A stretch of DNA of 64,000 bases from positions 52,114-116,113 of the forward strand of contig SUUY01000002.1 of assembly GCA_015062285.1 (NCBI GenBank), in the 5' to 3' direction. The notes under the pieces are model-generated. The model saw only the letters and a program-made list of their open reading frames with translations, searched no databases and was not told the DNA's origin. The position numbers and the translations under genes are program-made. The stretch comes from Alphaproteobacteria bacterium. GTDB taxonomy: Bacteria > Pseudomonadota > Alphaproteobacteria > RF32 > CAG-239. This document shows positions 1-64,000 of the stretch, piece after piece (the stretch's first letter is position 1; each line of letters opens with the position of its first letter).

Positions 1-831
1 AACTTCTTTAAGTAAGGATTCAATATGAGACATACCGCTCTCGGTAAGAGTAACAGAACGTGCTTTTTCATCTTTTTCGTAATCTTGTGGAACGAGCAAC
101 GGGATAATTTTATTAACCAAAATATATTTCTCAGAACTATCTTCGGCAGCACCGGAAATAATCAGCGGTGTTCTGGCTTCATCAATCAAAATAGAGTCAA
201 CTTCATCGACAATGGCGTAATTAAACGGACGTTGCACCATATCGGCTCGACGAAACTTCATGTTATCTCGTAAATAGTCAAAGCCCAATTCATTGTTGGT
301 GGCGTATATAATATCACTGTTATAAGCAATGCGACGTTCCTCATCATTTTTGCCATGAACAATGTAGTCAACACTCAGACCCAAAAAACGGTACACCTGG
401 CCCATCCACTCGGCATCGCGCTTTGCTAAATAGTCATTAACCGTAACAATATGAACACCTTTTCCCTCCAAGGCATTTAGGTAGGCTGCCAAAGTAGCAA
501 CAAGGGTTTTTCCCTCACCGGTTTTCATTTCAGCAATTTGGCCACGATGCAATACTATGCCGCCAATAAGCTGAACGTCGTAGTGACGCTGCCCTAAAGT
601 TCTCTTAGCTGCTTCACGAACTACGGCAAATGCCTCAGGCAAAATATCATCTAAGGTTTCGCCTTGTTTTAGGCGAGTTCTGAAATTTTCGGTTTTACCC
701 TTAAGCTCATCGTCGCTAAGCTTAGATATTTCCGGTTCGAGAGAGTTTATTTGTTCTACAATCTTGTATTGTCTTTTAACATAACGGTCATTAGCACTGC
801 CAAACAGCTTGCGAGCAAGAGAGCCTATCAT
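1..831 (-). CDS. secA: Preprotein translocase ATPase SecA (5' part; runs off window start)
   Basis: Not in the ORF track. Manual minus-strand translation from ATG at 831 gives [19 protein letters not shown]...EMKTGEGKT...[11 protein letters not shown]...[21 protein letters not shown], the SecA signature motifs. Confidence 0.97.
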
Positions 832-1007
832 AGTATTAATTTTCCTTATTTAAACTTATCAATTAGTTTACATTTAGTGTTTTATAAGCCAGAAGTCAAT
901 AGATTGATACCAAGTTATGAACTAACTTAAAAAAAAGTTGGAATAATTAATATTTTTATTATATATCTAAATGAGTGCTTTGAATATTTTATATAGGAGA
1001 TTGATTC

Positions 1008-1826
1008 ATGAAGAAAAGCAAGATCGGTGCTTTGGCGCTAACCAGCATGTTGGTTTTGAACGCAACTTTGGCTAATGCCGCCGGAAAAGATGGTGTTGCC
1101 GCAGTAGTTAACGGAAAAAACATTATGGTCGCAGAAATTAAGGAAGCATATGATTTGGCTCCAGGAATTAAAGAAAAGGTCACCTTTGATGAATTTTATA
1201 ACAAAACTTTGAATGAGTTCGTTGCAAACGAAGTTATTTATCAAGAGGCTGTTGCCAACAAAGTTACAGAGAGCCCAGAATACAAAGCTCAGCTTAAAAC
1301 AATGGAAAAAGCCTTGGCAGGCAAAGTATTTTTGGAAAAACAAGTTGATAAGTTAATCAACGATGATCAACTTAAAAAGGTATATGAAGATTATAAATCA
1401 AAATTCAAGCCGGAAAAAGAAGTCAAGGCAAAACACATTTTGGTTGACAGCGAGGCAAAAGCTAAAGAAGTAATTGCCAAACTTGATAAAGGTGGAAATT
1501 TTGATAAGCTGGCAAAAGAATATTCAAAAGATAGTGCTGACCTAGGGTACTTCACAAAAGGTGTTATGGTGCCGGAATTTTCTGAAGCAGCTTTTTCTAT
1601 GGAGAAAGGAAAATACTCCAAGTCTCCAACCAAAACCAAGTTCGGATATCATGTAATTTTGGTTGAAGATATTAGAGATACAGAGCTTCCTTCTTTTGAA
1701 AAATCTAAGGGACAACTTCGTGCTGCAATTGCGCAAAGTGCTGCAGGAGCCGTATTGAATGATATTTCATCTAGAGCAAAAGTTGTGCGCTATGATGCAA
1801 AGGGTAATGAAATTACTGCTCAATAA
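1008..1826 (+). CDS. Parvulin-type (PpiC/PrsA-like) periplasmic peptidyl-prolyl isomerase
   Basis: Signal peptide, VKAKHILV, DLGYF..GVMVPEFSEAAF, TKFGYHVILVED; RBS aggag; divergent from secA as in Alphaproteobacteria. Confidence 0.92.
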   Translation: MKKSKIGALALTSMLVLNATLANAAGKDGVAAVVNGKNIMVAEIKEAYDLAPGIKEKVTFDEFYNKTLNEFVANEVIYQEAVANKVTESPEYKAQLKTMEKALAGKVFLEKQVDKLINDDQLKKVYEDYKSKFKPEKEVKAKHILVDSEAKAKEVIAKLDKGGNFDKLAKEYSKDSADLGYFTKGVMVPEFSEAAFSMEKGKYSKSPTKTKFGYHVILVEDIRDTELPSFEKSKGQLRAAIAQSAAGAVLNDISSRAKVVRYDAKGNEITAQ

Positions 1827-1841
1827 TAACTATATGTTGTC

Positions 1842-1873
1842 AAAAAGGAGTGTTATAAAACACTCCTTTTTTT
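1842..1873. terminator. Intrinsic terminator after PPIase
   Basis: aaaaaggagtgtt-ata-aaacactcctttttt hairpin with A/T tails. Confidence 0.8.
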
Positions 1874-1950
1874 GAATAAAACACTTGTCAAAAATTGTTT
1901 TTAGGGTAATGTGAAAAAAAACAGAAAATATATAATTTAAGGAAAATATA

Positions 1951-3378
1951 ATGAAAATAAGAACTCGTTTTGCACCAAGCCCGACCGGATATATGCATAT
2001 CGGAAATTTGCGCACCGCTCTTTATGAATATTTGATTGCCAAAGCTTCCGAAGGTGATTTTTTGTTGCGAATTGAAGATACCGACCAAAAACGCTATGTT
2101 GAAGGCGCAACTGATATTATTTATGACACGCTTAAAACCGTGGGAATGAACTGGGACGAAGGACCGGACATCGGTGGCAACTACGGACCATATGTGCAAT
2201 CTGAACGCAAATCTATATATGCTGATTATGCCCATAAATTAGTAGAACTGGGAGGAGCTCATTATTGTTTTTGCTCAAAATCTGATGCTGATGAAGAAAA
2301 AAACGAAGAGCTAAACATCAAGTTTCAAGATCCATGCAAGCAACTTTCGCTTGAAGAAGCAAAGAAGCGTATTTCTGACGGCGAACCATATGTTATTCGT
2401 CAGACAATCAATAAAAAAGGCAAATCTAAATATCATGACGAAGTTTACGGAGATATTGAAATTGACTACGATGAGCTTGATGAGGGCGTATTGCTTAAAT
2501 CAGATGGTTTTCCGACTTATAACTTTGCCAATGTGATAGATGACCACCTGATGCAAATCACCCACGTGGTGCGTGGAAACGAATATATTTCATCTACCCC
2601 GAAATATAACCTGATTTATGAAGATTTCGGTTGGGAACATCCTCATTATGTGCATGTTCCACCGGTGATGAAAGATGCCCAACATAAGCTTTCAAAACGC
2701 AATGGTGATGCATCTTTTCAGGATTTGCTAGCAAAAGGGTATCTACCGGAAGCAATTATTAATTATATTGCTCTTTTGGGTTGGAATCCGGGAACTGAGG
2801 AAGAAATATTTTCGCTTGATGACTTAAAAAAAATATTTAGCGTTGAGCGTCTTAATCGTTCGCCGGCAATTTTTGATATCACTAAGCTGACTTGGATGAA
2901 CGGTTGCTATATCAGAGCTTTGCCGGAAGATAAGTTTCATCAACTGGTGTTGCCGTATTATGCTGATATACCGAATGATATTAATTTGCAAATGCTAAGC
3001 AAAGCTTTGCAACCTCGCATTGAAACATTGAGACAAATTGCCGAGCAAATTGATTTTATTAAGGCTCTACCGAATTATGATGTTGAATTGTTCTGCAATA
3101 AAAAAATGAAAACAGATCCTTTGGTGGCTAAGCGAGTTTTACCGGAAATTTTAGCTGTGCTGGAAGAACAAGCAGATTGGAACAATGAATCTTTGTTTGA
3201 GGCATTAAAATCTTTAGCCGAAAAATTAGAGGTTAAAAATGGACAAGTGCTTTATCCGGCGCGCATTGCGTTGAGTGGCAAAGAAACAACCCCCGGAGGC
3301 GCAACCGAACTGGCTGTGATATTAGGCAGAGATGAAACTTTGCGAAGAATAAATACAGCTATAGAAAAATTAGGATAA
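1951..3378 (+). CDS. gltX: Glutamate--tRNA ligase
   Basis: RTRFAPSPTG, HIGN, LRIEDTDQ, THVVRG, KLSKR class I motifs. Confidence 0.97.
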   Translation: MKIRTRFAPSPTGYMHIGNLRTALYEYLIAKASEGDFLLRIEDTDQKRYVEGATDIIYDTLKTVGMNWDEGPDIGGNYGPYVQSERKSIYADYAHKLVELGGAHYCFCSKSDADEEKNEELNIKFQDPCKQLSLEEAKKRISDGEPYVIRQTINKKGKSKYHDEVYGDIEIDYDELDEGVLLKSDGFPTYNFANVIDDHLMQITHVVRGNEYISSTPKYNLIYEDFGWEHPHYVHVPPVMKDAQHKLSKRNGDASFQDLLAKGYLPEAIINYIALLGWNPGTEEEIFSLDDLKKIFSVERLNRSPAIFDITKLTWMNGCYIRALPEDKFHQLVLPYYADIPNDINLQMLSKALQPRIETLRQIAEQIDFIKALPNYDVELFCNKKMKTDPLVAKRVLPEILAVLEEQADWNNESLFEALKSLAEKLEVKNGQVLYPARIALSGKETTPGGATELAVILGRDETLRRINTAIEKLG

Positions 3379-3723
3379 AAAAATATAAATAAATAAAAAC
3401 ACTGCTGATAGAAATATCGGCAGTGTTTTTTATAATCATTTTGATTAGAGTATATTCAACATTAAATGCAGAGCCATAACTGTATGACTTTTCATACAGA
3501 GTTGTAAATGAAAGTGAAGTTCCGCTATACGTTACTTTTGATATAATAGAACAATTACCCATAGTATTACTATTGTTGACTGTTCCGTTACAAAAGTATT
3601 TGCCAACCAATTCTTGAGCATCTTGCTTTATGGGTAGTTTATTTTTGCATCAACGTTAGCATAGCAAAATAAAGCACCACAAATCGCCAAGCCGATCATG
3701 GTGAGTCTATTCAAGTTCCTCAT
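3359..3723 (-). pseudogene. Probable frameshifted/truncated secreted protein gene
   Basis: ATG 3723 (upstream ggag) gives signal-peptide-like MRNLNRLTMIGLAICGALFCYANVDAK, then an early stop. Another frame continues KLPIKQDAQELVGKYFCNGTVNN... and reads through the gltX terminator. Confidence 0.45.
3395..3430. terminator. Bidirectional intrinsic terminator
   Basis: aaaaacactgctgata-gaaa-tatcggcagtgttttt. Confidence 0.85.
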
Positions 3724-3849
3724 ACCTAAATAACTCCATCCTCAAGTTTTATTGAGGCAGAAAATCAGTTAAAAATCATTAGGCGTAGGTGATTAGGAGA
3801 GTAATGATATGTTGAGAAGAACGAAAGTGTAGTTGAAACATCTTTTGAG

Positions 3850-3873
3850 ATGCTTCGACAAGCTCAGCATGAC
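3850..3873. repeat. REP-like small palindromic element (GTCATGCTGAGCTTGTCGAAGCAT on minus strand)
   Basis: Matches from memory the GTCAT.CTGAGCTTGTCGAAG intergenic repeat family; only one copy seen in the window. Confidence 0.5.
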
Positions 3874-3960
3874 AATTATTTTATTCCTTTAATTGTAAAT
3901 TAAGATAAGATTTATAGGCTATTTATTGCCTTATAAACCTAGAAAAGCTTAAACAATTAA

Positions 3961-6099
3961 TTATCTCTCTTTTCTGATGGCAAGTACATTGCGGACATAG
4001 CCAATGTCATTTTCAAGATTTTCCAGATCAACCGGTAATTTTAATCTCCAATTAGGGTGCTTATCTCTGTCAGTACCAGGAAGATTTTGTTGTTTTGTCA
4101 TATGCAAAAAATCTTCTAACTGAGCCAAGAATACAATAGATGACGATTTTGCCACATAGGCACATACAGCCTCTTCTATTCCTTCGGGATAATTCTCACC
4201 ATAAATAAAGTTTCCGCTACGTAGACGATCTTGAGGCCACACATTGGCAGCATCTAGAGATGCTAACAGCATTCCTCGATCATTTTCTCGCTTATGATAA
4301 GCATTTGCTTTGTCTGTATCATTGGTAATCATTCCCAATGATGAGGCCAGCTCAATATCAAACCCAAACCACCACATTTTTAGTGGTGACATATCGTGAG
4401 TGCCAACCGATGCAAATGCATGTTCGGGATAGTGTTGCGGTGCTAAGAATCCTCCCCAACCGGCACCCGACCTCTCTGACCATAAGACACTAAGCGAATG
4501 AATATTACGTGATCTGATGGTTTCGATAAATCCTTCCGGCACATTGCCTATGCTCTCGCCGACAATTACACACTTATTAAGGTGGCTTTCTAAAGCGACG
4601 ATATTTAGCATATCTGCAAAATTAAAATAGATATATGTGCCCTCATCGCAATTTTCAGGAATAACATATAAACGCATAAGGCTCATAACATGATCCATAC
4701 GCAAAGCTCCGGAATTATGCATGTTGGCACGTAAAATTTTTATAAACGGCTCATATGCATGTTCTTTTAGCTTATATGGAGAAAACACTCCCAGCCCCCA
4801 TTGTTGTCCGCATGGAAAAAACGCATCCGGTGGAGCTCCTGCGCCACACTTGGGTATAAACAACTCGTTATCCCCCCAATATTCGGCACTGTCTTTGCCA
4901 ACCCCTACTGCCAAATCACGATATAATCCTATTTTAAGGTTTTGCTGGTCTACAATGGTTTTTACTTCATCGAATTGCCTTTCTGCCTCAAACTGCATAA
5001 ACTTGAAAAAGTCTATGCGTTCTTGATGATTTGAGATGTAATCGGAAATTCCTGAAGCATAAGGAGATCTTAACTCCTCCGGCCAGGCTCGCCATCCACC
5101 CCAAACTTTTGGGCTCTCGCTTTCATACAAGCATTGAAACAGAGCTAACTTATCAAGATCTGCTCCTTTAGTTTGGCAATATTTTATAAAATCTTTATAG
5201 CGTGCGGATGTTTTCTTTTTCAATAGGCGTTTAAAACATTTTTCCAACACTTTTACCTTAAGCGGATATACCTTGTTATATTGGATATATTCGCTTGATT
5301 TGATACCTGCCAAAATTCCTTCAATAAGCTGTTTGTCGGCATTCTCAAATTCCGGTATCTGCTCGACATCAATATAAATAGGATTTAAGAAAAGACGGCT
5401 TATGGATTGATAAGGGCTGGCGTTTTCCGGAAAATCATGGCTCAACACATTTAGCGGATTTAAGCCTATTACATTGGCTCCGCTTTTGGCGCAGAGTTTT
5501 ACCAGTTCTTTAAGATCGGTAAAATCGCCCACTCCCCAATTCCTTTTGCTCCTAACTGAATATAGTTGAATTGCAAACCCCCAAAGTTTGTGATCCATCC
5601 CCTCTGTTTCATAGCATTTTTGCGGAGCAACTGCCACTATTGACTTATAGTTTCTATCTTCTAAGCGAACATCTAACTCATAATATCCGGGCTCTCTTAT
5701 ACCTTTTATAATGTATGTTTCCTTGCGAAATTTGCTTTTATTAATAGTCTTTTCTTCAATTTCTTCTTGTAATAGAAATGAAACATCTTGCAGCTTATGA
5801 TTAGCATCTTTCAGACGAATGGATGATACTTTCTGTTTATCGGGCAATACAACGTCAATTTTTACCAAATCAATTTTGCATACATATATAGGCGATAAAA
5901 CATTGATAAAACGCATGTTATCTATTTGTTGTAGCGAGGTTTCTATTTCTTGCTCGTCACCACATTTAAAACCAAGCTCTGTTGCAAAAAATCGTATGGT
6001 ATCTTCACTTACCGCATAGTTTTTTTGAACCATGCCGGCATCACAAAATGACGTTGCAATGCCAAGTTTTTCTGCAAGTAAATTTAGCTTGGTTGACAT
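3961..6099 (-). CDS. malQ: 4-alpha-glucanotransferase (amylomaltase, GH77)
   Basis: WGVGDFTDL, SPYQSISRLFLNPIYID, GLYRDLAVG, GAPPDAF, LRMDHVM, GTHD, NLPGT..HPNWR. Confidence 0.95.
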   Translation of the reverse strand: MSTKLNLLAEKLGIATSFCDAGMVQKNYAVSEDTIRFFATELGFKCGDEQEIETSLQQIDNMRFINVLSPIYVCKIDLVKIDVVLPDKQKVSSIRLKDANHKLQDVSFLLQEEIEEKTINKSKFRKETYIIKGIREPGYYELDVRLEDRNYKSIVAVAPQKCYETEGMDHKLWGFAIQLYSVRSKRNWGVGDFTDLKELVKLCAKSGANVIGLNPLNVLSHDFPENASPYQSISRLFLNPIYIDVEQIPEFENADKQLIEGILAGIKSSEYIQYNKVYPLKVKVLEKCFKRLLKKKTSARYKDFIKYCQTKGADLDKLALFQCLYESESPKVWGGWRAWPEELRSPYASGISDYISNHQERIDFFKFMQFEAERQFDEVKTIVDQQNLKIGLYRDLAVGVGKDSAEYWGDNELFIPKCGAGAPPDAFFPCGQQWGLGVFSPYKLKEHAYEPFIKILRANMHNSGALRMDHVMSLMRLYVIPENCDEGTYIYFNFADMLNIVALESHLNKCVIVGESIGNVPEGFIETIRSRNIHSLSVLWSERSGAGWGGFLAPQHYPEHAFASVGTHDMSPLKMWWFGFDIELASSLGMITNDTDKANAYHKRENDRGMLLASLDAANVWPQDRLRSGNFIYGENYPEGIEEAVCAYVAKSSSIVFLAQLEDFLHMTKQQNLPGTDRDKHPNWRLKLPVDLENLENDIGYVRNVLAIRKER

Positions 6100-6111
6100 A
6101 TTGTTCCCCTT

Positions 6112-8187
6112 TTATTTTTTTATTTCAAAACCAACAACACTCCATGCCGGAATTTTTATACTCTTGCCGGATGCAACCTCTAAAGGATTGAACTTTCCGC
6201 TGCTATCTAAGATCAAGTTCCAATGCATGTCCACGGAAAGATCAGGCAACTTCCAATCTTGTTCTTTATGGTTTGCGTTAAACATCATGAAAACAAACTT
6301 TGTTCCGGTATATACACAATATGATAAACTGCGAAGATCACCATTGTGCCAATCAGATGTTTCAAACTCTTTTCCTGATGGAGTGTACCATGCAATATCT
6401 TTATATCCGCTTTTATCAACCTTTTTTCCGGTAAAGAACTTATTACGATCGAATATTTTAAGCTGCTTTCTTATTTTTATAAGGCGACGGACATATGAGG
6501 CAAATTTCTTATGTTTGTCTGTAATTCCTTCCCAGTTTATCCATGTGAGAGCATTGTCTTGACAGTAGGGATTGTTATTGCCCATTTGGGTTCGTAAAAA
6601 TTCATCTCCGGCTACAAGCATAGGAGTTCCAAATGACATCAATAGTGTGGCAAGCATTGCTCGACTGCGGAGCATACGGTTTTCTTCGACCATAGGATTA
6701 TCGCTTCCACCCTCAACACCGGAATTCCAACTCCAGTTAGTATCTGTTCCGTCTCGATTTTGTTCGCCATTGCTGAGATTGTGCTTTTGATTATAGCTCA
6801 CTAAGTCACACAGACTAAAACCATCGTGTGCAGTTATAAAGTTGATGCTAGACCATATATCCCTGTTGTTATAGTTAAATACATCACTAGAACCGGCTAA
6901 ACGGCTTGCCATTTCAGATGTTTGTGCCGTATCACCCTTCCAAAAACGGCGTACATTATCACGATATTTATCGTTCCATTCTGCCCACCCAGGAAGAAAT
7001 GCACCAACCTGATATCCTCCCATTCCGACATCCCAAGGTTCAGCAATCATCTTTACGTTCTTCAAAACCGGATCCTGTTCTACTGCATATAAAAATCCGC
7101 TTTGTTGGGTAAATTGGTTTTGCTGACGAGACAAGGTTGTTGCTAAGTCAAAACGAAAACCATCAATGTGTATTTTTTCCACCCAATATCGAAGAGAATC
7201 CATAACCAGTCGCAAACATGCAGGATGTTGAACATTAAATGATGCACCGCATCCGGTAGTATCATAATAATATCGTTTATTCTCCGGATTTAAGGCATAG
7301 TAAGTAGGGTTATCTATTCCGCGATAGCACAATGTCGGCCCCAGTTGATTACCTTCTCCGGTATGGTTGTATACCACATCGAGTATAACTTCCAAACCAT
7401 GTGCATGCAATTTTTTTACCATATCTTTGATTTCGGAAATATCATTTCCTGACAGATATGACTGCTCAGGTGCAAAAAAACTAAAACTCTCGTATCCCCA
7501 ATAATTATCGGTTATATATCCTTTTTTATGGCGATTGCCAAAAAAGGCATGTATCGGTAAAAATTCTACTGCAGTTACTCCCAACCATTTAAGGTAGTTT
7601 ATAACAGAGTTGTGTGAGAATCCGGCAAATGTTCCACGCTTGGAATCCGCAACTGAGGGCTGAAGCATGGTATATCCTCTGAGTTGTGTCTCGTAGATAA
7701 TGCTGTTTTCAAATTTATGCCTTGGATGCTTATCATTGCCCCAATCGTAATCATCATTTACAACAACGGACTTTGGTACATATGGTGCAGAATCCAAATC
7801 GCTAAATGACAAATCTTGTTCAGGACTATCTATATCATAACCAAAAATAGCTTTGTTCCATATAAGCTTTCCTACCAGCTTTTTTCCATAAGGATCTATA
7901 AGCAATTTATGATGATTAAAACGCAATCCTTCTTCCGGCTTGTAAGGACCATAGACTCTATATCCATATACCAAATCCGGCTTTGCATCTTCTAAATATA
8001 TATGCCAGACGCTATTGTCATTGGAGGTTATGGAATAACGCTCCAACTCCTCTGAGCCGGAAGCATCAAAAATACATAATTCGACCTTTGTCGCATGGGC
8101 TGAAAACAAGGCGAAATTCACTCCCTTGCCGTCATAAGTTGATCCTAGTGGAGATGCTTTTCCGTCAAGAGTTTTGAAATTTGCCAT
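6112..8187 (-). CDS. glgX: Glycogen debranching enzyme GlgX (GH13 isoamylase)
   Basis: GVNFALFSAHA, NYWGY, DVVYNHTGEG, DGFRFDLA, AEPWD, NFITAHDGF, GNNNPYCQDN. Confidence 0.96.
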   Translation of the reverse strand: MANFKTLDGKASPLGSTYDGKGVNFALFSAHATKVELCIFDASGSEELERYSITSNDNSVWHIYLEDAKPDLVYGYRVYGPYKPEEGLRFNHHKLLIDPYGKKLVGKLIWNKAIFGYDIDSPEQDLSFSDLDSAPYVPKSVVVNDDYDWGNDKHPRHKFENSIIYETQLRGYTMLQPSVADSKRGTFAGFSHNSVINYLKWLGVTAVEFLPIHAFFGNRHKKGYITDNYWGYESFSFFAPEQSYLSGNDISEIKDMVKKLHAHGLEVILDVVYNHTGEGNQLGPTLCYRGIDNPTYYALNPENKRYYYDTTGCGASFNVQHPACLRLVMDSLRYWVEKIHIDGFRFDLATTLSRQQNQFTQQSGFLYAVEQDPVLKNVKMIAEPWDVGMGGYQVGAFLPGWAEWNDKYRDNVRRFWKGDTAQTSEMASRLAGSSDVFNYNNRDIWSSINFITAHDGFSLCDLVSYNQKHNLSNGEQNRDGTDTNWSWNSGVEGGSDNPMVEENRMLRSRAMLATLLMSFGTPMLVAGDEFLRTQMGNNNPYCQDNALTWINWEGITDKHKKFASYVRRLIKIRKQLKIFDRNKFFTGKKVDKSGYKDIAWYTPSGKEFETSDWHNGDLRSLSYCVYTGTKFVFMMFNANHKEQDWKLPDLSVDMHWNLILDSSGKFNPLEVASGKSIKIPAWSVVGFEIKK

Positions 8188-8198
8188 TGTGTTGCCTT

Positions 8199-10391
8199 TT
8201 ATCTGATTGGTTTGATTACTATGGTCGACAACGGAGGAACGCGTAGAGTTATAGAATATGGCTTGTTATTCCACCCGCCTTCTACCGCCTGCATAAATCC
8301 TTCGTTTTTTACACCACTTCCCCAGTAGTTTACATCATCACTGTTAAAAATTTCTTGATAACGACAATTTTCGGGGACACCAATACGATATCCTTCTCTT
8401 ACAACCGGAGTGAAGTTGGAAATTACAATCAAATAATCTCCCGGAGCATAGCCCTTTCTCATATAAGAAATTACACTATCATCAGAATTAGAGTGCTCTA
8501 TCCATTCAAAACCCCGATAATCAAAATCTTGCTGATATAACGCAGCGTTGCCTTTGTACATAAGGTTGAGGTCTCTTACACAATTTTGCATGCCTTTATA
8601 CATAGGATGATCAAGCAGAAACCAGCGCAAGCCCTCTTCCGCATTCCACTCCCAATCTTGACCAAACTCGCACCCCATAAACAGCAATTTTTTACCGGGG
8701 TGGGTATACATAAATCCATAATATGCTCTTAAATTAGCAAATTTTTGCCATTCGTCACCCGGCATTTTAGAAAGCATTGAACCCTTACCATGAACAACCT
8801 CGTCATGAGAAATCGGTAAAATAAAATTCTCGTTAAATGCATATAACAAACCGAAAGTCAGCATACCATGATGATATTTTCGATGAATAGGATCATGAGA
8901 TATATATTTCAATGTGTCATTCATCCATCCCATGTTCCATTTGTATCCAAAACCGAGACCACCCATACTTGTCGGCCTTGATACCATAGGCCATGCCGTT
9001 GACTCTTCAGCGATACTTACAATGCCTTTGTTTTGTGAATAGGCAAGTTCGTTCATGCGACGTAAAAATGAAATAGCTTCAATGTTTTCATTTCCGCCAT
9101 AAATGTTGGGAATCCATTCTCCGTTTTTGCGAGAATAATCCAGATACAACATCGAAGCAACAGCATCAACTCTAAGTCCGTCAATATGAAATTCTTTTAG
9201 CCAATAAAGAGCACTTGCACACAAGAAGTTCATAACCTCTGTGCGTCCGTAATTATATATCTTTGTTCCCCAATCGGTGTGCTCTCCTTTTCGGGGATCA
9301 GCATGTTCATACAAGTGAGTACCGTCAAATTCATTTAGCCCATGACCATCTTTAGGGAAGTGAGCAGGAACCCAATCCATAATCACGGCAATGCCTGCCT
9401 GATGAAATTTATCGATCAAATAACGAAGATCATCAGGCGAGCCAAAACGACTGGTCGGAGCAAACATTCCGATAACCTGATAACCCCAAGAGCCATCAAA
9501 CGGGTGTTCGGTCAAAGGCAAAAATTCAACATGGGTAAAGCCCATATTGCAAACATAGGGTACCAGTGTATCTGCCAATTCACGATACGTATAATATTCG
9601 TTGTTGTCTCTGCGGCGCCATGAACCCAAATGAACCTCGTAAATAGACATCGGCTTATCAAAAGAATTATGTTCTTCACGATAATTCATCCAACCTTCAT
9701 CTTCCCAACAATAGCGGTCTATGTCATATACAATAGATGCTGTATTGGGACGCTTTTCTGAATAAAAAGCAACAGGATCAGCTTTGACTAAAATAGCCCC
9801 TTCGAAAGTTTTTATCTCAAACTTATAAAGTTCACCTTCTGTTATATTTGGAATGAAAATATCCCACACACCACAGGTCGGATGCTTACGCATTACATTT
9901 ACTCTACCATCCCAATTATTGAATGCGCCAACGACACTAACTCGTTTTGCATTTGGCGCCCACACGGCAAAAGCAACACCTTTTACCCCATTCATTTCCA
10001 TGGGATGTGCGCCGAGTTTTTTATACATATTAAGGTGATTTCCTTCGGCCAAAAGATACACATCCATATCACCCAATGTAGCAGAAAAACGATATGGGTC
10101 TTCTGCTTCATAAATATTTCCCATATCATTTTCTATGCGGAATTTGTAAGCAAAATTTTCAACTTTTCCGAGATTGATTTGGTAGAATCCGCGCTCGTCA
10201 ATTTTGGTCATTTCTCCTAAGGTTTTTCCGTCATTTCCCAACAACTCAATTTTTTTGGTATGAGGTTGGTAGGTGCGGATAAATACTTCTTTACTACCCT
10301 TGTTTTTGTGTATGCCGAGCACTGCAAAAACATTACCATGATCTCCGTTAATCACGGCTTCGAGTTCTTCTTTAGATAATAAATTTTCCAT
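8199..10391 (-). CDS. glgB: 1,4-alpha-glucan branching enzyme
   Basis: FAVWAPNA, IYEVHLGSW, DWVPAHFP, DGLRVDAVASMLY, AEESTAWP, SHDEVVHGKGS. Confidence 0.97.
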   Translation of the reverse strand: MENLLSKEELEAVINGDHGNVFAVLGIHKNKGSKEVFIRTYQPHTKKIELLGNDGKTLGEMTKIDERGFYQINLGKVENFAYKFRIENDMGNIYEAEDPYRFSATLGDMDVYLLAEGNHLNMYKKLGAHPMEMNGVKGVAFAVWAPNAKRVSVVGAFNNWDGRVNVMRKHPTCGVWDIFIPNITEGELYKFEIKTFEGAILVKADPVAFYSEKRPNTASIVYDIDRYCWEDEGWMNYREEHNSFDKPMSIYEVHLGSWRRRDNNEYYTYRELADTLVPYVCNMGFTHVEFLPLTEHPFDGSWGYQVIGMFAPTSRFGSPDDLRYLIDKFHQAGIAVIMDWVPAHFPKDGHGLNEFDGTHLYEHADPRKGEHTDWGTKIYNYGRTEVMNFLCASALYWLKEFHIDGLRVDAVASMLYLDYSRKNGEWIPNIYGGNENIEAISFLRRMNELAYSQNKGIVSIAEESTAWPMVSRPTSMGGLGFGYKWNMGWMNDTLKYISHDPIHRKYHHGMLTFGLLYAFNENFILPISHDEVVHGKGSMLSKMPGDEWQKFANLRAYYGFMYTHPGKKLLFMGCEFGQDWEWNAEEGLRWFLLDHPMYKGMQNCVRDLNLMYKGNAALYQQDFDYRGFEWIEHSNSDDSVISYMRKGYAPGDYLIVISNFTPVVREGYRIGVPENCRYQEIFNSDDVNYWGSGVKNEGFMQAVEGGWNNKPYSITLRVPPLSTIVIKPIR

Positions 10392-10606
10392 ATTTGCATC
10401 CTTAAAATTAACAACATAATTGACAGCGTTTTTAGGTAAAAAAGCATCTGAATATTTAATCTATAAATTCTAATGATTTTAAATGCAAGTATTTTGATTC
10501 TTGAGAGAAAAATATTTAAGAAAATTATCATTTTTTTTGATTAGGTGTTGACGGATAAAATTTTGATTGTATATTAGTCTTGTTTACCGAACTTTTATTT
10601 GGAGTA

Positions 10607-10870
10607 ATGATTATGATTAAAAACAATGAAAAAGCCATTCAAGAAGCAGCTTATTTCATTTGGCAAAATGCCGGTTGCCCGCAAGGACAAGACGAGTATT
10701 TTTGGTCTATGGCTGTAGAGCAAATTAACAATAGCTGCAAAAAATCTTGCAGTTCTAAAAAGAGCTCTTCTTGCAAGGTTTCAGCAAGCTCAAAAACTTC
10801 TTCTTCTAAGAAGTCTACAGCTTCTGTAAAATCTGCAAAAACAACAAAAACAGCTAAAAAATCTAAGTAG
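10607..10870 (+). CDS. DUF2934-like small protein with Lys/Ser-rich basic tail
   Basis: IQEAAYFIWQNAGCPQGQDEYFWSMAVEQI fits the DUF2934 pattern (AY.IWE..G.P.G.D..HW..AE); RBS ggag before ATG 10607/10613. Confidence 0.75.
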   Translation: MIMIKNNEKAIQEAAYFIWQNAGCPQGQDEYFWSMAVEQINNSCKKSCSSKKSSSCKVSASSKTSSSKKSTASVKSAKTTKTAKKSK

Positions 10871-10890
10871 TTTTGGCTTTTGTAAATTGC

Positions 10891-10919
10891 AAAAAACTCC
10901 GCTTTCTGCGGAGTTTTTT
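10891..10919. terminator. Bidirectional intrinsic terminator
   Basis: aaaaaactccgc-tttct-gcggagttttt between convergent genes. Confidence 0.85.
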
Positions 10920-12234
10920 ATTGCGTTTTTTTGCTGAAAATTATCCAACCTTTAACATTTTTATCGCCTTCTTTTCGTAATATACACGGAGCAAATTTCG
11001 TGTGACAAAAACCTGTTTCAGAAAGCAGATTTTTGATATAATTCTTACTATGCAAAAAACGCCCTGACAGATGTTGTTTCCACATAGAATCTGACGTTGA
11101 TAATTCACTTATGCTAAATGCGATTATGCTATCTTTTTTTAGCGAATTGTACATACCTTCAAACAATTTTTTCAGATCACCGAAATAAGTAAAAACATCT
11201 GCGGCGACAATCATTTCATATTTATTTTTTTGCTCAAATAAATATGTTTCTATGTCTGCATTTATAAGCTTTTTATATATGTTTTTTGCAGCTGCCTGTT
11301 CCAACATTTTTGATGATATATCTACACCATAAAACACAGCATTTTTGAATGTTTTTTTCATACTTTGTGCACATAGTCCGGTACCGCATCCAAGATCCAA
11401 AATAGATATTTTTTTATCGAGGATATCCTGCATATTTATTTTTGTAATTTGAGATATTTTTGTTGGTACAATATAGTCTAAATTACGCAACACATCATCA
11501 AAAGAATCCGCAAATTCATCGAATATTTTTTTTATATACAACGAATCCGATTTACTAGAATCCGATGATGAAAAAAAACAGTTTCGCACTTGCTGTACAA
11601 TAATATTTTGTGAATATTTTTGATACCATTTTTTTAGAGTCGGAATTACACATTCTTTACCGCTTTCAACAGCAATTTCATACAATGCATATGCCATATT
11701 AAGATGCTGAGAATCTGCACCATTACTTATTTCCACAGCTTTTAATGCTGCATCTAAAGCAGATTGATAGTGTTTGTTTTTTTGCGCTGCTTGTGACAGT
11801 AAATTCCATGCCCAATAATTATCTTTTTCCAAGCTTAAAAAACGATATAAATGCTCTTCTGATAAGGCATAATTTTCTTGCGCAAAATATAGTTTTCCCC
11901 ATAAAAAATCAGCATATCGAATCGGCTCTATTTTTTTGATAACATCTTGAGCCTGAGCATATTTTTTTTGAATTATATATATATCTGCAATATTAATTCG
12001 AGCCACTAAATGTTGCGAATCAATATCTAAAACCTGATGATACAAATCGCATGCTTGAGAATAATTCTGCAGGGCATAATATATATTAGCTAACAGCAAT
12101 ATGGCCGGTACATTTTCGGGGGCTTTTTTTATACATTTTTGAGCATATTTTAAGGCAATGGAATATTCTTGTTTCTGATAACAATCATAAGCCATTTCAT
12201 ATAAATATTTTTGAGATCTGAATGCTACTAACAA
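10918..12234 (-). CDS. TPR-repeat class I SAM-dependent methyltransferase
   Basis: N-terminal TPR repeats; YIKKIFDEFADSFD, ILDLGCGTGL, GVDISSKML, AADVFTYFGDL, SGRFLHS. Confidence 0.88.
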   Translation of the reverse strand: MLVAFRSQKYLYEMAYDCYQKQEYSIALKYAQKCIKKAPENVPAILLLANIYYALQNYSQACDLYHQVLDIDSQHLVARINIADIYIIQKKYAQAQDVIKKIEPIRYADFLWGKLYFAQENYALSEEHLYRFLSLEKDNYWAWNLLSQAAQKNKHYQSALDAALKAVEISNGADSQHLNMAYALYEIAVESGKECVIPTLKKWYQKYSQNIIVQQVRNCFFSSSDSSKSDSLYIKKIFDEFADSFDDVLRNLDYIVPTKISQITKINMQDILDKKISILDLGCGTGLCAQSMKKTFKNAVFYGVDISSKMLEQAAAKNIYKKLINADIETYLFEQKNKYEMIVAADVFTYFGDLKKLFEGMYNSLKKDSIIAFSISELSTSDSMWKQHLSGRFLHSKNYIKNLLSETGFCHTKFAPCILRKEGDKNVKGWIIFSKKTQ

Positions 12235-12301
12235 AAGCTTAACCTTAATTTATATATTTTATTGCTATAATATACAGATACGCGTGAATAAGAGGTTAAT
12301 A

Positions 12302-13627
12302 ATGCAATATTCTTATCGAAAAATTTTGGAGATTTCCCTGCCTATTTTGTTGGGTATGATTATCCACCAAATGGTAGGAATGACTGATACCGCATTTTTG
12401 GGAAGAGTTGGAGCTATTGAGCTTGGAGCGTCTGCTTTGGCAGGTGTTTTTTATATAATGGTGTTTATGCTTGCGGCCGGATTTGGAATTGGTGTGCAGA
12501 TAATTATTTCTCGTCGAAACGGTGAAAAAAATTTTGAAAAAATCGGTGGTGTTGTATACCAGGGAATCAGTTTTTTATTTATTGCAGCAATTGTTATTAT
12601 AGCAGCAACTTTTCTTTTTTCCCCCTATATTTTAAAACAAATAATATCATCAGATGAAGTTTTTCGAGAAACCCTTGTTTATCTTGATGTGCGAATTTAT
12701 GGATTATTATTTGCTTTTCCGATGGTAATATTCAGATCGTTTTTTATTGGCATTACACAAACAAAAGTTTTGACATATAATGCCTTTATTATCTTAGGAA
12801 TAAATATTGTTTTAGACTATCTTTTGATTTTTGGAAAATTTGGTTTTCCGGAAATGGGAATTGCAGGTGCAGCCTTGGCATCGGTTATTGCCGAGTGTTC
12901 TGCTACTGTGTTTTTTGTAATTTATATATTACTTAATATAGACTTGAAAAAATATGGTTTCCTGAACTTTATTGTTTATAAAATAACAATCCTCAAACAA
13001 ATTTTGCGATTATCTGTTTGGACGATGTTGCAATATTTTATTTCTATGGCAACTTGGTTTTTATTTTTGATTGCGATAGAAAACTTAGGAGAAGAATCGC
13101 TTGCAATTTCCAATATACTTCGTAACGTTTCCAGTTTTCCGTTTATGATTGTGGCGGCATTGGGTGCAACTGCCAATACCATAACCGGTAATCTGATTGG
13201 CGAAGGGTTAGACTCTGAAGTAAAAAAATCATCTTTGCGAGTAGTTAAACTTACTTATATTGCAGTTCTGGGGTTAAGTGTTATTATGTTGGCATTTCCA
13301 CAAACAATTTGCCGGATATACACCGATGATTTGGAGCTGATTAAAAAAGGACTTGCCGCATATTATGCATCATTTACCACATATATAACTTTGGTTCCGG
13401 GAATGATATTGCTAAGCGTAATTTCCGGTACAGGCAAAACTAAAGAAGCCATGTATTTAGAAATGGTATCTTTAATAGCATATACTTTAAATGTCTGGTA
13501 TGTGGTGATATATTTGCGTGCTGATTTGTATATTTGTTGGACCTGTGAGCATTCTTACAATATTTTGCTAAGTATACTTACATACGTATATTTGAAGCGA
13601 AACAAATGGTGCTGTCAAATTGTATAA
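12302..13627 (+). CDS. MATE family efflux transporter
   Basis: About 12 TM segments; DTAFLGRVG..ELGA, NIVLDYLLIFGKFGFPEMGIAGAALASVIAE. Confidence 0.93.
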   Translation: MQYSYRKILEISLPILLGMIIHQMVGMTDTAFLGRVGAIELGASALAGVFYIMVFMLAAGFGIGVQIIISRRNGEKNFEKIGGVVYQGISFLFIAAIVIIAATFLFSPYILKQIISSDEVFRETLVYLDVRIYGLLFAFPMVIFRSFFIGITQTKVLTYNAFIILGINIVLDYLLIFGKFGFPEMGIAGAALASVIAECSATVFFVIYILLNIDLKKYGFLNFIVYKITILKQILRLSVWTMLQYFISMATWFLFLIAIENLGEESLAISNILRNVSSFPFMIVAALGATANTITGNLIGEGLDSEVKKSSLRVVKLTYIAVLGLSVIMLAFPQTICRIYTDDLELIKKGLAAYYASFTTYITLVPGMILLSVISGTGKTKEAMYLEMVSLIAYTLNVWYVVIYLRADLYICWTCEHSYNILLSILTYVYLKRNKWCCQIV

Positions 13628-13656
13628 AAAAAAGCTCCGAATTTATTTCGGAGCTT
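13626..13656. terminator. Terminator between MATE gene and tRNA-Leu
   Basis: A-run then aagctccgaa-ttta-ttcggagctt-type hairpin. Confidence 0.75.
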
Positions 13657-13661
13657 ACCAA

Positions 13662-13747
13662 TGGTAGGGGTAGTCAGACTCGAACTGACACGGCCTGAGG
13701 CCACAAGATTTTGAGTCTAGCGCGTCTACCAGTTCCGCCATACCCCC
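13662..13747 (-). tRNA. tRNA-Leu (CAA)
   Basis: Minus strand GGGGGTATGGCGGAACTGGTAGACGCGCTAGACTCAAAATCTTGTGGCCTCAGGCCGTGTCAGTTCGAGTCTGACTACCCCTACCA: long variable arm, GTTCGA T-loop, encoded CCA. Confidence 0.95.
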
Positions 13748-13814
13748 ATCGGTCGACTAGATTGATAATATATTTAATTCTTCCAGTCAACAATTTTTTG
13801 CAAAAAAATTAAAA

Positions 13815-14192
13815 TTATTTTGCCTCTTCGCCTTCTGATCCAGACAAACCCTTGGCTATGTTCATGTTTATATTAATCAATATATCTAATTTTTGCGGTT
13901 CAGGTGTAGCCAAAATGTCCACAGTTCTTTGGAAAACAAACATTGCTAAAGATAATATATTTCTTCTGATTTCTTTAGGCTGTGGACAATCATCTTCTTG
14001 CATGGCCGATGCTAATATTGCCCATAGTTTGCGATTTTTTTCTAATACTTCTCCCAGCTCACTTCTACGCTCATTCCAGTTTTCCTTAATTTGGTTTAGA
14101 CCTGAAGCTGTACGCACTAAAGCTCTGCTCTCAAGTTCTGCTTGACCAAGTCCGGATACCTCTATTTGTGAATAGCTCTGCGAGTGATCCAT
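13815..14192 (-). CDS. flaF: Flagellar biosynthesis regulator FlaF family protein
   Basis: E..AL, NRKLW, P.P.EIR.NILSLAMFV, LININMNIAKGL pattern of FlaF. Confidence 0.8.
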   Translation of the reverse strand: MDHSQSYSQIEVSGLGQAELESRALVRTASGLNQIKENWNERRSELGEVLEKNRKLWAILASAMQEDDCPQPKEIRRNILSLAMFVFQRTVDILATPEPQKLDILININMNIAKGLSGSEGEEAK

Positions 14193-14304
14193 TTGAAATT
14201 ATTTCCTTATAAAAAAATAAAAGTTTTTTTAACATAATTGCACTATTATTATAAATAGGTATGGTTACTCAATAGTAAATTTTTGTTTGTTTTAGGATCA
14301 ATTA

Positions 14305-15165
14305 ATGAAAAAAAATTGTTTTTTTGCAATAATCTTGGGAATAAGTGTATTATTAACAGCTAATTCTTATGCTCTTTCGATTAGTGAATTTCGTCCCCAA
14401 AATAAGCATAAGGAAATTATTGCAACCGGATTTACAGAATATCCGCCATTTGGATATTCTGTGAAAAATAAAAGAGGCGAAGATATCTTGGCCAGTATAT
14501 TCAAACCTATTTTAGACAATATGGCAATTGATAATAACTGGACACCGACATATGTGCTTTATAAAGACTATGACAGACAAGTGTTAGAAGTTAAACGAGG
14601 TAATATTGATGTTATTCTGGGTGCGTACCATGACACAACTTTGTATGATGGTATTGAATTGGTATACCCTGCCGCGATTATAAACCCGATAACAGTATTT
14701 ATGCTTCCAAACAGAATTAGTGAAGTGAAAAGCACCGAAGACTTGCAAAAATTAAAAGGGGTTAGAGTTAAACATGAAGTTTATTCAAATTTCGTTGAAA
14801 AACAACTACAATTTTATGATATCGAATCGGTAGATACTACCTATGAACTATTTGAAAGATTGTTTACAAAAAAAGCTGATTATATTCTGATTGGACAATA
14901 TTATGGTTTAATTGAAGCATCAAAGCTAGGCGTGAGAAACCAAATAAGTGTAGCCAGACAAACATTGTGGCAAATGCCGATGTTTATTGGGGTATCAAAA
15001 TTATCACAGTATCGTAAAATGTTGGTGCAAAAAATCGCAAATCATTTGAATGTTCCGGCAAATATTGAAGAAATAAAACAAAAAATCATTCAAATGGTTG
15101 ATAAAGCAGAAATTGATGCTCAGGGGGTTGTTCCTCCAACCTTTGGAATGGAACAAGAACAATAA
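14305..15165 (+). CDS. Periplasmic substrate-binding protein, amino-acid (SBP_bac_3-like) family
   Basis: Signal peptide, EYPPFGY, VKRGNIDVILG, EDLQKLKG; no adjacent permease. Confidence 0.7.
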   Translation: MKKNCFFAIILGISVLLTANSYALSISEFRPQNKHKEIIATGFTEYPPFGYSVKNKRGEDILASIFKPILDNMAIDNNWTPTYVLYKDYDRQVLEVKRGNIDVILGAYHDTTLYDGIELVYPAAIINPITVFMLPNRISEVKSTEDLQKLKGVRVKHEVYSNFVEKQLQFYDIESVDTTYELFERLFTKKADYILIGQYYGLIEASKLGVRNQISVARQTLWQMPMFIGVSKLSQYRKMLVQKIANHLNVPANIEEIKQKIIQMVDKAEIDAQGVVPPTFGMEQEQ

Positions 15166-15227
15166 CATCCTTGACCTTTGAAACGAATCGGATATTATAA
15201 AACTATATTTCGAAAGTAAGAGTAGCC

Positions 15228-15893
15228 ATGGTTTTATTGATCCATCATCCGTCATCGCAATATTCTCGTAAAATTCGCTTGCAAATGAGTGAAAAGCGTA
15301 TGTTGTTTGTTTTACGCGAAGAAGAACCTTGGAAACTGTCGGAAGACTTCTTAAAGCTGAATCCTGCCGGTGAATTTCCCGTGTTTTTGAACGATGGAAA
15401 AATAATATCGGGAAACTATGCAATTTGTGAATATTTGGAAGAAACATACACCGATGTCCCGTTGATATTCGGCGATGCAAACCAAAAGGCTGAAATTAGG
15501 CGTTTATGCGACTGGTTTGACTATAAATTCACCAGAGATGTATATAAAAATATTGTAAATGAAAAAATATACAAAAGGTTTGCCTTTGGGTATGCTCCGG
15601 ATTCAAAAATATTGAAAAGCGGACTAAACAACTTAAACTATCACTTAGAATACATAGAATGGTTACTGGACAGACGACAATACTTGGCTACTGATACCAT
15701 TTCTTTGGCTGACCTTTCTGCTGCTTCTCAGCTTTCGATTTTGGACTATTTAGGTTGCGTTCCTTGGGAAGATTTTAAGAGTGCAAAAATTTGGTATTCT
15801 AAAATGAAATCAAGACCATCTTTTAAGGAAATCCTAAAGGATAGCATTAAAGGTATACTACCTGCTAAGCACTACGCAAATTTGGACTTTTGA
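15228..15893 (+). CDS. fzlA: FtsZ-binding glutathione S-transferase-like protein FzlA
   Basis: SRKIRL, LNPAGEFPV, AICEYLEE, SLADLSAA..S.LDYLG.VPW, KSRPSF, C-terminal HYANLDF. Confidence 0.85.
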   Translation: MVLLIHHPSSQYSRKIRLQMSEKRMLFVLREEEPWKLSEDFLKLNPAGEFPVFLNDGKIISGNYAICEYLEETYTDVPLIFGDANQKAEIRRLCDWFDYKFTRDVYKNIVNEKIYKRFAFGYAPDSKILKSGLNNLNYHLEYIEWLLDRRQYLATDTISLADLSAASQLSILDYLGCVPWEDFKSAKIWYSKMKSRPSFKEILKDSIKGILPAKHYANLDF

Positions 15894-15903
15894 GAGAACC
15901 ATC

Positions 15904-16383
15904 ATGCGAAAAAAACTTTTATTTATTGCCTCATATCTTTTTCTTTGTTCTTGCACAATGCTGTCTTTGGGACGGGGTCAAATTGTGTTTCACTGGGAAA
16001 AAACAAATACCGGTGTAGAAAAATTTTCTCGAGATCATGCTGATTGTCTTATTGTAGCAAAAGAATTTACATTTATGCCCGATTTCAGGTCTTGGTTCTA
16101 TTCAGAAGAAACAAAACTCAATACTCGCGCTGATTGGAGATCTGACAAAGGTATTTGGGCTAGTTATATTCCCTATCCCGGTGCTCAGCCTTTAATTGTA
16201 AACTCACGATATGACGATAGTGATATTGACCCTGCAGATTATAGAAATTGCATGATAAAAAAAGGATACTGGAGAAGAGAACATACTATTCCTGAAATTA
16301 CAAATATAAACCTTTATCATTCTCGTTGGCCCGCATTTATACGTAATATATTCGGAACTACCGAGTATTATCAGCCTGAATAG
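15904..16383 (+). CDS. Hypothetical lipoprotein
   Basis: Lipobox-like LCSC after a basic/hydrophobic N-terminus; Cys pair (RDHADC...YRNCM..KGY). Confidence 0.65.
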   Translation: MRKKLLFIASYLFLCSCTMLSLGRGQIVFHWEKTNTGVEKFSRDHADCLIVAKEFTFMPDFRSWFYSEETKLNTRADWRSDKGIWASYIPYPGAQPLIVNSRYDDSDIDPADYRNCMIKKGYWRREHTIPEITNINLYHSRWPAFIRNIFGTTEYYQPE

Positions 16384-17779
16384 AGTATCCGCCTCCAACA
16401 GCTTTATAAAAACTTATTATATTGCTTAACACCATTGCGTTGCTGACAATGTTTGCATTTTGGGCTGATAGTAAGTTTTGTTGAGAGGTTAACACATCAC
16501 TAAAGGCTAACAACCCCTGCTTATATTTATCTAAACTTAAATAAGCTACTTCTTCTTGTGATTTTAGAGCCTGTAATGTAGATTGATTACGTTCATATTC
16601 TTTTTGAACTGATGTAACCGCATTTTTTACATCGGCAACTGCAGTTATCAGACTTTCTCGGTAAACTTCCAATCGTTCGTCCTTAAGATATTTTTGCAGC
16701 AATACGTTGTTATATAGAGCTCCCCAATGAAACAACGGCATATTTATGGCCGGAGAATAACTGTAAGCATCTTTTTTTGAGCTTATCAAATTTGATATAT
16801 TTGCAGACTGCCAGCCGAAAAAGGCTTTTATGCTTACAGAAGGAAACATTGATGCAATGGCCTGCCCGATAGCTGCATTTTGAGCCACTAAATTTGCTTC
16901 CGCGACCTTCACATCCGGACGGTTTCGGATACTACTTACCGGAAGATTATATAAATTTTCCATATCAAAAGAATATAAATTTGCAACTATATTCTTATTA
17001 GGATTATCCAGCAACTCATCCAAATCGCCAGACAAAGATCCAACCAAGGTTGTAAGAGCATTTTTATAGGAAACTATTCCTGTTTCTAACTGTGGAATTT
17101 GACTTCGTGTATTTTCTAAAACATATTTTGCTTGCTCTAAGGATATATCATCAGCTAATCCGGCTTTGTTTTTCTGCTTTACAAGATCAAAAATTTCTTG
17201 CTGCAACACTACGTTTTTATTTGCTATTTGCAGTTGTTGTTGAAACTGACGCAATAAGAAATAGTTATTTGCAATTTCTGCCGTTAAACTAAGCCTGACA
17301 TTATCTAAATTTGCAGCAGAAGCTACAACAAGTGCTAATGATTGCTCATTTAAACGTCGCCCACCGCCCCATATATCAATTTCCCACGAAGCATCAAAAC
17401 CAGCTTGATAGTAGTCAGTTTTTGCCAAAGCACCATAACTTATACTGTCTTTGCCGTAATTATAGCTACCTGCAGCATCTAACAACGGCAAATTTTCTGT
17501 CATGTTAATTTTAAGGTTTTGCCTTGACTGGCGAAGCTTGTAAATTGCAACATTTATGCTCGGACTATTGTTTTGACCTCTGGCAATAAGGCTATTTAGA
17601 ATTGGATCATTAAATTGAAGATACCATTCTTTGTTTATTGACGATTTAGCATCATTTAGTCCTAACCTTGCGGCAATTTGATTGTCACTATAAAATTGTG
17701 GGCGTTTATAATCAGGGCCGACAGTACAAGATGATAGCAAAACAACAGATGTCATTAATAACACTTTATATGTTTTCAT
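16358..17779 (-). CDS. RND efflux outer membrane lipoprotein (OprM/NodT family)
   Basis: [13 protein letters not shown] lipobox, [24 protein letters not shown]; start set to ATG 17779 (RBS ggagg). Confidence 0.93.
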
Positions 17780-20700
17780 GATCACCTCCGTCTTTTTTAT
17801 TACTTTTATTACTCCACTCTTTAATTGTTTCAAACAAAGCAAACAATGCCGGAATAAAAATTATACCAACAAATGTAGCAAATATCATTCCATAAAAAAC
17901 CGGTGTTCCAATGGCAATTTGGCTTGATGCTCCGGCACCTTTGGCAACAATCATCGGGAAAACGCCCAAAATAAATGTTAGTGCGGTCATAAGTACTGCT
18001 CTAAATCTTTCTTCTGCGCCTTTTTTAGATGCATCTAAGATAGTGTCACCTTGCTCACGATATGATTTGGTAAATTCCACAATTAAAATAGCATTTTTGG
18101 CGGCCAGGCCTATCAACATTATCAAACCTAATTGTGCATAAATACTCAATGATTGCCCCATTACATGCAAACCGATAATTGCTCCTAAAATAGCAAATAC
18201 AGTTGAAAACATAACAGCAAATGCAAGCATCCAGCTTTCATATAAAGCGACCAAAAACAAATAGCAAAACACCAAAGCTAAAGCTATTAAGAGAACCGCC
18301 AATCCAGATGCTTCTACTTCTTGCAAACTTAATCCTGTCCAAGCAATTTCGAATATGGAAGGAAGTGAAGATTGTTTTATTTGCTCAATATTGCCTATGG
18401 CTGTTCCCGAACTGACTTCAGGTGTTGTTTGGGCTGTAATTGCAGCTGCAGTATATTGATTATATCTTGAAATTATTTTTGGTGATAAAACAATTTTAGC
18501 GTCAGCAAAGCTTTTTACCTTTATAAGTTGGTTATCTTGAGTTCTGACATAAATGTTTTCTACGTCTTCAATACTCTGACGATAATCAGAATCTGCTTGA
18601 ACAATAACCTTGTTTACCTGACCGCTTAAGGTAATATTATTTACGTAACGGGACCCAAGGTTACTAGAAAGAGCTGCAAAAAGATTAGCAACCGGTATTT
18701 TGTAACTTTCTAACTTAGTCCTATCGATATCCAAATATATGTGCGGAGTATCTGCGGTAAATGTACTGAAGGCATAGGCTAGATCAGGTGACGCGTTGAG
18801 CTTACCTAAGAATATTCCTAAGTTCTTAAACAAATCTGATGGTGTAGTTGAACCATCTGTTGCCAGTAGTTCCAAAGACAGACCATCGCTTTGACCGATA
18901 CCGGGAATGGCTGGCGGTGCAAAAAAGTTTATTTTGGCAATGGACGTACCAGCAAATTTCTTTATCAATCTTTGTGATATTGCCGATGATGACATTGATT
19001 TATCTTTACGTTCTGCCCACGGAGTTAGCCCGATTACGCCAAGAGCTACATTTTCGCCACCTCCTCCCAACATAGAGTAACCGGCAACCGAAATAAAATA
19101 TCTCACACCTTCCATTTTTAGCACTTGGGAAGATACGTCTGAAATAACCTGATTTGTTTGGTTTATAGTGGCGATATCGTCAAGTTGGATATTGGCAAAT
19201 ATAATACCTTGGTCTTCTTCCGGCAAAAATGAAGTTGCCGTCAGTTTAAAACTTATGCCCACAACAAAAATCGTTGCTAATACTATTATAGCCGTACCTT
19301 TTAAGTTGGAAGAAAACCATCCGACAACAACTAAATATTTTTGCTTAAAATAATCTATTGTTTCATCAAACCACCTAAAAAAACCTCGAGGTTGTTGCTG
19401 CTTGTCTTTTTCTAACAGCACCGAACATAATGCCGGACTTAAGGTTAGAGCATTAAAAGCAGAAAACACAACCGACGTTGCTATTGTTACGGCAAACTGT
19501 TGATATATCTTTCCTGTAATACCAGCCATGAGTCCTACGGGAATGAAAATTGATAACAAAACAAATGTTGTGGCAATAATGGCACTAGCAATTTGTTGCA
19601 TAGCTTTGACCGAGGCTTCTTTGGAGTTTAGCCCTTCATTTGCCATTAAATACTCTACTCGCTCGACCACAATAATCGCATCATCTACTACCAAACCGAT
19701 TGCTAAAATCATGGCAAATAAGGTCAATATATTTATATCAAATCCCAAAGCATAAATAACAGCAAATGTAGCAATTAAAGATACCGGAATAGTAATTAGA
19801 GGTATTAAGGTAGTATGCACTTTTTGCAAAAACACGTAGGTTATCAGTACAACCAAAGAAAATGTAATAACCAAAGTTTCAATAATACTCTCTATTGAAG
19901 CCCGCACAAAATCGGTAGAATCGTATGCAACCTTAAACTCAATATCTGCAGGAAATGTTTTACTTAGTTTTGTTATCTCTTTTTTGACATTGTCCATTGT
20001 GTGCAAAGAATTTGATCCAGGAGTTTGACTAAGCCCGATAATTACAGATGGTGTATCATTATATCCTGCCTGCATTTGATATGTATCAGCACCAAGCTCA
20101 ACTCTGGCAACATCTTTTAATCTTACAATTCCTCCGTTGGCAGATGTTGTTATTGCAATATTCTTAAAATCTTCGACTTTGTTTAACAAACCTTTTGCAG
20201 TTAAAGACAGTACAACAGATGTGCTTTTAGAACTGGGAGCGCTACCTATTGTTCCTATTGATGCTTGGACGTTTTGTTGTGATATGGCATTTATAATGTC
20301 GTTACTGTTCAAACCTAATGATGCTAATTTTTCCGGATTTATCCAAATACGCATTGAATATTGGGGGCCATATATAGAAACATCGCCTACCCCTTCTATA
20401 CGGCTTAAGGGATTTTGAATATTGGTATATGCAAAGTTACTCAAAAACAAATCATCATATGTATTGTTTGGAGAGCGAACAACTAGCATACCCAAAATAT
20501 TTGACATTTGTGTGGTTACTTCAAGGCCTTCTTTATTTACAATATCGGGTAATTGTGATGTTACTTGTTGCAAGCGATTTTGAACTTTTACCTGAGCAAT
20601 ATCAGGATCTGTTCCGATATTAAAAGTTATGGTTAATTCATAAGAACCATTGTCATCTGATGTCGAAGACATATATAGCATATCTTCCACACCGTTAATT

Positions 20701-20909
20701 TGATTTTCTATCGGGATTGCAACCGTATCTACCAAAACTTGAGCATTTGCACCGGGATATGTGGTTTTAACAACAATTTGCGGTGGAGTAATTTGAGGAT
20801 ATTGTGAAACCGGAAGCACAATTATTGCTAATAAACCAAGCAATATCATTATAATTGATATTACTCCGGCAAAACGAGGTCTGCTAATGAAATATTCTGA
20901 AAACATCAA
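17766..20909 (-). CDS. HAE1-family RND efflux permease (AcrB/BepE-like)
   Basis: [51 protein letters not shown]. Confidence 0.96.
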
Positions 20910-22054
20910 TTATTATCTCCCGAATTTATTTTGAATTTAATTCTTGTGTCAGACGGAAGATTGTTTACTTTATCAATAACCAAATATTCGTTTGGGCCAA
21001 AATTGTCAGACAGCAAATATTTACCGTCTTTTTCACTTATAATTTTAACCGGCATTTTCACTAATTGTGAATTACGAATTATATAGACATAAGTTTCTTT
21101 GGGTGTCAGATATACGTAGTTTTGCTTTACCCAAAATCCGTTCTTAAATTCTTTGCTAACAAGCACATTTACATATGAGCCAGAGACTAAATCTCCTTTC
21201 GGATTGGCAAAATCGGCATAAACAGAAATTGATCCCGTTGACTTATCAACCATATTGTCCGTAAACTTAAATTTTCCTGTCTGAGTATATATATTGCCAT
21301 TAGCTAATTGCAGCTTAATTTTGCTATCGGAAAATAAATTATTCTTTCCTTGATTATATACAGCATCTAAATATTCTTTATCTGAAATAGAAAAAACAAC
21401 ACGGATAGGATCTGTTTGAACTATCGAAAAGAGAGCTCCTCCCGAAGGAGATACATAATTTCCTGGTGTTAGATCAACATTACCGACAACCCCATCTATG
21501 GTCGATTGCAACACAGTATAATCATAGATAACTTGTGCTTTGTTTTGTTCTGCTTTGGCTTGCTCAAGTGAGGCTAAAGCACTTAAATATGATGCTTTAG
21601 CTTTATCTAAATCTGTGGCAGAAATAGCTTTACTGCCTGCTTTTTTTATTCGTTGGTAATAAATATCGGCATTATTAAGATCAGCTTGTGCTTTTGCAGT
21701 AGTAGCTTTTGCTGCTTTTAGTACTGCATCATATTCCTGCTGATCGATTATTGCCAGAATATCTCCTATTTTTACATTTTGCCCACCCTCTACTAAAACA
21801 TCTTGAACATATCCACTTACATTAGGAAGTACATTAACCGATTTGATAGGTGTTATATAACCGATATGTGTTCTGGTAATTTCTGTATTCCTCGGTATAA
21901 TGGGAATTACATTAAGTATTGTTTCTTGGTCAGATGGTACACTATTGGATTGGGCTCTCTTTATGCCCATGATTATTAATAACACCATCGCAACCAGCAC
22001 GGCAAACAGTATATTGATGATTTTGTTTTCTTTATTTTTTACCGATAATACCAT
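20906..22054 (-). CDS. RND efflux periplasmic adaptor (MFP)
   Basis: N-terminal TM anchor, VSGYV..V.VEGGQ.VK.GD.L..ID, S.IDGVVG, DN.VD.STGSI; ATG 22054 after ggagg. Confidence 0.92.
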
Positions 22055-22210
22055 TTTAGCCTCCAAACTATATTAAAATTTAAATAATTAGTATTTGGGC
22101 TTATTCAATATTGTTAATGTTGTTTATGCTTGGTTCTTTTTACTTGGAGGTTATTTTTTTTTGTTGTATGGTGGACTTAATTGCGTATAAACAGATTAGA
22201 GGATAATAAT

Positions 22211-23371
22211 ATGACTAAAAAACAAGCTTCCGAACCCGTTATTTTGCAAGTTTTGCCGGAATTGGAAATGGGAGGAGTTGAACTTGGAACAATAGAAATT
22301 GCTTCAGAACTGCAAAAACAAGGCATCAAAAACTTTGTGGCTTCTCAAGGCGGTCGTTTGGTAAATGATTTGAATAAGATGGGGGTACCTCACCTTACAT
22401 TACCTCTTAAAACTAAAAATATATTCAAAATGCGCAAAAATGCCGATGCTTTGGCAAAATTCATTAAGGAAAACGGCATTAATATCGTGCATGCTCGTTC
22501 CAGAGCTCCGGCTTGGAGTGCTTACTGGGCTGCAAAAAAAGCCGGTGTGCACTATATGACAACTTTTCATGGGACATATGGCTTGGGTCCTTGGGGTATC
22601 AAAAAAGTATATAACAAAATTATGACGTATGGAGAGCGTGTGATTGTGATTTCTAATCATATCAAAAATCATGTTCTTAAAAATTATGCTGCAGATGAAA
22701 ACAAGCTTCGTTTAGTGCATCGTTGTGTCGATGTAGAAAAATTTAATCCTGACCTGGTATCACAGCAACGAGTTATAAAGGCAACAAATGAATATAACAT
22801 TCCGGAAGACAAACCTGTTATAACTCTAATCGGACGTGTAACACGTTGGAAAGGACAACACTTGTTGGTAGAAGCATTGTCTAAAATGAAAAATAAAAAT
22901 TATTACTGTGTTATTGCCGGTGATGATCAAGGGCGTGTAAACTATGTTAAGGAAATTAGGGATTTGGCTCAAAAATATAGATTAAAAAACAGAATAGGTT
23001 TTTATGGAAAGGTACTGGATCCGCAAGCTTTGATGCAAGTTTCTAATGTGATTCTTTCAACTGCTATTGAGCCGGAAGCTTTTGGCAGAATATCTGTTGA
23101 AGGACAAGCAATGGGAAAAATTGTTGTTGCCTCTAACATCGGGGGCTCACTTGATACCATTAAAGATGGTGTTAATGGAAAGCTTTTTGATAGCGGAAAT
23201 CCCTATTCTTTGGCCGCTGCTCTGGATTGGGCATTAACCTTAAACGAAGAAGAAAAGCAAAAAATTGCAAAAGCAGCACAAAAAAACGCAAAAGATAACT
23301 TCACAAAACAAATTATGTGTGATAAGACTATTGCGGTCTACCGTGAATTAGCGGCGGAAAAATTAAAATAA
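22211..23371 (+). CDS. Glycosyltransferase family 4
   Basis: LQVLPEL..GGVE.GT, HARSRAPAWSA, GRVTRWKGQ, EPEAFGR..VEGQAMG. Confidence 0.92.
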   Translation: MTKKQASEPVILQVLPELEMGGVELGTIEIASELQKQGIKNFVASQGGRLVNDLNKMGVPHLTLPLKTKNIFKMRKNADALAKFIKENGINIVHARSRAPAWSAYWAAKKAGVHYMTTFHGTYGLGPWGIKKVYNKIMTYGERVIVISNHIKNHVLKNYAADENKLRLVHRCVDVEKFNPDLVSQQRVIKATNEYNIPEDKPVITLIGRVTRWKGQHLLVEALSKMKNKNYYCVIAGDDQGRVNYVKEIRDLAQKYRLKNRIGFYGKVLDPQALMQVSNVILSTAIEPEAFGRISVEGQAMGKIVVASNIGGSLDTIKDGVNGKLFDSGNPYSLAAALDWALTLNEEEKQKIAKAAQKNAKDNFTKQIMCDKTIAVYRELAAEKLK

Positions 23372-23396
23372 TACAATAATAAAAAGGATATTTAAT

Positions 23397-25322
23397 ATGG
23401 TTGCGATTAAATTGCCTGATGGCAGTGTGATGGAAATGGAGAGCGGTGTCTGCGGTTTAGACATTGCAAATAAGATTAGTGCCGGCTTGGCTAAAGCCGC
23501 TTTGGCTGTTAAAGTAAATGAGACATTAATGGATTTGACTACCCCCATCACTACCGACGCAACCGTGACTATTATCACCGGTAAAGATGCCGAAGGGTTA
23601 CATATAATCCGCCACTCATGTTCTCATATTATGGCTGAAGCTGTTAAAGAGCTATGGCCTAATGTGCAGGTCACAATCGGCCCTGCTATTGATAATGGTT
23701 TTTATTATGACTTTGCTCGCAAAGAACCTTTTACAACAGAAGACTTTGCTAAAATTGAAGCAAAAATGCACGAAATCGTAAAACGTGATGAAAAAGTTAC
23801 TCGCAAGGTTATGCCTCGCGCAGAAGCAATTAAGTTCTTCAAAGATATGGGCGAAAACTACAAAGCTGAAATTATTGAGGATTTACCGGAAAGCGAAACA
23901 ATTTCACTTTACACCCAAGGTAATTTTACTGATTTGTGTCGTGGTCCTCATGTTCCTTCAACCGGAAAAGTAGGCGATGCTTTTAAGTTGATGAAAGTTG
24001 CCGGAGCTTATTGGCGTGGAGATTCAACAAAAGAAATGTTGCAAAGAATTTATGCTACTGCTTGGGCAAACAAGAAAGATTTAGACGCATATCTGCAAAT
24101 GTTGGAAGAAGCAGCTAAAAGAGACCACCGCAAACTTGGAAGAGAAATGGACTTGTTCCATTTTGAACCGGAATATGCTCCCGGTGCAGTATTTTGGCAC
24201 GATAAGGGGTATAAAGTTTATCGCAGACTCATTGAATATATGCGTAAACGTCAAGAAAATAACGGTTATGTAGAAATTTGCACTCCGCAAGTTATGGATA
24301 GATGCTTGTGGGAAACTTCAGGTCACTGGGAAAAATATGGAGCTCATAACTATTCCGGTCAAACCGAAGATAATAAGTGGTTTTGCATAAAGCCAATGAA
24401 CTGCCCCGGTGGTTTGTTGGTATATAAACAAGGAATCCGTTCATATCGTGATCTTCCTTTACGAATGGCTGAATTTGGTAAAGTTAACCGTTATGAAGCT
24501 TCAGGATCATTGATGGGATTGATGCGTGTGCGTGAATTTACTCAAGATGATGCTCATATCTTCTGCACACCGGAACAAATGGAAGATGAATGTATCACGA
24601 CTTTGAAGCTGATTTTGGATATTTATAAGGACTTTGGATTTGATACTATCAAAATTTATCTTTCAACTCGTCCGGAAAAGAGAATCGGCTCTGATGAAAT
24701 TTGGGACTTGTGTGAAAAATCTTTGGCTAATGCCCTGACCAATCATGGTTATGAATTTGAAATCAATGAGGGTGAAGGTGCTTTCTATGGTCCGAAATTA
24801 GAGTTCATATTAAAAGATGCAATCGGTCGTGAATGGCAATGCGGAACAATTCAGGTTGATATGAACCTCCCTCAACGCTTTGACATCAGCTATATTGGTG
24901 AAGACGGCGAAAAACACCAACCGGTAATGTTGCACCGTGCTTTGTTTGGGTCAATTGAACGTTTCTTGGGGATATTGATTGAACACCATGCCGGAAAATT
25001 GCCATTGTGGTTATCGCCCGAACAAGTTGTGGTAGCTCCGATTGTTAGCGAATTTAATGACTATGCCGAAGAAGTGGCTGCCAAATTACGTGCGGCAGGA
25101 ATCTATGCCAAAACCGATTTACGTAATGAAAAAATTAACTACAAAGTACGTGAACACTCTGTAAGTAAGATTCCGGTGATTGCTGTTGTTGGAGCAAAAG
25201 AAAAAGAAAATCGCACTGTTACATTGCGTCGTTTAGGATCTGAAAAACAAGAATTAATGAAACTTGATGACTTTATAACCGCAATGGTACAGGAATCGCA
25301 AATGCCGAGTATCAGTCATTAG
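23397..25322 (+). CDS. thrS: Threonine--tRNA ligase
   Basis: TGS domain, RHSCSH, DLCRGPH, RDHRKLG, KPMNCP, RVREFTQDDAH, HRALFGS.ERF. Confidence 0.98.
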   Translation: MVAIKLPDGSVMEMESGVCGLDIANKISAGLAKAALAVKVNETLMDLTTPITTDATVTIITGKDAEGLHIIRHSCSHIMAEAVKELWPNVQVTIGPAIDNGFYYDFARKEPFTTEDFAKIEAKMHEIVKRDEKVTRKVMPRAEAIKFFKDMGENYKAEIIEDLPESETISLYTQGNFTDLCRGPHVPSTGKVGDAFKLMKVAGAYWRGDSTKEMLQRIYATAWANKKDLDAYLQMLEEAAKRDHRKLGREMDLFHFEPEYAPGAVFWHDKGYKVYRRLIEYMRKRQENNGYVEICTPQVMDRCLWETSGHWEKYGAHNYSGQTEDNKWFCIKPMNCPGGLLVYKQGIRSYRDLPLRMAEFGKVNRYEASGSLMGLMRVREFTQDDAHIFCTPEQMEDECITTLKLILDIYKDFGFDTIKIYLSTRPEKRIGSDEIWDLCEKSLANALTNHGYEFEINEGEGAFYGPKLEFILKDAIGREWQCGTIQVDMNLPQRFDISYIGEDGEKHQPVMLHRALFGSIERFLGILIEHHAGKLPLWLSPEQVVVAPIVSEFNDYAEEVAAKLRAAGIYAKTDLRNEKINYKVREHSVSKIPVIAVVGAKEKENRTVTLRRLGSEKQELMKLDDFITAMVQESQMPSISH

Positions 25323-25342
25323 GCGTAAGTCATTAGTGAATA

Positions 25343-25368
25343 GAGGGGGCGATTGCCCCCCTTTTTTT
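25343..25368 (+). terminator. Intrinsic terminator after thrS
   Basis: agggggc-gatt-gccccccttttttt. Confidence 0.85.
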
Positions 25369-25385
25369 GATTATACAAAATATTC

Positions 25386-25413
25386 TTGCTTTATATTTGT
25401 TTTTTGCTAAAGT
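25386..25413 (+). promoter_or_regulatory. Putative sigma70 promoter for the structured leader
   Basis: TTGCTT-16 bp-TAAAGT with an extended -10 TGn. Confidence 0.45.
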
Positions 25414-25419
25414 TATCGT

Positions 25420-25657
25420 GTACCTTAGATGGTACGGAGCTGTCGAAAGCTCTTATTGCACACGGTGTTAGGATATAACATCGACATATTGTTATCTGCA
25501 ATTATAGATGACAATAAATATATCCCCGATTCATAGCAATATGGTCGGGGAGCTTTTAGCGTATGTTCAGAGGTTATTCTCAAAGGCTAAAAGAGTCATT
25601 TTGTGCAATATGATTTTCGAACTCTCCGACCACCTTAAGTTTTTAAGGTGGTTTTTT
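25420..25657 (+). ncRNA. Highly structured leader / c4-antisense-like RNA ending in an intrinsic terminator
   Basis: Several hairpins plus long-range pairs (tattgcaca 25454-62 with tgtgcaata 25602-10; tcgaaa with tttcga; ggtcggggag 25543-52 with ctctccgacc 25622-31); terminator accaccttaa/ttaaggtggt plus T-run. Confidence 0.6.
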
Positions 25658-25682
25658 ATAATAACTTAAGGAGAAAGAAATC

Positions 25683-26090
25683 ATGACTAAATTTTATATA
25701 TTAATACTTGCTTGCTTAATTTCAGCGTGCACCACATTAACCCGCCAAGAGCAAAACGAATTAAGAAATCTTAAAGCTCAAGGAATAACCATTGATAAAC
25801 CTGTTGGATCATACGAAAAACCGGCAAGTCCTGGTTTTGCAGGAGCCTTAAACCTACTCCCCGGTATCGGAAACTTTTATTTAGCCAGCGGAAATGCTGC
25901 TGATAGTTCCCAATGGTTATACGGAACCCTAAATTTATTAACTTGGCCGATCTCTATATTATGGGGTGTTCCTGAAGCGGCCATTGATGCTAATCGCATA
26001 AATGAGAGAGAATTAATTTATTATTATCAGTATGATAAACTAGGACAAAAAGAACTTGAAAAACATGGAGCATCATTGATCAAAAACTAA
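25683..26090 (+). CDS. Hypothetical lipoprotein with TM2-like hydrophobic hairpin
   Basis: Lipobox LISAC; SPGFAGALNLLPGIGNFYL...LLTWPISILWG; RBS aaggag. Confidence 0.75.
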   Translation: MTKFYILILACLISACTTLTRQEQNELRNLKAQGITIDKPVGSYEKPASPGFAGALNLLPGIGNFYLASGNAADSSQWLYGTLNLLTWPISILWGVPEAAIDANRINERELIYYYQYDKLGQKELEKHGASLIKN

Positions 26091-26328
26091 AAAACGGGCG
26101 GAAAAAACTCCGCCCTTATTATAATTCAGACATAAATACTTTTATCATAATTTCAAATATATATTTTTACACACCATATTTTACGGTTAGCTCCGCTAAT
26201 ACATTGATTCCATCAATAGTATCTTTATGGAAACTATGGTGCAAAAAGGTGCTTACTTTACAAATCTCAATATAAGTTATAGCAATATACTATAATCAAA
26301 AAATATTAACATAAATAGGACTTTTATC

Positions 26329-27591
26329 ATGAAAAAATTACTTGCTACAACTGCTTTGTGTGCTGTTTGTGTTTGGAGTGCGCAAGCCAATGCATCAGGA
26401 TATCAACTCAATGAATATTCAATTACCAATTTAGGACGCTCTTTTGCCGGTGCCGGCGTGGTTGGTGATGATTATTCGGCCATTGCTTATAACCCTGCCG
26501 GTATGACATTGAAGAAAACCGGTGCGCAGTTGAGTATGACTGTTGCCGAGGTGGCTTCGGAAATGAAAGGGCAAAACAATAAAGCCGGCCAACAAACTGA
26601 GATGGACTTTGGAGTACCTCTGCCGGCAGCATATGGACAATATCAAATCAATGATAAATGGTTTGTCGGTGCCGGTATCTATGCTCCTTACGGCTTGGCT
26701 ACAAAATATAAAAATGACAGTTATATTTCCGATAAGGCTATGAAGTCAATCTTAGAGGTGGTTGATTATAATGTATCTGCAGCATATAAACTAAACTCAA
26801 AATGGTCTTTTGGTGCAAGCTTTATAGCTCGCTATATTTATGGCAAGATGACAAATAATATTAACGGAGCTGCTTTCGAAGCTGGCAATACCAATATTGG
26901 TCGCAGTAAATTTGAGCTTGACGGTTGGACATATACCGGAACGTTGGGTGTTATGTATGAACATAGCGAAAACACTCGCTTTGGTTTATCATATAAACCA
27001 AAATCAGTACAAAGAGTAAAAGGTGATCACACTGTTTCATTAAACTCTCCTTATAGTATGCACCCCGTTTTAGGTGCTTATGCTGGTGTTTATCCTGATG
27101 GAAAAGCATCTCCTGATTTGCCGGAAACCGTTTTATTATCTGCATATCACAAACCATTTGAAAAAGTTGCATTTACCGGTTCAGTACGTTTTACTCGTTG
27201 GGGTGATTCCTTTAAGGATTTTGATATGACATCTAGCTTCACCAAAGGATTGAGATTAAAACCGGTTGATTATTCTTGGCAAGATACATGGACAATTTCT
27301 GCAGGTACTGAATATTACCTAAATGATAATTGGACATTGCGTTTTGGTACGGCGTGGGATCAATCACCTACTCCGGATAATGAACATCGTACGCATCGTA
27401 TTCCGGATTCAGACAGAATTTGGGCATCTGCCGGTGTGAGCTATCGTTATGAGAATATGCAATTTGATTTAGGATATGCTCATCTGTTTATGAAAAAATC
27501 GCATATTAGAAATAGTGTAAACGGAGATTATGACACCAAATATCGTGCTTATAGCAATATGTTTGGTTTAGGTTTCCAATACGACTTTTAA
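26329..27591 (+). CDS. fadL: OmpP1/FadL family outer-membrane transporter
   Basis: ASGYQLNEYS..LGRSFAG, YNPAGM, YAPYGLAT, RIPDSDRIW.S.G, C-terminal Y.F. Confidence 0.9.
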   Translation: MKKLLATTALCAVCVWSAQANASGYQLNEYSITNLGRSFAGAGVVGDDYSAIAYNPAGMTLKKTGAQLSMTVAEVASEMKGQNNKAGQQTEMDFGVPLPAAYGQYQINDKWFVGAGIYAPYGLATKYKNDSYISDKAMKSILEVVDYNVSAAYKLNSKWSFGASFIARYIYGKMTNNINGAAFEAGNTNIGRSKFELDGWTYTGTLGVMYEHSENTRFGLSYKPKSVQRVKGDHTVSLNSPYSMHPVLGAYAGVYPDGKASPDLPETVLLSAYHKPFEKVAFTGSVRFTRWGDSFKDFDMTSSFTKGLRLKPVDYSWQDTWTISAGTEYYLNDNWTLRFGTAWDQSPTPDNEHRTHRIPDSDRIWASAGVSYRYENMQFDLGYAHLFMKKSHIRNSVNGDYDTKYRAYSNMFGLGFQYDF

Positions 27592-27620
27592 GAAACCAAT
27601 ACCGTATATTAGACAACAAT

Positions 27621-27652
27621 ACAGCCGCCCATTCGGGCGGTTGTCTTGTTTT
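27621..27652 (+). terminator. Intrinsic terminator after fadL
   Basis: acagccgccc-attc-gggcggttgt then T-rich tail. Confidence 0.8.
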
Positions 27653-27697
27653 GATTGGCAGAAAAATAAAAAATTTAATCACAATGCAATTTTTAGC

Positions 27698-27726
27698 TGG
27701 ACATATAAAAAATTATCAGCTATAAA
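27698..27726 (+). promoter_or_regulatory. sigma70 promoter of tRNA-Phe
   Basis: TGGACA-17 bp-TATAAA just upstream of the tRNA. Confidence 0.6.
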
Positions 27727-27743
27727 CCTTTTCGATGGTTGAT

Positions 27744-27819
<76 letters not shown>

Positions 27820-27823
27820 TTTC

Positions 27824-27848
27824 AAACCCTAGGGAAACCTAGGGTTTT
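27824..27848 (+). terminator. Terminator after tRNA-Phe
   Basis: aaaccctagg-gaaa-cctagggtttt. Confidence 0.8.
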
Positions 27849-27967
27849 GTTGTATCTGAGCATTTTATTTTTTCACTCTCTGATTTTACCGGTAAGCAAA
27901 TAGTAAGCACAAACACTGTAATCTACTGTAAACAGTTATAATAATTTGTTAGTTTTTTGTAAAGTAT

Positions 27968-28015
27968 AAAGAAGCTGTTTATGGAGCCTACAAAACTCAA
28001 ATAAACAGCTTCTTT
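27968..28015. terminator. 15-bp inverted repeat, probable terminator of ORF 28024-28392
   Basis: aaagaagctgtttat ... ataaacagcttcttt. Confidence 0.6.
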
Positions 28016-28023
28016 CGTCATTA

Positions 28024-28392
28024 TCATATAGAAAAACAAACAACTCTTTCATCTTTGTTAAGATAAAAGACATTATCTGCGACTCTTTTGATAAAATCCT
28101 CATCTGTTTCAAATTTTTGTTTGTAATCGTCAAAATCTCCCCAATCTCCATTGATTATTGCATTATCGGCTACAATATCAGGTCGATTGTTGCCATAAAC
28201 TCCCATATCTTTTATGCATTCGCAGAAATATTCCCATAAACAATCAGGAATATGCCAATTATAATGATTTTCTACAAAATTTCGGCGGTTATCGAGTAAA
28301 TATATGTAATCTTCAATATCCATCTCTATTTTGATAGTGTTTGGTTGGTATAAATCACTACTGAAACATCTGTTTGTATTATATTCTGTCAT
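28024..28392 (-). CDS. Hypothetical acidic protein (mobile-element-like)
   Basis: 122-aa ORF with RBS aagga, own downstream hairpin, D/E- and aromatic-rich; no family recognised. Confidence 0.65.
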   Translation of the reverse strand: MTEYNTNRCFSSDLYQPNTIKIEMDIEDYIYLLDNRRNFVENHYNWHIPDCLWEYFCECIKDMGVYGNNRPDIVADNAIINGDWGDFDDYKQKFETDEDFIKRVADNVFYLNKDERVVCFSI

Positions 28393-28758
28393 GATTTTAA
28401 TCCTTGAGAATAACAGTTAATCCATGACATTTCCTTATAGAAATATCACAAATCACTTAAAAAATCCGCAAGGCAGACGATTTTTGCAGAACAATAATAA
28501 CACTTAACACAGGTAATATATTGATTTTACACAACATTCTAAAAATGATGTGTTATTATTTATGCAAACATATATATTTACTGAAAATTTATAGCATATC
28601 TGCTGTTCCGGTTAGCTTTATTCATATAAAAACATGTAACGATAACTATCCTAAAATAATAGTAATACTCCCCCCACTATTTCCCAAAACGGGGGTTAAT
28701 CTGCTTTAATAACCTTATATGACATCAATCACGCATTTTTTTTCGCATATATAATACT

Positions 28759-28792
28759 TGTCCACTTACTTATATATGAAAGTAAGTGGACA
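28759..28792. repeat. Perfect 13-8-13 palindrome upstream of hsdR
   Basis: TGTCCACTTACTT-ATATATGA-AAGTAAGTGGACA; related to 37175-37211. Confidence 0.9.
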
Positions 28793-28932
28793 GAGGTATA
28801 ATAGCTTCTGCTCCTTTTAGAATAAATATAAAATTGAAAGTGTATTTTACCCAACTTGTTAGAAGATTCAGCTTGATTTTCAAAGAATTGAGTATAAAAT
28901 TGCTGCCATATTGTAACTTTTGGAACTTTCAA

Positions 28933-31653
28933 ATGACCTCAACGCCTGAAGAAAAAGCAAGAAAAATTATAGACGAACAACTAATCAATGCTGGCTGGAT
29001 TATTCAAGACCGAAATGATTTTGATCGCACAGCTGGTATCGGAGTTGCTGTGCGTGAATTTTTGATGGATGACAATACCGAAGCCGACTATCTTTTGTTT
29101 GTTGATGGTAAAGCTTGCGGTATCATTGAAGCTAAAAAAGCCGGAGTTGCCCTTAGTGGTGTTGAAAATCAATCCCATGGTTATGCTTGCCATTTACCAG
29201 AATATGTAAAAAACTGGCTGATGCCACTTCCCTTTGTTTATGAAAGTACCGGTGATGAAACATTTTTCTGTGACGGACGCGATAAAATTTGCCGTTCTCG
29301 TCGCATTTTTGCTTTTCACTCCCCACAATCATTATATGAAATGTTGCAAGATAATGGTACTTTGCGCAATCGCTTACAAAATATGCCTGTATTAGAAAAA
29401 GGCTGCTTGCGTGACTGTCAATTTGAAGCAATTCAAGGTTTAGAAACTTCTTTAGCTCAAAATAATAAAAAAGCTCTTATTCAAATGGCTACAGGAGCAG
29501 GTAAAACCTTCACAGCTTGCAATTTTTCATATCGTTTGCTCAAATACGCAGGCGCAAAACGTATTTTATTTCTTGTTGACCGCAATAATCTTGGAAAACA
29601 AACAAAAAAAGAATTTGAAAATTTTCGCCTTCCTGATGAAAATCGTTTATTTCCGGAAGTTTATATTGCTCAACACCTCCAACAAAACCAAGTTGATAAA
29701 GACGCTAAGATTGTTATTACAACTATCCAACGTCTTTACTCCATGCTTAAAGGTGATGAAACTTATGATGAAGCCGATGAAGAAGTTTCTGCATATGAAT
29801 TAGGTTCATTAGGCAAACCTAAAGAGATTGCTTATAACCCTAAAGTAACTCCGGATTTCTTTGATTTTATCATAACTGATGAGTGTCACCGTAGTATTTA
29901 TGGTGATTGGCGCCAAGTTTTGGAGTATTTTGATGCATTTATTATCGGTTTAACTGCCACACCGTCAAAACAAACTTTTGGTTATTTTAATCGCAATATT
30001 GTGGCTGAATATCCTTATGAACGCTCGGTCGCCGACGGTGTTAATGTAGATTATCAAGTTTTGCGTATCAAAACAGCCATTAGTGAAAACGGTGGTAAAT
30101 TGGATAAAGATTTCCCTGTTCCTGTCCGTGATAAGAAAACTCGCAAAATCACTTATGAGCAGTTGGATGAGGATTTAGAATACAGCAAAAATGACTTGGA
30201 TCGCTCGGTTTTAGCAAAAAATCAAATCCGCACAATTATTGAATGCTATAAAAACTCGCTTTATACCGATTTGTTTCCCAATCGTGAACCAAATTTTGCG
30301 TGGACACCAAAAACGCTTATTTTTGCCAAAGATGACCATCATGCTGAAGAGATTGTCCGCATTGTTCGCGAAGTCTTTAACCAAGGTAACGATTTTTGCA
30401 AAAAAATCACTTATAATATTACCGGAGAAAAACCTGAGGAGCTGATTAAGCAGTTTAGAATTTCTCCGCAACCGCGTATTGCTGTTACCGTTGATATGAT
30501 TGCCACCGGAACGGATATTAAACCTTTGGAAGTTGTCATGTTTTTGCGAGATGTCCGTTCTTCGCTGTATTATGAGCAAATGAAAGGTCGAGGCGTTCGC
30601 TCGATTAATGAAACTGATCTCAAACAAGTTACACCAAATGCTGAAGGCAAAGGTTTCTTTTATCTGATTGATGCGGTCGGTGTAACCGAAAGTAAAAAAA
30701 CGGCTGCTCAACCTTTGGAGCGTAAACGTTCGGTTCCGTTGAAGAAAATGCTTGAACAAATTGCCCAAGGCAAAACAGATGATGATACTTTGAGCTCTGT
30801 TGCCAGTCGACTGGTTAATATTGAACGCAAGCTAAACGAAGCAGAAAAGCATAAAATTAAAGAATCAGCTGGTGGTTTATCTCTTCACGAGATTTCAGGG
30901 CAATTACTTAATGCGATTGATCCGGACAAACAAGAAGGAAAATCAGCTTCCGAAATTGAACAGATTAAAGAAAATGCTGTTAAACCTTTCAACAAACCGA
31001 GTTTTCGCAACATTTTAATGGATATGAGCGCTAAGACTGGCATTTATATTGATGAATTATCGCAAGATGAAGTAATTTCTGCAGATATCAATAGCGAAAA
31101 AGCTCATCATGTGGTTGAATCATTCAAAGAATTTATTGAAACCAACAAAGATGAAATTGATGCACTTTCTATCATTTACAACACGCAATATAGCAAACGA
31201 AAGTTGACTTATCAAAATATCCATGAGCTGGCAGATAAAATGCGTGAGGCACGACCACCGCTTGCTCCGATTGAAATTTGGCGAGCATTTGAACAGTTAG
31301 AAAAAGATAAGGTTCAGCATGTTAAAGATCCATCACGTTTATTGACTAATTTGGTGCAACTGGTGCGTTTTGCTATCGGTCAAGATGATCGGTTAGAAGA
31401 ATTTGATAAAGTCGCCAACCAACGTTTTAACCTTTGGAAAGGTCGCCAGCTCAAAAAAGGCATAACCTTTACCGATGAACAAAACGAGTGGCTGGAAAGA
31501 ATCAAAGACTACATTGTTGCCAATGTCAGTATGGATAAAGACGATATTCAAGAAGCTATGGACGATAAAGGGGGCATCCTCCGAGCTCGCGCCATTTTCG
31601 GATCCAATCTTGAACCTTTGTTAGCTGATTTAAGCTTGAGTCTGGTGGCATAA
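28933..31653 (+). CDS. hsdR: Type I restriction enzyme R subunit (EcoKI/EcoAI-like, EcoEI-type C-terminal domain)
   Basis: TPEEKAR.IID.QL..AGW, ADY.L...IIEAKK (PD-ExK), MATGAGKT, DECHRS, GLTATP, YEQMKGRG; start moved to ATG 28933. Confidence 0.95.
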   Translation: MTSTPEEKARKIIDEQLINAGWIIQDRNDFDRTAGIGVAVREFLMDDNTEADYLLFVDGKACGIIEAKKAGVALSGVENQSHGYACHLPEYVKNWLMPLPFVYESTGDETFFCDGRDKICRSRRIFAFHSPQSLYEMLQDNGTLRNRLQNMPVLEKGCLRDCQFEAIQGLETSLAQNNKKALIQMATGAGKTFTACNFSYRLLKYAGAKRILFLVDRNNLGKQTKKEFENFRLPDENRLFPEVYIAQHLQQNQVDKDAKIVITTIQRLYSMLKGDETYDEADEEVSAYELGSLGKPKEIAYNPKVTPDFFDFIITDECHRSIYGDWRQVLEYFDAFIIGLTATPSKQTFGYFNRNIVAEYPYERSVADGVNVDYQVLRIKTAISENGGKLDKDFPVPVRDKKTRKITYEQLDEDLEYSKNDLDRSVLAKNQIRTIIECYKNSLYTDLFPNREPNFAWTPKTLIFAKDDHHAEEIVRIVREVFNQGNDFCKKITYNITGEKPEELIKQFRISPQPRIAVTVDMIATGTDIKPLEVVMFLRDVRSSLYYEQMKGRGVRSINETDLKQVTPNAEGKGFFYLIDAVGVTESKKTAAQPLERKRSVPLKKMLEQIAQGKTDDDTLSSVASRLVNIERKLNEAEKHKIKESAGGLSLHEISGQLLNAIDPDKQEGKSASEIEQIKENAVKPFNKPSFRNILMDMSAKTGIYIDELSQDEVISADINSEKAHHVVESFKEFIETNKDEIDALSIIYNTQYSKRKLTYQNIHELADKMREARPPLAPIEIWRAFEQLEKDKVQHVKDPSRLLTNLVQLVRFAIGQDDRLEEFDKVANQRFNLWKGRQLKKGITFTDEQNEWLERIKDYIVANVSMDKDDIQEAMDDKGGILRARAIFGSNLEPLLADLSLSLVA

Positions 31654-31672
31654 AGGATAAGGAGTAGAGAAG

Positions 31673-32524
31673 ATGGAAGAAGGGACAAAAATGGAAAGTA
31701 TCCCACAGATAAAAAGATTGTTGTCTAACATACAAAAAAATTTGTCAGAACGTGGTTTCATGGCAAATAATGAATTTATTCAGGAGTGTCTTAACAATAA
31801 ACAATTTATAAATTTTGTCAGAATTGATACAGGTGAGTATACAGATTTAAAAAAGGCATTTAGTTTGTACAAAGAAAATCCCTCAATGAGTGCCCATAAT
31901 GCTCTTATTGCTCAATTGAAAAAACTCTGGAGTAATTTTGAGGTTTTTAATGAAGTGCTTAATACAACGATGCAACGTCTTGGCAATCAATATGAAAATA
32001 TAGCACAGGAAAAAATTCAGCAATTAGAAAACAATATAACAAAATCTAGGGAAATGCTTGGTGAGCAGGCAGGAAATGCCAATGCAAAAAAATATCAAGC
32101 TTATGCTGAAAAAAATAGAAAATCTGCATTTTGGTTATTTTGGTTTTCGGTTGCTATAATGGGTAGTTTAGCTATTTTTTCTGCATTTGCTTTGTATTTT
32201 ACAGAAATAACCTCTAAAGATTTATTCGTTAGAATTTCACTTTTCTTTGCAATTTTACTGCCTGCTTTTTTTATGATGAGAGAATCGAAAAAGCTCAAAG
32301 ATAAAGAGTTTCAATACACAGATATGGCTTATCGCATTATGACCTCGACCCCTTATATTGATGGATTATACATTTCAGAAGAAGAAAAAGCAAAACTTAA
32401 AGCTGAATTGGTCAAAGATTTCTTCGGGCGACCGATTGAATGTCGTGATGATGGAGGTTTGCCTCCTATTGAAAATATTTGTGAAATTATCAAGGCTTGT
32501 TTGAGCAATTGCAGAAGAGACTAA
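31673..32524 (+). CDS. Hypothetical coiled-coil + 2-TM membrane protein inside the RM operon
   Basis: Strong RBS taaggag; helical N-terminus, two hydrophobic segments (AFWLFWFSVAIMG..; ISLFFAILLPAFF), then RESKK...PYIDGL...LKAELVKDFFG. Confidence 0.85.
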   Translation: MEEGTKMESIPQIKRLLSNIQKNLSERGFMANNEFIQECLNNKQFINFVRIDTGEYTDLKKAFSLYKENPSMSAHNALIAQLKKLWSNFEVFNEVLNTTMQRLGNQYENIAQEKIQQLENNITKSREMLGEQAGNANAKKYQAYAEKNRKSAFWLFWFSVAIMGSLAIFSAFALYFTEITSKDLFVRISLFFAILLPAFFMMRESKKLKDKEFQYTDMAYRIMTSTPYIDGLYISEEEKAKLKAELVKDFFGRPIECRDDGGLPPIENICEIIKACLSNCRRD

Positions 32525-32537
32525 GGAGACTAAAGGA

Positions 32538-34004
32538 ATGAACTACAAGATAAGAGATTTTTTGTTATTGGCAGGATTGTGGAGTATTTTCCTTATAACA
32601 CCTTATATTATATCTTTTTGGGATATAAGTTATAAAGATCTTCTCGTGAGGTCGTGGTATATATATGCCGGTTTATCAATATTAACAATATTTTATCTGT
32701 TATATCCAGAAATCTTAAGAGGATTTTGCCAAAAGATATGTGACAGACAGATTGAGAATTTCGTTGGAGTATCTCCCGAAAATTCAAATACTGAGGAAGT
32801 AAACAAAATCAGAAATGATTTAAGAAATGAAAAATTAATTAGACCATCTACCAAAACTATTTCGGATGATCATAAAAAAAATATTAAAAAAGACTCTAAA
32901 CTTAGAGAATTATACAATTCTTTTAATAATGAAAAATATGAGAAAGTTATCTTAGATTCATTAAACTATATGAAAGAAATTAGCATAGATAAGAAAAAAG
33001 TTCCGTATGCTGTGTTAGCTGAAATGGCTTACTCTATGATAGAAGAGGAAAAAGATTACAATAAAGAAGATAGAATCTCTGTATTAAGAATTATTATAAA
33101 TCATTATGATGCTGTTACTCCAGAAATTTATGTAAATGGTTTGCTAAATTTAGCCTCTATATACAGCGATACAGACAATAATGATGCTGTATTAAAATTA
33201 ACATATAAAGCTATATATATATCAAAGCAAAATAAATTGGATTCCTCGTTGCTTAGTTATGCATACTATATACAAACTTTTGTTTTTTTAGTACAAAAAA
33301 AACTATCACAGGCGCTAGCAGCAGCTAAAGAAGGATTGAAATATGCTGATGAAACTAAAGAAGCATTATTCTACTACCTGGAAGCAATCATCTATTTTAA
33401 TTTTTATAATAATACAGAAATGGCAGAACAGTATGCAAAATTAAGTTGGAGTAAATTAACATCGGCTGACACATTTAGTGGTTTATTGGTTCAAATATAT
33501 TATTTTTCATTGTTTTTTAACCATAAATATGATGAGGCTTGTGAATTTTTAAGCATTTACTGTAATTCAGATACAAGTTCGACACAGATTAGAAATCTCC
33601 CTTATTTATTAGTTAAGTGCAATCGAATTGAAGAGGCTGAAAAGTTAGCAGAAGAATATAAGAAACAACATGAAAATCAGCAATTAGATTCCATAAATAA
33701 CGCTCTAGCTATGATAGCAATGCGTAATAGTGATTATGAAAAAGCTATATATTTATTTACAGAAATATTACCATCATTTGAAAGTGGTGATACCAACTAT
33801 GAAAAATATTTTTATGCTGAAATATTATATAATCGCGGGATTTGTTATTTAAAATTAAATAATTTTGCTAAAGCAAAAATTGATATTAATAAAGCTATGG
33901 AATTAAATTTTGATGATGTTGATAGCGATGTTTTAGAAAATTTATTTAATTACGACATCCAAAATAGTGCAAAAATGGAATTGAAAGCTATAGAAGATGC
34001 CTAA
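32538..34004 (+). CDS. Hypothetical N-terminal 2-TM + TPR-repeat protein inside the RM operon
   Basis: Two N-terminal hydrophobic helices; TPR-like repeats, e.g. AEILYNRGICYLKLNNFAKAKIDINKAMELN; stop overlaps the hsdS start. Confidence 0.85.
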   Translation: MNYKIRDFLLLAGLWSIFLITPYIISFWDISYKDLLVRSWYIYAGLSILTIFYLLYPEILRGFCQKICDRQIENFVGVSPENSNTEEVNKIRNDLRNEKLIRPSTKTISDDHKKNIKKDSKLRELYNSFNNEKYEKVILDSLNYMKEISIDKKKVPYAVLAEMAYSMIEEEKDYNKEDRISVLRIIINHYDAVTPEIYVNGLLNLASIYSDTDNNDAVLKLTYKAIYISKQNKLDSSLLSYAYYIQTFVFLVQKKLSQALAAAKEGLKYADETKEALFYYLEAIIYFNFYNNTEMAEQYAKLSWSKLTSADTFSGLLVQIYYFSLFFNHKYDEACEFLSIYCNSDTSSTQIRNLPYLLVKCNRIEEAEKLAEEYKKQHENQQLDSINNALAMIAMRNSDYEKAIYLFTEILPSFESGDTNYEKYFYAEILYNRGICYLKLNNFAKAKIDINKAMELNFDDVDSDVLENLFNYDIQNSAKMELKAIEDA

Positions 34005-35265
34005 TAAACTTCCGTTAAATTGGTGTGAGTGTAAATTTGAGGATGTTCTAGATTATGAACAGCCGACAAAATACATTGTGGAAAATACAGATTATCAAGA
34101 CCATGGAACTGCCGTATTAACAGCAGGAAAAAGCTTTATTCTCGGTTATACAAACGAAAAAGAGGGAATATTTGATGCATCAAAAGAGCCTGTTATTATA
34201 TTTGATGATTTTACCACAGCTTCAAAAATCGTAAAATTTCCATTTAAGGTAAAATCATCGGCGATGAAAATTCTACATCCAAAAACGAATATTAATATTG
34301 ATTATATTTATTATTTGATGCAAACAATTCACTACGAAAATGATACTCATAAACGATACTGGATTTCTGAATATGCAAAGCAATTTATTGCTTTACCACC
34401 GCTTAGAGAACAAGAAAGGATTGTTGAGAAGATTGAGGCTTTATTTGCGGATATTGACGAAGGAATGGAAAATCTTAAAACAGCACAAGCTCAAATCAAA
34501 CAGTATCGCCAATCCGTCCTCAAATCTGCTTTTGAAGGAAAACTTTACAAAACCACCGAATGGAAAGAAGTTGACATAACAAAAATAATTGCAAAAGAAA
34601 AGAATGCATTGAAAGCAGGTCCGTTTGGTAGTGCGTTAAAAAAAGAAATTTATGTTGAAAAAGGATATAAAATATACGGTCAGGAACAAGTTATTGCACA
34701 AGATCCGTTTTATGGAGATTATTATATCGATAAAAATAAATATGAACAATTAATATCTTGTAAAATTAAACCACATGATATTTTGATTAGTTTAGTTGGA
34801 ACTATTGGAAAAGTTCTAATTTTACCTAATAATATAGAAGAAGGCATTATTAATCCACGATTGTTAAAAGTAACCTTAGATTTTGATCAATATTTGCCAG
34901 AATTTTTTAAATTCTATTTTGAAAGCCAATATTTACGCAGTTTATTTAAGATGAAAGCTCATGGAGCAACAATGGATGTACTAAATTTAAGTATCTTAAA
35001 AGAACTACCTTTTCCTCTTCCAACACTCCCTGAACAAAAACGCATTGTTGAAGAGATTGAAAAACGCTTTGCTGTGGCAGATAAATTGGAAAAAGCGGTT
35101 AATGAGGGTTTAGAAAAAGCTGATAAACTTAAACAATCTATCTTAAAAAAAGCCTTTGAGGGCAAACTCGTTGCACAAAACCCTAACGACGAACCAGCCT
35201 CCATCCTCCTCGCCCGCATCAAAAAAGAAAACCAATCCCACCCCAAAGGAAAGAAAAAATGTTAA
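33997..35265 (+). CDS. hsdS: Type I RM specificity subunit
   Basis: LP.NW start, two TRDs each followed by a conserved helix (LPPLREQERIVEKIEALFA; LPTLPEQKRIVEEIEKRFA), QS.LK.AFEGKL twice. Confidence 0.95.
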   Translation: MPNKLPLNWCECKFEDVLDYEQPTKYIVENTDYQDHGTAVLTAGKSFILGYTNEKEGIFDASKEPVIIFDDFTTASKIVKFPFKVKSSAMKILHPKTNINIDYIYYLMQTIHYENDTHKRYWISEYAKQFIALPPLREQERIVEKIEALFADIDEGMENLKTAQAQIKQYRQSVLKSAFEGKLYKTTEWKEVDITKIIAKEKNALKAGPFGSALKKEIYVEKGYKIYGQEQVIAQDPFYGDYYIDKNKYEQLISCKIKPHDILISLVGTIGKVLILPNNIEEGIINPRLLKVTLDFDQYLPEFFKFYFESQYLRSLFKMKAHGATMDVLNLSILKELPFPLPTLPEQKRIVEEIEKRFAVADKLEKAVNEGLEKADKLKQSILKKAFEGKLVAQNPNDEPASILLARIKKENQSHPKGKKKC

Positions 35266-35597
35266 AAACAATAAAGACTATAAAAGAAAACATAGAGACT
35301 GCTATTGAAATAGCAGATAAACTTAAAGATTTAGAATTAAAAGAAACTGTTTTAAACCTTAAAGAACAAATTCTCAGTATTAGAGAAGAGAATATTTCTC
35401 TGAAAGAACTGATAGCTTCAAATAATCAAAAAGAAAATTTAATCTATAAAAATAATATGTATTGGAAAAAATTAGATGATGGCTCAGAAGATGGTCCGTA
35501 TTGCTCAGGGTGTTATGATACCAAAAAGACTTTAGTTCGTATGCATGTTCACCCACGTGGAAACATTTGTCCTTCATGTAAACAAACAATATATTAG
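35259..35597 (+). CDS. Hypothetical coiled-coil protein with C-terminal CxxC...CxxC zinc ribbon
   Basis: Heptad N-terminus; GPYCSGCYD...CPSC; start overlaps the hsdS stop. Confidence 0.8.
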   Translation: MLKTIKTIKENIETAIEIADKLKDLELKETVLNLKEQILSIREENISLKELIASNNQKENLIYKNNMYWKKLDDGSEDGPYCSGCYDTKKTLVRMHVHPRGNICPSCKQTIY

Positions 35598-35608
35598 GTA
35601 AAAATAAA

Positions 35609-37060
35609 ATGACTGAAAATAACCTCGTAACCAAAGTTTGGAATTATGCAACCATCTTAAAAGATGCCGGTGTCGTTTATATGGATTATGTCGCTCAGTT
35701 GACTTATCTGTTGTTCTTAAAAATGGATGACGAACGCACCACACTTCTTGGTGAAAAATCTTTACTTCCTGAGAAATATCGTTGGAATAAACTCAAGTCT
35801 CTTTCTGGTATTGATTTAGAAACACAATATTCCGAAACCTTGACCGCTCTTTCTAAGATGAATGGTATTATCGGAGCTATTTATACCAAAGCATCTAACA
35901 AAATCAATGAACCATCAAAATTACAAAGACTGGTATCATTAATTGATGGTGAAAACTGGCTCGGACTTGATGTTGATGTTAAAGGTGCTGTTTATGAAGG
36001 TTTGTTAGAGAAAAATGCAACCGAAACCAAAGCCGGAGCCGGTCAATATTTTACACCACGCCCGTTAATTAAGGCTATGGTTGAGGTTATGCGTCCGACA
36101 CCTGAAACGACGGTTACCGATCCGGCATGCGGAACCGGTGGATTTTTGCTTGCAGCTTATGATTATATGCGCTCTCAAACTAGCGATAAACTGAAAATAA
36201 AAGAGTTGAAAGAAAATAAACTTTCCGGAAATGATATTACACCGCTTGTTGTCAGCCTTTGCACCATGAATTTGTATCTGCGTGGTATCGGTGGAAACAA
36301 AGCTCCTATTAGAGAGTGTGATTCTTTAATGAATGCCGGTGATAAACGTTACGATATGGTACTGACCAATCCACCGTTTGGCAAAAAAGGTTCTCTTAAA
36401 ATTATGGGAGAAGATGGGTCAGTTACCACAGAAAAAGAAGAATACAATCGAGAAGACTTTATTGCCTCAACGTCAAATAAGCAAATCAACTTCGTGCAAC
36501 ATATTATGACTATCTTAAATTCTCATGGTCGTGCTGCGGTGGTTGTTCCTGACAATGTATTATTTGAAGGTGGTGCCGGAGAAAAAGTTCGCCGTCGTTT
36601 ACTCAATGAATTTAATTTACATACTATCTTGCGATTACCTACCGGTATTTTTTACGCGCAAGGAGTCAAAGCTAATGTGTTATTCTTTGATAAATACCCA
36701 CCACTTGATAATGGTCATCGTACACAAGACGTTTGGTTTTATGATTTGCGTACTAATATAAATTTGAGTTTAGTAACCAATCCGCTTAGTGATGTACATT
36801 TGGCTAATTTTATTAAATGCTATAACGCAGATAATATTGCTAAACGCGATGAAAGTGAACGTTTTAAGAAGTTTTCTTATGATGAGATTATTAATCGTGA
36901 CAAGGTTAGCCTTGATATTACTTGGCTTAAAGATGAAAGTTTAGAAAATCTTGAAAATCTACCTGATCCGGAAATTTTAGCTGATGAAATCATTGAGAAT
37001 TTAGAAACAGCACTAAATTCATTCAAAGATGTTATGATTGAATTACAAAAGGCAGAATAA
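35609..37060 (+). CDS. hsdM: Type I RM N6-adenine methyltransferase subunit
   Basis: QLTYLLFLKM, GAGQYFTPRPLI, DPACGTGGFL, TNPPFG, LHTILRLPTGIFYAQGVKANVLFF. Confidence 0.97.
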   Translation: MTENNLVTKVWNYATILKDAGVVYMDYVAQLTYLLFLKMDDERTTLLGEKSLLPEKYRWNKLKSLSGIDLETQYSETLTALSKMNGIIGAIYTKASNKINEPSKLQRLVSLIDGENWLGLDVDVKGAVYEGLLEKNATETKAGAGQYFTPRPLIKAMVEVMRPTPETTVTDPACGTGGFLLAAYDYMRSQTSDKLKIKELKENKLSGNDITPLVVSLCTMNLYLRGIGGNKAPIRECDSLMNAGDKRYDMVLTNPPFGKKGSLKIMGEDGSVTTEKEEYNREDFIASTSNKQINFVQHIMTILNSHGRAAVVVPDNVLFEGGAGEKVRRRLLNEFNLHTILRLPTGIFYAQGVKANVLFFDKYPPLDNGHRTQDVWFYDLRTNINLSLVTNPLSDVHLANFIKCYNADNIAKRDESERFKKFSYDEIINRDKVSLDITWLKDESLENLENLPDPEILADEIIENLETALNSFKDVMIELQKAE

Positions 37061-37174
37061 TTTTTTATAACTTAAGTACAACACTTAAACCCGAGTAAAC
37101 TCGGGAAGTCTTTTCATAATCAAACCTTACAGGTTTGACATGCTTCGCGTGAGGGTATTTTTCATAATACTTTA

Positions 37175-37211
37175 TCTGTCCAATACTTTCTATATATAAG
37201 TATTGGACAGA
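37175..37211. repeat. Perfect 14-9-14 palindrome downstream of hsdM
   Basis: TCTGTCCAATACTT-TCTATATAT-AAGTATTGGACAGA; related to 28759-28792. Confidence 0.9.
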
Positions 37212-37221
37212 CATATAAGTA

Positions 37222-38199
37222 TTAATAATTGTTTGTTCCACTATTCAAAACACTCAAAATCACTTGCTTCATCGTGTCTTTTTCTTCCGGTTTGCTTGAA
37301 GCAATAAGAAGTGTTAAAGCAAAAAGAGTAGCATTATCTAATATTGGAGCTCCATTTTGATAAAGCATGTTGTTTTTTTCCAAGAAATGAATAAAACATG
37401 CAGCTCCGATACGTTTATTGCCATCTGTAAAACTATGATTTTTAACCAACATGTATAAAAGCATAGCTGCCTTTTCCTCTAATGTCGGATAACAATCTTC
37501 TCCATCAAAGGTTTGATAGATCTGATTTATTGAACTATCAAAGCTGTCATCTTTAGGATTAGCAAAAACATCTGAACCAAATTCCGGTTTCATCTTAGAA
37601 ATAAGTTCTAAATATTCTTCTCTAGTTATTTTAACAGCTTCTCGCTTGGTTAAACCTTTGGTTGCAAGGGTTCTATTGTCATAATCATCCAATAGACCTA
37701 AGCCTTTAGCAAAAACTTCTAATACTTTTGCCAAATTTTGAGCATCATCAATATTTTTTGCCTGAGATGTAATAGAACGAGTGAGCAAATTGAGTGAATT
37801 TCTTAAAACTTCGATTTGTTCTTGTTTTTCGGCTAGTCTTTTTTCGTTAATAGCATAACCGGATACCAAATATTGCTTCAAAACATTTGTTGCCCACCTA
37901 CGAAATCTACTTGCTTCTGTAGAATTTGCTCGATATCCTACTGCTAAAACAACATCTAAATTAAAAAATTCAACTGGCTTATCGGAATTTGCAATGTGCA
38001 TTTTTTGCACATTGCTTTTTTGTTCAAGCTCGCCAGTCTTAAAAATATTATTGATGTGCCTTGATACACCGGATCGATCAATACGAAACAACTTAGCAAT
38101 TTCTTTTTTATTAAGCCAAATTGTATCTGTTTGATAATCTATTTGAACATCAATATCACCATGTGGGGTATAATAGATTTCTAAACTGTTGGTTGTCAT
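37222..38199 (-). CDS. RhuM / Fic-Doc family fusion protein
   Basis: RhuM motifs TIWL...IA.LF, SRHINNIFK.GEL, NLDVVLAVGYR.NS, FRRWA..VLKQYL..GYAINEKRL; Fic/Doc motif KNHSFTDGNKRIGA. Confidence 0.92.
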   Translation of the reverse strand: MTTNSLEIYYTPHGDIDVQIDYQTDTIWLNKKEIAKLFRIDRSGVSRHINNIFKTGELEQKSNVQKMHIANSDKPVEFFNLDVVLAVGYRANSTEASRFRRWATNVLKQYLVSGYAINEKRLAEKQEQIEVLRNSLNLLTRSITSQAKNIDDAQNLAKVLEVFAKGLGLLDDYDNRTLATKGLTKREAVKITREEYLELISKMKPEFGSDVFANPKDDSFDSSINQIYQTFDGEDCYPTLEEKAAMLLYMLVKNHSFTDGNKRIGAACFIHFLEKNNMLYQNGAPILDNATLFALTLLIASSKPEEKDTMKQVILSVLNSGTNNY

Positions 38200-38235
38200 A
38201 TTCTACATCTTCTAATTACTTATATCATTTACATT

Positions 38236-38264
38236 AGAATATTTACAAACATTTTAAGTGTCAA
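38236..38264 (-). promoter_or_regulatory. sigma70 promoter for rhuM-fic
   Basis: Minus strand TTGACA-17 bp-TATTCT. Confidence 0.6.
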
Positions 38265-38457
38265 AAGCTTTCTAGAGATTTACCCCGAAAACAAGATGAT
38301 AACAATGTGTCAGTATAAAACCAGAGCAATGGTTGTTTTTGCTTAGCAATCCCTACTCGCACCACTTGTTTTAAATGCACTCGGTAGAGTGCTTTTTTTA
38401 TGCTCTCGCCATTCAGGCGGCGCTTCAGGTTCATCGTCAATGTTGGAGGAATATACA

Positions 38458-38496
38458 AAAGAGCCAATGTATGCATTCCGCATACATTGGCTCTTT
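38458..38496. terminator. 17-bp perfect inverted repeat, probable terminator of 38503-38787
   Basis: aaagagccaatgtatgc-attcc-gcatacattggctcttt. Confidence 0.75.
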
Positions 38497-38502
38497 CTTT
38501 TT

Positions 38503-38787
38503 CTATATCTTATTCCATAATCTGCCTATGAACAAGATAATCACATAAACAGGATATCCCCATAGGATGTATCCTGTAAATAAACTAAGGCACCTAAATA
38601 CCTTAGAATTTCTACGATTTCTTAAAGATGGGAGGAACACGTGCTTAAAGCTATATGCACTAACGTATTTCCCCATCTTTGGGCTCCAAACCTTTGTGCG
38701 ATTTAGATTCCTTGAAGCAAGTATTATTGCTCCAATTACACCCCATAGCAGCACGAGGGCTGCAATAATGATTAAAATTGTTTTCAT
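38503..38787 (-). CDS. Small basic 2-TM hypothetical membrane protein
   Basis: N- and C-terminal hydrophobic helices, followed directly by a strong hairpin. Confidence 0.65.
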   Translation of the reverse strand: MKTILIIIAALVLLWGVIGAIILASRNLNRTKVWSPKMGKYVSAYSFKHVFLPSLRNRRNSKVFRCLSLFTGYILWGYPVYVIILFIGRLWNKI

Positions 38788-39020
38788 TTTTATTTTTTTT
38801 TATTTTGTTAAACTTCATATTATGTCTATTAATTCTCAAGAAATTCATAGTTTGAAGTTTAACCTCAAAACAAATATGAAAACTAAAAAAAATAATAGAC
38901 CATAAAACTTATTTACTCTTTTAATATACCATATTTCTGCTATCAAATCAATATAAAATCACATAGTGTTGTCAAAAATTTTGAAACACACTTAATTTTT
39001 GTCTTGATTTTTTGTCTAGA

Positions 39021-39038
39021 TGTGATTATATAATCACA
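39021..39038. promoter_or_regulatory. Perfect 18-bp palindromic operator-like site overlapping a TATAAT -10 box
   Basis: TGTGATTATATAATCACA; TTGATT upstream at 39004. Confidence 0.6.
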
Positions 39039-39059
39039 AAACCCAATTAAATATATATT

Positions 39060-39269
39060 ATGATTTGTGCTGTAATTAAGAGTGTCACTGAGTGCAATGG
39101 TACTTACACACTGAAGTTTTATGAAAATGAATTCCTCGTATCGTTAAGAGTTGAAAAGTCCGCTCTTAAAGGCCGACCAAAACCCAAAAGGGGAGATGTC
39201 ATCGAAGCAACCGTTGAAGACAGAAAGCTTATTTTCTACTTTAACGGAGAACTTCTGCAAGGAAAGTAG
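39060..39269 (+). CDS. Small beta-rich hypothetical protein (possible OB-fold)
   Basis: 69 aa with promoter-like site and terminator (accctgagac..gtttcagggt, 39278-39303); PKRGDVIEATV motif. Confidence 0.6.
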   Translation: MICAVIKSVTECNGTYTLKFYENEFLVSLRVEKSALKGRPKPKRGDVIEATVEDRKLIFYFNGELLQGK

Positions 39270-39383
39270 CAATTTATACCCTGAGACCTAAAAGTTTCAG
39301 GGTTATTATTTTTTAAAAGGCTTGATATTTAGATAAATAATCCTTAAATTTATGTAGGTGTTTTTAACTGGAGCAAAACTATT

Positions 39384-39836
39384 ATGCCGGATAATCTGCC
39401 AGAGCTTAGAGATATTCACTTGCCTGATGGTGTGTCTGCTTTTCCGCCTGCTTATGGTTGGTGGGTTATCTTAGCAACAATTATTGCTTTGGTAGCTTTG
39501 ATTTATATGATTAGCATTATTCGACGCAAGTCAAAAAAGCTATATGCTTTGCACCTATTACAAAATATTTATTGCAATAATACTATTGCTTCAGCCGTTG
39601 AAATGTCCGGCTTGTTACGGAGAATATGCATATTTAAATATAAAGAAGCAATAACCTTAAGCGGTATCAATTGGATAAATTTTCTTAACTCAAAAACAAA
39701 AAAACCTCTTGCTGATAAAACTGCCGAACTTTTGCTTAATGCACCATATATCCCTCAAAACAGCAAAGGATTTGCCCAGTCTGATGTAATTGCTCTTCGA
39801 CAATTTTGCAAAAATTGGATAGGAGAAAATTTATGA
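39384..39836 (+). CDS. DUF4381-like protein (Bat/MoxR operon member)
   Basis: LRDIHLP..VS.FPPAYGWW, LLRR, LSG.NW..FL. Confidence 0.88.
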   Translation: MPDNLPELRDIHLPDGVSAFPPAYGWWVILATIIALVALIYMISIIRRKSKKLYALHLLQNIYCNNTIASAVEMSGLLRRICIFKYKEAITLSGINWINFLNSKTKKPLADKTAELLLNAPYIPQNSKGFAQSDVIALRQFCKNWIGENL

Positions 39837-40828
39837 ATCATTTTGCTTATCCTTGGGTTTTTGTGTTGTTATTGATGCCATTTATATGGCGCAGATTTAT
39901 TCCGGCAATTAAAGGACTACATGGTGATGCACTGAGGATACCATTTATTGCAGATTTGGAAAAAATATCTATCAAATCAGGCGGAATATGGAAAATTAAT
40001 GATCTTGCAGATGGTGCCGGTTTTTCACGAATGTTTTGGTTGTTGTATGTGGTTTGGACTTTTTTGGTTGTTGCTGCTGCTCGCCCGCAGTGGCTGGGTG
40101 AGCCGGTACGTCTCAAAAATGAGAGCAGAGATATTATGCTGGTGCTTGATATATCTACATCCATGCTAAATCAAGACTTTTTTATAAATCAACAACGTAT
40201 AGATCGCCTGACTGCCGTAAAAAAAACCGCATCTGATTTTATCAAAAAAAGAGCCAATGACCGAATCGGGCTAGTATTGTTTGGCACTCGAGCATATTTA
40301 CAATCCCCTCTAACTCATGACAAACAAGCCGTATATAATATTTTATGGTCTATGGAAGCCGGTATGGCAGGAGATTCTACAAGTATCGGCGATGCAATGG
40401 GAATTGCCCTAAAAAATTTGAAAAATCAAAACAAATCTCAAAAAGTAATTGTTATTCTTACCGACGGTGAAAACAATGACGGAAGCTTGTCTATGCCTCA
40501 AGCAATAAAGCTTGCCGCTGATGAAGGGATTAAAACATATACAATAGGCGTAGGATCGCAAAGGTCTTTTTGGGGAGCTTTTAGCACTCAGATTGCCGGT
40601 GTTGATGAAAAATCTCTGAATGACTTAGCACAAGCAACAAAAGGGCAGTACTTTAGAGCCGAAAGCTCTTATGATTTGCAGAAGATATACGATTTGATTG
40701 ATCAGCTTGAAGCTGATATTAATGAAAACAGATTTGTGAGGGAAACAAAGGAATTGTTTTACATTCCTTTAATTGCAGCTATTTTTATGTGTTTAGCTCT
40801 AATAATTACATTGCGAAGGGCTGAATGA
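39833..40828 (+). CDS. VWA domain protein (BatA-like)
   Basis: FAYPW, ARPQW.GEP, MIDAS D.S.SM, DRIGLVLFG, T.IGDA.G.A, LTDGENN; ATG overlaps the upstream stop. Confidence 0.92.
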   Translation: MNHFAYPWVFVLLLMPFIWRRFIPAIKGLHGDALRIPFIADLEKISIKSGGIWKINDLADGAGFSRMFWLLYVVWTFLVVAAARPQWLGEPVRLKNESRDIMLVLDISTSMLNQDFFINQQRIDRLTAVKKTASDFIKKRANDRIGLVLFGTRAYLQSPLTHDKQAVYNILWSMEAGMAGDSTSIGDAMGIALKNLKNQNKSQKVIVILTDGENNDGSLSMPQAIKLAADEGIKTYTIGVGSQRSFWGAFSTQIAGVDEKSLNDLAQATKGQYFRAESSYDLQKIYDLIDQLEADINENRFVRETKELFYIPLIAAIFMCLALIITLRRAE

Positions 40829-42543
40829 TGACAGAATGGTATACGACATTTCATTTTTTGCGTCCGTGGTGGCTATTATTAGCTCTTGTTCCTTTATGGT
40901 GGCTATTTAAAAGTTTTAAAAGTGGAACAAATAAATCTTCTTGGGAAAAAATAGTTGATGCCAGATTATTGAAATATTTATTGGTTAAAGGATCTTCTAA
41001 ACAACGACAGATAACATCTTGGCTTGCAGGCATAGGAATGTTGTTTGCAATTGTTGCCGTTGCGGGACCAAGTTGGGTAAAAGAAGAAATACCGGCTTTG
41101 GAGGCTGAAAACCCATTAATGATTGCATTAAACTTATCTTCGGATATGCAAGAAAAAGACGTTACTCCCAGTCGTTTGAACAGAGCAAAGTTTAAGATTA
41201 AGGATATTGTATCATCATTAAAAAATTCACAAATTGGTTTTATGGTTTACAGTGGAGAACCTTTTATAATATCTCCTTTTAGCGATGACGGACAAATAAT
41301 CAGCAATCTGTTGTCTGCTATATCGTATAATATTATGCCGATAAATGGGGACAGAATCGACAGAGCCATTGATTTGGCTGTGAGCTCTTTTGCTGCCTCT
41401 GGATATATTAAGGGAGAAATTTTACTTATCACTTCTGATGCCGGACAAGGATTAGAACAAGCAATTACGAGTGCAAAAAAAGCTTTGGCGAATGGATATA
41501 AGACTAATGTTTTTGTAATTAACTCACAAAATGTAGAAAAGCTAAAAATGATTTCAGATGCCGGTGGAGGAAAATATATTCAGCTAAGCGGTGACGACAA
41601 CGATGTTAGTGAAATTATCGGTTTGGTAGATAAACCAAGTTCTGATTTTAAGCAGAGCAAAAATTGGCAGTCGGTTTGGCTTGATTACGGATATTATTTG
41701 TTGTTTGTTCCTCTTCTTTGTTGTTTGTATTTCTTCCGCAAAGGAATTTTGGTTATCGGATTTTTGTTTTGGACAACATCTGCCAATGCAAGCTTCTTTT
41801 TGAATGACAATCAGGAAGGTTTAATGGCTTTTAATAATTCTGATTTTGCTACGGCATCACAAAAATTTAAGGATAGCGAATGGAAAGGTGCCAGCGATTA
41901 TCGGCAAGGAAATTTTGAAACCGCATACAAAGAATTTGCAAAAAAATCTGATGTAAGGTCACTATACAACCAAGGAAATGCTTTGGCAAAGGGTGGAAAA
42001 ATTGATGAGGCAATAGCAAAATACGAGGAAGTGCTGAAGGTTGATGACAAACACGAAGACGCGAAGTTTAATTTGGAATATTTAAAACAACAGAAAAAAC
42101 AACAAGAACAACAGCAAAATCAGCAACAACAAGAACAAAAAGAGCAACAACAAAATCAGGATCAACAATCCGGTGCTTCCGGCAGCCCGCAAGATAATAC
42201 AGACCAACAAAACCAGGAAAAACCGCAAGATGACAGTAAGTCGGGCAAGCAAAATCAAGAGCAAGAACAAAATTCTGACAGTAACAATGACACTAAGGAA
42301 GATGAAAATAAAAACAGCCAAAATCGCCCGCAACCGGTAGGTGAAGATAAATCAGACAACAAAAATGAGCAAGAAAAACCGCAGACCGGAGGGACAATCC
42401 AGCAAGGAAATGAAAAAGACAAAGAATATGATGAAGAAATACAAGCAAGAGCACAACAATATCGAGAAATTCCGGAAGACCCCGGCGGACTATTGCGTGC
42501 ATTTATACGCAGAGAATATGAACGCAATAGATATAATAATTAA
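40825..42543 (+). CDS. VWA + TPR protein with Gln-rich linker (BatB/BatC-like fusion)
   Basis: FHFLRPWWLL, AGPSW, DVTPSRL.RAKFKI, YNQGNALAK TPR, Q/E/N-rich low-complexity region, EDPGGLLR. Confidence 0.9.
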   Translation: MMTEWYTTFHFLRPWWLLLALVPLWWLFKSFKSGTNKSSWEKIVDARLLKYLLVKGSSKQRQITSWLAGIGMLFAIVAVAGPSWVKEEIPALEAENPLMIALNLSSDMQEKDVTPSRLNRAKFKIKDIVSSLKNSQIGFMVYSGEPFIISPFSDDGQIISNLLSAISYNIMPINGDRIDRAIDLAVSSFAASGYIKGEILLITSDAGQGLEQAITSAKKALANGYKTNVFVINSQNVEKLKMISDAGGGKYIQLSGDDNDVSEIIGLVDKPSSDFKQSKNWQSVWLDYGYYLLFVPLLCCLYFFRKGILVIGFLFWTTSANASFFLNDNQEGLMAFNNSDFATASQKFKDSEWKGASDYRQGNFETAYKEFAKKSDVRSLYNQGNALAKGGKIDEAIAKYEEVLKVDDKHEDAKFNLEYLKQQKKQQEQQQNQQQQEQKEQQQNQDQQSGASGSPQDNTDQQNQEKPQDDSKSGKQNQEQEQNSDSNNDTKEDENKNSQNRPQPVGEDKSDNKNEQEKPQTGGTIQQGNEKDKEYDEEIQARAQQYREIPEDPGGLLRAFIRREYERNRYNN

Positions 42544-42554
42544 GAGGTGAAAAT

Positions 42555-44276
42555 ATGAGAAAAATATTTTTTGTATTTGTTTTTTTTGTGTTTGCATATA
42601 GTGCCACAGCTCAAACCTTTGAAGCTCGTGTAAATCGGAGTTCTGTTCCTGAAGGAGAAACTTTTTTGCTAACCTTAGAACTCAATGGTGCCAAAACAAA
42701 TCAAACTCCGAATTTTTCACCTCTTGATATTGATTTTACAACATACTCTATTGCCCAATCTCATAGAACAAATATTGTTAATGGTAATGTCAGCCAATCA
42801 CAGCAATGGAATTTAGTTTTGATGCCAAATAAAATCGGAAAAATCGTAATTCCGGCAATTGAATTGGATAAATATAAGACCACACCTATTGAAATTTATG
42901 TTGGTGAACAAAATGCAAAAGACATATCAGATCAATCTCAAATAAAACCTGTTCGCTTTAAGATAAACGGTTCTATAGATAATACAAAACCCTATGTACA
43001 ACAGCAAATAAACTATACCCTGACACTATATGATGCCGGCGGACTGCAAGGAGATGCTCCGTTTTTTGTTAATAATGATGAAAATAACTGGATCATAAAA
43101 AGCTTAGGTGAGCCACAAATTCAAACCAAGTTAGATAATGGAAAAACATATCGCGAGATCACGTTTAAATATGCCTTATTTGCTCAGAAAAGCGGAGAAA
43201 TTGAAATTCCTCCTGTAAGATTTAATGGTTTTTATCTGACAAAAGACCAACGAACAGATCCTTTTGCTAACCTGTTTGCCGATAGTGCTTTTTCCGGAGG
43301 TTTTGGGTTTAGTGATGTTTTTGCAACAAGAAATCCGGTGATATTAAATACTAAACCGATAAAAGTTAATGTGCAACCGGCTCCTGCAGAAAATGGAAGG
43401 GATTGGTGGTTGCCGGCAGAAAATGTAAAGCTTTATGCAGAATTTGTTTCACAACCGCCAAGATTTAAGGTAGGAGATGCAGTCAGCAGAAATATATATT
43501 TGCAGGCTACCGGTGTTATCGATTCACAACTACCGGACATTACATTCTCTGCAACCCCAAATTTGAAACAATATCCGGAAAAGCCGCAATTTGAAGCAAA
43601 GCTGCAAAACGGTAAAATTATTGCAACTAAAAAAATCACCAATGTTTATATCCCGACCAAAGCAGGAGAACTGATATTACCGGAAATTTCGGTTGACTGG
43701 TTTAATACAAAAACAAAAACCATGGAAACAGCTACTCTGCCGGAAATGAAGGTGTTGGTTGCCGAAAATCCTAATATGCAAAAAAACAATAATCAACCTT
43801 CTGCAATAGCAAAACAGGAGAATAATTTTATTGAATCACAAAATAACCAACCCCCTAAACCCGTAATTCCTGAAACGTCGGTTTGGAAAATGAATATATT
43901 GGCTTTCGGCTTGGGAATAATTATTTGTTTGATAATTATCAAACTTGTTTCATTGGCTCGCTCAATTAAATCAGGATATTCCAAACAAGTAATCAGTGCT
44001 GCAAAAAACAGAGACTTTAGAACTTTACGTGATGCAATATTGGCTTGGGCTCAAAATAAATGGCCAGATAAAAAGATTATAAGTCTACAAGACGTTGATG
44101 AAATAGTTGAAAATAAAGAATTCCGGTGCGAGCTTGACAAGCTGTCTGAAGTTTTATATTCACAAAATGAAAAAGAATGGAATGAATTTTTGTTTATTAA
44201 AACATTTAAAAAAATTAATAAAAAGCACAGAAAAATAGGAAAATATAATGAACCACTCCCAAAATTATATAAGTAG
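42555..44276 (+). CDS. BatD family protein
   Basis: Signal peptide, A.V.R..V..GETF.LTL, YVQQQI.YT, WLPA, VGD.V.R, IP...GE..LPEI.V.WFNT; C-terminal LP.LY. Confidence 0.88.
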   Translation: MRKIFFVFVFFVFAYSATAQTFEARVNRSSVPEGETFLLTLELNGAKTNQTPNFSPLDIDFTTYSIAQSHRTNIVNGNVSQSQQWNLVLMPNKIGKIVIPAIELDKYKTTPIEIYVGEQNAKDISDQSQIKPVRFKINGSIDNTKPYVQQQINYTLTLYDAGGLQGDAPFFVNNDENNWIIKSLGEPQIQTKLDNGKTYREITFKYALFAQKSGEIEIPPVRFNGFYLTKDQRTDPFANLFADSAFSGGFGFSDVFATRNPVILNTKPIKVNVQPAPAENGRDWWLPAENVKLYAEFVSQPPRFKVGDAVSRNIYLQATGVIDSQLPDITFSATPNLKQYPEKPQFEAKLQNGKIIATKKITNVYIPTKAGELILPEISVDWFNTKTKTMETATLPEMKVLVAENPNMQKNNNQPSAIAKQENNFIESQNNQPPKPVIPETSVWKMNILAFGLGIIICLIIIKLVSLARSIKSGYSKQVISAAKNRDFRTLRDAILAWAQNKWPDKKIISLQDVDEIVENKEFRCELDKLSEVLYSQNEKEWNEFLFIKTFKKINKKHRKIGKYNEPLPKLYK

Positions 44277-44334
44277 GAAAATTTATCTTCATAAAGATTG
44301 TTATGATTGTTATAATGTTCCGGTTTATAGTCTT

Positions 44335-45108
44335 ATGGCCGAAGAAGTATCAAGTGTTTCTGATGAAGAATTTTTGCCGGAAATTTATATAGATGAATTA
44401 GATGCGACGGACAAACCGAAAATAGCAGTAATCTTAGCGCAAGATAAGCATGTGTTGCGACAAGAGAAGGATTTTACAATGCATCCGGCTTATGTTGAAG
44501 CAATTGTAAATGCCGGCGGATATCCTGTTTTTTTCAGTTATGATAAAGTAGACGAAGTTTTAGATATGTACCAACCTCATGCAATTATGCTAATCGGTGG
44601 CTTTTTTGATTTGCCACCAAATTGGTATGTACATAAAAAAGAACACGATATCAATAAACGCTGTAAGGCATATATAGATGCTCTTAATTATGCTAAAAAT
44701 AAAAAAACACCTCTGCTGGGAATTTGTGCCGGAATGCAAATGCTTGGTGGATTTTGTGGTGCAAAACTTAATAACGGTTATAAAAACCATTTGATCGGGG
44801 GTGATGTTGAAGCTCATAGTATCAACATTGTTCCCAACACAAAATTGGCACAAATTGCAAAAAGCGATAAGTTGAGTGTAAATTCTCATCATAGTGAAGC
44901 TATATGCAAGGAACAACTCGGAGAATGTGTTGTTTCTGCACTGGCTGCTGACGGATTGGTAGAAGCAATTGAACTAAAAGATCCTTGGAATGAATTTGTT
45001 GTAGGTGTACAATGGCATCCGGAGAGAAACTTTCCTAATAGTTCGGAATTTAGAAACAGCCTGTTTAAAAGTTTTGTTGATGCGGCCAAAAACTATCGAG
45101 AATTATAA
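44335..45108 (+). CDS. Class I glutamine amidotransferase, peptidase C26 / PuuD-like hydrolase
   Basis: YVEAI..AGG.P, GICAGMQML, VNSHH, DGLVEAIE, GVQWHPE; start moved to ATG 44335 downstream of TTCATA-17-TATAAT (44288-44316). Confidence 0.88.
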   Translation: MAEEVSSVSDEEFLPEIYIDELDATDKPKIAVILAQDKHVLRQEKDFTMHPAYVEAIVNAGGYPVFFSYDKVDEVLDMYQPHAIMLIGGFFDLPPNWYVHKKEHDINKRCKAYIDALNYAKNKKTPLLGICAGMQMLGGFCGAKLNNGYKNHLIGGDVEAHSINIVPNTKLAQIAKSDKLSVNSHHSEAICKEQLGECVVSALAADGLVEAIELKDPWNEFVVGVQWHPERNFPNSSEFRNSLFKSFVDAAKNYREL

Positions 45109-45278
45109 CTCCTGCTTATCTTATAGTGAGGTTATTGGAGTATGGAGGCCACTAAACAACTCACAACCATTTTTAGGCGAAAAAGGAAAAACAAGTCAAG
45201 AAACTAAATTAAAAATTGAAGTTCGTATTTTATATGAAAAATTAAATGAAACAATTTATTAAATGAAGAATAAATAAT

Positions 45279-45779
45279 ATGCAGTCATATTTAATAATAG
45301 GAAATATATTCTCTTTATTATCGGCATTTTGTATTGCAATATCCGTAATTAAGAAAAATAAGAATGATTTGATATGGTGGCAAATTTTAGATATAATATT
45401 TTGTATTTTATCTAATATTTCTTTGTTTGCTTATGCTGCTTTGACAACAAACTCTATTGCACTAATTCGAAATGTTTGGGCCTATAAAAATAAACTAACC
45501 AAAAATAAGACTTTAATTTTATTTGTTTTATGTATTGTTGCAGGACTATGGGCAAATAATCGCGGAATTATCGGTTTATTCCCCATTATTGCTTCAACAA
45601 CTTATACAATATTTATGTATACAACAAAAAATGAACAACAAATGCGTTGGGCATTGGTTTCTAACTTAATGTTATGGTTTGTTCATGATGTTTATGTTCA
45701 AGCATATCCTTCTGCTTTGACAGATATGGCTTTAGGCATTTGGACTTTAGTTCAAATATACAAAAACAAGGCATCATAA
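45279..45779 (+). CDS. YgjV-like inner membrane protein
   Basis: Multi-TM 166 aa; RN, LFPIIAS, MRW, LWFVHD pattern. Confidence 0.7.
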   Translation: MQSYLIIGNIFSLLSAFCIAISVIKKNKNDLIWWQILDIIFCILSNISLFAYAALTTNSIALIRNVWAYKNKLTKNKTLILFVLCIVAGLWANNRGIIGLFPIIASTTYTIFMYTTKNEQQMRWALVSNLMLWFVHDVYVQAYPSALTDMALGIWTLVQIYKNKAS

Positions 45780-45792
45780 ACGATGCCTTGTT
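45765..45792. terminator. Bidirectional terminator
   Basis: aacaaggcatc-ataaac-gatgccttgtt between convergent genes. Confidence 0.7.
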
Positions 45793-45816
45793 ACGTATAA
45801 CCAATACCCTTAAATT

Positions 45817-46260
45817 TTATTTTGTTTCAGACTTTTTGTTAGCATGATACATTGCTACAAAATCTATCGGATTTAGCATCAATGGTGGCAATCCGGCATC
45901 CATCAAAACACCGCTAATTGCCTGACGAGCATATGGGAACAACATATGAGGGACCTCTATTTTGAGAACGGCATCTACATGTTCCTCAGGAATATTAAGG
46001 CTAACAACGCCACAATAATCCAGCTCAACAATAAAGAATTTTTCCTCTTTAACATCGCCATCAATACGGAAGGATAAGGATACATTATATATATTCTCAT
46101 CAACAACTTCAGAACGGATTTGAGCATCTATTTTAATTTGAGGCTGAATATCAATCTTGGTAAAAATTTGAGGAGCATGAGGTATCTCTAAGGACAAATC
46201 TTTTATATATTGATTCAATATTGTAATTGGAGCCACTTGTTTTTCGTTTTGGTTTTCCAT
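45817..46260 (-). CDS. secB: Protein-export chaperone SecB
   Basis: QYIKDLSLE.P.AP, P.MLFPYARQ.I, GLPPLMLNPIDF..MY. Confidence 0.95.
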   Translation of the reverse strand: MENQNEKQVAPITILNQYIKDLSLEIPHAPQIFTKIDIQPQIKIDAQIRSEVVDENIYNVSLSFRIDGDVKEEKFFIVELDYCGVVSLNIPEEHVDAVLKIEVPHMLFPYARQAISGVLMDAGLPPLMLNPIDFVAMYHANKKSETK

Positions 46261-46390
46261 CTAAAATCTCCTGAAGTTAATCTTTATTGTTTCTGTTTTA
46301 CACTCAAATTTGCAAACGGTCAATAATAACAGTTGATTAACTCAATAAATACGTTATATTTAAAAATATAATAAATAAGGAAAAGATATT

Positions 46391-47059
46391 ATGGCTGCAT
46401 ATTTAGATATTTTAGTTTTGTTAGTTGTCGTTGTGTTGATTTTTTATAGGTTACGAAACATTTTGGGAACCCAACCGATTGAAGAAAAAAGAATTAAGCT
46501 TTCAAAAGAAAATGCTGAGAAGCTTTACAATATATTGAAAAATGAGGCAGACAAAATGCAAACAGCTGTGGCGAGCGAATCTCCCGAAGAGCTTTTGCCT
46601 ATGGATGATAATGAACTTAGCGAGACAGACAAAATTCTGCGCCAAATTCCCAATTTTAATAAAAATAAGTTTTTAAGGAGCGCGGAGCAGGCTTTTCGAA
46701 TTATCACTACTGCATTTAACAATTCTGATACAGAAACGTTAGAAATGTTGCTCAACAACAAACTGTTCAAAAAGTTTTCTGAAATTATTGAAAATAGAAA
46801 AGCTGAAAAAATATCCGCTGAAACAGACTTTATCGGTTTTGATAGTGTAGAAATTGTTAAGGCAACAATTAAGGCCGATAAAGTGGCGCAAATTTCAGTG
46901 GAGTTTGTATCCCAACAAGTGAATATATTGCGAGATGCTGAAGGTAATGTTATCAAAGGTGATGAAAATTATATTCAGACAATTACCGATGTTTGGACTT
47001 TTGAAAAAGCAATATCTTCTGTTTCTCCCAATTGGATTTTGGTATCGACTAAAAAATAA
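46391..47059 (+). CDS. Tim44/TimA family protein
   Basis: N-terminal TM + RLRNILG, FL..A..AF..I..AF, V.F.S.Q, DVWTFEK..S..PNW.L. Confidence 0.9.
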   Translation: MAAYLDILVLLVVVVLIFYRLRNILGTQPIEEKRIKLSKENAEKLYNILKNEADKMQTAVASESPEELLPMDDNELSETDKILRQIPNFNKNKFLRSAEQAFRIITTAFNNSDTETLEMLLNNKLFKKFSEIIENRKAEKISAETDFIGFDSVEIVKATIKADKVAQISVEFVSQQVNILRDAEGNVIKGDENYIQTITDVWTFEKAISSVSPNWILVSTKK

Positions 47060-48198
47060 TGCATAAGAACTTTATAAAAATTCTACTTCTTGCCATAACC
47101 TTGGTTTCTTGCGGAAAAAAAGAAACTAAACAAGTTTCTGACCTTGAACTTAAAAAAGTAAGTTTTGAGCAAATTGAAGGTTGGAATACAGATAATCATG
47201 AGGAGGCATTTGATGCATTTTTGCAAAGTTGCGAACGTTTAAAAAACAGAAACGGCACCTTTATTGCAAATTCGGAAATAAAAATACCAACCACGGATTT
47301 TTTAAGTGTATGCAAAAAAGCACATGACATAGAAGCTACACAATTTAAAAATTTTGTTGAAGCCAATTTTGAACCAAACTTGGTGGTGTATAAAAATAAT
47401 CACATTGGAAAATTTACATCTTATTACGAGCCTAAAATAAAAGTCTCTTACAAAAAAAATGAAACATTTAAATTTCCTATTCATGCCAAACCTTTGGATT
47501 TGATAGAATTTAATCCTCATGACTTTGATAATAACCTACCGTCAAAACGTTTGGTAGGACGGATTGAAGATCAAAAACTAATACCTTATTACACAAGAGA
47601 TGAAATCTATAAAGGTAAAGGACAAATACCTGTCTTGCTGTGGGCTGATAGTTTTGTTGATGTTTATATTATGCATATTCAGGGACCGGCCTTGGCTGAA
47701 TTACCTGACGGATCTCAAATCAGAATATCTTATGCTGATACTAACGGCTTAAAGTTTAGCGGTATCGGTAGTATCTTACTCGATAATAATGAGTTAAAAA
47801 AAGGTAAAGCCACAATGATTGATATCAAAAATTGGCTACTCAATAATACAGAAAAAGCCTTATCTTATATGAATCAAAACAAAAGATATGTATTTCATCA
47901 ATTGATTGGAGCTACCGGACCTTTAGGTGCTATGGGTATTCCTTTGACAGCAGGCAGATCATTAGCTATTGATCCGAGATTTATACCTCTTGGTGCTTTA
48001 ATGTGGCTTGATACTACAGCGCCTGATGGCAAAAAAATACAAAAGCTGATTAGTGCCCAAGATGTTGGGGGCGCAATTAAAGGTGCTATCAGAGGAGATT
48101 ATTTTTGGGGCAGCGGCGGAGATGAAATTTTGGCTCTTGCCGGAAAAATGAACTCAGAAGGAAGTTATTATATTTTTATACCAAAATCAGGAGAATAG
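47059..48198 (+). CDS. mltA: Membrane-bound lytic murein transglycosylase A
   Basis: Lipobox LVSC, FTSYYEP, HIQG, N.RYVF, RSLAIDP, AQDVGGAIKGAIRGD.FWG. Confidence 0.93.
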   Translation: MHKNFIKILLLAITLVSCGKKETKQVSDLELKKVSFEQIEGWNTDNHEEAFDAFLQSCERLKNRNGTFIANSEIKIPTTDFLSVCKKAHDIEATQFKNFVEANFEPNLVVYKNNHIGKFTSYYEPKIKVSYKKNETFKFPIHAKPLDLIEFNPHDFDNNLPSKRLVGRIEDQKLIPYYTRDEIYKGKGQIPVLLWADSFVDVYIMHIQGPALAELPDGSQIRISYADTNGLKFSGIGSILLDNNELKKGKATMIDIKNWLLNNTEKALSYMNQNKRYVFHQLIGATGPLGAMGIPLTAGRSLAIDPRFIPLGALMWLDTTAPDGKKIQKLISAQDVGGAIKGAIRGDYFWGSGGDEILALAGKMNSEGSYYIFIPKSGE

Positions 48199-48201
48199 CT
48201 T

Positions 48202-48744
48202 ATGGGAAAGAAGATATGCAATCGTGCTGATGAAATGGCATTCAAAGCTCTAAAAAAAGCCCTTGAAGAAGATAAATTGCATCTTTGTTTGGTTGAGAGC
48301 AAAGTTAACCGTCCGACATCTCCGGTATACAATCCCTGGGAAGCTTTATTGCCGATGTTAATTCCCGTGATCTTGGGTTTGATCCTAATTATTGCAGTCG
48401 GACCTATTTTCGGTTTAGTATTTATGATTGCCGCAATATTTGTTTCTTCTAACATAGTAAAGAAAAAATTAGAAAACAGACTTCTTGATCGAACAAAAAA
48501 ATTCTTTGTTTCTTCATATGCAAATTGTTGCGCATTGTGGGATTTTGGCGGACTGGTTTTGGTAAAATCAGATGATACTAAAAAAGGATGCATTGCACCT
48601 GATGCTGACTGGAAAGATTTTGTAATCCAAAATTATGCCGATTTGATGATCGAAAAGAAAATTGAAGAAAATATAAACATTGAAACAGAAAAGACCCCCG
48701 AAAATGAAACGCCTAGACAAAGACGTCGCACCCGCAGACAATGA
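48202..48744 (+). CDS. Hypothetical 2-TM membrane protein
   Basis: Central hydrophobic hairpin, SPVYNPWE motif, Arg-rich C-terminus; RBS aggag. Confidence 0.75.
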   Translation: MGKKICNRADEMAFKALKKALEEDKLHLCLVESKVNRPTSPVYNPWEALLPMLIPVILGLILIIAVGPIFGLVFMIAAIFVSSNIVKKKLENRLLDRTKKFFVSSYANCCALWDFGGLVLVKSDDTKKGCIAPDADWKDFVIQNYADLMIEKKIEENINIETEKTPENETPRQRRRTRRQ

Positions 48745-49249
48745 TCCCGACTGGTTGGAGATTATTAAAAGCGTAAAAAAAATACCGCAAAGCGAAGAAA
48801 AACCAACTGCTCCTTTGATTATTAACGAACCCGAAGATAATATTCACTATTCAGAGGTATATAATGGTGATACCTTACGTCGTTTAGAAGTTGGTTGTGT
48901 TGATAATATTGACCGACGTACTGCAGAAAAATTTAAGAAGGGAAATTTTAAGATTGAGGCTCGCCTTGATTTGCACGGGAAAACCGAAAAGCAAGCATTT
49001 GAAGCCGTTGAAGATTTTGTAAAAAAGTCATATTTGAAAAAACTACGTTGCATATTAATCATTACCGGCAAAGGATTTAACAAAGAAGATGATCTCTGGT
49101 ATGAGAAAAAAGGAATATTAAAAGAGGCCGTACCGTCTTGGCTAAACAGAACGGAACTACGCCCTTTGATTTTGAGCTTTAGTTATGCCAATCAAGAAGA
49201 TGGTGGTAGTGGAGCCCTTTATGTATTGTTAAGAAGAAAAAGGGCATAA
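48704..49249 (+). CDS. Smr/MutS2 C-terminal domain protein
   Basis: IEARLDLHG, LIITGKG, GILK..VP.WL, DGGSGALYVLLR. Confidence 0.92.
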   Translation: MKRLDKDVAPADNDPDWLEIIKSVKKIPQSEEKPTAPLIINEPEDNIHYSEVYNGDTLRRLEVGCVDNIDRRTAEKFKKGNFKIEARLDLHGKTEKQAFEAVEDFVKKSYLKKLRCILIITGKGFNKEDDLWYEKKGILKEAVPSWLNRTELRPLILSFSYANQEDGGSGALYVLLRRKRA

Positions 49250-51022
49250 CTATTTCTTAAATTGTGCATTATAAAGAGCTTTATATGCGCCGTTTTCGAG
49301 CTTAAGTAATTTATTATGCGATCCTTGCTCAACTATTTGCCCATCATTTATAACAACAATTTCATCTGCATTTTGAATAGTTGAAAGACGGTGAGCAATC
49401 ACAAACACTGTACGATCTTGCATCAAATTATCTATGGCTTTTTGCACAACCGCCTCAGATTTATTATCAAGAGCCGATGTAGCTTCATCAAGAACAACTA
49501 TCGGAGCATTTTTAATAAAGGCACGAGCAATAGCCAAGCGTTGTCTCTGTCCGCCGGAAAGAAGGCCGCCCCTTTCACCGATATCGGTATCCAAACCTTT
49601 TTCTTGTTCATCAACAAAGTCTTTCAGATATGCCATTTCTAAAGCTTTATTAATTTCTTCTTCTGTTGCATCGGGTTTACCCATAAGAATATTATCGCGA
49701 ATTGTCCCGGAAAAAAGGAAGTTGTCCTGGAACACAACAGCAATTTTATCGCGTAAACTTTCGAGGGTAAGGTTACGAATATCTTGTCCATCGATTGTGA
49801 TTTTGCCACCGACAACATCATAAAATCTCGGCAACAAACTCACAATTGTTGATTTTCCGCCACCGGAATTTCCTACTAAAGCAACTGTTGTGCCGGATTT
49901 TATTTGTAGGTTTATATTCTTCAGAATCGGTGTATCCGGATTGTAGGCAAAATCGACATTTTCAAAACGAATCTCTTTTTGAATACCACCTAATGTAATA
50001 GCATTCTTGGAATTACATATTTGAGGCTTTATATCCAAAATATCTGCGATTCTTTCGATAGCTAAAAATGAAACTTGCACAGCACTAAAGTTTTTGCCTA
50101 TGTTTTTGATTGGAGTATAAAGCAAAATCAAAGCCGTGATAAATGAAACAAAGTTACCTGATGTTATAGTGCCATTAACAATAAGATAGCTGCCAAAACC
50201 AATAACAGCACCTATTCCGACAGATGCCACAATATGTAACATCGGCGTCATCCATGCTGTACGCTGAACCATCTTAATTGAAAGCTTAAATAATTTACCT
50301 ATTACTTTGGAATAAGCTTTATATGTTTGGTTCTGTAAATTATACGCGGCAATAGTTTTGCTTCCGTGATAGGTCTCATTGTAGTTGGTTAGAATAGTAG
50401 AATTTTCTTGAACTGTTTTATAGATAACACCTTTGAGCATGCGACGTAAGCGAGCCAACGGCATCAATGCGAAGACCAACACCAAAATAGCAATTATGGA
50501 AAGTTGCCAAGAATTGTATATTAGTACGCAAATAAGTGATAATGATGAAAAAATTCGTGAAACAAACAAACGAATATTATCAATCAAACCATTACAAGCA
50601 ACATCAACATCAGCTGAAAATCGTTGAATAATATGACCTGAATCATTTTTATCATAATATGCCGGCTCTAAGAGAAGAAGTTTTTTAAACAAGGCTCTTT
50701 TAACATCGGTGGTTATTTTACCGCCAACCCAAGCATTAAGGTAGGTTGCACTATAATTAAATGCACCTTGCACTACTGTAAATGCAACGATAAGCAACGG
50801 AATATAAGCCGGAGATTGGTCTGTTTTATCAACCAGCACTACATCCATATAAGGCTTGAGAGCCAATGCCACAACAGCATCTAATGCACCTATCGGTATG
50901 CACAGTGCAATCGCAAGAATAGCCCTAAACATATATGGTTTTATAAATGGAAACATAATTTTGTAATGTTGCCAAAATGGTAGTTTAGGAGACTCTTGTA
51001 TTTTTTTATCCTTTTTAGCCAT
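49250..51022 (-). CDS. MsbA-like ABC transporter (fused TMD + NBD)
   Basis: Six TM; GNSGGGKST, LSGGQRQR, LDEATSALD, IAHRLST. Confidence 0.92.
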   Translation of the reverse strand: MAKKDKKIQESPKLPFWQHYKIMFPFIKPYMFRAILAIALCIPIGALDAVVALALKPYMDVVLVDKTDQSPAYIPLLIVAFTVVQGAFNYSATYLNAWVGGKITTDVKRALFKKLLLLEPAYYDKNDSGHIIQRFSADVDVACNGLIDNIRLFVSRIFSSLSLICVLIYNSWQLSIIAILVLVFALMPLARLRRMLKGVIYKTVQENSTILTNYNETYHGSKTIAAYNLQNQTYKAYSKVIGKLFKLSIKMVQRTAWMTPMLHIVASVGIGAVIGFGSYLIVNGTITSGNFVSFITALILLYTPIKNIGKNFSAVQVSFLAIERIADILDIKPQICNSKNAITLGGIQKEIRFENVDFAYNPDTPILKNINLQIKSGTTVALVGNSGGGKSTIVSLLPRFYDVVGGKITIDGQDIRNLTLESLRDKIAVVFQDNFLFSGTIRDNILMGKPDATEEEINKALEMAYLKDFVDEQEKGLDTDIGERGGLLSGGQRQRLAIARAFIKNAPIVVLDEATSALDNKSEAVVQKAIDNLMQDRTVFVIAHRLSTIQNADEIVVINDGQIVEQGSHNKLLKLENGAYKALYNAQFKK

Positions 51023-51030
51023 AATAAGTC

Positions 51031-51468
51031 CTATATCAAATTTAGAAATTTCAATATTATATAAACAGCAGCAAACTCCATGATTATCATGAGTTTGTAC
51101 ATTGATTGGTAGCTTTTTTTAGAGGTTTTATGATGAAAAATCTTTTGTCCTAACAAAGCTCCTATCCACCCGCCCAAAAACTCCAACATGTGTAAATCGT
51201 TTTCTCTGACACGCCATTGATGTTTTTGAGCGGCCCTTTTATCAAACCAGTATGCAATAAAAGTGCTGATATTGATACAAATTATATGAAATACCAAAAA
51301 CAATAACATTGTCTTATAGGTAAATATACTGGTACGAAAATGATGAGTTTCTATGTAGTAGGCAGAACCTATAACCATTGCAGAGCTCAATATATAAAAT
51401 GCATTACGTCGCAGAGGGTATATAATGGCTGCCAAGCCTAACAATATTGCTGTAAATGTAATTACCAT
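51031..51468 (-). CDS. DUF1294 family membrane protein
   Basis: F.AY.FDKRAA...WRV.E..LH.L...GGWIGA..GQ..FHHKT.K. Confidence 0.9.
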   Translation of the reverse strand: MVITFTAILLGLAAIIYPLRRNAFYILSSAMVIGSAYYIETHHFRTSIFTYKTMLLFLVFHIICINISTFIAYWFDKRAAQKHQWRVRENDLHMLEFLGGWIGALLGQKIFHHKTSKKSYQSMYKLMIIMEFAAVYIILKFLNLI

Positions 51469-51617
51469 CTAAAAAAATTCTTTCATTATTTATAAAACGG
51501 TTTGAAGTTTATTATAATTTTTTTTAAATTGCAAATGGTGAATAAGTAAAAAATTATAATTTGAATTTATAAAATTGGCTCTATAATTGTTATTATTTTT
51601 TTTGACGAGGAAACGAT

Positions 51618-52256
51618 ATGAGAAATAAATTTTTAGCGGCCAGCGCTATGTTGATATTAAGTGCATGTGCTCACGGAGAAGATTCAACATTGCAAGATAT
51701 TCTTTTTGAAGATCCATATGATCAAGAATTTATCAAAATAGGGACTCATGAAGAACAGCCGGTTAAAAAAGCTGAACATATTGAATATGTTGCAGAAGAT
51801 CGAAAAGAAACCATTATTTATGAACCGGCAACATATCAACTTCCGACTAGAGAAGAGCGATATGCGAACTATACTCCAACAGCTGAAATTTATGCCATTC
51901 CGGCCACAAGAGCAACAAACAAAATGCTTGATGAAACCAGAGAATTTTATGAACAAAACGGTGATGTGTTTTTGTTTATTGCATCTTTGAAAAAAGCCGA
52001 CCGAAAACTTCCTGACGGAGTATATAAAGCAGAACAGGTAACAAAAAAAATCATTGAAGGGTCTGACACCTTTAAAGTTGTCGGGGATAAAGAAGAAGCA
52101 GATTATATCTTGGAAACAATTATTGAGAATAACGGAACTCCTGAGGAGCCTATCTTAACTTATCGCATGATTTTAAGCGATATGGAAAACAACAAAATCA
52201 ATGAATGGTCTGAAACTGTACGTCGTTTGCAAAATGATGATCGTAGTTGGTGGTAA
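51618..52256 (+). CDS. Hypothetical lipoprotein (possibly LpoB-like)
   Basis: Lipobox LSAC; C-terminal ADYILE.II...TY.M.L.D.....I.EWSE resembles the LpoB/TolB-N fold. Confidence 0.65.
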   Translation: MRNKFLAASAMLILSACAHGEDSTLQDILFEDPYDQEFIKIGTHEEQPVKKAEHIEYVAEDRKETIIYEPATYQLPTREERYANYTPTAEIYAIPATRATNKMLDETREFYEQNGDVFLFIASLKKADRKLPDGVYKAEQVTKKIIEGSDTFKVVGDKEEADYILETIIENNGTPEEPILTYRMILSDMENNKINEWSETVRRLQNDDRSWW

Positions 52257-53263
52257 TGCGTAAACTATTATTGATAACATATACCTTATTAACGTTATCT
52301 TTTGTTGCTAAGGCTGAAGAATTTGACGTTAGTAATCACAATATTCAAACTATTTATGCCACTTTGTGCGAGAATATTCGCCCCGAAGAATCTAAATCTG
52401 CGACCAGAGCAAGAGCATCTGATATGGCCTGTTATAAGGCCTTGGAAAATATTTCCGCATTAAGCAATATAAAAGAAAAATATGATGATCATGATTTTAA
52501 GGTTTTGATATATTCACTCATAGATAATTATTTGGAAGACTTGACAGTTAGAACAATTTCGCAGGATCAATCACAAATATGTATAGAACTTACGGGATAT
52601 TTAAATAAAGACAACATTGAAACGGCAATTCAGGAAATTGCCAGAGATCATGAAGAGAAATATCCTGAAGAATTAATGATTGAAAAAGAGGCCTTAACAC
52701 AACCATCTCCCAATAATATGCCTCCCAAACCTGATATTAAAATCAGCAGTAAAATTGCTATGGAACATATTTTTGATGAAACTCCCAACGAAGTGAAAAA
52801 AAAGCAAATAAATACCGCAACAGATATTCCTAATATTTTTATCGAGCGTACAAATTTTTTCAATAATACCTCGACAAATGCTTTTTATGGTGATATGGCC
52901 CAAATCATAAGCACAGAAACAACGGCAAACATCACAAGTAGTCTGTCTGATGCGACATATATTATTAGAAGTCGAATTTTGCGAGCTAAAGTAGAGCCGT
53001 TAAATAAAAAGACAAACAGAATGCAGATGGTGGTGGCTGTTGAACTGGAAAATGTAAAACAAAAAACAACTATCAAAGAACACCAAAATAGGTTTATTTT
53101 GTTTGAAACTGATGAAAATGAACAAAGTGTAGCAACAAATTTATTAAAGAAGCTTTTGCGCAAAGCAATGCAACTGGTTGTATCTAAACTTCAGGAAGAA
53201 ATCTCTGTATCAAATAGCATGATTACACCTCAAGCATCAAAACATAAGCCGTCGGCAAACTAA
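52256..53263 (+). CDS. Hypothetical secreted protein
   Basis: Signal peptide MRKLLLITYTLLTLSFVAKA; TAATG overlap with the upstream gene. Confidence 0.75.
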   Translation: MRKLLLITYTLLTLSFVAKAEEFDVSNHNIQTIYATLCENIRPEESKSATRARASDMACYKALENISALSNIKEKYDDHDFKVLIYSLIDNYLEDLTVRTISQDQSQICIELTGYLNKDNIETAIQEIARDHEEKYPEELMIEKEALTQPSPNNMPPKPDIKISSKIAMEHIFDETPNEVKKKQINTATDIPNIFIERTNFFNNTSTNAFYGDMAQIISTETTANITSSLSDATYIIRSRILRAKVEPLNKKTNRMQMVVAVELENVKQKTTIKEHQNRFILFETDENEQSVATNLLKKLLRKAMQLVVSKLQEEISVSNSMITPQASKHKPSAN

Positions 53264-53265
53264 AA

Positions 53266-54027
53266 TTATTCAGAACTTATCCAACTACCGTATTGTTGAA
53301 TATTTCTAATGCTTACACTATAATTATATAATCTATCTTTACCGCAAGATATCCAATATGCATCTATTTTTTTATTAATGTCTCTTTCTTTTTGAGCACA
53401 TGCTTCTCCATCAAGAGTTGTATATACTACAACTTCAAGTTCTGACAGTCCTCTATCATTATATAACTCGTATTCATAAGCACACATTTTGTCAGCTATA
53501 TTTTCTAATACCAATTTTTGCAAGTCTTTAAATTGAGAGCTACATTCTGTCTCCTTAAATATTGAGATAAAATCAAACAACATTTTATCTCTATCATCGT
53601 CAATCTCAAACATAGATAGTTTTTCAATGAGAATTGTGCTTCCGGTCATAACAGCGAACTTAGACAATACAGGGTAAAAATCATCTATATATTTTTTCAG
53701 GTTTTCAAATTTGGGTTTTATCATTATTGCTACTTTATCCAACAACCCTAAGCCTAATAGAATTTCAATATATATACTTTCAAATTCCGGTGTTAATTCC
53801 CCGCCAATTTCCCATATTGTATTAGCAGTTGATTTAGCTGTTTCTTTTTTTCCTTGCATAAACTGAGCAAACATTAGAGTTATAAGCCCGTAAATATTGC
53901 CATTGTATTTTCCTAAGTAATTATATGTTTCTTTCTCTAGCTGAATAATACGGGAAGAGTTGTTAAACTTAGTTTCAAATAATTCATTTAGCAAATCACT
54001 AAAAATATCTACAGCATCATTTTCCAT
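53266..54027 (-). CDS. Hypothetical protein
   Basis: About 253-aa helical ORF with RBS aggagg before ATG 54027. Confidence 0.75.
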   Translation of the reverse strand: MENDAVDIFSDLLNELFETKFNNSSRIIQLEKETYNYLGKYNGNIYGLITLMFAQFMQGKKETAKSTANTIWEIGGELTPEFESIYIEILLGLGLLDKVAIMIKPKFENLKKYIDDFYPVLSKFAVMTGSTILIEKLSMFEIDDDRDKMLFDFISIFKETECSSQFKDLQKLVLENIADKMCAYEYELYNDRGLSELEVVVYTTLDGEACAQKERDINKKIDAYWISCGKDRLYNYSVSIRNIQQYGSWISSE

Positions 54028-54037
54028 TGTTGCCTCC

Positions 54038-54475
54038 TTATTTTTGCAGCATGAATGTAGCAGGACCGTCATTTACCAATGATACTTGCATATCTGCCTG
54101 AAATATACCTTTTTTAACCTGTTTCCAATTACTACTTATGTAATCACAAAAATATTCATATAACTCTTTTGCCTCTTGCGGACATGCAGCATTACTGAAT
54201 CCGGGACGATTTCCTTGAGAAGTATTGGCTGCCAGAGTAAACTGAGATATGATTAACATTTCACCATTTATATCTTTAATTGACAAATTCATTTTTCCGG
54301 AATTGTCTTCAAAAATGCGAAGTGCAACCACTTTCTTTGCTAAATATTCGGCCTCTAGTTTTGAATCGCCATGCTCTACGCCCACAAAAAGCAAAATCCC
54401 TTTGCCTATTGATGATATCTCTTTTTGAGCGACCTTTACATCTGCTTGTATAACTCTTTGAACTAATATTTTCAT
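54038..54475 (-). CDS. dtd: D-aminoacyl-tRNA deacylase
   Basis: VQRV, LRIFED..GKMN.S, SQFTL, G.RP.FS.A, G.FQADM.V.L.NDGP.T. Confidence 0.96.
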
Positions 54476-54498
54476 ATTCACCTCTATATTCTACACTA

Positions 54499-55725
54499 TC
54501 AGAAAAAAATATATGAAAAGTAAATAGCAGCAATAATTCCGGCTAAATCGGCCAATAAAGCACAGGGTAATGCAGCTCCAACCTTATTTATTCTTACTAC
54601 GCCAAAATATACAGCCAAAACATAAAATGTTGTTTCTGTTGATCCTTGAATAACCGATGAAACAAACCCCTGAAAACTATCAGCCCCATATGTGCGAAGT
54701 GTTTCTATCATCATCGCTCTTGCTCCGCTGCCGGACAAAGGTTTGAGAATCGCTGTCGGCATGGCTGCAACAAAATCCGTATCCATTCCTAAATAAGAGA
54801 ACAGATTATTAAACCCCAAGGTAATTATATCTAAAACGCCGCTCGATTGCAAAGCTGATATAGCAACAAGCATTGCAACTAAATATGGTATAATCTTTAT
54901 AGCAACAAAAAAGCCTTCTTTTGCACCTTCTATAAATTGCTCATAAACGTTTATTCTGGCAAACAAACCACAAACGATAAAGCCAATAATAAACATAAAC
55001 AGTGTAAAATTTCCAACCGTGGCGGCTCTGATTGTTCGCAGTTCCGGCGGCAACGAAATAAAATACCAAGCAACCAATCCGACAAATGCAAATATTGCAA
55101 CCAGATATGCTAATACTACTCTATTAAAAATGTTTAATTTTTGAACCAAAGCTATACTCAGAAAACCAACCATAGTTGAAACAAATGTTGCTAATAATAT
55201 TGGGATAAATACAGCAGCAGGATTACTCGCTCCAAGTTCTGAGCGATACATTAGAATTGTGATTGGAATTAGTGTTACTGAAGATGCATTAATAACCATA
55301 AACAACTGTTGAGCCTTGGAGGCTGTATCAGATGAAGGGTTGATTTCTTGCAATTGCTCCATTGCTTTTAAGCCCATTGGTGTTGCTGCATTATCAAGCC
55401 CGAGAATATTTGCTGCAATATTCATAACTATTGAGCCTAAAGCCGGACTGTCTGAAGGAACTTCCGGCATAATTTTTTTGAATAATGGCATAAGCAAGCG
55501 AGATAAGACACCAGTCAAACCTGAAACTTCAGCGATTTTTAATAGTCCCAACCATAAACATAAAATCCCTGTTAAATTTATGCATATATTAAAAGCAGAT
55601 TTGGCACTATCAAAAATTGAAACTACCATTTTGCCCCATATTGCAACATCACCTAAATAATAACTGTTAAAACAAGCAAACATAAATGATACAATAAAAA
55701 ATCCGGCCCATATAATATTTAACAT
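54499..55725 (-). CDS. Fused SpmA/SpmB (nucleoside recognition/Gate domain) membrane protein
   Basis: LNIIW, LWLG.LKIAE, ANILGLDNAATPMGLKAM, YEQFIEGAKEG, KPLSGSGA, STETTFYVLAVYFG. Confidence 0.93.
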   Translation of the reverse strand: MLNIIWAGFFIVSFMFACFNSYYLGDVAIWGKMVVSIFDSAKSAFNICINLTGILCLWLGLLKIAEVSGLTGVLSRLLMPLFKKIMPEVPSDSPALGSIVMNIAANILGLDNAATPMGLKAMEQLQEINPSSDTASKAQQLFMVINASSVTLIPITILMYRSELGASNPAAVFIPILLATFVSTMVGFLSIALVQKLNIFNRVVLAYLVAIFAFVGLVAWYFISLPPELRTIRAATVGNFTLFMFIIGFIVCGLFARINVYEQFIEGAKEGFFVAIKIIPYLVAMLVAISALQSSGVLDIITLGFNNLFSYLGMDTDFVAAMPTAILKPLSGSGARAMMIETLRTYGADSFQGFVSSVIQGSTETTFYVLAVYFGVVRINKVGAALPCALLADLAGIIAAIYFSYIFF

Positions 55726-55727
55726 TA

Positions 55728-56918
55728 TTATCTCTCCATGTTTAGCAATCGGTTTAACTTAACACTAAGCAAACCTAATAAAACAACAAACAGATTAAGG
55801 GTTAATAATACAAATTTTAAATCATCGGGTGAAAGATATAAGGAAACGACAATCGTTAGGCCAAATCCTAAGCTTCTTCCGCTATTTAAAAATATTTCTC
55901 GCAATGCAATGTATTCGCTTCTATATAATGAGACGACACTTTTGTTTTTAGATACACGATATATATTTATGGCACTTATAATCGGGAATAGCAGCGTAAC
56001 ACTTGCATATATAAAATTATATATTATAAACGAAAACTTATCGCCGCTTATAACAAAATATGATGAGCCAATTATGGTGAGAAAACAACATATGACAAGC
56101 AAAACAGTTAAATTGCTATAACGACAATAGCGTCCAAATACAGCATTTGACACAACACTGCAAATAGCAAATATTGATGTAAAAATTCCCAGATTCATAT
56201 TGGTCTTAAACATATATACTACATATAGTACAATCAGAAGATCTAAGGTTTCAAAAATAAAACCACGTACGAAGTCTACCGATAAAGACAGCTTTATGAG
56301 TGGGCGTTTACGAGCCAGAGCAATAAGATATTTGATCTTAAAAGCTTTACATGAGCTTTTGATATGTCTTAAAAATAAAGATAAGATCCAACTTATTACA
56401 GACAAAATCAATACGACAAACGTCGTTCTAATAAAGCTTTCTACTGAAATGAGCCAGCCAAACAACAACGGAATAAGAATTTTTGTAATTCCTGACCACG
56501 CATAAGTATATCCGTTAAACTTGATCATTTTTTTGTTGCTGACTTCTTGCGAGGTCATAACATTAAGCGGATAATAAAAAAAGGCTTTTTCTAATGCAAT
56601 AATTACGCCCAACAGCCAAATATAACGAATTATATTTTCTTGAAGATATAAAATTAATAGCAACGCAGCAAAATTGACAATAAAACTTAAGCGGAATAGT
56701 CGTAGTTTGTTGCCACATTTTACTATCGGCCCTAAAGCAACAAATAAAATGGCAGATATTGCATATGAATATATGTAAAACCAACATGCGGGTACAATAT
56801 CATTACCGGTTATGTCAAAGAACCATGCAACCATAAAGGTATTAATAAAAATCCCAATTGCAGTATGTAGAGTATTTATTGCCAGCAATAATAACGGGTT
56901 ATATTCTTGTTTTGACAT
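55728..56918 (-). CDS. MFS-type membrane transporter
   Basis: About 12 TM; EY...RE..LN.GR motif in the C-terminal half. Confidence 0.75.
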   Translation of the reverse strand: MSKQEYNPLLLLAINTLHTAIGIFINTFMVAWFFDITGNDIVPACWFYIYSYAISAILFVALGPIVKCGNKLRLFRLSFIVNFAALLLILYLQENIIRYIWLLGVIIALEKAFFYYPLNVMTSQEVSNKKMIKFNGYTYAWSGITKILIPLLFGWLISVESFIRTTFVVLILSVISWILSLFLRHIKSSCKAFKIKYLIALARKRPLIKLSLSVDFVRGFIFETLDLLIVLYVVYMFKTNMNLGIFTSIFAICSVVSNAVFGRYCRYSNLTVLLVICCFLTIIGSSYFVISGDKFSFIIYNFIYASVTLLFPIISAINIYRVSKNKSVVSLYRSEYIALREIFLNSGRSLGFGLTIVVSLYLSPDDLKFVLLTLNLFVVLLGLLSVKLNRLLNMER

Positions 56919-56940
56919 TTTAGAGTTCTCTATATTTATA

Positions 56941-58239
56941 TTATTCTTCGTTTTTATTTTTATGCATAAATAAATTGGCGGCTCTATCTAGCAAGCTATC
57001 ACTTTTGGCAATTTCAGGATAAATATGAGTCGGATTTAGCGGCATAGGATCTGTTTTAGTAATATTAATATAATTTACATCGGGCTTAAATGAAATATGT
57101 TTAAACGCAAACAATACAAAAAATCCGTTGGAAACAGAAAAAGATATTAAAAAGCTTATTGCCCCAAATATCTGCATAAGGTATGAAACAACTATCGGTC
57201 CGATTATCATACCAAAGCTTTGAAGCATAATCAACAAACCACTGGCCTCAACCCTCTCTTCGTCATCAATCTTGTCATTTACATGAGAAACACATATCGG
57301 ATATAAAATAAAAGATCCTGCCCCTAAAAGAAGTGCTGCTCCGGCCAACTCAATTATACTTCCGTCAATAAACATATGAATCCATGGAGCAATGAAAAAT
57401 AGGCAACTTCCACACCACATCATGATAAAACGCCGATCCATAATGTCTGATAATCTACCAATGGGAATCTGAGCAGACATTCCACCAAAAATGCAAAAAA
57501 ACATAAATAATGATATATGATATAGTGAAAGTCCTGCTGCTTCAGCATAAATAGCACCTAAAGTATAAATATTGCCAACCAATACACCGCTAATTATACA
57601 TCCGATCACACCAACCGGAGCTATTTTATAAAGTTGCTTAATTGACATTTGTTTGTGCTTACTGATATCAGGAGAAGGTAGCGCTGTAAGTGAAACCGGA
57701 ATTAAAGCTACAGAAAATAATACAGAAATCAAAATTAAAGTTACAACATTTTGATTATCTGGAACATTGAGCATAAGTTGCCCAAAAGCTGCTCCGATAT
57801 ATGTGGTTACCATATATAAAGACATAACCATTCCGCGATTTTGGTTGTTTGACCTTGTATTGAGCCAACTCTCTAAACAGATAAATGCTGAAGCCATGCA
57901 ATATCCTTCAATAAGTCTTAATATTCCCCAATATAAAGGATTAAACCATATGATGTGAAGCAAGATAAGCGCTGAAAGCAATGATATGTAGCTGGAAAAA
58001 GCTCTAATATGCCCTACTCGGTTAATAATCTTATGCGCACTCAAAGTTGCGAATATATATCCAAGATAATAAACTGAAAGCACAATTCCTACATAGGAAG
58101 TTGGAACTTTAGCGCTATTTAAGCGAATAGCCAAATATGATGATAGCAAGCTGTATGCTGCACTGGTAAGCATTGTACCTGCAAAAAACGCAGTAAGAGG
58201 AGACATTAGTGCTTTTAATGATTTTAATTTTTCCAGCAT
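56941..58239 (-). CDS. MFS transporter (YcaD-like)
   Basis: RVGHIRAF, ESWLN....N.NRG, Q.PIGRLSD..DRR, YP.CV.H.ND. Confidence 0.9.
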   Translation of the reverse strand: MLEKLKSLKALMSPLTAFFAGTMLTSAAYSLLSSYLAIRLNSAKVPTSYVGIVLSVYYLGYIFATLSAHKIINRVGHIRAFSSYISLLSALILLHIIWFNPLYWGILRLIEGYCMASAFICLESWLNTRSNNQNRGMVMSLYMVTTYIGAAFGQLMLNVPDNQNVVTLILISVLFSVALIPVSLTALPSPDISKHKQMSIKQLYKIAPVGVIGCIISGVLVGNIYTLGAIYAEAAGLSLYHISLFMFFCIFGGMSAQIPIGRLSDIMDRRFIMMWCGSCLFFIAPWIHMFIDGSIIELAGAALLLGAGSFILYPICVSHVNDKIDDEERVEASGLLIMLQSFGMIIGPIVVSYLMQIFGAISFLISFSVSNGFFVLFAFKHISFKPDVNYINITKTDPMPLNPTHIYPEIAKSDSLLDRAANLFMHKNKNEE

Positions 58240-58257
58240 TTTGCCTCCTCTATTATA

Positions 58258-59967
58258 TTATTTTTTAAGCATCGCCTCCGGTGCTTCAATACCCATAAGA
58301 TACAGATTAAGTCTTAAAATATCTCTAACCAATTTGGCTAATCTGATACGTGAAGCAGCTTTTTCGACATTGGTTTCATTCATAATCGGAGATGCATTAT
58401 AAAAACTCGAAAATACTTGTGCCAAACTATATGTATATTCTGCAATTACACTAGGTTCTTTTTCTGCTTCGGCACGATTAATTACAGCTCCAAGTTGATC
58501 AATTTTTAATGCTAAATCTCTTTCTTCTTTGTTAGTGATACGAATATTACCACCATTCATTTTTGACTTACGCAAAATGGAGTTAATACGAGCAATGGCA
58601 TATTGAATATAAGGACCGGTTTTACCTTCAAATTTGGCAAAATCTTCCAATTCAAATATATAACCGGATGCCGTGTTGTTTTTAAGGTCTTGAAATTTAA
58701 TAGCACCAATGGCAATTTGTTTTGCCATTTTTTCAATATCTTCTGCTGTGTATCCGTCGGCTGTTTCAGGTAAAGACTCTTTTACCTTATCTAAAGACAT
58801 GGTAATCAAATCTTCTAAATTCATAACACCGCCGTCTCTAGTTTTAAATGGTTTACCGTCTGCTCCGTTTACGGTTCCAAAACCAATGTGTTTAAACTTC
58901 ACATTTGGAGCTAATCCTAATTTTTCGACAACTTCAAACACTTGCTCAAAGTGCAATGACTGACGCTTGTCTACAACATACAAAATTTCTTGTGCTTTAA
59001 GATCTTCATAACGCATTTTGATTGTAGCAATATCTGTTACCTGATAACCAAACCCTCCGTCACTTTTTACCAAAATTACCGGAGGTTTAGAATCATCAGC
59101 CAAGCGGATAATTGTAGCACCGGCATCAACCTCAGATGCTCCTTGTTCTTTAGCAAGTTTGACAACTTCTTCACTGGCTTTGTGTGCATCACTCTCGCCC
59201 AACCACAAGTCAAAATGGGCATCTAAAACTTCGTAATTTTTCTTAATAGCTTCCAGAGAAACTTTGCGTAAATGTTGCCAAGCATTATAGTATTCCTCGT
59301 GTCCGCTCTGAAGTTCGGCGGTTATACGTCTTGCTTCTTCTTTAGCTTTTTCATCTTCTTTACAACGAGCATTGGCTTGCTTATAGAAATTGGAAATTTC
59401 ATCTATATTATAACTTGTGGTCTTAGCAAGATTACCGTCCTGCAAAATAATTTCGCCCAAAATCATTCCCATTTGGGTTCCCCAATCGCCAAAATGGACA
59501 TCGGAAATGACATCGTGTCCGGCAAAAACCTCTATACGACGAATCGATTCACCTATAACAGCAGAACGAAGATGTCCGACATGAAGAGCCTTAGCAACAT
59601 TTGGCCCTCCAAAATCCATAACAATACGACGCGGATGCGATGTTTTTTCAACACCAAACCTTTCATCATCAGCTGCCACATCCATACTGTTGGCTATAAA
59701 ATCATCGGATAAAGTCAGGTTCAAAAAACCGGGGCCATCTACTGATATTTTGCTAAAATCATTATCTTTTTCCAGTTCTGATGCAATATTAGCAGCTATT
59801 TCTCGGGGATTTTTACGTTCAGCCTTAGCCAAAGCTAAAGCACCGTTGCATTGGAAATCGCTTAAATCAGGGCGATCTGAAACTTTTACAAAAGCAAATT
59901 TGCTGTCTAACCCCAAATTATTAAACACTGTTTGAAGTTTTTTATTTAAAATATTTTCTAAAGACAT
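58258..59967 (-). CDS. argS: Arginine--tRNA ligase
   Basis: DFQCNGA, GPGFLN, PNVAK.LHVGHLRS, HFGDWGTQMG, KPFKTRDG, GKTGPYIQYA.ARI.SI. Confidence 0.98.
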   Translation of the reverse strand: MSLENILNKKLQTVFNNLGLDSKFAFVKVSDRPDLSDFQCNGALALAKAERKNPREIAANIASELEKDNDFSKISVDGPGFLNLTLSDDFIANSMDVAADDERFGVEKTSHPRRIVMDFGGPNVAKALHVGHLRSAVIGESIRRIEVFAGHDVISDVHFGDWGTQMGMILGEIILQDGNLAKTTSYNIDEISNFYKQANARCKEDEKAKEEARRITAELQSGHEEYYNAWQHLRKVSLEAIKKNYEVLDAHFDLWLGESDAHKASEEVVKLAKEQGASEVDAGATIIRLADDSKPPVILVKSDGGFGYQVTDIATIKMRYEDLKAQEILYVVDKRQSLHFEQVFEVVEKLGLAPNVKFKHIGFGTVNGADGKPFKTRDGGVMNLEDLITMSLDKVKESLPETADGYTAEDIEKMAKQIAIGAIKFQDLKNNTASGYIFELEDFAKFEGKTGPYIQYAIARINSILRKSKMNGGNIRITNKEERDLALKIDQLGAVINRAEAEKEPSVIAEYTYSLAQVFSSFYNASPIMNETNVEKAASRIRLAKLVRDILRLNLYLMGIEAPEAMLKK

Positions 59968-59981
59968 AGTATTTCCTCAAA

Positions 59982-60299
59982 TTATTTTTCACATTTAAAA
60001 TATAAATGATTGGGAACTAAAACCCGACAGGTAAAAATCGTTTGCTTAACAGAAACTGCATGAGTACCGGTACCTTCTTTGATACAAACCTCATCTGCCA
60101 ATTTTTTTACATCTTCATATGGCGTATAAATACTGTTGTAACAAACGGCCGGATTTTTTGGAGTTGACTTGCCCACATACAGACTTGCCGGTGTTTTAGC
60201 TCCTGCTTCTCGTCGTCGATCTACAAACGGGCGAAATTGCGAACAAGAGCAAAGAAACACTATAAGCACAATGGCATTTATTATTTTTAATCTAGACAA
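59982..60299 (-). CDS. Small Cys-rich lipoprotein
   Basis: TTG start after ggag; lipobox LCSC; VCYNS...A...C...C...F.C pattern. Confidence 0.65.
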   Translation of the reverse strand: MSRLKIINAIVLIVFLCSCSQFRPFVDRRREAGAKTPASLYVGKSTPKNPAVCYNSIYTPYEDVKKLADEVCIKEGTGTHAVSVKQTIFTCRVLVPNHLYFKCEK

Positions 60300-60359
60300 T
60301 TAAAAAAACTCCGTTACATTAATTATAATTTTATAACACTATAAACAAAGAAGCGTAAA

Positions 60360-60953
60360 ATGCAAGAAAACAAATATATCGGCGATGAAAAAATGAACAA
60401 GCTGTTGGAGCATTATAGTTGCCCAACACCATTGGAAATTGTAAAAATGAGATTTATCGGAGCAATATGCAGCCCTAATTTAGAATTGCGTCCGACAGAT
60501 GTTATATCTTCATTTTGGCCGGCCGGACAATCTCCACGCCTACAAACCAAAGAAGAAGCTGATTTATTTTTTAAGTTTTTTATGGGGCTTTGGGACGAGG
60601 TTTTTGCAAAAATAAAAAACAACAAAATTAAACTCGAAAAACTTCCTTTCAAAAACTTGGAATATTATTGCCAACGCCGTTTTGCAGAAGTTGAACAGGG
60701 TTTTGTTGAAGGTTTTTGGGGAGGTCAAACTGATATTAAATTACCGGCATATTTGGCCGAGATAATAGACTCACTTTCTGATCTTGCCGGTGTATATGCC
60801 AGTCTGGAGCAAAAAATTACTAAAGGTTCCGATAAAGATGAAGTTATAAATGCTATAAATTCTGCAGATGGAATGGTAGAAAAAGCCATTGCATTTCTAA
60901 TAGAAAATTCAGTTTTACCGCGAATTGAAAGTTTGCAAAGAACAGTAAACTAA
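60360..60953 (+). CDS. Hypothetical protein (distantly UPF0149/YecA-like)
   Basis: CPTP...V..RF.GAI..P.....P..VI..FW, GFVEGF.GG; family assignment tentative. Confidence 0.7.
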   Translation: MQENKYIGDEKMNKLLEHYSCPTPLEIVKMRFIGAICSPNLELRPTDVISSFWPAGQSPRLQTKEEADLFFKFFMGLWDEVFAKIKNNKIKLEKLPFKNLEYYCQRRFAEVEQGFVEGFWGGQTDIKLPAYLAEIIDSLSDLAGVYASLEQKITKGSDKDEVINAINSADGMVEKAIAFLIENSVLPRIESLQRTVN

Positions 60954-60962
60954 AAGCAATAT

Positions 60963-61661
60963 TTATTCTTCACTTTGCGGATTTACATCTATGGAATATC
61001 CTGTTGCCCTTACCGTGCGGATATAGTCAGGACCATAGTCGTTTAGGGCTCGACGCAGTCGCCTTATATGCACGTCTACAGTACGAGATTCTACATAAAT
61101 GTTATCTCCCCACACATTTTTGAGCAAATATTCTCGAGAAAATACTTTTCCCGGAGTCTCAATCAACATTTTTAGCAACCTAAACTCAGTTGGTCCCAGA
61201 TGAATATAGTTATCTCCACGGAAAACTTTTTTCTCTACCATATCCATACGTATGTCCTCAAATACCAGTTCTTTTTCAGAACTTGGTTCCGGAGCGTGGC
61301 GAAGTTGGGTTTTTACCCGAGCCATAAGTTCTGGAACAGAAAAAGGTTTAGTCACATAATCATCAGCACCTGCCGTCAATCCCTTTACTTTATCTTCTTC
61401 TTCACCCTTAGCTGTAAGCATAATAATAGGTATAGTTTTAATGTCTGGTTTAGAGCGAATCAGTTTGCAAATTTCAACACCTGATATCTCAGGCAACATC
61501 CAATCCAACAATATTACCGAAGGATGATTCCTTTCAACTTCAGCTAATGCCTTGCTTCCTCTTGATTCTACAATGACATTATAGCCTTCTTTTTCAAGAT
61601 TATAACGCAGCATAAGTGCTATTGCCTCTTCATCTTCAATTATCATTACTGTATGTTGCAT
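60963..61661 (-). CDS. phoB: Phosphate regulon response regulator PhoB
   Basis: LDWMLP..SG.EIC, PIIMLTA.GEE.D.V.GL..GADDY.TKPFS, HLGPTEFRLL, VWG..IYVE.RTVDVHIRRLR, IRTVR..GY. Confidence 0.9.
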   Translation of the reverse strand: MQHTVMIIEDEEAIALMLRYNLEKEGYNVIVESRGSKALAEVERNHPSVILLDWMLPEISGVEICKLIRSKPDIKTIPIIMLTAKGEEEDKVKGLTAGADDYVTKPFSVPELMARVKTQLRHAPEPSSEKELVFEDIRMDMVEKKVFRGDNYIHLGPTEFRLLKMLIETPGKVFSREYLLKNVWGDNIYVESRTVDVHIRRLRRALNDYGPDYIRTVRATGYSIDVNPQSEE

Positions 61662-62314
61662 TATCTTTCTCCTATTGCTTGCTGTATAGCTATGATATTT
61701 TCTTGATATTTGCCGTCCTTAAAAATTGCTGTTCCTGCCACCAAAATATCTGCTCCGGCTTGAACTGCCATTGGTGCTGTTTGCAAGTTTATGCCTCCAT
61801 CTATTTCAATTTCGATATTTTTTGAACCGATAATTTGTTTTAATTGTGAAACCTTGTTTAATTGATCGTCCATAAATTTTTGTCCGCCAAATCCCGGTTC
61901 CACACTCATAATCAAAACCATGTCAATGTCATTGTACAGATTTTCTATAGCAGATAGCGGCGTTTGAGGCTTGAGAGAAACCGCGGATTTACAACCTAAA
62001 TAACGTATCTTTTGTAGTGTTTCTCTCAAATTGTTGCAAGCCTCGGCATGAACTGTGATTATATCAGATCCTGCAGTGGAAAACCAATCTATTTTATTAT
62101 CCGGATCATTTATCATTAAATGGACATCAAACGGGAGAGATGTCGTATTTCTCACACTTTTGATAAATTGTGCTCCAAATGTAAGATTAGGAACAAAACA
62201 ACCATCCATAACATCAAAATGCAATAAATCCGCTCCTGCTTTTTCGAGTTTTTTAATCTCAGAAGCCAAATTAGAAAAATCTGATGATAGTAAGCTGGGG
62301 GCTATTTTGACCAT
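61661..62314 (-). CDS. rpe: Ribulose-phosphate 3-epimerase
   Basis: IAPSLLS.DF, HFDVMDG.FVPN.TFG, DVHLM, MSV.PGFGGQ.F, IDGGI, VAG.AIF. Confidence 0.97.
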   Translation of the reverse strand: MVKIAPSLLSSDFSNLASEIKKLEKAGADLLHFDVMDGCFVPNLTFGAQFIKSVRNTTSLPFDVHLMINDPDNKIDWFSTAGSDIITVHAEACNNLRETLQKIRYLGCKSAVSLKPQTPLSAIENLYNDIDMVLIMSVEPGFGGQKFMDDQLNKVSQLKQIIGSKNIEIEIDGGINLQTAPMAVQAGADILVAGTAIFKDGKYQENIIAIQQAIGER

Positions 62315-62443
62315 TATCTCCTCCAATATATATAATATTACATCATACTGCTTATTTTTTAAAAGCCGGTTAATAAACCCTTGAATTTTTATCTTTTGTA
62401 ATTATCTGAAATTCAACTCAACAATAAACACAGGAGATATACT

Positions 62444-62944
62444 ATGGGTGAAATGGCGCAAAAAATTGTAGACCTTAATCGTGAAGAATTAATCAAAGAG
62501 CTTAATGTAGCTTTTGCGGAAGAATGGCTTGCATATTATCAATATTGGATTGGAGCAAAAGTTGCTGTTGGCATAATGCGGCCATCTATCATTGAGGAAT
62601 TTATTGAACATGCAAATGAAGAATTAAAACACGCAGAATGGATAAGTGATAGGATTGTTCAGCTTGGCGGAACTCCCGTTCTCGATCCGCAAGATTGGAA
62701 AAGTGTTGCACAATGTAAATATGATCCTCCGCTTGATCCGTACGTTTTGACATTGATTGATCAGAATCTTAATGCTGAACGCTGTGCAATTTCCCGTTAT
62801 CAAAAAATATGTGATATGACACACGGAAAAGATTATGAAACATTTAGAATATCTGAAAAAATCCTAAAAGAAGAGATTGAGCATGAACAGGAAATCGGTG
62901 ATTTGGGCGAAGACATCAGAACAACAATAGAAATGGTAAAATAA
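62444..62944 (+). CDS. Ferritin-like DPSL (Dps-like/bacterioferritin-related) protein
   Basis: EEWLAYYQYW, EE..HA..I..RI.QLGG.P, AERCAI, T.GKD..T, IL.EE.EHE. Confidence 0.88.
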   Translation: MGEMAQKIVDLNREELIKELNVAFAEEWLAYYQYWIGAKVAVGIMRPSIIEEFIEHANEELKHAEWISDRIVQLGGTPVLDPQDWKSVAQCKYDPPLDPYVLTLIDQNLNAERCAISRYQKICDMTHGKDYETFRISEKILKEEIEHEQEIGDLGEDIRTTIEMVK

Positions 62945-62977
62945 AATTTATATTCTAAATCTTTGTTTTGGAATCAT

Positions 62978-63009
62978 AAAACCGCTTAGTATAAAATTAG
63001 GCGGTTTTA
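62978..63009. terminator. Terminator after DPSL gene
   Basis: aaaaccgcttagt...attaggcggtttt. Confidence 0.7.
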
Positions 63010-63044
63010 TTTATTGACATATTAGCCGAAATATTTAAAATAAT

Positions 63045-63205
63045 GACAAATTGTAGAGTCGCATAAGACAAAATATGGGTTTTATCTGATAAATTGTGTC
63101 AAAGAAAACAAGCCATAATCAATCTCCAAATAATTGTCCGGTTTGTTTTTAGTTTGCAATTTGCAGATAAAAAAGGCCTGAAACGCACGTTTCAGGCCTT
63201 TTCTT
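63045..63205 (+). ncRNA. Candidate orphan small RNA
   Basis: TTGACA-16-TAAAAT (63014-63041), closing stem 63047-57/63153-63, two internal hairpins, then a terminator; no ORF of note. Confidence 0.4.
63170..63202. terminator. Bidirectional intrinsic terminator
   Basis: aaaaggcctgaaacg-ca-cgtttcaggcctttt. Confidence 0.88.
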
Positions 63206-63219
63206 ATTTTTTGCTTAAA

Positions 63220-64000
63220 TTAGATTTCACCTGTAGCGTAGCGTTTAGCCATTTCAGATAGTGTAACCGGCTTAATCTTATCGGCATTGCCGGCAGCTCC
63301 AAAAGCAATGAAGCGGGCTTCACATACTTTTTGCATCTCTTCAATTGCAGGTTTAAGATATTTGCGAGGATCAAACTCTTTCGGGTTCTCAGCAAAAATT
63401 TTGCGAATCGCACCAGTGATAGCCATACGGCAGTCAGTGTCTACATTCACTTTGCGAACTCCTGATTTGATTCCACGAACAATTTCTTCTACCGGAACAC
63501 CGTATGTTTGCGGAATTGCACCACCATATGCATTAATAAGATCTTGTAATTCTTGCGGAACAGATGATGATCCGTGCATAACCATATGAGTATTTGGTAA
63601 TTTCTTATGAATTTTTTCAATGGTTTCGATGGAAAGAATTTCTCCGTCAGGCTTACGAGTAAATTTATATGCACCATGAGATGTACCTACGGCAACAGCC
63701 AAAGCATCAAGCTTGGTTTCTTCTACAAAACGAGCAGCTTCATCAGGATCTGTCACCAAGCGTTTTTTATCAATCACGCCTTCTGCACCATGTCCGTCTT
63801 CTTTGTCGCCTTTTCCGGTTTCTAAAGATCCGATAACACCGAGTTCTCCTTCGACCGAAGCGCCGACAGCATGAGCTCTGGCAACAACTTCTTTCGTTAC
63901 CTTTACGTTATATTCAAAAGATGAAGGAGTTTTACCGTCAGCCTCAAGAGAACCGTCCATCATTACGGAAGAATAACCATTAACAATAGCAGACTGGCAA
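63220..64000 (-). CDS. fba: Fructose-bisphosphate aldolase class II (3' part; runs off window end)
   Basis: SVMMDGSL, VEGELG, A.GTSHGAYKF.RKP.G, VMHGSSSVP, GVRKVN.DTD.R, EFDPRKYL. Confidence 0.96.
   Translation of the reverse strand, partial: CQSAIVNGYSSVMMDGSLEADGKTPSSFEYNVKVTKEVVARAHAVGASVEGELGVIGSLETGKGDKEDGHGAEGVIDKKRLVTDPDEAARFVEETKLDALAVAVGTSHGAYKFTRKPDGEILSIETIEKIHKKLPNTHMVMHGSSSVPQELQDLINAYGGAIPQTYGVPVEEIVRGIKSGVRKVNVDTDCRMAITGAIRKIFAENPKEFDPRKYLKPAIEEMQKVCEARFIAFGAAGNADKIKPVTLSEMAKRYATGEI

Follow-up and report, generated by a model that had tools for sequence, protein, structure and literature searches.

Palindromes flanking a type I restriction-modification module belong to a family of island palindromes that mark cargo junctions and may be recognised by Rep

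Overview

The type I restriction-modification (RM) module in the 64,000-nucleotide stretch of DNA analysed here (the window) is bracketed by two perfect palindromes, sites 1 and 2, which belong to a family of 13 distinct copies associated with integrative islands. We tentatively favour, at close to even chances, the reading that both sites are orphaned copies of a cis-acting element of a PICI/P4-like island, an origin-type site that would be recognised by the island Rep protein and would also mark the junctions between cargo modules. The mobile unit is the entire tRNA-Phe island, which moves by means of its integrase and the repeated tRNA 3' end; the palindromes are not its ends. Instead, the palindromes mark the places at which defence genes enter and leave a satellite-like island, and there is no sign that they act as lox-like switches.

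Two perfect palindromes in the window

Site 1 (28759-28792, unstranded), the distal palindrome of the cargo slot, is a perfect 13-8-13 inverted repeat; 140 nt separate its right edge from the hsdR ATG at 28933. Site 2 (37175-37211, unstranded), a perfect 14-9-14 inverted repeat between the RM module and a Fic module, starts 115 nt past the hsdM stop at 37060, and its other end is 10 nt short of position 37222, where the minus-strand RhuM-Fic gene stops. An earlier sequence-only reading had given the same geometries and, approximately, the same distances to hsdR and hsdM. The word that it saw shared in the left flanks is present at both sites, but it overlaps the first palindrome base at site 1 and ends a few bases before site 2.

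Within the window, TGTCCA-N18-26-TGGACA matched twice, against 0.00 matches expected from 100 shuffles. The genome-wide search that the earlier reading had proposed, conducted with the looser TGTCCA-N16-30-TGGACA over all 10 contigs (1,416,325 bp) of the genome of the window, G000, returned sites 1 and 2 only. This genome contains 133 perfect inverted repeats with arms of at least 12 nt and spacers of 3-12 nt, and among the 80 listed the majority have A-run/T-run arms of the terminator type, which sites 1 and 2 lack. As single-stranded DNA, site 1 folds at -13.3 kcal/mol (z = -7.4) and site 2 at -15.7 kcal/mol (z = -8.0), and none of 200 shuffles folded as well as the two sites. The palindromes are absent from the other 68 hsdM loci (1.15 Mb scanned in all). 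A dispersed REP/MITE-type repeat, a possibility the earlier reading had itself raised, was rejected, with two copies in 1.42 Mb and none in 268 of the 282 genomes of the bacterial family.

In the sister species G009 and G066, site 1 has the symmetric spacer ATATATAT and a left arm one T short, leaving a 1-nt bulge; the asymmetric 8-nt spacer described earlier holds for G000 and is specific to it with respect to these two species. One compensated pair separates site 1 from the Rep-adjacent palindrome of G112. Site 2 is invariant at 37 of 37 positions across the three species, while the surrounding 250-column alignment averages 88% identity.

A palindrome family conserved in its pairing

The pattern TGTCC-N7-10-TATATA-N7-11-GGACA matched 14 of the 282 family genomes, and the reversed pattern, used as a control, matched none. 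Palindromic copies occur in 13 of the 14 (12 perfect, degenerate in G118), while the match in G244 is non-palindromic and was set aside as chance. The family consensus comprises TGTCC, 7-8 variable self-complementary bases, a (TA)n centre and GGACA, and usually spans 33 bp. Positions 1-5 are identical in all 13 distinct copies, positions 6-12 are variable and show at most four pair types each, and the (TA)n centre is always present; the spacers, many of them symmetric, range from 7 to 13 nt, and what is conserved is a total length of about 33 bp (exactly 33 bp in 10 of 13). Pairing of the inner arms is kept in 85 of 91 cells, compared with 46.5 +/- 5.1 when partners are swapped, and none of 10,000 shuffles reached 85, the 13 copies being drawn from related islands and not independent. 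The inner arms are conserved in pairing only, suggesting a cruciform or hairpin. Sites 1 and 2 are members of this family, which bears out the earlier view that they are related.

The tRNA-Phe island and its cargo

Both sites lie within a decayed integrative island (27827..38318, unstranded), a remnant in which int, the AlpA-like gene, Rep and the far att repeat are missing. The tRNA-Phe (GAA) gene at 27744..27819 on the plus strand (ARAGORN; Rfam 69.4 bits) is the integration target and the left island junction, and the right edge is set by 38319..38425 (plus strand), the chromosomal sequence that comes after tRNA-Phe where relatives have no island. In the empty-site genomes G008, G005, G020 and G003, the homologue of 38319-38363 begins 164-205 nt past tRNA-Phe; one contig of run X1 joins 27826 to 38319, and homology to the intact island of G066 ends at 38154. 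The island ends are 0.93 and 1.1 kb beyond the palindromes.

The intact islands of G009 and G066 carry a P4-type integrase (Arm-DNA-bind_3 plus Phage_integrase) at the tRNA-distal end, an AlpA-like HTH gene and an AAA_25 helicase-like Rep gene, and they repeat the last 47-53 nt of tRNA-Phe at the far end. The backbone order is int, a gene of about 235 aa, the AlpA-like HTH gene, Rep with a C-terminal HTH, cargo, a gene of about 120 aa and the tRNA. The window contains no integrase gene and no Rep gene (homologue search, E <= 1e-20). Its tRNA-proximal backbone arm is a conserved 122-aa gene (28024..28392, minus strand), whose product is 61% identical to the 112-aa product of the G112 gene adjoining tRNA-Arg and 68% identical to a 113-aa G151 protein, with no match in Pfam, NCBIfam, PADLOC or PHROGs. 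The islands occur in uncultured gut bacteria.

The RM operon (28933..37060, plus strand; Pfam) consists of hsdR (28933-31653), followed by a 283-aa ORF and a 488-aa TPR protein, hsdS (33997-35265), followed by a 112-aa ORF, and hsdM (35609-37060); its middle part, 31653-35603, is swapped among G000, G009 and G066. A candidate sigma-70-like hsdR promoter (28873..28900, plus strand; TTGATT, 16 nt, TAAAAT), proposed from a consensus scan alone, lies outside the palindrome and inside the RM block, and the block common to loci L043 and L046 starts at 28863 with similar promoter-like hexamers. Three small hairpins 3' of hsdM (37090..37151, plus strand), the first of which is a canonical terminator, are also part of the RM block, and their region is kept to 37154 in G009, G066, L043 and L046. 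The RhuM/Bro-N plus Fic/Doc gene (37222..38199, minus strand; Pfam; PADLOC PDC-S23, E = 1e-118) forms a separate cargo module; between it and the Rep gene, G066 and G009 have a third palindrome.

Palindromes at cargo junctions

Junction copies number three each in G066, G009 and G151 and two each in G112, G288 and G106, and copy number equals the number of cargo modules plus one. The modules bounded in this manner include two unrelated RM families, the Fic gene, a PLD-transpeptidase pair and an SNase-like operon. In G151, but not in G288, there is a different type I RM module together with one palindrome; the edges of this indel lie 0-3 nt from palindromes, which supplies the locus with one palindrome fewer that the earlier reading had suggested looking for. 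The distal palindrome of these two genomes is 97% identical over 39 nt amid non-homologous flanks. The corresponding indel-to-palindrome distances are 9 nt for G066 against G000 and G009, 6 nt for G094 against G103, and about 20 nt for G103 against empty sites. Outside the islands, a solo copy travels with the SNase-like operon in a 1.64-kb chromosomal insertion between rpmJ and acpS (G103 and G094), a site that is empty in G105, G117 and G127; only one end of this insertion bears a palindrome.

Most copies start 10-15 nt past a stop codon, namely those of Fic in the window, Rep, G151 hsdR, the PLD-transpeptidase gene, the last G112 ORF and the G106 DUF805 gene. Several copies are flanked by convergent genes, while site 1 and its G151 counterpart are in divergent upstream regions.

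The proposal that sites 1 and 2 are cassette boundaries needs dividing: they are at module junctions, and in relatives each cargo block is set apart by family copies, but the movable unit is the whole tRNA-Phe island. In L043 and L046, moreover, the same RM block adjoins tRNA-Phe with neither palindrome.

Rep-adjacent copies and the origin-type reading

The Rep gene occurs in 9 of the 282 family genomes, and each of the nine has a perfect inverted repeat 9-15 nt past its stop, of the TGTCC type in eight. Inverted short repeats also lie directly past the stop in 8 of 9 distant Rep homologues inspected (four perfect by a computed scan, four read by eye), where they form 2+2 iteron-like arrays. 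The repeat motif shifts with lineage, the TGTCCCA and GTTCC types accompanying an HTH recognition helix that begins with 'SKS' and other types accompanying other residues there. PHROGs groups the AAA_25 domain with primase-helicases and DnaB-like helicases; no primase domain was detected in Rep, and its HTH_7 and HTH_38 matches, at 22.2-24.4 bits, are under the Pfam cut-offs.

Satellite phage P4, an element with a P4-type integrase, carries two related clusters of Rep-binding repeats, ori and crr, kilobases apart; these clusters are direct iterons, unlike the single palindromes at cargo junctions described here. PICI and SaPI origins are placed immediately 3' of rep, with repeats flanking an AT-rich region, in elements with a one-directional layout of int, AlpA-like regulator, rep and accessory genes (PMC6092414). 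The island shares this layout and the cis site 3' of rep: the primary copies are directly 3' of the initiator gene at all nine Rep loci, those of the window being secondary, and pairing arms surround an AT-rich, potentially melting centre in all 13 copies. It differs in having one compact perfect palindrome of about 33 bp in place of two iteron sets, a helicase-like AAA_25 Rep with a short HTH, and copies that recur between cargo modules; no capsid, terS, packaging or interference gene and no helper phage was recognised. A further parallel is the pRN1-type origin, a stem-loop conserved in structure and variable in sequence, just 3' of the primase-helicase gene and needed for replication (PMC4234260). 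It differs in belonging to archaeal plasmids, in its length of about 100 nt, in its Rep family and in having no repeated copies.

From these features we infer that Rep may bind the palindromes and that they may serve as origins. The invariant outer TGTCC/GGACA would be the likely contacts of the Rep HTH, the inner arms would need only to pair, forming a cruciform or hairpin, and the (TA)n centre would melt easily. The primary copy is 13-15 nt past the Rep stop, the place of PICI-type origins, with further copies at every cargo-slot junction and cargo gain or loss at or within about 20 nt of them. With the int-Rep arm deleted in the window, sites 1 and 2 would be orphans flanking an RM module that presumably works without them. 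This fits best with binding by one dimeric protein, which the sequence-only reading had offered as its alternative. The perfection of both sites and the invariance of site 2 in a genome devoid of Rep suggest either very recent decay or a Rep-independent function.

Several observations sit outside an origin role, which would leave unexplained the two to three copies per island and the position of most copies 10-15 nt past a cargo-operon stop. Counting against it are the 5 of 13 palindrome-bearing genomes with no Rep homologue at E <= 1e-20 (G000, G094, G100, G103 and G118), the solo chromosomal copy, and the absence of extra copies from the cargo of the distant islands G057, G358, G408 and G561. 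It is conceivable, though on balance unlikely, that the origin-type palindrome doubles as a docking site, at which operons carrying one palindrome each would be captured, stacked and released, with an occasional chromosomal landing, through hairpin or cruciform substrates and a non-IntI protein, possibly the helicase-HTH Rep. If so, the islands would hold a non-integron cassette system for defence and other operons.

Alternative explanations

The sequence-only reading had proposed a lox/FRT-like pair that inverts or excises the 8.4-kb RM cassette with a tyrosine recombinase in trans, and this now appears highly improbable. The pair does bracket the RM operon, and site 1 of G000 has the 13-bp arms and 8-nt spacer of loxP and FRT. 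The partners, however, differ in arm length (13 against 14 nt, with an indel), arm sequence and spacer (ATATATGA against TCTATATAT, 8 against 9 nt), relatives do not keep the geometry, site 1 being bulged in G009 and G066, and the island moves by its tRNA att repeats. Contigs of four runs bridge both sites in the reference orientation, with no strand-change, inversion, excision, circular or site-to-site joints, a weak test in that assembled contigs drop rare forms. There is also no cognate recombinase; only the P4-type integrase, which acts at the tRNA, accompanies the motif consistently.

That last point also bears on dedicated cassette recombination sites, one per module, recombined at their outer bases and possibly on folded single strands, by the island integrase, a host Xer or serine recombinase, or the Rep-HTH protein. 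Integron attC sites are palindromes with conserved outer cores and variable pairing inner parts, arrayed one per cassette and usually at the cargo 3' end, and in Acinetobacter plasmids, pdif modules recombined by XerC/XerD bracket genes, including toxin-antitoxin pairs, with short palindromic sites while the recombinases are encoded elsewhere. The fixed outer core, the pairing inner arms, the count of modules plus one, the variety of bounded cargo, the palindrome-edged indel of G151 and G288 with its conserved distal copy, and the operon with a 3' palindrome that landed between rpmJ and acpS all resemble these systems, and G000 has serine (two full and one partial match) and tyrosine (four) recombinase genes elsewhere. 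Nevertheless, this account is somewhat unlikely. The attC arrangement is matched in form, but the distal copy follows no gene and the first adjoins a replication gene; the modules, as multi-gene operons, bring promoters and terminators of their own, and the sites are perfectly paired, about 33 bp long and free of extrahelical bases, with a core presumably unlike those of attC. An IntI-type integrase, attI and Pc, the neighbours of an integron array, were not recognised, the integrase of the intact islands being the P4-type one at the tRNA-distal end; relative to pdif, sequence and geometry are unlike dif-type sites and the islands are chromosomal. Hybrid arms are absent among the copies, the contigs of the four runs contain no circular or deleted forms (again weak evidence), the rpmJ-acpS insertion has its single palindrome, and the lineage-specific iteron-like repeats past distant Rep genes would go unexplained.

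RNA hairpins that end or insulate the transcription units of a mobile gene pool, travelling with their operons, are a still more doubtful explanation. An intrinsic terminator class was rejected, as the copies have no consistent U-tract (T-run in DNA) on either flank, the all-A/T loops of 7-13 nt, invariant TGTCC and constant 33 bp are unlike terminators, and site 1 and its G151 counterpart are not 3' of a gene. The terminators listed for the rest of the genome consist of an A-run, a GC stem and a T-run, and hsdM has its own canonical terminator before site 2. Consistent with hairpins are the positions just past stop codons and between convergent genes, the strongly maintained pairing, and a terminator scan in which site 1 received a terminator-like score for the minus strand. 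Additionally, the arm extension of site 2 is an A-T pair in G009, a G-C pair in G066 and an A/C mismatch in G000; in the Fic transcript, read from the minus strand, this mismatch would become a G-U pair.

Two Palindromes Beside the Type I RM Operon

Two perfect inverted repeats, site 1 (28759-28792, 13-8-13) and site 2 (37175-37211, 14-9-14), were re-found exactly as the sequence-only reading had described them. The gene order runs from thrS and a FadL-type gene through tRNA-Phe (27744-27819) and a minus-strand 122-aa ORF to site 1, followed by hsdR, a 283-aa ORF, a TPR protein, hsdS, a 112-aa ORF, hsdM, site 2, a minus-strand RhuM-Fic gene and the Bat operon. Site 1 precedes the hsdR ATG (28933) by 140 nt. 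Site 2 starts 115 nt past the stop codon of hsdM, and at its other end 10 nt separate it from the RhuM-Fic stop. Since a small ORF reading towards site 1 (28521-28709) is dissimilar to its positional counterpart in the related genome G288, site 1 is not claimed to follow a gene.

The window has two occurrences of TGTCCA-N18-26-TGGACA, where 100 shuffles gave an expectation of 0.00, and the looser N16-30 form finds only these two sites in the genome's 1,416,325 bp. Perfect inverted repeats with arms of at least 12 nt number 133 in this genome; the 80 listed are mostly terminator-type hairpins of A-runs and T-runs, from which sites 1 and 2 differ. Single-strand folding is strong (z = -7.4 and -8.0, respectively). 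All 37 positions of site 2 are invariant across three species, in an alignment that averages 88% identity around it, and site 1 lies one compensated pair apart from the copy next to the Rep gene (AAA_25 helicase-like, with a C-terminal HTH) of G112. Rfam searches of the region returned the tRNA alone, the palindromes giving chance sub-threshold matches to miRNA and snoRNA families. Two other hairpins were observed nearby: a perfect one with 17-bp arms at 38458-38496 (C5:90571-90609 of the genome) and a terminator-like one at 38377-38392.

A Decayed tRNA-Phe Island

The closest public hsdM loci belong to metagenome-assembled genomes of uncultured gut Alphaproteobacteria. G009 and G066, two species of the same genus, share with the window a block of about 90% identity that extends from tRNA-Phe across both palindromes and into the Fic gene. 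There the block continues with a 352-aa AAA_25 protein, an HTH_17 (AlpA/excisionase-like) gene, a 235-aa ORF and a tyrosine integrase carrying an Arm-DNA-bind_3 domain, and its far end is marked by an exact repeat, 47-53 nt long, of the 3' end of tRNA-Phe. Island-free tRNA-Phe loci occur in the relatives G008, G005, G020 and G003, where a homologue of 38319-38363 lies 164-205 nt past the tRNA, and one contig of sequencing run X1 joins 27826 directly to 38319. The tRNA repeat, the integrase of the relatives and the empty sites together identify the mobile unit as a tRNA-Phe integrative island spanning about 27827-38318. Its integrase-Rep arm is lost in the window, where homology to G066 stops at 38154 and the second tRNA repeat is absent, so the RM operon can be annotated as part of a decayed tRNA-Phe island. 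The palindromes lie 0.93 and 1.1 kb inward of the island ends.

Several details accompany this island. The RhuM/Bro-N and Fic/Doc gene (37222-38199, minus strand) has a match (E = 1e-118) to PDC-S23, which PADLOC lists as a candidate single-gene defence family. Owing to the truncation of the island at 38154, the first ~15 codons of the gene and its upstream region depart from those in G066 and G009. The protein atlas yielded nothing usable on the 122-aa protein (best score 0.84). To the right of the island, a segment of ~107 nt (38319-38425) that includes a small hairpin has homologues directly downstream of tRNA-Phe in many congeneric species, with three tandem copies in G005 and two in G024.

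The RM Operon Without the Palindromes

At L043 and L046, tRNA-Phe loci from other species, the part shared with the window comprises only 28863-37154, in addition to the tRNA and ~160 nt after it. This block is the RM operon together with its hairpin terminators and promoter-like region; neither palindrome is present at the two loci, nor are Fic and the 122-aa gene, and no integrase or Rep was found within 10 kb. Sites 1 and 2 fall 70 and 21 nt beyond the edges of the shared block. Because the block occurs without them, the RM operon has no need of the palindromes, and a role for them as a C-protein-like operator of the RM operon was rejected, given that the block occurs there complete with its promoter-like region.

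The interior of the operon also varies. In the window, 31653-35603 holds the 283-aa ORF (a weak sub-threshold SLATT match), the 488-aa TPR protein, hsdS and the 112-aa ORF, and in G009 and G066 this stretch is replaced by AbiJ-like and AAA_15/OLD-like genes and another hsdS, with hsdR and hsdM remaining ~90% identical. Between hsdR and hsdM, the palindrome-free operon of L043 (5290-10000) has a KwaB-like gene and an AAA_21/RloB (OLD-like) pair. The exchange in G009 and G066 looks like a swap of cargo within cargo, probably through recombination in the flanking genes. Cargo exchange in satellite-like islands is mostly attributed to recombination in flanking conserved genes.

A Palindrome Family at Cargo Junctions

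A protein search of 282 genomes of the bacterial family identified an AAA_25 homologue in nine, the genome of the window not among them. In all nine, a perfect inverted repeat lies 9-15 nt past the stop of the AAA_25 gene, and in eight it is of the TGTCC ... (TA)n ... GGACA type, G123 having other arms. The census pattern TGTCC-N7-10-TATATA-N7-11-GGACA occurs in 14 of the 282 genomes (reversed-pattern control, 0), including a non-palindromic match in G244 and a degenerate one in G118. Among 13 distinct copies, which stem from related islands and are not independent, positions 1-5 are invariant, the length is exactly 33 bp in 10, and the variable positions 6-12 pair within the copy in 85 of 91 cells; swapping partners gave 46.5 +/- 5.1 paired cells, and none of 10,000 shuffles reached 85. 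Strict motif scans of metagenome contigs (two loci) and viral contigs (one locus) returned only non-palindromic, unrelated matches. An hsdM-based search of genome contigs yielded 70 loci, with palindromes only in the two that have the G009/G066-type island, and no such palindrome follows the more distant Fic homologues of G012, G069 and G072.

Read from integrase to tRNA, the islands of G066 and G009 contain Rep, a palindrome, Fic, a palindrome, the EcoEI-type RM system, a palindrome, ~360 nt, the 122-aa gene and tRNA-Phe. In G151, the order is Rep, a palindrome, DUF805 and PLD-transpeptidase genes, a palindrome, a HindI-type RM system that differs from the EcoEI-type one and includes TIR and nucleotidyltransferase genes, a palindrome, a 113-aa gene and, by homology, tRNA-Phe. 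G288 has the same order but lacks the RM module and one of the palindromes; G112 has Rep, a palindrome, eight ORFs including SNase-like genes, a palindrome, a 112-aa gene and tRNA-Arg; and G106 has Rep, a palindrome, RM and other genes, and a palindrome. Across these islands the small tRNA-adjacent gene shows 61-68% identity and is thus counted as backbone. It follows that the cargo slot has a palindrome at either edge, with one more at each internal module junction.

Indels cluster at the same points. The right flank of the single G288 palindrome runs straight into the DUF805 module, and in G151 the RM module and a second palindrome stand between the equivalent palindrome and the DUF805 module; the shared palindrome is 97% identical over 39 nt amid non-homologous flanks. 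G066 has a 410-bp extra segment 9 nt from site 1, and the G094 copy has a 1.5-kb aaRS-gene segment 6 nt away. G103 and G094 have an insertion of 1.64 kb, made up of a palindrome and an SNase-like operon, that separates the rpmJ terminator from acpS, and the site is empty in G105, G117 and G127; the insertion edge lies ~20 nt from the palindrome, and the opposite end bears no second copy. The earlier proposal of boundary sites thus holds in part: palindromes do mark cargo junctions, as the G151/G288 indel illustrates, but the island ends are tRNA-Phe repeats. Between site 1 and hsdR, G066 also has an extra 109-aa ORF (L031:15820-16149) with a 17-nt promoter-like word, which recurs beside the G151 and G288 palindromes at the start of the DUF805 module.

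Rep and the Possible Roles of the Palindrome

In PHROGs, the AAA_25 domain of Rep aligns with phage primase-helicases and DnaB-like helicases, and its C-terminus resembles the resolvase-type HTH_7 and HTH_38 models below Pfam cut-offs. Homologues occur in 17 genomes of a 401-genome sample of the class, at 31-46% identity apart from G009; relatives in IMG/VR reach only 24-31%, and a PDB sequence search gave 0 matches. Perfect inverted repeats lie at the 3' end of the homologue gene in 4 of 19 scanned loci. Two direct and two inverted short repeats surround a central spacer just past the stop in eight of nine distant loci inspected, four of the eight having been read by eye; G426 has no repeats there. 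The repeat motif varies by lineage, and in this small sample a recognition helix starting with 'SKS' accompanies the (T)GTCC and GTTCC types, while other residues accompany other motifs. The palindrome half-site may resemble the Tn3 resolvase half-site consensus.

According to PMC6092414, the PICI origin lies immediately 3' of rep, with repeats flanking an AT-rich region and int-alpA-rep in the same direction; the Rep islands share this layout, with repeats just 3' of rep. In pRN1, according to PMC4234260, a stem-loop origin conserved in structure lies 3' of the primase-helicase gene. The reading favoured here, tentatively, is a Rep-recognised, cruciform-forming, origin-type element, for which we put the chances at about even, if slightly below. 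Such an element would account for the invariant outer bases, constant length, meltable centre and inner-arm pairing, as well as for its set position past the Rep stop and for repeats of distant islands that differ by lineage. An origin alone leaves unexplained why secondary copies lie at cargo-operon 3' ends, why a solo copy lies in the chromosome and why indel edges cluster at the sites. These points keep alive a role as true cassette-recombination sites, which we consider possible yet rather unlikely. A plain terminator or insulator would suit the position and the pairing but leaves the sequence features unaccounted for, and is improbable.

That a lox/FRT-type pair inverts or excises the 8.4-kb RM block, as first proposed, is not supported and is very improbable. 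Over 27500-38700, assembled contigs of four of the 24 runs, in which rare forms would be missed, bridge both sites in the reference orientation with no strand-change or site-to-site joint listed, and the mobile unit is the tRNA-Phe island. Recombinases on other contigs of the genome comprise two full and one partial serine recombinase matches and four tyrosine recombinases; no extra half-sites were found in the integrase-Rep part of intact islands. One X1 contig has a G009-type variant of site 1. Contigs from other samples diverge at 28618 (X1, X9) and 37237 (X8), keeping the sequence on the palindrome side, which suggests further island variants. The breakpoints are near but outside the sites: 28618 precedes site 1 by 140 nt, and 37237 is 26 nt beyond site 2.

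As the window has no Rep, its palindromes are orphans, relics of an island backbone system rather than an RM switch. Both are nevertheless perfect, and site 2 is invariant, which implies either recent decay or a Rep-independent function. On the favoured reading, the palindrome would be the origin-type repeat of a satellite-like island; what is unusual is its distribution, which marks cargo junctions. In this island family of uncultured gut Alphaproteobacteria, every cargo junction carries a short recognisable DNA element, and a Fic gene, two type I RM systems unrelated to each other and further operons are bounded by it. No description of junction palindromes in PICI/P4-like islands was found in a non-exhaustive search of the literature. 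If the element is a Rep-bound origin, metagenomes could be searched for these islands, and for their cargo slots, by a simple signature; a further role in exchange would make it a new means of cassette capture, distinct from integrons.

G100 (C32; L158, 3035-14874) also has a palindrome on its own, with the same sequence as the distal G112 copy. On one side of it is an SNase-like operon, which adjoins a Cas9-like gene; on the other, ~570 nt away, is a small serine recombinase gene. The locus continues with a D12 methylase and an AlwI-type restriction pair.
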